Shown here piece after piece: positions 1 through 20,000 of a DNA stretch of 20,000 nt (within the stretch, counting starts at the first letter, position 1; every line of letters begins with the position of its first letter). Below the pieces are notes generated by a model. That model had not been told where the DNA came from. It did no database searches and saw only the letters and a program-made list of their open reading frames with translations. A program made the position numbers and the translations under genes. The stretch is from IMG/VR virus record IMGVR_UViG_3300042261_000615. One strand, written 5' to 3'. The stretch comes from an uncultured virus (IMG/VR IMGVR_UViG_3300042261_000615). Taxonomy: Duplodnaviria > Heunggongvirae > Uroviricota > Caudoviricetes.

Positions 1-719
1 AGTTCTTGAGCTAAATATGGAACTTCATAATATGAGTTACCCTCAGAATCCATAATTTTGGTTATACCAATCACATCCGTATCGCGCAGGTCTATATATT
101 TATAAGGTGAGTAACTGCTAAATGTAAATGTATCCGTCTTTTCAATAGCAGATATTGCAGATACTGTCTTTTTCATCAGATATAGCACAGTTTCACCAGT
201 ATTGGAATCAACAGAATACACACTTTGTTCACGATTGGTAGCATCGTTGAAATCAACAACATCGGTTGTCATAAATTGCACACCATCGGTATTAGATATG
301 CTCGTCATACCAGCCTTTATACGCAGCAAATACGTCGCATCTGGTTTATTATTAACACCAGTACCAATGGCGGGTACTAATTGATATACCGATAATGTGG
401 TTATCGCAGGTGATGTTACTTTTGGTTTATATCCTAAATATTTAGATAATGCTACAACACTTTGAGCATCTTCAGCATACGGCATAAGTGATTCCTTCAA
501 AGTATCATCAATATAATATGACAATACATCCCCAATATATGAAGCCATTTCAATGAACATCATACCCGGCGATGATTCGTTAAAATCAGAGTAAGTTTTT
601 GGAAAATATGTCTTAGCATACTCTATAAGATTACCTCTAAAGTTTTGAAAATCTTTATTCAAATACTTTATATCACGCCCATTATTCTTAAAAATCTTAT
701 TTGTAGGTGTTAATGCCAT
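1..719 (-). CDS. Baseplate wedge subunit, T4 gp6-like (N-terminal part; runs off left edge)
   Basis: Not in the ORF track. Manual translation from ATG at 719: MALTPTNKIFKNNGRDIKYLNKDFQNFRGNLIEYAKTYFPKTYSDFNESSPGMMFIEMASYIGDVLSYYIDDTLKES..., the typical gp6/baseplate-J-like N-terminus. TAATG overlap with the upstream gp25-like gene. Confidence 0.85.
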   Translation of the reverse strand, partial: MALTPTNKIFKNNGRDIKYLNKDFQNFRGNLIEYAKTYFPKTYSDFNESSPGMMFIEMASYIGDVLSYYIDDTLKESLMPYAEDAQSVVALSKYLGYKPKVTSPAITTLSVYQLVPAIGTGVNNKPDATYLLRIKAGMTSISNTDGVQFMTTDVVDFNDATNREQSVYSVDSNTGETVLYLMKKTVSAISAIEKTDTFTFSSYSPYKYIDLRDTDVIGITKIMDSEGNSYYEVPYLAQE

Positions 720-1153
720 TATAGTTGTCCTCCGATATTAAATGTAACTGTATTCAACGTCGGATTGTTTGCCACTTTGAATGTCAGTTGTACGTTTATA
801 GTATATGTATCTCTATTGTAGGAATTGTTGTTTATATCTATCGATTGAATATTAATATATGGTAGCCAAAATGATACATCGTTACGAATAGCATCACTAA
901 TTCTATCAACAATACTCTCATCATTTGGTTCAAACACAAATTGCCTAAATGTGTTACCAAAATTTGGTTGCATCAGACGTTCTCCTTTTTCAGTAAGTAG
1001 TAGATTCAACAAATTTGATTTAGCCTGCGCATCAGTTGTAAAACTTTGATTAAACGCAGTATTGGTAATCTGTATCGGTAATGTTATACCAATAGCATAA
1101 TCCCTGAATGTGGGTAAATCCTGTATTTGTTTATTACCTAATACTACAGCCAT
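719..1153 (-). CDS. Baseplate wedge / sheath initiator subunit, gp25/GPW family
   Basis: Motifs NLLNLLLTEKGERLMQPNFG and WLPYINI are characteristic of the GPW_gp25 family; directly upstream of the gp6-like gene. Confidence 0.88.
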   Translation of the reverse strand: MAVVLGNKQIQDLPTFRDYAIGITLPIQITNTAFNQSFTTDAQAKSNLLNLLLTEKGERLMQPNFGNTFRQFVFEPNDESIVDRISDAIRNDVSFWLPYINIQSIDINNNSYNRDTYTINVQLTFKVANNPTLNTVTFNIGGQL

Positions 1154-1653
1154 TATTTATTAAATCTTTTTACTAATTGTGAATAATCCCTATTCATTGC
1201 ATTTAATACAACTTCCGCATTTGGATTTTGTATATCCAAAGGTCTGCCATCAGGGCTGGTTGTTGTTACATTCATCATATCACCATATCCAAATTTAGAG
1301 GCGATTATTTGTCGACCGGCAACAGATTGCATATCGGATGAACCAAAGTTCATAGTACGGAAATCAGAATCTCCCATATCACCGGCGATACCTCCCGCAG
1401 TCTCATTCAAAACATCATTTAATAATGGGTTGCTGGAATATCTTTTTTTAACTTTTGGTTTAGATTCGGTTATTGTGGCATCATCTTCTAAAATAGCCTT
1501 TGCCATTGATAATGGTGATTTTTGAACATTTTTTGAAATTTTCATTTCAGCCATAATCTCCTTTCTAACAGATGCTTTAATAGCAGGAAGTTGTTTTTTA
1601 ACCTCTTCTTCTACAAGAATTTGTATAGCTTTTAACAATTTATTGGTATCCAT
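1153..1653 (-). CDS. Hypothetical phage protein (166 aa)
   Basis: Intact ORF, TAATG-coupled to the gp25-like gene, with an ATATTTATA motif about 25 nt upstream. Confidence 0.75.
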   Translation of the reverse strand: MDTNKLLKAIQILVEEEVKKQLPAIKASVRKEIMAEMKISKNVQKSPLSMAKAILEDDATITESKPKVKKRYSSNPLLNDVLNETAGGIAGDMGDSDFRTMNFGSSDMQSVAGRQIIASKFGYGDMMNVTTTSPDGRPLDIQNPNAEVVLNAMNRDYSQLVKRFNK

Positions 1654-1705
1654 ATTGTTTTTATGTTGTCTATTATTATATAAATATCTAAATGTTTAGT
1701 TTTTA

Positions 1706-3124
1706 TTACAAAGCATCAACCATTTTAGCATATTCATCTACTATAGATATTATTTTAGAGAAAAATTGTGATGTTGTATTTCTACTCAAAGTGCGGCCGG
1801 CGACCATATTTGTTATTAACAAATTAGCGTCTAATTGATTTGTAGGATTCCGGTCTGTCATATTCAACCCTCTATTGATATACCACGCCGACGCATCGAC
1901 TGATATATCAATATTCCGGCTAAGTATATCAGGATCTGATATTATTTGCAATGTACCAAGTTTACCACGTTTCGCATAAGATGTATAATTTGCGACACCA
2001 GTGATTTGTATCATTCCCCGACCCCGATATTTATACCCACCCACATCAGAATACATAAAATTCCCCATACTCTCCGGAGTTTGTTTAATTCTATCTATTT
2101 GGGTATCGGATAATCCCTTAGTTTTTGTTGCGAATATGCTACGGATTCTGTCATTTGAAGTGTTTGAATAATTCAGTTGTTCGGTAGTATTCATAGCACG
2201 AGTCTCTTTTAACGATACAGCCTTTACTGCTGTTATAATATACTCATTCGTTATACCATATCTTTTTAGAGCAGCTTCCAACTTATCCAAGTTACGTTTA
2301 ACATCAGCGCTTATATACTTAACACTGGTTGTGTATGATGTATCATTAAATTCGGCTATAGTATTTAACAATATACTCTTATCGGATAATAACTTATATT
2401 GATAGTTTGCACTTTCGATTAACAATTCCTCCTCACTTTTTTCAATATCATCATTTTGCAACACTTCGGTTGTATTTTCAATATTATTCTTATATATTTT
2501 CGCAGAAGATTCAACATCAGCTGATGTATGGGGGATATCATCAGATTGTATACCAATATTAGCGATTGGTGCAGTTATAGTATATCCGGTCCAATCTATT
2601 ATACCAGGAGCCGGCTGACCTGCGGGTGGATATACTGATGTTGTGGTTATAACACCCGAAACCGTCAATAAGTGGGTTTGTGCGGTTGTTATAAAATAAC
2701 CGATAATCAAATTAATATCCAAATTAGGAGATACGATATTTGTGGATTGCCATTGACCGGCGTTCGTTACAATATTGGATACGACTGATATATTAGATGT
2801 CGAACCGGGAGCTGGTAACAATGGTATCGGAATGGTGTTCATTATAGCACCACCCCAATACGCCATAACACCTTTACCAAGTTCACCAACCAAATCATAT
2901 TCGGATGTATACGATGTACCACCATCTAATGCAACCTTAAATAATTGTTTTAGTATATCAACATTACCATTTTTCAGTGATATACTATGTATAGTATCAT
3001 GCCCACGCTTAACCGCCGCATCATATTCTACCGCCAAAAGGTTAGCAATCTGTTCCGTACTATTTACATTCTTAGTATCGGACATCACACGCAATACATT
3101 ATCTTTGAATATTTGCCAAGACAT
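1706..3124 (-). CDS. Baseplate-associated protein with C-terminal glycoside hydrolase family 19 (lysozyme/chitinase-like) domain
   Basis: C-terminal GH19 signatures: KET (HET-equivalent catalytic Glu), EQLNYS, YKYRGRGMIQITGVANY, SAWY. The N-terminal ~190 aa form a separate domain followed by an acidic linker. Lies between the gp5-like and gp25-like genes. Confidence 0.75.
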   Translation of the reverse strand: MSWQIFKDNVLRVMSDTKNVNSTEQIANLLAVEYDAAVKRGHDTIHSISLKNGNVDILKQLFKVALDGGTSYTSEYDLVGELGKGVMAYWGGAIMNTIPIPLLPAPGSTSNISVVSNIVTNAGQWQSTNIVSPNLDINLIIGYFITTAQTHLLTVSGVITTTSVYPPAGQPAPGIIDWTGYTITAPIANIGIQSDDIPHTSADVESSAKIYKNNIENTTEVLQNDDIEKSEEELLIESANYQYKLLSDKSILLNTIAEFNDTSYTTSVKYISADVKRNLDKLEAALKRYGITNEYIITAVKAVSLKETRAMNTTEQLNYSNTSNDRIRSIFATKTKGLSDTQIDRIKQTPESMGNFMYSDVGGYKYRGRGMIQITGVANYTSYAKRGKLGTLQIISDPDILSRNIDISVDASAWYINRGLNMTDRNPTNQLDANLLITNMVAGRTLSRNTTSQFFSKIISIVDEYAKMVDAL

Positions 3125-4341
3125 TATGATGTTTTATTTAATGTGCTCTTAATCTCTTTAAGACGTGATTTTATATCTGAAAATGTCTGTCTGTTTTCAG
3201 GCCCCTCCGCTGTTGGTCCGGATGGTGTTTTGAATATTTGTTTATTTATAGCATCTATTAATTCACCTAATAACTTCTCAAGGGTATCACCTTTGACTAT
3301 TGGTTCTAATTTACTCTCATCAGTATCACCTAAATTTATATGACCAGTTCCACTTGAAATATTTACGTTTTTATCATTCGTTGTAATAGTGATAGTATCA
3401 TTCACAATACCATTTATACCACCGCCATTTTGAAAATACAGCCCACCATCAGATCTAAAACCATAATCGCCCTTTGAAAAAAACATGAGTTCTGCTGTTT
3501 TAGCAGACATTATTATTCGTCCGGAGTTTATAAGAGTTTGGTTGTGCCCCTCCAACTTTTTCAATTGTTCTTTGAAATAATCGGAATCCTTTTGAATATC
3601 AGTTATAAACTCCGATTTCACTTCAGGTGATGTCAATGCTATAATACCCCCATCAGTATTTACATTTTCAACAGATGGAACTGCCAATGTATCATATCCT
3701 CTTGATTCAGCATTTTCACCATTACGTAAAATGAGTGATGGTGAAAACTTATTGTCTGAGTTGTTGTAAGCAGACATACGTATTGACTGGCCAAACCTAG
3801 ATTCAAACAATATATCCCCCTCAAATAATTTAAGTTTGTGAATATCTGTAGTTGCTTGAAAGTGTTCACCATACCCATCAAACTCATCATCAGAGTTTTG
3901 GGATCTAGCTATTCCAGTTGATGATGTTTTTTTATACGTATCAGAATCACGCTGAGTATTCGAACTTTTACCACTAATAGTATCGCTTATAGTGGTATCT
4001 GATGAATTCACATTTGGTGTTATATCAAATGAGTTTCGTTTATAATAGTATAAATTGGTTTCGGATTGAATAATCTCCACATATTCGTTTCTCAATGGTA
4101 GAGATTTGTAATTTTTGTCATACGGATAGGCTAGAAAACATTTACCTTTATCCGTATTCGGTTTATTAAAAAACTGAAATTGGATACATCCTATGTATTG
4201 TACAGGGGCATCCGTACCCTCAGCTATTGGATGGGTTTCATCCAATATAACATCATATACAATCCCAACATGATCAATTTGTTTCTTATTTAATGTTTGG
4301 GTTTTTTGTACCTGTACTAATTGAGCATTTTGAAGTGCCAT
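3124..4341 (-). CDS. Baseplate hub/spike protein, gp5/VgrG-like
   Basis: OB-fold-like N-terminus (GIVYDVILD...SLPLRNEYVEII), FEGDILFESRFGQSIR motif, beta-repeat region, and spike-type C-terminus (EPIVKGDTL...TPSGPT); baseplate context. Confidence 0.65.
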   Translation of the reverse strand: MALQNAQLVQVQKTQTLNKKQIDHVGIVYDVILDETHPIAEGTDAPVQYIGCIQFQFFNKPNTDKGKCFLAYPYDKNYKSLPLRNEYVEIIQSETNLYYYKRNSFDITPNVNSSDTTISDTISGKSSNTQRDSDTYKKTSSTGIARSQNSDDEFDGYGEHFQATTDIHKLKLFEGDILFESRFGQSIRMSAYNNSDNKFSPSLILRNGENAESRGYDTLAVPSVENVNTDGGIIALTSPEVKSEFITDIQKDSDYFKEQLKKLEGHNQTLINSGRIIMSAKTAELMFFSKGDYGFRSDGGLYFQNGGGINGIVNDTITITTNDKNVNISSGTGHINLGDTDESKLEPIVKGDTLEKLLGELIDAINKQIFKTPSGPTAEGPENRQTFSDIKSRLKEIKSTLNKTS

Positions 4342-4343
4342 AG

Positions 4344-4745
4344 TTATTTGATGATATTATGCAGTTCTTCTAATTCATTTTGGAGTTCATCAACTTCATC
4401 CGATGTGATATCGGAAGATTTTATATCTTGAAAATCCTTTAACAATTGTTCCTTCTCAGCGGCTGATAGAAATCCATCCTGCCCTTCACTTTTATTATCA
4501 GCCATCATTATCTTTTGTGCAATCTGAGCCAATTTAAGTAATTGTTCATCATTACGAACTGATGTTTCCAATAATCCGGATAAAACCGGTCCAACCGATG
4601 GCATATCATGCGGTGTTTTAACCAATGCCCGTATGTCGTTTATCAATTCGCTTATACGTTTCTTTTTTTGGTTCTGATTTACATAAATATCTTGAAACAA
4701 CGAACTCAACGATTTCCCCTTAAATAACTCAAAATCATTTTTCAT
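4344..4745 (-). CDS. Hypothetical helical/coiled-coil phage protein (133 aa)
   Basis: Intact ORF tightly packed between neighbours (2-nt gaps); strongly helical composition. Confidence 0.7.
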   Translation of the reverse strand: MKNDFELFKGKSLSSLFQDIYVNQNQKKKRISELINDIRALVKTPHDMPSVGPVLSGLLETSVRNDEQLLKLAQIAQKIMMADNKSEGQDGFLSAAEKEQLLKDFQDIKSSDITSDEVDELQNELEELHNIIK

Positions 4746-4747
4746 AC

Positions 4748-5380
4748 TTATTTTCTAAATTTTAGTTTCCAATATACACCTGCCCCAATATAAGGAGTTA
4801 CCCCATTACCAGTATTAGAAATACCCAATGTAGTCTGATATATTACATCATTTTTTGTTTTTAATATAAGGCCGGCTCCGACCGAATTGAACAGATTCAC
4901 CTTATCAACACTACCATTTATACCATAATATAATTGTGTTTTGGGTTTTACAGGTATCTTTATTGTAATAGTATTTTCAACTTTATTTACTTTATACGAC
5001 CATTTCCGATTCAAAATATTGTTTTTCTGTAACGTATCCAACACAGATGCATATCCTAAGTTTTCATCAAAATATACAGTATCCTTATACACATTCTTTG
5101 CAAAAAAATCTCTCAAAATAAGTGCAGTATCAACCGGCACATCTTTGGGAATTTCCACATAAATGGTAGTATCCTTCAATATATCCTTTCCTTTTTTATA
5201 TATAACACTGTCAATCGTTATGGTATCACTTACCATAGTTGTATCGGCTGTCATAGGGATTTGATTATCATTAAGATTGGATATATGTCGTTGTTGTAAT
5301 AGTAATATCACTATTAGTACCAAAATTATGATATTTGGCAGTTTCAATAATTTGTTTGTAAAATTGTTAGTTGCTTTCAT
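4748..5380 (-). CDS. Membrane-anchored protein with N-terminal TM helix and C-terminal beta-strand region (possible lysis/spanin-like role)
   Basis: Likely true start is ATG 5380 (MKATNN...), because the longer ORF start at 5446 lies inside a terminator/promoter region. Hydrophobic IIILVLIVILLL, DT-rich repeats, C-terminal YIGAGVYWKL. Confidence 0.6.
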   Translation of the reverse strand: MKATNNFTNKLLKLPNIIILVLIVILLLQQRHISNLNDNQIPMTADTTMVSDTITIDSVIYKKGKDILKDTTIYVEIPKDVPVDTALILRDFFAKNVYKDTVYFDENLGYASVLDTLQKNNILNRKWSYKVNKVENTITIKIPVKPKTQLYYGINGSVDKVNLFNSVGAGLILKTKNDVIYQTTLGISNTGNGVTPYIGAGVYWKLKFRK

Positions 5381-5426
5381 ATTTATTAAAGTTATATATA
5401 TAAATATATTTTTTTTAAGTTTAAGA

Positions 5427-5475
5427 CATAAAAAAAGGATATCCAATATATAAATATCAAATATCCCTTTTTATG
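5427..5475 (-). terminator. Probable intrinsic terminator hairpin downstream of the sigma-like gene (possibly bidirectional)
   Basis: Inverted repeat cataaaaaaaggatat (5427-5442) / atatccctttttatg (5461-5475). On the minus strand the stem extends via G-U pairs and ends in a U7 run. Confidence 0.6.
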
Positions 5476-5488
5476 AAAAGATGAAACA

Positions 5489-6223
5489 TCAGTCATCATC
5501 ACCAACAAATGGACTCTGCCAAAACGTAGTATCATTCATATCAACAAACCCCTCATCCAAATATTGATTCAATATACGCGTTTGGTGTTTTTTCATTTCA
5601 TTCACCACCTTTGTAATATAATGAGTTTTACAATCAGTCATTTCACGTATGAGTAGATATAAATGTTTCTTATTATAATTCTCTATATATTTGCTTCGTC
5701 TGAACAATTCAAGAACCGCATCTGCTATTTGTATATCACGTTTTTTTATGAAAACATTTGTAAGATTCCGGTCCCAATACTCCAGCATCAATTGAGTAAA
5801 TTCTTCATACTCATCAGATATTTGATTTTCATAAAAATCATCCTCCGGATTCCAATTCTCTGGCATTTCAGACATCAGTGATGTCTGTTTGAAACGTTTA
5901 TAGTTTCCAGTATTTTTAAGTATTAAATGATTTTTAGCTATTATACTGAAGTATGAGAATGATTTACCCTTTCCAGCTTCATACATATGAATTTTTTCCA
6001 ACAAAATCGATACAACTTCGTTTTGCATATCCTGTTTAGAAATATCTATATATGGAAATTTGAATGTATTTATCATATATTCAGATAACTTCTCAAATGG
6101 ATACTTTATTCGTTGTGTGTATATTTTATTTTTTATTGAAAAATCATCCGTTGAATTGTATTCAATAATAGCAGTTTCAGTCGCATCAGTCCAATATATA
6201 TCTTTCTTTCTCTTACGCGGCAT
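5489..6223 (-). CDS. Phage-encoded RNA polymerase sigma-like factor (T4 gp55 late-sigma-like)
   Basis: Region-2-like segment DMQNEVVSILLEKIHMYEAGKGKSFSYFSIIAKNHLI resembles the sigma70 region 2 / gp55 'F.YF..I..N' motif; C-terminal helix-turn-helix-like part (LYLLIREMTDCKTHYITKVV). Confidence 0.6.
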   Translation of the reverse strand: MPRKRKKDIYWTDATETAIIEYNSTDDFSIKNKIYTQRIKYPFEKLSEYMINTFKFPYIDISKQDMQNEVVSILLEKIHMYEAGKGKSFSYFSIIAKNHLILKNTGNYKRFKQTSLMSEMPENWNPEDDFYENQISDEYEEFTQLMLEYWDRNLTNVFIKKRDIQIADAVLELFRRSKYIENYNKKHLYLLIREMTDCKTHYITKVVNEMKKHQTRILNQYLDEGFVDMNDTTFWQSPFVGDDD

Positions 6224-6224
6224 A

Positions 6225-6500
6225 TTAAAGTTCTGAGTTATATTGTTCTATCATAATTTTAAGTTGTGTAAATACTGCACCGACTTCATCATCAGATTCA
6301 AACGAACCACGTATATCAACTTCACGCATCATATTCAAAAGTTCTTGCGATTTTTCTTTATTGTATTCAATTTCATCTGTTAACTCTTGCATTTGTTTGG
6401 CCATAATGTCATTTTGATTGACTTTGCGCAATCCGGCTATTACCAATAGTACATTCAAAAGTACTGATAGTACCAATAATGTTGTTATTAAAATATCCAT
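6225..6500 (-). CDS. Small membrane-anchored coiled-coil protein
   Basis: N-terminal hydrophobic helix (ILITTLLVLSVLLNVLLVIAG) followed by a heptad-like segment. Confidence 0.7.
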   Translation of the reverse strand: MDILITTLLVLSVLLNVLLVIAGLRKVNQNDIMAKQMQELTDEIEYNKEKSQELLNMMREVDIRGSFESDDEVGAVFTQLKIMIEQYNSEL

Positions 6501-6510
6501 ATTTATATTG

Positions 6511-6750
6511 TTAGTAAGAACCGCTTGTATACATATTTACAATATGCCGAATACGTAAATCGGCATATGATATATATTCATTTATAGGAAATTCCCGTTC
6601 AATAGAATTTGGTCCGTATCCCATAGCCGAAGCCATACGTTTACAAACTATCTTGAATTCTGATATATCCAAATCATTTGGAATTGTCAATTGAATAACC
6701 GATGCCTCACGATTATCGCAATCATCTGCATAATATACTAACCTACCCAT
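6511..6750 (-). CDS. Hypothetical phage protein (79 aa)
   Basis: Intact ORF in operon packing. Confidence 0.65.
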   Translation of the reverse strand: MGRLVYYADDCDNREASVIQLTIPNDLDISEFKIVCKRMASAMGYGPNSIEREFPINEYISYADLRIRHIVNMYTSGSY

Positions 6751-6761
6751 ACATTTAATTA

Positions 6762-7343
6762 TTAAATAATGTTATACCCCAATGAGGTATATTCTCCAAC
6801 TTTCTTATACTTTATGAAGATGGTATCACCATTATCGTTTTGCATCATAACCTTATCGTTACGACCGTATGTCTTATCAGTCGCAACCCCACCATTATAA
6901 TGCCGTTGTCTATCCAAAATATCAATACCATCCAACGCATCAATCAATCGTTGAATATGCACACATTCAACAGCGCCAGCATCCGAATATACATCTTCCA
7001 AATCTTTCCAATTTTCTTTGTCAGGTGAAAACTCAACATTCCCCATATTATCACTAGAAACCTTTATTTTTTTGTATCGAATAGTTTTACGCATCTTATT
7101 CTTAGTAGTATCCTTTTCAACAAAAACAAAAGGTTCTTCGGATTGTATTATTTTGGGATTGACAAGTGTAATTTCAATGGGTTCGGAATTTACAACATAA
7201 ACTCTAACAGTTATAATACGTTTATCCATACCAAAGTCGGATGCCGTAATCATATTCTGTTTTGGGGAATTATTCACAAATTCCTTATATTTGGAAAGGT
7301 CTTCGGCTGAAACAGTCGTTTCATCAATTTTTTTAATTTTCAT
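6762..7343 (-). CDS. Peptide deformylase-fold protein, catalytically degenerate
   Basis: PDF scaffold recognisable (FGMDKRIITV, ITLVNPKII, IRYKKIKV, IQ..ID.LDGI.ILDR), but GxGxAAxQ reads QNMITASD, EGCLS reads EKDTT and HExDH reads RLIDA. Confidence 0.7.
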   Translation of the reverse strand: MKIKKIDETTVSAEDLSKYKEFVNNSPKQNMITASDFGMDKRIITVRVYVVNSEPIEITLVNPKIIQSEEPFVFVEKDTTKNKMRKTIRYKKIKVSSDNMGNVEFSPDKENWKDLEDVYSDAGAVECVHIQRLIDALDGIDILDRQRHYNGGVATDKTYGRNDKVMMQNDNGDTIFIKYKKVGEYTSLGYNII

Positions 7344-7348
7344 AACAT

Positions 7349-7705
7349 TTAGTTTTTTGTATATTTCTTAAAAAAGATACGTTGATACCAACGAAGTTTT
7401 TCAAGTTTCCCAATCACATCAATGCGACCCAACTGATAATATGAATCTAACTGTTTAGTGTAGTTTTCACGATAAGTGTCGGATATGATTTTCGATATCC
7501 GTGAAATTTGTTTACGCAAGCTATCGCTGAAGGTGTAAGATCCTTGCACAGATGCGTACATCCCATCATAATAACTCCAACGAATCGTTACCTCATCAGG
7601 CTTTGTATGCGATTCAAGCTCATTAATACGGTCGATAAGTTCATTATATTCCGATGCCTTAAGTATGACAACTTTATTATCAGCTGTCCGTTCCCCCTTC
7701 TTCAT
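7349..7705 (-). CDS. Hypothetical phage protein (118 aa)
   Basis: Intact ORF directly downstream of a Bacteroidota-type promoter. Confidence 0.7.
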   Translation of the reverse strand: MKKGERTADNKVVILKASEYNELIDRINELESHTKPDEVTIRWSYYDGMYASVQGSYTFSDSLRKQISRISKIISDTYRENYTKQLDSYYQLGRIDVIGKLEKLRWYQRIFFKKYTKN

Positions 7706-7723
7706 ATTCTTTTAATTATTATA

Positions 7724-7754
7724 CAAATATACGAAAAAAAATACAATTTTCAAA
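7724..7754 (-). promoter_or_regulatory. Bacteroidota primary-sigma promoter (-33 TTTG / -7 TAnnTTTG)
   Basis: Minus strand: TTTG (7754-7751), 19-nt spacer, TATATTTG (7731-7724); 18 nt upstream of ATG 7705. Confidence 0.75.
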
Positions 7755-7821
7755 ATTTTTTGTAACATTTTAATAACATATGAGGTATTTACCGCATATT
7801 CAATTTTCACAAATGAAATTG

Positions 7822-7962
7822 TTAATTGGTATATCCTTTTTTTAGAATATCAGTTATTTTACCAACTATCTCTCGTATATAGAGATTAGAAGTTAATGCC
7901 GTTATTCTATTCAATAATGTTAAAATGATAGCAAAATCGGATTCATTTAATTCACATTTCAT
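7822..7962 (-). CDS. Small hypothetical protein (46 aa, MKCELNESDF...)
   Basis: The internal ATG at 7962 overlaps the stop region of the upstream gene; the longer track start (8058) would overlap that gene heavily. Confidence 0.45.
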   Translation of the reverse strand: MKCELNESDFAIILTLLNRITALTSNLYIREIVGKITDILKKGYTN

Positions 7963-8212
7963 CGTATGAATTACAAAATATATTCGATTTACATACTCTG
8001 AATGTATTGCCGATTTCACGAATAACCCAATCATCCGCCGATGCCTGTGCAATCCCATATGGTGTTTTTACGTAAATAAATTCCGTTTTTTTATCATCCA
8101 ATGATATCCAATAAGTATTACCATTTGTGAATTTAAGAATTTCTTCAAAATTTTTACCATCGAATTGCAATGCTTCGATTGTTAGCGGTTTGGGTGTGAA
8201 TTTTTTTGACAT
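7952..8212 (-). CDS. Small conserved-type phage protein of unknown function (86 aa)
   Basis: Pattern KP..IEA.QFDG.N...I.T..G...A...DW.I......F..CK..IF..SY, which I recognise from a widespread family of small phage proteins. Confidence 0.7.
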   Translation of the reverse strand: MSKKFTPKPLTIEALQFDGKNFEEILKFTNGNTYWISLDDKKTEFIYVKTPYGIAQASADDWVIREIGNTFRVCKSNIFCNSYDEM

Positions 8213-8251
8213 AATGTATATTTTATCTATTTTTAATATAAACCAAATTAT

Positions 8252-8359
8252 TTATTTTTTCCGTTTATCGGGTAATATACCTATTATTGCTACAATTAAT
8301 ATAGCAGACCATAATGGTACAAATATCCATAAAAGGAGGTTTGGTAAGATTTCTTCCAT
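8252..8359 (-). CDS. Small single-pass membrane protein (35 aa)
   Basis: Not in the track. MEEILPNLLLWIFVPLWSAILIVAIIGILPDKRKK*, a hydrophobic helix with a basic tail, filling the gap between metK and the next gene. Confidence 0.55.
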   Translation of the reverse strand: MEEILPNLLLWIFVPLWSAILIVAIIGILPDKRKK

Positions 8360-8391
8360 AACTTTCCAACCGTATTTAAGTGTGTATTTTT

Positions 8392-9372
8392 TTATTTCCA
8401 ATTAAATGAGTTTCCCATATGACCCCACTCTGATGTAGAGGCATATTGTGGTGTTCTCAATCCTAAAAATTTAATGATTCCCATTGGTGTTAAATCGTAT
8501 CCTGATACATTATGTTCGACCCCATCTACTAAAATTGTAGCTTGTATGGGGTAGTTGTGTCCTATAGCATAACTTAGTTCAACATACACTTCATTTGCAG
8601 ATGGATTATTCTCCAAATAATCAACCGCAATACGCCGTGCCATATATGAACCACTTCTGTCTACCTTAGTGGCATCCTTACCACTAAAAGCACCACCACC
8701 CACTGGGATTCTGGGCCCATAATTATCTACTATAATCTTCCGACCAGTCAATCCCGTATCGGCATCCAACCCACCAACGTTCCAGTCTCCAGCCGGATTG
8801 CAGTATAAATTGGATATAGTATACCCATACAAATTAAAAAATTCAATACATATAGATTCAAGTTCAGATTTTGGTACATTTTGAAATGAACATACGACTG
8901 ATACGGTTGGAGTACTATTGGGGGAACTGACAGTATCCTCAATAGTTACTTGCGTTTTTCCATCATACGGATAATTAGCATATATAATTCTATTTAACTT
9001 CCTAGCTAAATAATATTCTTGCGGTACAAACTCTTCGTTTTCACGACATGCATATCCAATCATAATACCCTGGTCACCAGCACCACCATTATCAACACCT
9101 TGCGCTATTTCTTGCGATTGTTTGGATAAGTGAATAATTACATCATCGATGCCTGTAATATTTTTCACAACCGATTTGATTGTATCATCGGATATGTGTA
9201 TTGTTGAGGTGACTTCTCCTGTTATAAAAATCTTACCATGCCCGCCGCATACCTCAATTGCGCATCTTGAGTATTTATCACCACACAAATACATATCAAG
9301 TAGCGTATCGGATATTCTATCACAAAGTTTATCGGGGTGGCTGGGGCTTACAAATTCAGCAGTTCTTATCAT
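8392..9372 (-). CDS. metK: S-adenosylmethionine synthetase (methionine adenosyltransferase), compact 326 aa
   Basis: Motifs EFVSPSHPDKLCDRISD, GAGDQGIMIGYA, DGKTQVT, DTGLTGRKIIVDNYG, GGGAFSGKDATKVDRSGSYMAR. Confidence 0.95.
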   Translation of the reverse strand: MIRTAEFVSPSHPDKLCDRISDTLLDMYLCGDKYSRCAIEVCGGHGKIFITGEVTSTIHISDDTIKSVVKNITGIDDVIIHLSKQSQEIAQGVDNGGAGDQGIMIGYACRENEEFVPQEYYLARKLNRIIYANYPYDGKTQVTIEDTVSSPNSTPTVSVVCSFQNVPKSELESICIEFFNLYGYTISNLYCNPAGDWNVGGLDADTGLTGRKIIVDNYGPRIPVGGGAFSGKDATKVDRSGSYMARRIAVDYLENNPSANEVYVELSYAIGHNYPIQATILVDGVEHNVSGYDLTPMGIIKFLGLRTPQYASTSEWGHMGNSFNWK

Positions 9373-9380
9373 AAATACAA

Positions 9381-10034
9381 TTATTGTTTATTAGATATTT
9401 CACGTTTATTATAGTAACTGAAAACCTCATCCAATTGTTTTGGATCCTTAATCCGGTAACGATATTTATCTTCATGCCAAACTTTAACTCCAGTTTTTTC
9501 AAACTCATCGGTGTTGTACCATTTACTACCCTCAATATATGGTTCTTCATTCCAATCATCTGGGAGTTGCTCACGTACAACATCAACATAAAAGGTTTTT
9601 GGTGTAAATGGGAATTCTTTTATGTTCTGCGAACTGCCAATACCTTCGACACGGCCGTTAAACGTATCCCACCATTTATCAGTACCAACCTGATCCGGAA
9701 ATTGACCTCTCCATACTATAGCATGTATGAAATAAGGTATACCACCCTTACCATCTTTGAAAATACCACTTTCTCTTTTATTTTGAAAAGAACCGTCAGC
9801 GTATTCTATCCATTCATCATCATCACCGGTAATAGGTGTTAATACACCATAGTTTGCCAATTTGCTAAATAGTTGTATTGTACCAGGCGCCGAACCACCA
9901 CTGTGCCCTTGGTCGGAAAATAATTGAATCAAATCCATAACGGCTTTGCCGGTCATACCCCCATAAAAATCCCCATCTTCGGAAAACATACCTGCTCTAC
10001 GAAGTTCCTCTTTTGCATGTTCTACTAAACTCAT
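9381..10034 (-). CDS. Conserved hypothetical phage protein (217 aa)
   Basis: Intact ORF with pattern HA..EL...G...QGHSG.SA......F.KL.....LTP.TG.DDEW seen in phage hypothetical proteins. Confidence 0.75.
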   Translation of the reverse strand: MSLVEHAKEELRRAGMFSEDGDFYGGMTGKAVMDLIQLFSDQGHSGGSAPGTIQLFSKLANYGVLTPITGDDDEWIEYADGSFQNKRESGIFKDGKGGIPYFIHAIVWRGQFPDQVGTDKWWDTFNGRVEGIGSSQNIKEFPFTPKTFYVDVVREQLPDDWNEEPYIEGSKWYNTDEFEKTGVKVWHEDKYRYRIKDPKQLDEVFSYYNKREISNKQ

Positions 10035-10084
10035 AACTTGTTTTTTATTTAATTATTTTAATTACTTATCAGTTAATTCTAAAA

Positions 10085-10915
10085 TTATATTGCTAATTCC
10101 AAATTAGCCTTTATTTTTTTTATTTTTTCTACACCAATAATTTCAAAATCATTTACCGAATACTCATAAAAATTTTTATTTTCTTTCAATGTTAATTTTG
10201 GTTGAATATCTATAGGGAATCTTCCTAAAATTTCATTTAACGCATCAAAATGTCTGTCGTATACATGCACGTTTTGAGTCAAATGACAGAATTTACCTGG
10301 CTTATATCCTAAATGTCCGCAAACCATCATTAATAATGCAGTATATTGTATTTTGTTGATATATCCGGCGACTAAATAATCATTTGATCTTTGGACAAGT
10401 GTTAAGTCTAAATAATATTCATTGTTTATTTCTCTAACTGACCAAATTGTTTGAAAAGCGCACGGATATAATCCATCGGAAGATTCAAATTCATCATATT
10501 GGTACATATCGATTATGTGTCTTCTACTAAAAGGGTCATTTTTCAGCCCATCCAATAGTTTATTCATAAGGTCATATTTTTTTATTGTATACCCATATCG
10601 GTTGCCAATAGTATTATTACCTATATTCCAGTCATCCCACCATTTTATACCTAAGTTGTGAGCATCATTTAATGAACTTGATTGTTTTTGATATATCCAT
10701 AGAATTTCTTTTATACCAGTTTTAACTGCGGTATTTCTTAATGTTGGTATTGGATACTCACCCTTAGAAATATCATATTCTTCAAATACTTGTGTGATAA
10801 ATTTACTATTCGCTGGAGTACCATCTATATATTTAGGTCTTGGATTTTTATCCCACGACCCATTGTTAATTATATCGTTTAAGTTTTTAATATAATACCA
10901 ATCCGCCTTATTCAT
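10085..10915 (-). CDS. thyA: Thymidylate synthase ThyA (Bacillus ThyA/ThyP3-like subtype)
   Basis: PFSRRHI, LYPCAF (catalytic Cys), QRSND, INKIQY (dUMP-specifying Asn), HVYDRH. Probable start is MNKADWYY at 10915. Confidence 0.93.
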   Translation of the reverse strand: MNKADWYYIKNLNDIINNGSWDKNPRPKYIDGTPANSKFITQVFEEYDISKGEYPIPTLRNTAVKTGIKEILWIYQKQSSSLNDAHNLGIKWWDDWNIGNNTIGNRYGYTIKKYDLMNKLLDGLKNDPFSRRHIIDMYQYDEFESSDGLYPCAFQTIWSVREINNEYYLDLTLVQRSNDYLVAGYINKIQYTALLMMVCGHLGYKPGKFCHLTQNVHVYDRHFDALNEILGRFPIDIQPKLTLKENKNFYEYSVNDFEIIGVEKIKKIKANLELAI

Positions 10916-10919
10916 CTCT

Positions 10920-11108
10920 TTATACTCCGTTATCAGTAAAATCAATCAAATCAACAGAATCCGATAAGTACCCCATAGCTTTAGCAAGAGATTTGAACAT
11001 TTCCAAAAACTCATCCAGTGATACATCGCTATTCGCATATTCAATTGTAACCTTTTCATTATGATGTTGACCGGTAAGTATAAATGGTTTCGATAAATCT
11101 GTATTCAT
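10920..11108 (-). CDS. Hypothetical protein (62 aa)
   Basis: Intact ORF between the DfrB-like ORF and thyA, with tight spacing. Confidence 0.65.
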   Translation of the reverse strand: MNTDLSKPFILTGQHHNEKVTIEYANSDVSLDEFLEMFKSLAKAMGYLSDSVDLIDFTDNGV

Positions 11109-11113
11109 GTATT

Positions 11114-11287
11114 TTATTCTGTTAAATGTTCTAATTGATTCTCATTAAAAATATGTAGCAATCCATATTTATCCATCTCAGCGACAACACGTGTTTCACC
11201 AGCTAATGTCTTAAACACACTCACAATTGTACATGGGAATTCATACCCATTGGGTTTGAATGCTTTATCACCTATATTAAATTTCAT
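11114..11287 (-). CDS. SH3-fold R67/DfrB-like (type II dihydrofolate reductase-like) protein, 57 aa
   Basis: Below the track's length cut-off. MKFNIGDKAFKPNGYEFPCTIVSVFKTLAGETRVVAEMDKYGLLHIFNENQLEHLTE* aligns with the R67 core (residues 24-76) with a single 1-residue gap. Fills the intergenic gap almost exactly. Confidence 0.65.
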   Translation of the reverse strand: MKFNIGDKAFKPNGYEFPCTIVSVFKTLAGETRVVAEMDKYGLLHIFNENQLEHLTE

Positions 11288-11295
11288 AATTTCAT

Positions 11296-12006
11296 CTATT
11301 TTTCAAGTTCAATGTAAAATGGTGGATATGCTGGAGTATAATACTCATCAAGATGACTTACGTTAACAGTTCTCCACACATTACTGAACGTATGGTCTCC
11401 ACCGTGTATATGCCCACATACATGAAGTTTATGATTAAGGTGTTGGATTCTGTCTGCTAATGGTTTATTACCTAAATGTTCAAACAATCTTACGTTTCTG
11501 TGTTGAGGGGCTTCCATTATAACATCAACATCACCACATGCAAATGGTGGGTCATGTGATACAATTATATCAACGTTTTCAGACATCTCAGAGAATTTAG
11601 AAACCATATATTCCTCTTTTCGCATAAAAGGCCAGTTTCCAAAGATATGGCAATACGGTGTACCAAATATATGCCAATCAGTGTCTTCCATCTTATATGT
11701 CCAATTTTCATTCTTAAGATATATAAGCTTATAGTTAGTAGCAGTTAGTAGATTATCGATATCCGTTTTTGATGCGGATTCAAACCACGCGTCGTGATTG
11801 CCGGGTACAAACACTACTTTATCGGCTGGTATGGATTTCACCCATTCCGCAAATTCATCTAAAACCCATTCGGTCATTTTCAATTTTTGAAATTGAATAT
11901 AGATTGGACTTATATCACCGGCTATTAAGAATAAATCACAACTATCTGTGATTTCCGGCAAATATCCGTGTAAATCGGATACCGCGCATATTTTTATCTT
12001 TCCCAT
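11296..12006 (-). CDS. Calcineurin-like metallophosphoesterase
   Basis: Motifs SDLHG, AGD, PGNHD, SHDPP, CGHIH. Confidence 0.9.
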   Translation of the reverse strand: MGKIKICAVSDLHGYLPEITDSCDLFLIAGDISPIYIQFQKLKMTEWVLDEFAEWVKSIPADKVVFVPGNHDAWFESASKTDIDNLLTATNYKLIYLKNENWTYKMEDTDWHIFGTPYCHIFGNWPFMRKEEYMVSKFSEMSENVDIIVSHDPPFACGDVDVIMEAPQHRNVRLFEHLGNKPLADRIQHLNHKLHVCGHIHGGDHTFSNVWRTVNVSHLDEYYTPAYPPFYIELEK

Positions 12007-12007
12007 T

Positions 12008-12190
12008 TTATTCAGTTATTATAATATCGTTTCCATTTCTATCGGTAAGAAATACCTTTCGTTCAATCATTAGTGGTAACATCTCAACACTGAATTTCAG
12101 CAATGTATGATTACCATCCTTTAATGTATAGAGGTTTCCATCAAATTCCAATTCCGAAACCTTTACGACTCTGTATTTACTATCATTCAT
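12008..12190 (-). CDS. Hypothetical protein (60 aa)
   Basis: ATGA overlap with the uvsE stop; 1-nt gap to the next gene. Confidence 0.6.
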   Translation of the reverse strand: MNDSKYRVVKVSELEFDGNLYTLKDGNHTLLKFSVEMLPLMIERKVFLTDRNGNDIIITE

Positions 12191-13074
12191 GCTGCCAGTT
12201 TTTTTAAGTGTGGTAATATTGCAAGTTCCTTAGCCTTAGCTTCTATCATCAAATCCACATCAAACCCATATGTATCAGGTAATGATTGAATAAAATCCGA
12301 ATGGGCTTGTGGTTTTTTGAAATTTGCCGATTCTGAATAATGAATAACTGGTAATATCCCATTCTTCCAAGTTGAAACTGCCAATGCTAATGCATCCTTT
12401 TCAGCCATACCCCCATTACAAAATTTGTGATGGTGATAATCAAAAACAATAGGAATGCCAATCTTATTATGAATATACATCAAATCATTTACAGAATACA
12501 TAGATACTTTATCATCGTTCTCAACCGAAATCCGAGTCTTAACACTATCGGATAATCGATTATAATTGTTACAGAATCTATCCATTGCTGATAACTTATC
12601 ACCATACACCCCATTACAATGTATGTTTATTTTATTATAGGTAGTTCTACTCAACCCCATCATATCAAATATCAATCCGTGCATTTCCAAATCTTTTATA
12701 GCATTTACTACAACTTCTTCGCGTGGTGAAGTCAATACTACAAATGGGCCGGGATGCGATGTGATACGAATACCATTTGATTTTGCGTAATCACCGGCTT
12801 CCCTCAAAACGGTTTTAATCTTTTCGAAATCTTTGAGTTTGGTTAAGTCATCAATCTTGTCTCCCCACGGAATTATAGCGGATGATAATCTAAAAAAATA
12901 GATACCATTATCAACATTCCACCGCAATATCTTAATAATATCCGATGCATTTGCCAATGCCAACTCCGAAACATAATCCAATCCTTTACTATTGAAAGTT
13001 TTTAATGTCATTGCACGATTTGTGGTAATTTTCTTACCCAGTGATGTACATATACAAGCGTAACCCAAATTCAT
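12187..13074 (-). CDS. uvsE: UV DNA damage endonuclease (UvsE/UVDE)
   Basis: Motifs LGYACI, FFRLSS, RITSHPGPFVVL, INIH, SVENDD, VFDYHHH, IHYSES, HSD, MIEAKAKELA. Confidence 0.93.
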   Translation of the reverse strand: MNLGYACICTSLGKKITTNRAMTLKTFNSKGLDYVSELALANASDIIKILRWNVDNGIYFFRLSSAIIPWGDKIDDLTKLKDFEKIKTVLREAGDYAKSNGIRITSHPGPFVVLTSPREEVVVNAIKDLEMHGLIFDMMGLSRTTYNKINIHCNGVYGDKLSAMDRFCNNYNRLSDSVKTRISVENDDKVSMYSVNDLMYIHNKIGIPIVFDYHHHKFCNGGMAEKDALALAVSTWKNGILPVIHYSESANFKKPQAHSDFIQSLPDTYGFDVDLMIEAKAKELAILPHLKKLAA

Positions 13075-13111
13075 TTTTTTACATATTTTGGTTCAACATA
13101 GTTTTATCACA

Positions 13112-13142
13112 CAAATATAATAAAAAAATCCCAAATCACAAA
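13112..13142 (-). promoter_or_regulatory. Bacteroidota primary-sigma promoter for the uvsE operon
   Basis: Minus strand: TTTG (13142-13139), 19-nt spacer, TATATTTG (13119-13112). Confidence 0.7.
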
Positions 13143-13154
13143 ATGATCTGGGAT
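13122..13154 (-). terminator. Intrinsic terminator
   Basis: Minus-strand RNA AUCCCAGAUCA-UUUUG-UGAUUUGGGAU followed by a U-run; 11-bp stem with one G-U pair, downstream of the 59-aa ORF. Confidence 0.7.
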
Positions 13155-13178
13155 AAATTTTTTTCAAAATATCAGTTT

Positions 13179-13358
13179 TCAAGATATATTGACAACATCA
13201 TTAGACATTTCAACTAATTTGGAGATTTCTTTCAGTAACCGAATCGCTTCTTCTTCAGAAGAATATCGTTTACCACTTAACATTTCAAGCAGTATGACAA
13301 CACGTTTATCTATACTATTTAAGTTTTCCAAAACACGTTCTTTGTATTCAAATTTCAT
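13179..13358 (-). CDS. Small helical hypothetical protein (59 aa)
   Basis: Not in the track. MKFEYKERVLENLNSIDKRVVILLEMLSGKRYSSEEEAIRLLKEISKLVEMSNDVVNIS*, preceded by an ATATTTATA motif and followed by a terminator. Confidence 0.65.
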   Translation of the reverse strand: MKFEYKERVLENLNSIDKRVVILLEMLSGKRYSSEEEAIRLLKEISKLVEMSNDVVNIS

Positions 13359-13430
13359 AATATTTATGTTTTAATTGTATATATAAATATATTCATCGGA
13401 TAGTTTTCGTAAAAACGTATTAACTATTGA

Positions 13431-14087
13431 TTAACCATTTATATATTGGGAGTGTTCCAATCGGCAACTCATATGGTCTGCCCAATGAATTATATAGGGT
13501 AGTTCGGTTTTAAGTTGATAATCTTCCGAATACGATACGAAGTATTGTTTAGATGCTTCATTATACAAACCATCAGCGAGCATTATACCCAACATTTCTT
13601 TTTGTGAAAACTTTAATCCGTATTGGTTCAACAACCATAATGCCCTATGGGTCACATCCATATAATGCAAATCTCCGTTTTGTACAAAGATTTCTTTTTT
13701 ATTCTTTCGATGCCAATCACTGTCTTGCGGTATATAATATGGTAGTTTTCCATCACCAAGTTTACCCAAATCGTGATGAAGTGCGGCAAACAACATTTCC
13801 TCAATTGTAAAATCGATGAAACCGCCGGCATCTCTGAATTGTTTCAGCATACCCATAGAATTTTTACATACATTCATAACATGGTCGACGTACCCCCCAA
13901 CATATGCTGAATGAAAATGCAATTTACCGCTGGCAGGCGCTACCGATAATTCACTCCCAAGCTCTGATTCGGAATACATAAATAACAATTTTTCCAATCG
14001 GTCGGGGTTTCCAGCAAATGCTTTTTTTATAAAAGCAATAAACTTCTCATAGTTTTCAACTAATTGTTCATCTGTGTAATTTTTCAT
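13431..14087 (-). CDS. HD-domain phosphohydrolase (YhaM-like)
   Basis: APAS...HSAYVGGYVDHV, LHHDLGKLG, IIHWADHM. Confidence 0.85.
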   Translation of the reverse strand: MKNYTDEQLVENYEKFIAFIKKAFAGNPDRLEKLLFMYSESELGSELSVAPASGKLHFHSAYVGGYVDHVMNVCKNSMGMLKQFRDAGGFIDFTIEEMLFAALHHDLGKLGDGKLPYYIPQDSDWHRKNKKEIFVQNGDLHYMDVTHRALWLLNQYGLKFSQKEMLGIMLADGLYNEASKQYFVSYSEDYQLKTELPYIIHWADHMSCRLEHSQYING

Positions 14088-14104
14088 AACTTTTATTTAA
14101 TATT

Positions 14105-14305
14105 TTATTTCAACGGAAATAATGCAACGATACTGATTAAAAATATTATCGATAGAGCCACCATAGCTACAAATACGATAGGAATCCACAATGGAAGTGT
14201 TATCCACCACCAACTCCATCCGATAACACCAGTCAACTTCAATACGGAAAGTATCGAAAATAGTACGATGCTTAATCTAAAATCCTTATACCATTTACTT
14301 TTCAT
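14105..14305 (-). CDS. Small two-helix membrane protein
   Basis: LKLTGVIGWSWWWITLPLW motif flanked by hydrophobic helices, a common small phage membrane-protein pattern. Confidence 0.7.
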   Translation of the reverse strand: MKSKWYKDFRLSIVLFSILSVLKLTGVIGWSWWWITLPLWIPIVFVAMVALSIIFLISIVALFPLK

Positions 14306-14314
14306 ATCATTTTA

Positions 14315-14689
14315 TCATTTAACCTCCATAATTATTCCATTTAATCTAAACGGATTCACTCGTTCCCATCTCGTTATATGGTTTGAATCAACAGGTTTAC
14401 CACCCATCCCATAATTCACCATAAGGGTGATATGCGGTATTTCATTAGTACTATAGATATTACCATCAACCTTAACGGCAATTGCTTTATCAGACCAACC
14501 CAAATGCGTTACCGTTAATGTAATGGATTCTCCAATCAATGGTTTCAATTTAGTTGGGAGTTCGCCCATTTTTATAGTCGAATGATGACCTACGTACCTC
14601 CACCCATCTGGTTTATTTTTCAAATGAGTGTTAAACCAGTCAGCCAACTTTGATGCTGATTTTTTATCTAAAACTATTGCTGAATACAT
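14315..14689 (-). CDS. 2H phosphoesterase (2',3'-cyclic phosphodiesterase-like)
   Basis: Two HxT motifs (HSTI and HITL), plus a GGKPVDSN..I..W tail resembling tRNA-ligase CPDase domains. Confidence 0.7.
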   Translation of the reverse strand: MYSAIVLDKKSASKLADWFNTHLKNKPDGWRYVGHHSTIKMGELPTKLKPLIGESITLTVTHLGWSDKAIAVKVDGNIYSTNEIPHITLMVNYGMGGKPVDSNHITRWERVNPFRLNGIIMEVK

Positions 14690-14690
14690 A

Positions 14691-15149
14691 TTATAATAAT
14701 TTTTCTAAAACTTCCACCCACGTCGGAAACTCTGCTGTTCCAAAGTGAATATGTTCTCCATTAAACTCACCAGCGCCATTCTTTGTACGGTCATCAATTA
14801 AATAATCACCATGTAACATATTTTTTTCATGGGTTGCCGTTACCTTTCGATTGAACATATCGCCAAAGTATTTTTCCAAAAATAGAATCTTATCCAAATA
14901 AGCGGATGGGTTATTCCAAGGAACAGAAGTTGCGATTTTTAATTCATACTTCCCACTTTCATATAATTTGTGAATGGCATCCACAGCACCATATATTGGT
15001 GGTAAATCTGAAAATATCCCACAAATACGGTCTTCCTCACCTACACATTCCGCCATAAGTTCAGGATACCTTTCCTTATACTCATTCAATCGTTTAACAA
15101 AGTCAGCAACAACACCATCTAAATCAATCCAAATTATCTTTTTAATCAT
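14691..15149 (-). CDS. 5'(3')-deoxyribonucleotidase, HAD superfamily (NT5C-like)
   Basis: DLDGVVADF (HAD motif I), IATS, K, GDYLIDDR. Confidence 0.9.
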   Translation of the reverse strand: MIKKIIWIDLDGVVADFVKRLNEYKERYPELMAECVGEEDRICGIFSDLPPIYGAVDAIHKLYESGKYELKIATSVPWNNPSAYLDKILFLEKYFGDMFNRKVTATHEKNMLHGDYLIDDRTKNGAGEFNGEHIHFGTAEFPTWVEVLEKLL

Positions 15150-15168
15150 TCATATCACTTTTACAATA

Positions 15169-15199
15169 CAAATATACGAAAAAATTATTCAATAGCATA
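15169..15199 (-). promoter_or_regulatory. Bacteroidota-type promoter (perfect -7 box, near-match -33)
   Basis: TATATTTG at 15176-15169, in the same TTTTTTCGTATATTTGTAT context as the 7724 site; TATG instead of TTTG at 19-nt spacing. Confidence 0.65.
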
Positions 15200-15235
15200 A
15201 CTATTATTCAATTATTTATATTATTTTTTCGTAAA

Positions 15236-16042
15236 TTAATCATCATCGTTTTGTATATCATCGGATTTCATTATTTCGTATAAGTTCTTTTCACCAAGAA
15301 GTATTTGCCGTGTGGCTTCATATTTGCTTAGTACACGTTTGACAATTCCAGATCTTACACAATCATCCGGCAGAAATTCAATCTGATATACCCCCTTAAC
15401 CCCCGCCAATCTGTACCATAAATCATAAAAACCACTTTTTACATAATGGTTTCCATTATCCCTACCCATAAACTTATCGCATTGAGAAAGGTCACCCTGT
15501 ATAACCAGTTTACTATCATCGGATATACGGGTAACTAATGTTTTTATCTGAAGTATAGATGCATTTTGAGCCTCATCCAATATAATGAATGTATTTTCAA
15601 AATTCATACCCCTTAAAAAATTCAATACTCGGAATTCAATCTTACCATTATCTATAAGTCGCTTGGTTTCGACGGGACCTATTATCTTATTCAATATGAA
15701 AACCGATGATTCGTTTTGAAACTCTATTTTTTCCATCAAATCACCCGGTAGAAACCCCAACCTATCCTCACCCGCAACATCAATTGTAGGTTTTATTATA
15801 ACCAACTTATCAATACAACTATCACGATCTAATAACATCTCAAGTCCGGCATGTATGGAAATATGAGTTTTTCCAGCACCAGCCAATGCGTGTGCCAGAA
15901 TAATGTTATGGGTTTGATGTGTGATTGATTTGTATAACCGCTTTTGATTTAATGTCTTAAATTTTATTTTTTTAATGATTCGGGTGGGAACTGCAATTGG
16001 TTCTAATGATTCTTCAATACTTTTAATCCGATTCGATTTCAT
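15236..16042 (-). CDS. phoH: PhoH-family ATPase
   Basis: ALAGAGKT Walker A, LGFLPGDL.EK, LRGMNF, ILDEAQN, GDLSQCD, DCVRSGIV. Confidence 0.9.
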   Translation of the reverse strand: MKSNRIKSIEESLEPIAVPTRIIKKIKFKTLNQKRLYKSITHQTHNIILAHALAGAGKTHISIHAGLEMLLDRDSCIDKLVIIKPTIDVAGEDRLGFLPGDLMEKIEFQNESSVFILNKIIGPVETKRLIDNGKIEFRVLNFLRGMNFENTFIILDEAQNASILQIKTLVTRISDDSKLVIQGDLSQCDKFMGRDNGNHYVKSGFYDLWYRLAGVKGVYQIEFLPDDCVRSGIVKRVLSKYEATRQILLGEKNLYEIMKSDDIQNDDD

Positions 16043-16086
16043 AAACTATAATTTAATGTTAGCATAACCAAATTTATTAAAATCAT

Positions 16087-17145
16087 CTATGTCGTTTCAT
16101 ATGAGTTATAATCAAACGTACTACCTTCTTGTTTGTAGATTGATATAGGTATCGTTTGGATATGGGCATCCGTTTTCAAAATCAAGTTACCACTATATCT
16201 TCTATCGGATGACAAGAACCCACCCAATGTTTGCGTTGGTATTAATTTATCAACTTCAAATTTATTAACATCTAATACAGATACCGTTTTAAGTGTATTG
16301 GCTGGGATAGTTATTCGATTATTTGGTTGCGAAACTGAAAACACTTTTTGTATAGCCGCACTTCCAGTCAATGCCATACGGACAACAATATCAGTAGTAG
16401 TATTATTTGCTATAGAAATTTTTGGTCCGTTCCACCAAGCATATTCGTTATCACGATCTTTCGAATTGAATGGCCATGGCCAGTTTTCTTTACACCGAGA
16501 CCAATATATGAAACCCGGCGATGAACCATCTGTGGGTGAAACCAACTGGGCATAAAATTGGTCTAACGCACTCGTATCGGGATATGGTGGTAATGGGGTT
16601 GAATCATAGTATTCAACCATTCCGGGCGTATCCCATGGTATAACTCCACCACTCTCAATAAGTTCAGATGATACATCAGATACAACCCAATCTATGTACT
16701 TAATATACAATTCACTATCTATAGTAGTGCCATTTGATCCTGATATAAAAAATACATTTTTAGAAATAGTTGCAGAATTATCCAATTCGGTTTGTTTCAA
16801 TGATTGGTTGATTTTGTATAATGGGGATGTATCCAATTTCACAATAGCATATGGTTTCAGAGATTCGTTTACGAAATACGGATTACTTTCAACCAATGAT
16901 GATGACATATCATTGAAATAAACTTGGGATGTATAATAGTTGGAAACCCCACGTTCGGTTAGTTGTATTACAAATCTAAATGATGTATTTGGTATTACTA
17001 TTATGGAGTTTAATGATACTTTATCAAATGTTATGGCATTATTATCATAAATTCCCGATAATCGTATACTTCCAGTTATATCGGTTGTATAACTAGACAC
17101 CGATGGATATTGGTTATCTAATTGGGTTAACTTTACATATTCCAT
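16087..17145 (-). CDS. Hypothetical protein (~352 aa), possibly structural
   Basis: Likely start is MEYVKLTQ at 17145; the upstream extension in the track is low-complexity AT-rich intergenic sequence. S/T/N-rich, beta-rich composition. Confidence 0.65.
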   Translation of the reverse strand: MEYVKLTQLDNQYPSVSSYTTDITGSIRLSGIYDNNAITFDKVSLNSIIVIPNTSFRFVIQLTERGVSNYYTSQVYFNDMSSSLVESNPYFVNESLKPYAIVKLDTSPLYKINQSLKQTELDNSATISKNVFFISGSNGTTIDSELYIKYIDWVVSDVSSELIESGGVIPWDTPGMVEYYDSTPLPPYPDTSALDQFYAQLVSPTDGSSPGFIYWSRCKENWPWPFNSKDRDNEYAWWNGPKISIANNTTTDIVVRMALTGSAAIQKVFSVSQPNNRITIPANTLKTVSVLDVNKFEVDKLIPTQTLGGFLSSDRRYSGNLILKTDAHIQTIPISIYKQEGSTFDYNSYETT

Positions 17146-17271
17146 ATTTATAAATATTATTACACTTTTTTTTCGTTGTAAAATCCATACATTAAACGAA
17201 TTATATTTTTTATTAAAAATTTTTATATTTTTTTTATCGTTTTGAAAAAAATCACGTATATTTATAAAAGA

Positions 17272-17328
17272 CAGCACTAAAGCAATAAAGCAAATATAAA
17301 AAAGACATAGACAATCAGCACTAAAGCA
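17272..17328. repeat. 13-bp direct repeat CAGCACTAAAGCA x2 with an extra TAAAGCA copy
   Basis: Copies at 17272-17284 and 17316-17328; partial copy at 17286-17292; adjacent to a ~120-nt very AT-rich stretch. Confidence 0.6.
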
Positions 17329-17348
17329 CGGACATACTATAAGTTTTT

Positions 17349-18722
17349 TTATTTGAGTCTAAGTATTTCATCTTTTATATGCTGATTTGTCCTATTCCAT
17401 TGAATGTTAGTCAGTAACCAATCTCTATACCAATATGGTATCTTTTTAATTTCACAATCTTTATATTTTCCAAAATTCATAACAACTGGAATTGCTGGGG
17501 CTGGTTTTTTAACTTCCACACAGTCTTCACCTTCTATATGGTGTCCTATTGTATCCAGCGGTATACCGGTCAATAATTTTTTACCCTCACCATACAGCTT
17601 CCACATATAATCTTCTTTTTTGAAATATAGTTCTTCAACTTTTCCAAACTTAGGTACGCTACCCACAAAATCAACCACAAGCCCATTCTGTTTGTCAGTG
17701 TGGATTCGAGTTACTCTACCAACAAACTGATACCACCAACTTAACGAAGCTGTAGGACGACCGGTTATGATACAATCCAATTCTGGATAATCGAATCCCA
17801 CTGTAAGAATATTTACTTGGACTATAATCCTCAGTATGCCAGATTTGAATTCCGATACAATCCTATCACGCTCTTTGGATGTCAACTCCGAATGTAATAC
17901 AGCCGCTTGAGGTAATCTTGCCGCAAGGAATGTTGCTTCACTTATTGATGGTACAGCAACCAATATCGCTTTTCTATCAGTTAAATCACCAATTTTTTTA
18001 ATAATCTTATCGGAAATATTATGCTCCGTATATGCTTTTCGTATCGAATCATCCGTATAATCAGCCCCAGTGGAATTATATATAAGTTTACCACTATCAA
18101 AATCATACGATTCATATTGTAGTTTAGACCAATACGATAAATCCACCATCTCTTTAATTTGGGTAACATGAATTATCTCTTTGAAAAAGTTACCTTTTTT
18201 GGATTTGGATGTAAGCATTACCAATTTTGAAAACGGTCTACCATCTTCACTTATATTGGTTTGTAACTTTAATGGAGTTGCTGTCAATCCCAAAACATGG
18301 GTGATGCCCGCAGCGGATAAAAACCGTCTTAGCATACCGCCTGGTTCTCTTGGAAATCTATCGCATTCATCTATAATAACACGATGAATTCCCAATTTTC
18401 TAAACTGACCAGCTATATTTACAATAGAACCAATAGTTGCATACGTTATGTTACCAATTTCCTTTTCATTCATCGATGCTGAATATATGGAAGCCTCTCC
18501 ACCAAGATTTATGAACTTGTTATAGTTCTGTTCCAACAATTCTTTGGATGGCTGTATGACAAGCAATCTATCACCTACGTTCTTTGCTATTTGTGCAATA
18601 ATGATAGATTTACCAGCGGCGGTGGGTAGTACCATAATAGATGGGTCTGCCTTTTTCTTATTGAAAAAATCAGTTCCAACTTTTACAGGCTCTATCTGAT
18701 ATTGTCTTAATACAATTGACAT
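17349..18722 (-). CDS. Superfamily 2 DNA helicase (RadD/UvsW-like) with short C-terminal FGKY domain
   Basis: LRQYQ, LPTAAGKS, IIDECD, GLTATP, LTVGFDYPELD, QFVGRVTR; C-terminal MNFGKYKD..I..IP..Y..WL. Probable start is MSIVLRQYQ at 18722. Confidence 0.88.
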   Translation of the reverse strand: MSIVLRQYQIEPVKVGTDFFNKKKADPSIMVLPTAAGKSIIIAQIAKNVGDRLLVIQPSKELLEQNYNKFINLGGEASIYSASMNEKEIGNITYATIGSIVNIAGQFRKLGIHRVIIDECDRFPREPGGMLRRFLSAAGITHVLGLTATPLKLQTNISEDGRPFSKLVMLTSKSKKGNFFKEIIHVTQIKEMVDLSYWSKLQYESYDFDSGKLIYNSTGADYTDDSIRKAYTEHNISDKIIKKIGDLTDRKAILVAVPSISEATFLAARLPQAAVLHSELTSKERDRIVSEFKSGILRIIVQVNILTVGFDYPELDCIITGRPTASLSWWYQFVGRVTRIHTDKQNGLVVDFVGSVPKFGKVEELYFKKEDYMWKLYGEGKKLLTGIPLDTIGHHIEGEDCVEVKKPAPAIPVVMNFGKYKDCEIKKIPYWYRDWLLTNIQWNRTNQHIKDEILRLK

Positions 18723-18784
18723 TGAAAATAATTTATAAGTTATATATATAAATATATAAAATTTATCTTTTTCCAAAAAACTAT

Positions 18785-18793
18785 ATATTTATA
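18785..18793 (+). promoter_or_regulatory. Recurrent ATATTTATA motif (candidate phage-sigma promoter) for the plus-strand gene
   Basis: The same 9-mer lies on the coding strand upstream of several minus-strand genes; here it is divergent from the copy at 18747-18755. Confidence 0.45.
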
Positions 18794-18906
18794 ATCGATA
18801 ACCTTGTGTGTAAATCTTTAGTGCTCTGTAATAGGAACATTAGAATTGGGGTAAAATCCAATGAATAAAGCTTTATATAACAATTAAAAAAATAAGGAGA
18901 AATATT

Positions 18907-19680
18907 ATGAACAACCCAACGGCGTATATCACGCAAAACAGACAACGTGTCCGTCAATACGGACGAAGAGGGGATACCACTTTGGATACCACTTTTCTTA
19001 AAGATGGTGATGAATTTGAAATAGAATTATTCAATCCCACCCAAACCAAAACACTTGCTAAAATCAGTATCAATGGTCGGAGAATATCCCAATCTGGTAT
19101 AGTTATAAATCCAGGTCAACGTATATTTTTGGAACGTTATATTGATGACAACCACAAATTCGTATTCAATACATATGAGGTGGATAACGGAAATGCTGAT
19201 GTTGATCGAGCTATTGCAAAAAATGGAAATATACAAATTGATTTTTTCAATGAAGTTGTACCATCAGTGGTATACACCACAGATAACACCCCCATAAGGT
19301 ATTATACGTGGAATCCTACCTACATTAGATACTATAGTTCTACGAATACATCCAACACGTTTGTACCAAGTACATTCACAACCAGTACGAATATGTTATG
19401 CTGTGCGGAGTCTACATCGACATATGCGACAGCTGACACCTTATCCATACCTAAGAAAGAAACTGGAATTGTATCTAAAGGTGGTCGTTCAGACCAATCG
19501 TTTACTACAGTAAATGATACATTTAGTTCGTCGTGTTTTTTGACTATAAATTGGAAAATACTTCCACTGTCACAAAAACCATATGATGTCACTGATGACA
19601 AAGTATACTGTACTTCGTGTGGTGCAAAGAGGAAAAAACAATCACATAAGTTCTGTCCACATTGCGGAACTAAATTCTAA
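18907..19680 (+). CDS. Hypothetical protein with N-terminal beta-sandwich-like domain, S/T-rich linker and C-terminal zinc ribbon
   Basis: Only credible plus-strand gene in the window. CTSC...CPHC at the C-terminus; AAGGAG upstream; followed by a terminator. Confidence 0.85.
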   Translation: MNNPTAYITQNRQRVRQYGRRGDTTLDTTFLKDGDEFEIELFNPTQTKTLAKISINGRRISQSGIVINPGQRIFLERYIDDNHKFVFNTYEVDNGNADVDRAIAKNGNIQIDFFNEVVPSVVYTTDNTPIRYYTWNPTYIRYYSSTNTSNTFVPSTFTTSTNMLCCAESTSTYATADTLSIPKKETGIVSKGGRSDQSFTTVNDTFSSSCFLTINWKILPLSQKPYDVTDDKVYCTSCGAKRKKQSHKFCPHCGTKF

Positions 19681-19704
19681 ATAAATTATTACAGCAAGGT
19701 TATC

Positions 19705-19740
19705 AAAAAAAATAAGGGAAGTAAGTTACTTCCCTTTTTT
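19705..19740. terminator. Bidirectional intrinsic terminator between convergent genes
   Basis: Inverted repeat aagggaagtaa-g-ttacttccctt (19714-19736), with a T-run to 19740 and an A-run at 19705-19712. Confidence 0.85.
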
Positions 19741-19745
19741 CATAT

Positions 19746-20000
19746 TCAATCTGTCCATTCGTTCACCCTATTCAAACAATCCGTAAGCATAACCAATCGA
19801 TGTTTTGCATCCTCTATGAGTTTTTCATTGTCTTTTATCTTTTTATTGATTAGTTCAATCGCACCACGTTTTCGCCCCCACTTTTTTGGAAATACGAATA
19901 GATTACCAACAGGTAGATATTCCGATTTTACTATGGCTTCATAAATTTGTGGTTGTATTACAACATGTAACTTATCATTAATTTCTTCAATTGTTGCAGT
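19746..20000 (-). CDS. Hypothetical protein, C-terminal part (start beyond right edge)
   Basis: Open frame ...TATIEEINDKLHVVIQPQIYEAIVKSEYLPVGNLFVFPKKWGRKRGAIELINKKIKDNEKLIEDAKHRLVMLTDCLNRVNEWTD* ending at the terminator. Confidence 0.7.
   Translation of the reverse strand, partial: TATIEEINDKLHVVIQPQIYEAIVKSEYLPVGNLFVFPKKWGRKRGAIELINKKIKDNEKLIEDAKHRLVMLTDCLNRVNEWTD

What the first reader, a model, noticed from the sequence alone, without database searches (positions are those of the whole stretch)
18785..19740. Lone plus-strand gene whose transcript ends base-pair: 16-bp 5'-3' closing stem around the whole ORF
Seen: GATAACCTTGT-G-TGTAA (18797-18813) is complementary to TTACA-GCAAGGTTATC (19689-19704). 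This gives 10 consecutive Watson-Crick pairs, one G-U, a one-base bulge and 5 more pairs, about 880 nt apart. The 5' arm starts 3 nt after the ATATTTATA motif (near a plausible TSS). The 3' arm lies between the stop codon and the terminator. The gene is an autonomous unit (own promoter motif, own terminator) oriented opposite to everything else. Inference: the G-U pair and bulge favour RNA-level pairing over a DNA recombination site. Possible roles are an RNase III-type processing stem, mRNA stabilisation/circularisation, translational locking as in type I toxin mRNAs, or a protein-RNA system in which the zinc-ribbon protein acts on its own RNA. I do not recognise this as a described system.
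Basis: partly seen in the sequence, partly recalled or inferred. Interest (0 to 1): 0.75.

Follow-up and report, generated by a model that had tools for sequence, protein, structure and literature searches.

The report
Phage mRNA that pairs its ends
A single-gene message of a giant freshwater phage most likely starts with bases that pair with a stretch just before its terminator, next to a conserved Y-shaped leader RNA; related phages keep both through matching mutations, so this looks like a real, uncatalogued way of closing a bacterial-type mRNA into a loop.

Summary
18797-18813 pairs with 19689-19704, and these are the two UTRs of the 257-aa zinc-ribbon gene.

In the window alone the match is only mildly unusual. 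Comparison with relatives settles it. Of 72 relatives with distinct flanks, 63 have a perfect 8-15 bp stem at the same two places. The 5' arm starts about -96 from the ATG and the 3' arm about +12 after the stop. There are 28 different arm sequences, including five unrelated arm families.

The stem's outer end tracks the predicted transcription start. The 3' arm sits 0-9 nt before an intrinsic terminator in 57 of 63 loci. Mismatches inside the helix are G.U rather than A.C, which indicates RNA of the + strand.

The helix abuts a strongly covarying three-way-junction leader that has no Rfam match and occurs once per genome.

DNA readings (transposon ends, invertible switch), hok-like locking of the ribosome site and control of the terminator are not supported.

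My best reading is that the helix shields the mRNA 5' end from decay, possibly also serving as a protein platform. The structure is near certain; the function is inferred. No RNA data exist.

This scan has met the same feature on other genomes. I found no paper describing it.

The parts
18762..18767 (+). -35-like hexamer TTTATC (3 of 6 matches to TTGACA), 16-nt spacer
   Evidence: Relatives mostly carry TTTACA here. The generic promoter scan did not list this promoter.
18784..18792 (+). -10-like TATATT within the conserved TATAyTTAT motif; it puts the predicted transcription start at about 18796-18797
   Evidence: Caveat: an overlapping perfect TATAAT at 18790-18795 would put the start near 18802.
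18797..18813 (+). P1 5' strand: the first bases of the predicted mRNA. Core is GATAACCTTG at 18797-18806.
18812..18874 (+). Three-way-junction leader. P2 is 18812-18820 with 18866-18874. P3 is 18821-18825 with 18836-18840. P4 is 18845-18849 with 18858-18862. The conserved junction lies at 18841-18844.
   Evidence: Model R1 scores the window at 66.5 bits, E 6.9e-10.
18875..18906 (+). A-rich linker with Shine-Dalgarno TAAGGAG at 18893-18899
   Evidence: predicted accessible
18907..19680 (+). ORF of 257 aa: a beta-sandwich domain, a disordered S/T/N-rich linker (residues 136-176) and a C-terminal CxxC...CxxC zinc ribbon. Function unknown.
19689..19704 (+). P1 3' strand, 8 nt after the stop codon
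19714..19741 (+). Intrinsic terminator: a 10-bp stem at 19714-19736 followed by a T run. It also reads as a terminator on the - strand.

Best explanation
Shown, with structural confidence about 0.9: the gene is a self-contained transcription unit made of promoter, leader, ORF and terminator. The first 11-17 nt of its RNA form a helix (P1) with the 3' UTR immediately upstream of the terminator hairpin. On its 5' strand P1 runs without a gap into P2, the closing helix of a conserved three-way-junction leader. P1 and P2 can therefore stack into a helix of about 20-24 bp, from which the roughly 850-nt coding loop emerges. The start and stop codons lie about 32 and 8 nt from that junction.

Inferred, with confidence about 0.45: the main job of P1 is to bury the 5' terminus of the message. 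This would block 5'-end-dependent decay (pyrophosphate removal followed by RNase E entry, or RNase J 5' exonuclease, depending on the host), while the terminator hairpin guards the 3' end. The result would be a long-lived, heavily translated mRNA. The junction leader probably adds a protein-binding or nuclease-blocking module.

The overall figure below is for structure plus this function together.
For: - Position and covariation. 63 of 72 distinct-flank loci carry the stem. The 5' arm starts at a median of -96 from the ATG and the 3' arm at a median of +12 after the stop. There are 28 distinct 5' arms. 55 of 63 share a CCTT core whose flanks show compensatory changes, and 8 fall in five unrelated arm families. 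Alignment columns 4-16 are almost entirely Watson-Crick, with 2-4 pair types per column. The Watson-Crick fraction is 0.873 against 0.711 +/- 0.013 when partners are shuffled among loci, and 0 of 1000 shuffles reach the observed value.
- RNA of the + strand. On the inner side of the core, the first non-Watson-Crick position is G.U in 41 of 63 loci and A.C in 9. Where the helix then continues, the counts are 25 G.U against 1 A.C.
- The ends match transcript ends. The first paired base lies 6-7 nt after the -10 hexamer in 37 of 53 CCTT-core loci, and 4-8 nt after it in 49 of 53. The number of paired bases upstream of the core rises with the distance from the -10 hexamer to the core (Spearman 0.70). 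A terminator follows the 3' arm within 0-9 nt in 57 of 63 loci. The helix rarely continues beyond its outer end (6 of 63) but often continues inward (27 of 63).
- Thermodynamics. P1 averages -17.7 kcal/mol. In full-length transcript folds the core pairs have a mean probability of 0.97 in all 28 loci computed (28 of 63 before the time limit); the window scores 1.00.
- Out-of-sample test. In 10 genome-contig loci not used for any model, the leader is found in 8 and P1 in 5, and some of these arms are sequences not seen before.
- Established knowledge, recalled: base-paired 5' ends stabilise bacterial mRNAs (the ompA-type 5' stem-loops).
- Read in a paper: a 14-bp 5'/3'-UTR helix modulates RNase Y cleavage of the hbs mRNA (PMC5737220, abstract).
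Against: - No RNA data of any kind exist. The transcription start and the 3' end are predictions, and the only sequencing runs found are DNA contigs.
- The window's own promoter is weak by consensus (8 of 12 matches) and the generic promoter scan missed it. The overlapping TATAAT at 18790-18795 would start the RNA inside the arm.
- P1 is missing in 9 of 72 loci. Three of those (L002, L009, L079) keep the leader. P1 is also missing in 3 of the 8 leader-bearing out-of-sample loci. It is therefore dispensable in some lineages.
- P1 cannot form until the whole gene has been transcribed.
- The 3' arm starts only 7-15 nt after the stop codon, so a terminating ribosome should reach its inner pairs.
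- The ACCTTGT sequence itself is conserved in 55 of 63 loci, more than pairing alone requires.
- Five loci have bipartite stems of about 20 bp with an internal loop, which looks more like a dsRNA-nuclease site.
- The covariation counts are not corrected for shared ancestry.
Confidence: 0.5

Rival explanations
1. P1, alone or stacked on P2, is a double-strand RNA processing site. RNase III or a phage enzyme would cut it to mature or to inactivate the message, as at rRNA and phage T7 processing stems.
For: The P1 and P2 strands are contiguous and together span about 20-24 bp. L072, L081, L094, L096 and L099 have bipartite stems of about 19-21 bp with an internal loop, at -25 to -29 kcal/mol. L003, L072 and L081 have no terminator after the 3' arm.
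Against: In most loci P1 alone is 11-16 bp, which is short for RNase III (recalled). The helix starts at the predicted transcription start rather than inside a longer precursor, and a processing stem has no need for that.
Confidence: 0.15
2. P1 plus the three-way junction is a protein-binding platform. The zinc-ribbon product, or a host factor, would bind its own message to set its translation or lifetime.
For: The leader has invariant junction bases and strong covariation. It occurs once per genome in four near-complete genomes of 308-324 kb, always in front of this gene. The protein ends in a lysine-rich zinc ribbon with four invariant cysteines.
Against: There is no binding evidence. Relatives whose C-terminal halves differ (L008, L010, L012) keep both leader and P1. 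The fold search shows only a generic beta-sandwich.
Confidence: 0.15
3. Closed-loop translation. P1/P2 holds the stop codon (about 8-15 nt from the junction) next to the ribosome-binding site (about 25-35 nt from it), so that terminating ribosomes re-initiate on the same message.
For: The 3' arm keeps its distance from the true stop codon even where the ORF is extended (L014, L077, L084). The ribosome-binding site is open.
Against: This is purely geometric inference. The same spacing follows from compact UTRs. I know of no precedent in bacteria.
Confidence: 0.07
4. hok-like locking: the closed full-length form is translationally inert until it is processed.
For: It has the same end-to-end architecture as the tac/fbi stem of hok mRNA (PMC9841398, passages read).
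Against: The unpaired probability of the -15..+3 region is 0.69 with the arm free and 0.72 with it sequestered. Only 11 of 63 loci rise by more than 0.1. The product is a protein of 249-354 aa, not a toxic peptide.
Confidence: 0.03
5. A DNA-level inverted repeat: the ends of a mobile cassette, recombination sites of an invertible switch, or paired operator sites.
For: Inverted repeats flank a one-gene cassette. The gene neighbourhood is very variable: 135 flanking proteins fall into 86 clusters and flank orientations are mixed.
Against: The conserved promoter and terminator lie outside the arms. All 63 loci have the ORF in the ON orientation relative to the promoter. The G.U over A.C asymmetry is not expected for DNA. 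The outer end of the helix follows the transcription start. No transposase or invertase domain was found. The leader is single-copy.
Confidence: 0.03

Closest known systems
B. subtilis hbs mRNA 5'/3'-UTR interaction (Braun, Durand and Condon 2017, PMC5737220; abstract and outline read)
   Same: [quoted passage not shown] It acts on ribonuclease access to a structured leader.
   Different: In hbs the helix overlaps an internal RNase Y site in the leader. Here it involves the predicted first nucleotides of the RNA and abuts the terminator, sits next to a three-way junction, and is supported by covariation across several dozen phage lineages. The nuclease involved is unknown.
hok mRNA tac/fbi stem of the hok/Sok type I toxin-antitoxin system (PMC9841398; passages read)
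   Same: The extreme 5' end pairs with the 3' end of the full-length message and stabilises a closed form.
   Different: hok's closed form sequesters the Shine-Dalgarno sequence and needs 3' trimming to open. Here the ribosome site is predicted open in both states, no antisense RNA is evident, and the product is a 257-aa protein.
S. aureus icaR 5'-3' UTR pairing (PMC3868564; search listing and start of abstract only)
   Same: A 3' UTR pairs with the 5' UTR of the same bacterial mRNA.
   Different: As I recall, the icaR 3' UTR pairs with the Shine-Dalgarno region to block translation and recruit RNase III. Here the target is the 5' terminus, about 95 nt upstream of the ribosome site.
5'-terminal stem-loop stabilisers such as the ompA leader (recalled, no call)
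   Same: A base-paired 5' terminus that denies 5'-end-dependent nucleases a single-stranded entry.
   Different: Those are local hairpins. Here the partner strand lies about 850-1150 nt downstream.
Hammerhead ribozyme (Rfam hammerhead families), for the leader
   Same: Three helices around a junction with short conserved single strands (UUGAG ... CGAA).
   Different: The CUGANGA and GAAA core is not present, and no hammerhead model matched even at E up to 5.

Membership tests
Any Rfam 15 family | Score at or above the family's gathering threshold | tested here: not met
   One search scanned 18600-19900 on both strands at E up to 5. There were 8 weak matches. The best scored 26.9 bits against a threshold of 56 and lay on the terminator. 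None fell on 18797-18906.
Hammerhead ribozyme | Three helices around the conserved core CUGANGA ... GAAA with a UH cleavage site | tested here: not met
   Three helices are present. The junction strands are UUGAG and CGAA/CAAA. No hammerhead model hit.
hok/Sok-type tac/fbi closed mRNA | The 5' terminus pairs with the 3' end of the full-length mRNA | tested here: met
hok/Sok-type tac/fbi closed mRNA | The closed form sequesters the ribosome-binding site, and the product is a small toxic peptide | tested here: not met
   RBS unpaired probability is 0.69 against 0.72. The proteins are 249-354 aa.
hbs-type 5'/3'-UTR interaction | A long-range helix of about 14 bp between the two UTRs of one mRNA | tested here: met
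   Perfect core of 8-15 bp, extended to 11-17 bp, mean -17.7 kcal/mol
hbs-type 5'/3'-UTR interaction | The helix modulates endonuclease cleavage and mRNA half-life | not testable with these tools
   No RNA-seq holder was listed and the host is unknown.
RNase III processing stem (rRNA / T7 type) | About two turns of dsRNA embedded in a longer precursor | tested here: inconclusive
   P1 alone is 11-16 bp in most loci. P1+P2 stacked span 20-24 bp. Five loci have bipartite stems of about 20 bp. However, the stem starts at the predicted transcription start.
Terminal inverted repeats of a transposable element | The repeats mark the ends of the conserved unit, which encodes a transposase and is multi-copy | tested here: not met
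   The conserved promoter and terminator lie outside the arms. No transposase domain was found. One leader copy per genome in 4 genomes.
Invertible DNA switch | Both orientations of the segment occur between the repeats, with an invertase nearby | tested here: not met
   63 of 63 loci are in the ON orientation. The neighbours are a helicase and unknowns. Raw reads were not available.
Zinc-ribbon proteins (Pfam Zn_Ribbon_1 / DZR) | Score at the Pfam gathering cut-off, and a CxxC...CxxC motif | tested here: inconclusive
   23.2 bits against a cut-off of 25. Four cysteines are invariant in 38 sequences.

The most novel reading that the evidence does not exclude
The paired ends and the three-way junction together form a dedicated closed-loop module of a phage message. 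It would hold the stop codon and the ribosome site a few tens of nucleotides apart through the P1/P2 junction, so that ribosomes recycle in cis. It would also be read by the gene's own zinc-ribbon product as a feedback switch. That would be a prokaryotic counterpart of the eukaryotic closed-loop mRNA, built from RNA alone.
Probability: 0.15. Interest if true: 0.85.

Novelty: new variant of a known kind. Interest (0 to 1): 0.7.

Why it matters
End-to-end pairing of bacterial-type mRNAs is known from a handful of single cases (hok, hbs, icaR). None of these, to my knowledge, has broad phylogenetic support. Here one gene family of giant phages keeps such a helix through compensatory change across several dozen lineages, and its helix boundaries coincide with the predicted transcript ends.

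The protein family is large: 1060 proteins at E <= 0.001, and 476 confirmed relatives in viral contigs.

This gives a natural and easily mutable model for asking how 5'-3' communication sets mRNA lifetime or translation in bacteria. It adds an uncatalogued structured leader to the phage RNA repertoire. It also offers a compact stabilising cassette (promoter, leader, ORF, arm, terminator) that could be tested for gene expression in ordinary laboratory strains.

Tried and rejected
- Whole genome: none is held for this window. I could not ask whether other genes of this phage have paired ends. The nearest record, G001, is a 19-kb fragment without the gene.
- Near and distant DNA search of the phage collection with 17000-20000: no match.
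- Sequencing runs: no RNA holder was listed. Only two DNA contig sets came up, from what may be the source sample. Laying them showed full cover and no joints. Contigs cannot show rare inversions, RNA ends or expression, so this says nothing either way.
- First locus search with the single protein found only 1 locus. The alignment-based search was needed.
- Fold searches: Foldseek against PDB gave nothing at E <= 0.001. VIA-align gave a best Z of 7.1, on generic Ig/MSP-like sandwiches, which is within the background range. PHROGs gave only weak zinc-ribbon-region hits. The protein atlas gave only unnamed viral clusters. The protein's function stays unknown.
- Locking of the ribosome site by the free 5' arm: rejected.
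- 3' arm acting as an antiterminator that the 5' arm would neutralise: rejected. Pairing in the terminator zone is 0.32 unpaired with the arm free against 0.36 with it sequestered, and only 4 of 63 loci change by more than 0.1.
- Extra pairing for the 5' arm inside the leader: RNAalifold predicts none.
- A search downstream for displaced 3' arms in L002, L009 and L079 found nothing convincing.
- Literature: two searches for a description of this phage element found nothing relevant. Subscription-only journals are not covered.
- timed out and was repeated with fewer, mononucleotide shuffles.
- Rows dropped: L044 and L059 were left out of the flank statistics because their downstream flank was too short; both carry the leader. 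L099's 5' flank was too short for the automatic test and was examined by duplex folding instead. 19 loci with identical flanks were collapsed. L062 and L008 were added to the 61 automatically called loci after reading their flanks. L081 was left out of alignment A2.

Full report
WHAT IS THERE

The window is a piece of a large freshwater phage genome. Its other genes include baseplate wedge proteins, an endolysin-like protein, thymidylate synthase, an endonuclease, PhoH and a DNA helicase. All of these lie on the minus strand. The flagged gene is the one long plus-strand ORF, 18907-19680, of 257 aa.

The complementarity is exactly as described. GATAACCTTGTGTGTAA at 18797-18813 pairs with TTACAGCAAGGTTATC at 19689-19704, at -19.8 kcal/mol. 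An intrinsic terminator follows at 19714-19736.

Within the window alone the match is not compelling.
- 1 of 1000 shuffles of the two short segments reach its energy.
- 33 of 764 same-geometry segment pairs slid along the window also reach it.
- The window holds 122 perfect 10-mer inverted pairs within 1.5 kb.
- With the terminator included in the downstream segment, 246 of 1000 shuffles reach it.

RELATIVES

The protein belongs to a large family with no functional name. It has 1060 members at E <= 0.001 among 1170 candidates. Its members occur in Lak megaphages and other huge phages, and 476 relatives were confirmed in viral contigs, of which the best 80 were kept.

I defined the ORF and its flanks in 91 loci, which reduce to 72 loci with distinct flanks.

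The longest perfect stem between positions -150..-51 and the first 50 nt after the stop is:
- 10 bp or more in 42 of 72 loci, against 28 of 1440 shuffled and 0 of 72 reversed controls;
- 12 bp or more in 27 of 72 loci, against 3 of 1440 and 0 of 72.

63 of 72 loci have the stem at the canonical place: 61 by the automatic rule, plus L062 and L008 by inspection. The 5' arm starts at a median of -96 (range -110 to -62). The 3' arm starts at a median of +12 (range 7-40). The two arms are 848-1156 nt apart.

There are 28 different 5' arms. 55 of 63 share a CCTT core with varying flanks: TGAAACCTTGTT, AGACCTTGTG, ATAACCTTGTGA, AAACCTTGTGATTAA and, in the window, GATAACCTTG. The other 8 fall into five unrelated families: GAGCCTCGCTCT, TCTCACTTTGTT, (TA)GCTGTTCG, ATTAGAGCCTGAC and GGGAGCCAA.

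Column by column, alignment positions 4-16 are almost entirely Watson-Crick, with 2-4 pair types each. Shuffling 3' partners among loci lowers the Watson-Crick fraction from 0.873 to 0.711 +/- 0.013, and 0 of 1000 shuffles reach the observed value. These counts are not corrected for shared ancestry. The unrelated arm families are the part least affected by that caveat.

RNA OR DNA

Four results point to RNA of the plus strand.
1. On the inner side of the perfect core, the first non-Watson-Crick position is G.U in 41 of 63 loci and A.C in 9. Where the helix then continues, the counts are 25 G.U against 1 A.C. A DNA repeat should not show this asymmetry.
2. A sigma-70-like promoter (typically TTTACA, 16-17 nt, TATAyT) lies just upstream of the 5' arm. 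The first paired base lies 6-7 nt after the -10 hexamer in 37 of 53 CCTT-core loci, and 4-8 nt after it in 49 of 53. The number of paired bases upstream of the core (0-6) rises with the distance from the -10 hexamer to the core (Spearman 0.70). The helix therefore begins where the transcript is predicted to begin. It rarely continues beyond that point (6 of 63), although it often continues inward (27 of 63).
3. A terminator hairpin with a T run follows the 3' arm within 0-9 nt in 57 of 63 loci.
4. The conserved promoter and terminator lie outside the arms. The ORF is in the ON orientation in all 63 loci. No transposase or invertase domain is present.

Transposon ends and an invertible switch are therefore poor fits. 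This holds even though the neighbourhood is very variable: 135 flanking proteins fall into 86 clusters, and flank orientations are ++ 24, +- 15, -- 14 and -+ 10.

In full-length transcript folds the P1 core pairs have a mean probability of 0.97 in all 28 loci computed. That is 28 of 63 before the time limit. The window scores 1.00, with all 10 core pairs in the minimum-energy structure.

THE NEIGHBOURING LEADER

In the window its helices are:
- P2: 18812-18820 with 18866-18874;
- P3: 18821-18825 with 18836-18840;
- P4: 18845-18849 with 18858-18862.

On 62 sequences, all 18 pairs show compensatory changes. 92.6% of cells are paired, against 74.3% in shuffles (0 of 500 reach the observed value) and 34-44% when partners are slid by 1-3 columns. 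The junction strands are nearly invariant (UUGAG and CGAA). An A-rich linker, the Shine-Dalgarno sequence and the ATG follow.

No Rfam family matches.

A covariance model of the leader gave these results:
- It finds the leader in L002, L009 and L079, which lack P1.
- It does not find it in the Lak phage loci, L001 or Xanthomonas phage Xoo-sp13.
- It finds it once per genome in four near-complete genomes of 308-324 kb, apart from one weak extra match at E 0.59.

In many loci pairing runs up to the column next to P2. P1 and P2 can therefore stack into a helix of about 20-24 bp, from which the coding loop emerges.

OUT-OF-SAMPLE CHECK

Ten loci from binned genomes were not used for any model. Several of their contigs are large, at 254 and 425 kb. 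I take them to be phage contigs binned with cellular genomes, though I did not test this. Eight carry the leader. Five carry P1, and some of their arms are sequences not seen before: CCTTTTACC and GAGCCTTTTCCCGTT. Three leader-bearing loci (L098, L100, L101) have no convincing P1.

In L072, L081, L094, L096 and L099 the stem is bipartite. It is about 19-21 bp with an internal loop, at -25 to -29 kcal/mol.

MECHANISM

Three specific ideas were tested and not supported.
- Sequestering the 5' arm does not change predicted access to the ribosome site (0.69 against 0.72 unpaired). hok-like locking is therefore unlikely.
- Sequestering the 3' arm does not change folding of the terminator (0.32 against 0.36). 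Control of termination is therefore unlikely.
- RNAalifold finds no conserved alternative partner for the 5' arm inside the leader.

What remains is a helix that begins at the first transcribed base and ends next to the terminator. The simplest function is to hide the 5' end from 5'-end-dependent decay while the terminator guards the 3' end. This is the logic of 5' stem-loop stabilisers (recalled) and is close to the hbs 5'/3'-UTR helix (PMC5737220, abstract read).

I put this function at about 0.45. The alternatives are an RNase III-type site (0.15), a protein platform that may include the product itself (0.15), and ribosome recycling (0.07). The functions are not mutually exclusive.

Everything about function is inference. 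No RNA run holds this sequence.

THE PROTEIN

The AlphaFold model has a mean pLDDT of 81. It shows a beta-sandwich built from residues 1-135 and 180-225, a disordered linker at 136-176 and a C-terminal zinc ribbon. No solved structure matches beyond generic Ig/MSP-like sandwiches. Predicted viral structures do match, down to E 6e-10. They are uncharacterised proteins of giant viruses, nudiviruses, nimaviruses and iridoviruses. I did not follow this up.

KNOWN OR NEW

Two literature searches found no description of this element.

This scan has met the same architecture on other genomes. The relevant notes are e1-5757747, e1-5705146 and e1-6169483, and a related case is e1-6072648. Those are unchecked AI notes and not independent support. 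I reached the same structure from this window before reading them.

End-to-end mRNA pairing as a principle is known from hok, hbs and icaR. I therefore class this as a new variant of a known kind: it is conserved across a whole family, tracks the transcript ends, and is joined to an uncatalogued leader.

Noticed in passing
window 18972-18995: A perfect tandem duplication of 12 nt (GGATACCACTTT twice) lies inside the ORF. It falls in a 7-residue insertion that only the window protein has among the 38 aligned relatives. It looks like a recent in-frame slippage.
   Followed up: partly
window 18727-18793: The AT-rich divergent intergenic region is full of palindromes. One is a perfect 12-nt inverted pair, TATAAATATATA at 18747-18758 with TATATATTTATA at 18782-18793, and it overlaps the -10 region of the + gene. 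It may be a symmetric bidirectional promoter or an operator shared with the helicase gene.
   Followed up: no
window 19714-19741: The terminator also scores as a terminator on the minus strand. It probably serves the convergent ORF that runs from beyond the window's end down to 19746 as well.
   Followed up: no
L004-L007 (Lak phage loci), about 1477-2397: The Lak megaphage homologues carry in-frame TAG codons and are open only if TAG is read as an amino acid. This fits the stop-codon recoding reported for these phages (recalled). They lack both the leader and the closing stem.
   Followed up: partly
5' and 3' arms of 55 of 63 loci; window 18801-18806 and 19695-19700: The conserved arm core ACCTTGT contains an anti-Shine-Dalgarno-like CCUU, and its partner contains a Shine-Dalgarno-like AAGG about 12 nt after the stop. 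The five lineages with unrelated arms mostly lack a canonical Shine-Dalgarno sequence before the ATG. I cannot tell whether this is more than shared ancestry.
   Followed up: partly
L091/L092, 3' flank; L003, 3' flank: In L091/L092 the 3' arm is followed directly by a T run with no separate hairpin. The long-range stem itself might then act as the terminator stem. L003, L072 and L081 show no terminator at all after the arm.
   Followed up: no
protein of window 18907-19680: Predicted-structure relatives, down to E 6e-10, are uncharacterised proteins of giant eukaryotic viruses, nudiviruses, nimaviruses (Wsv390-like), iridoviruses and baculoviruses. Some phage relatives replace the zinc ribbon with a SHOCT domain.
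   Followed up: no
window 18660-18675 and 19236-19251: A second inverted pair is 16 nt long and 94% complementary. One arm lies in the helicase gene and the other inside the ORF. It is A/T-rich and probably arose by chance.
   Followed up: no
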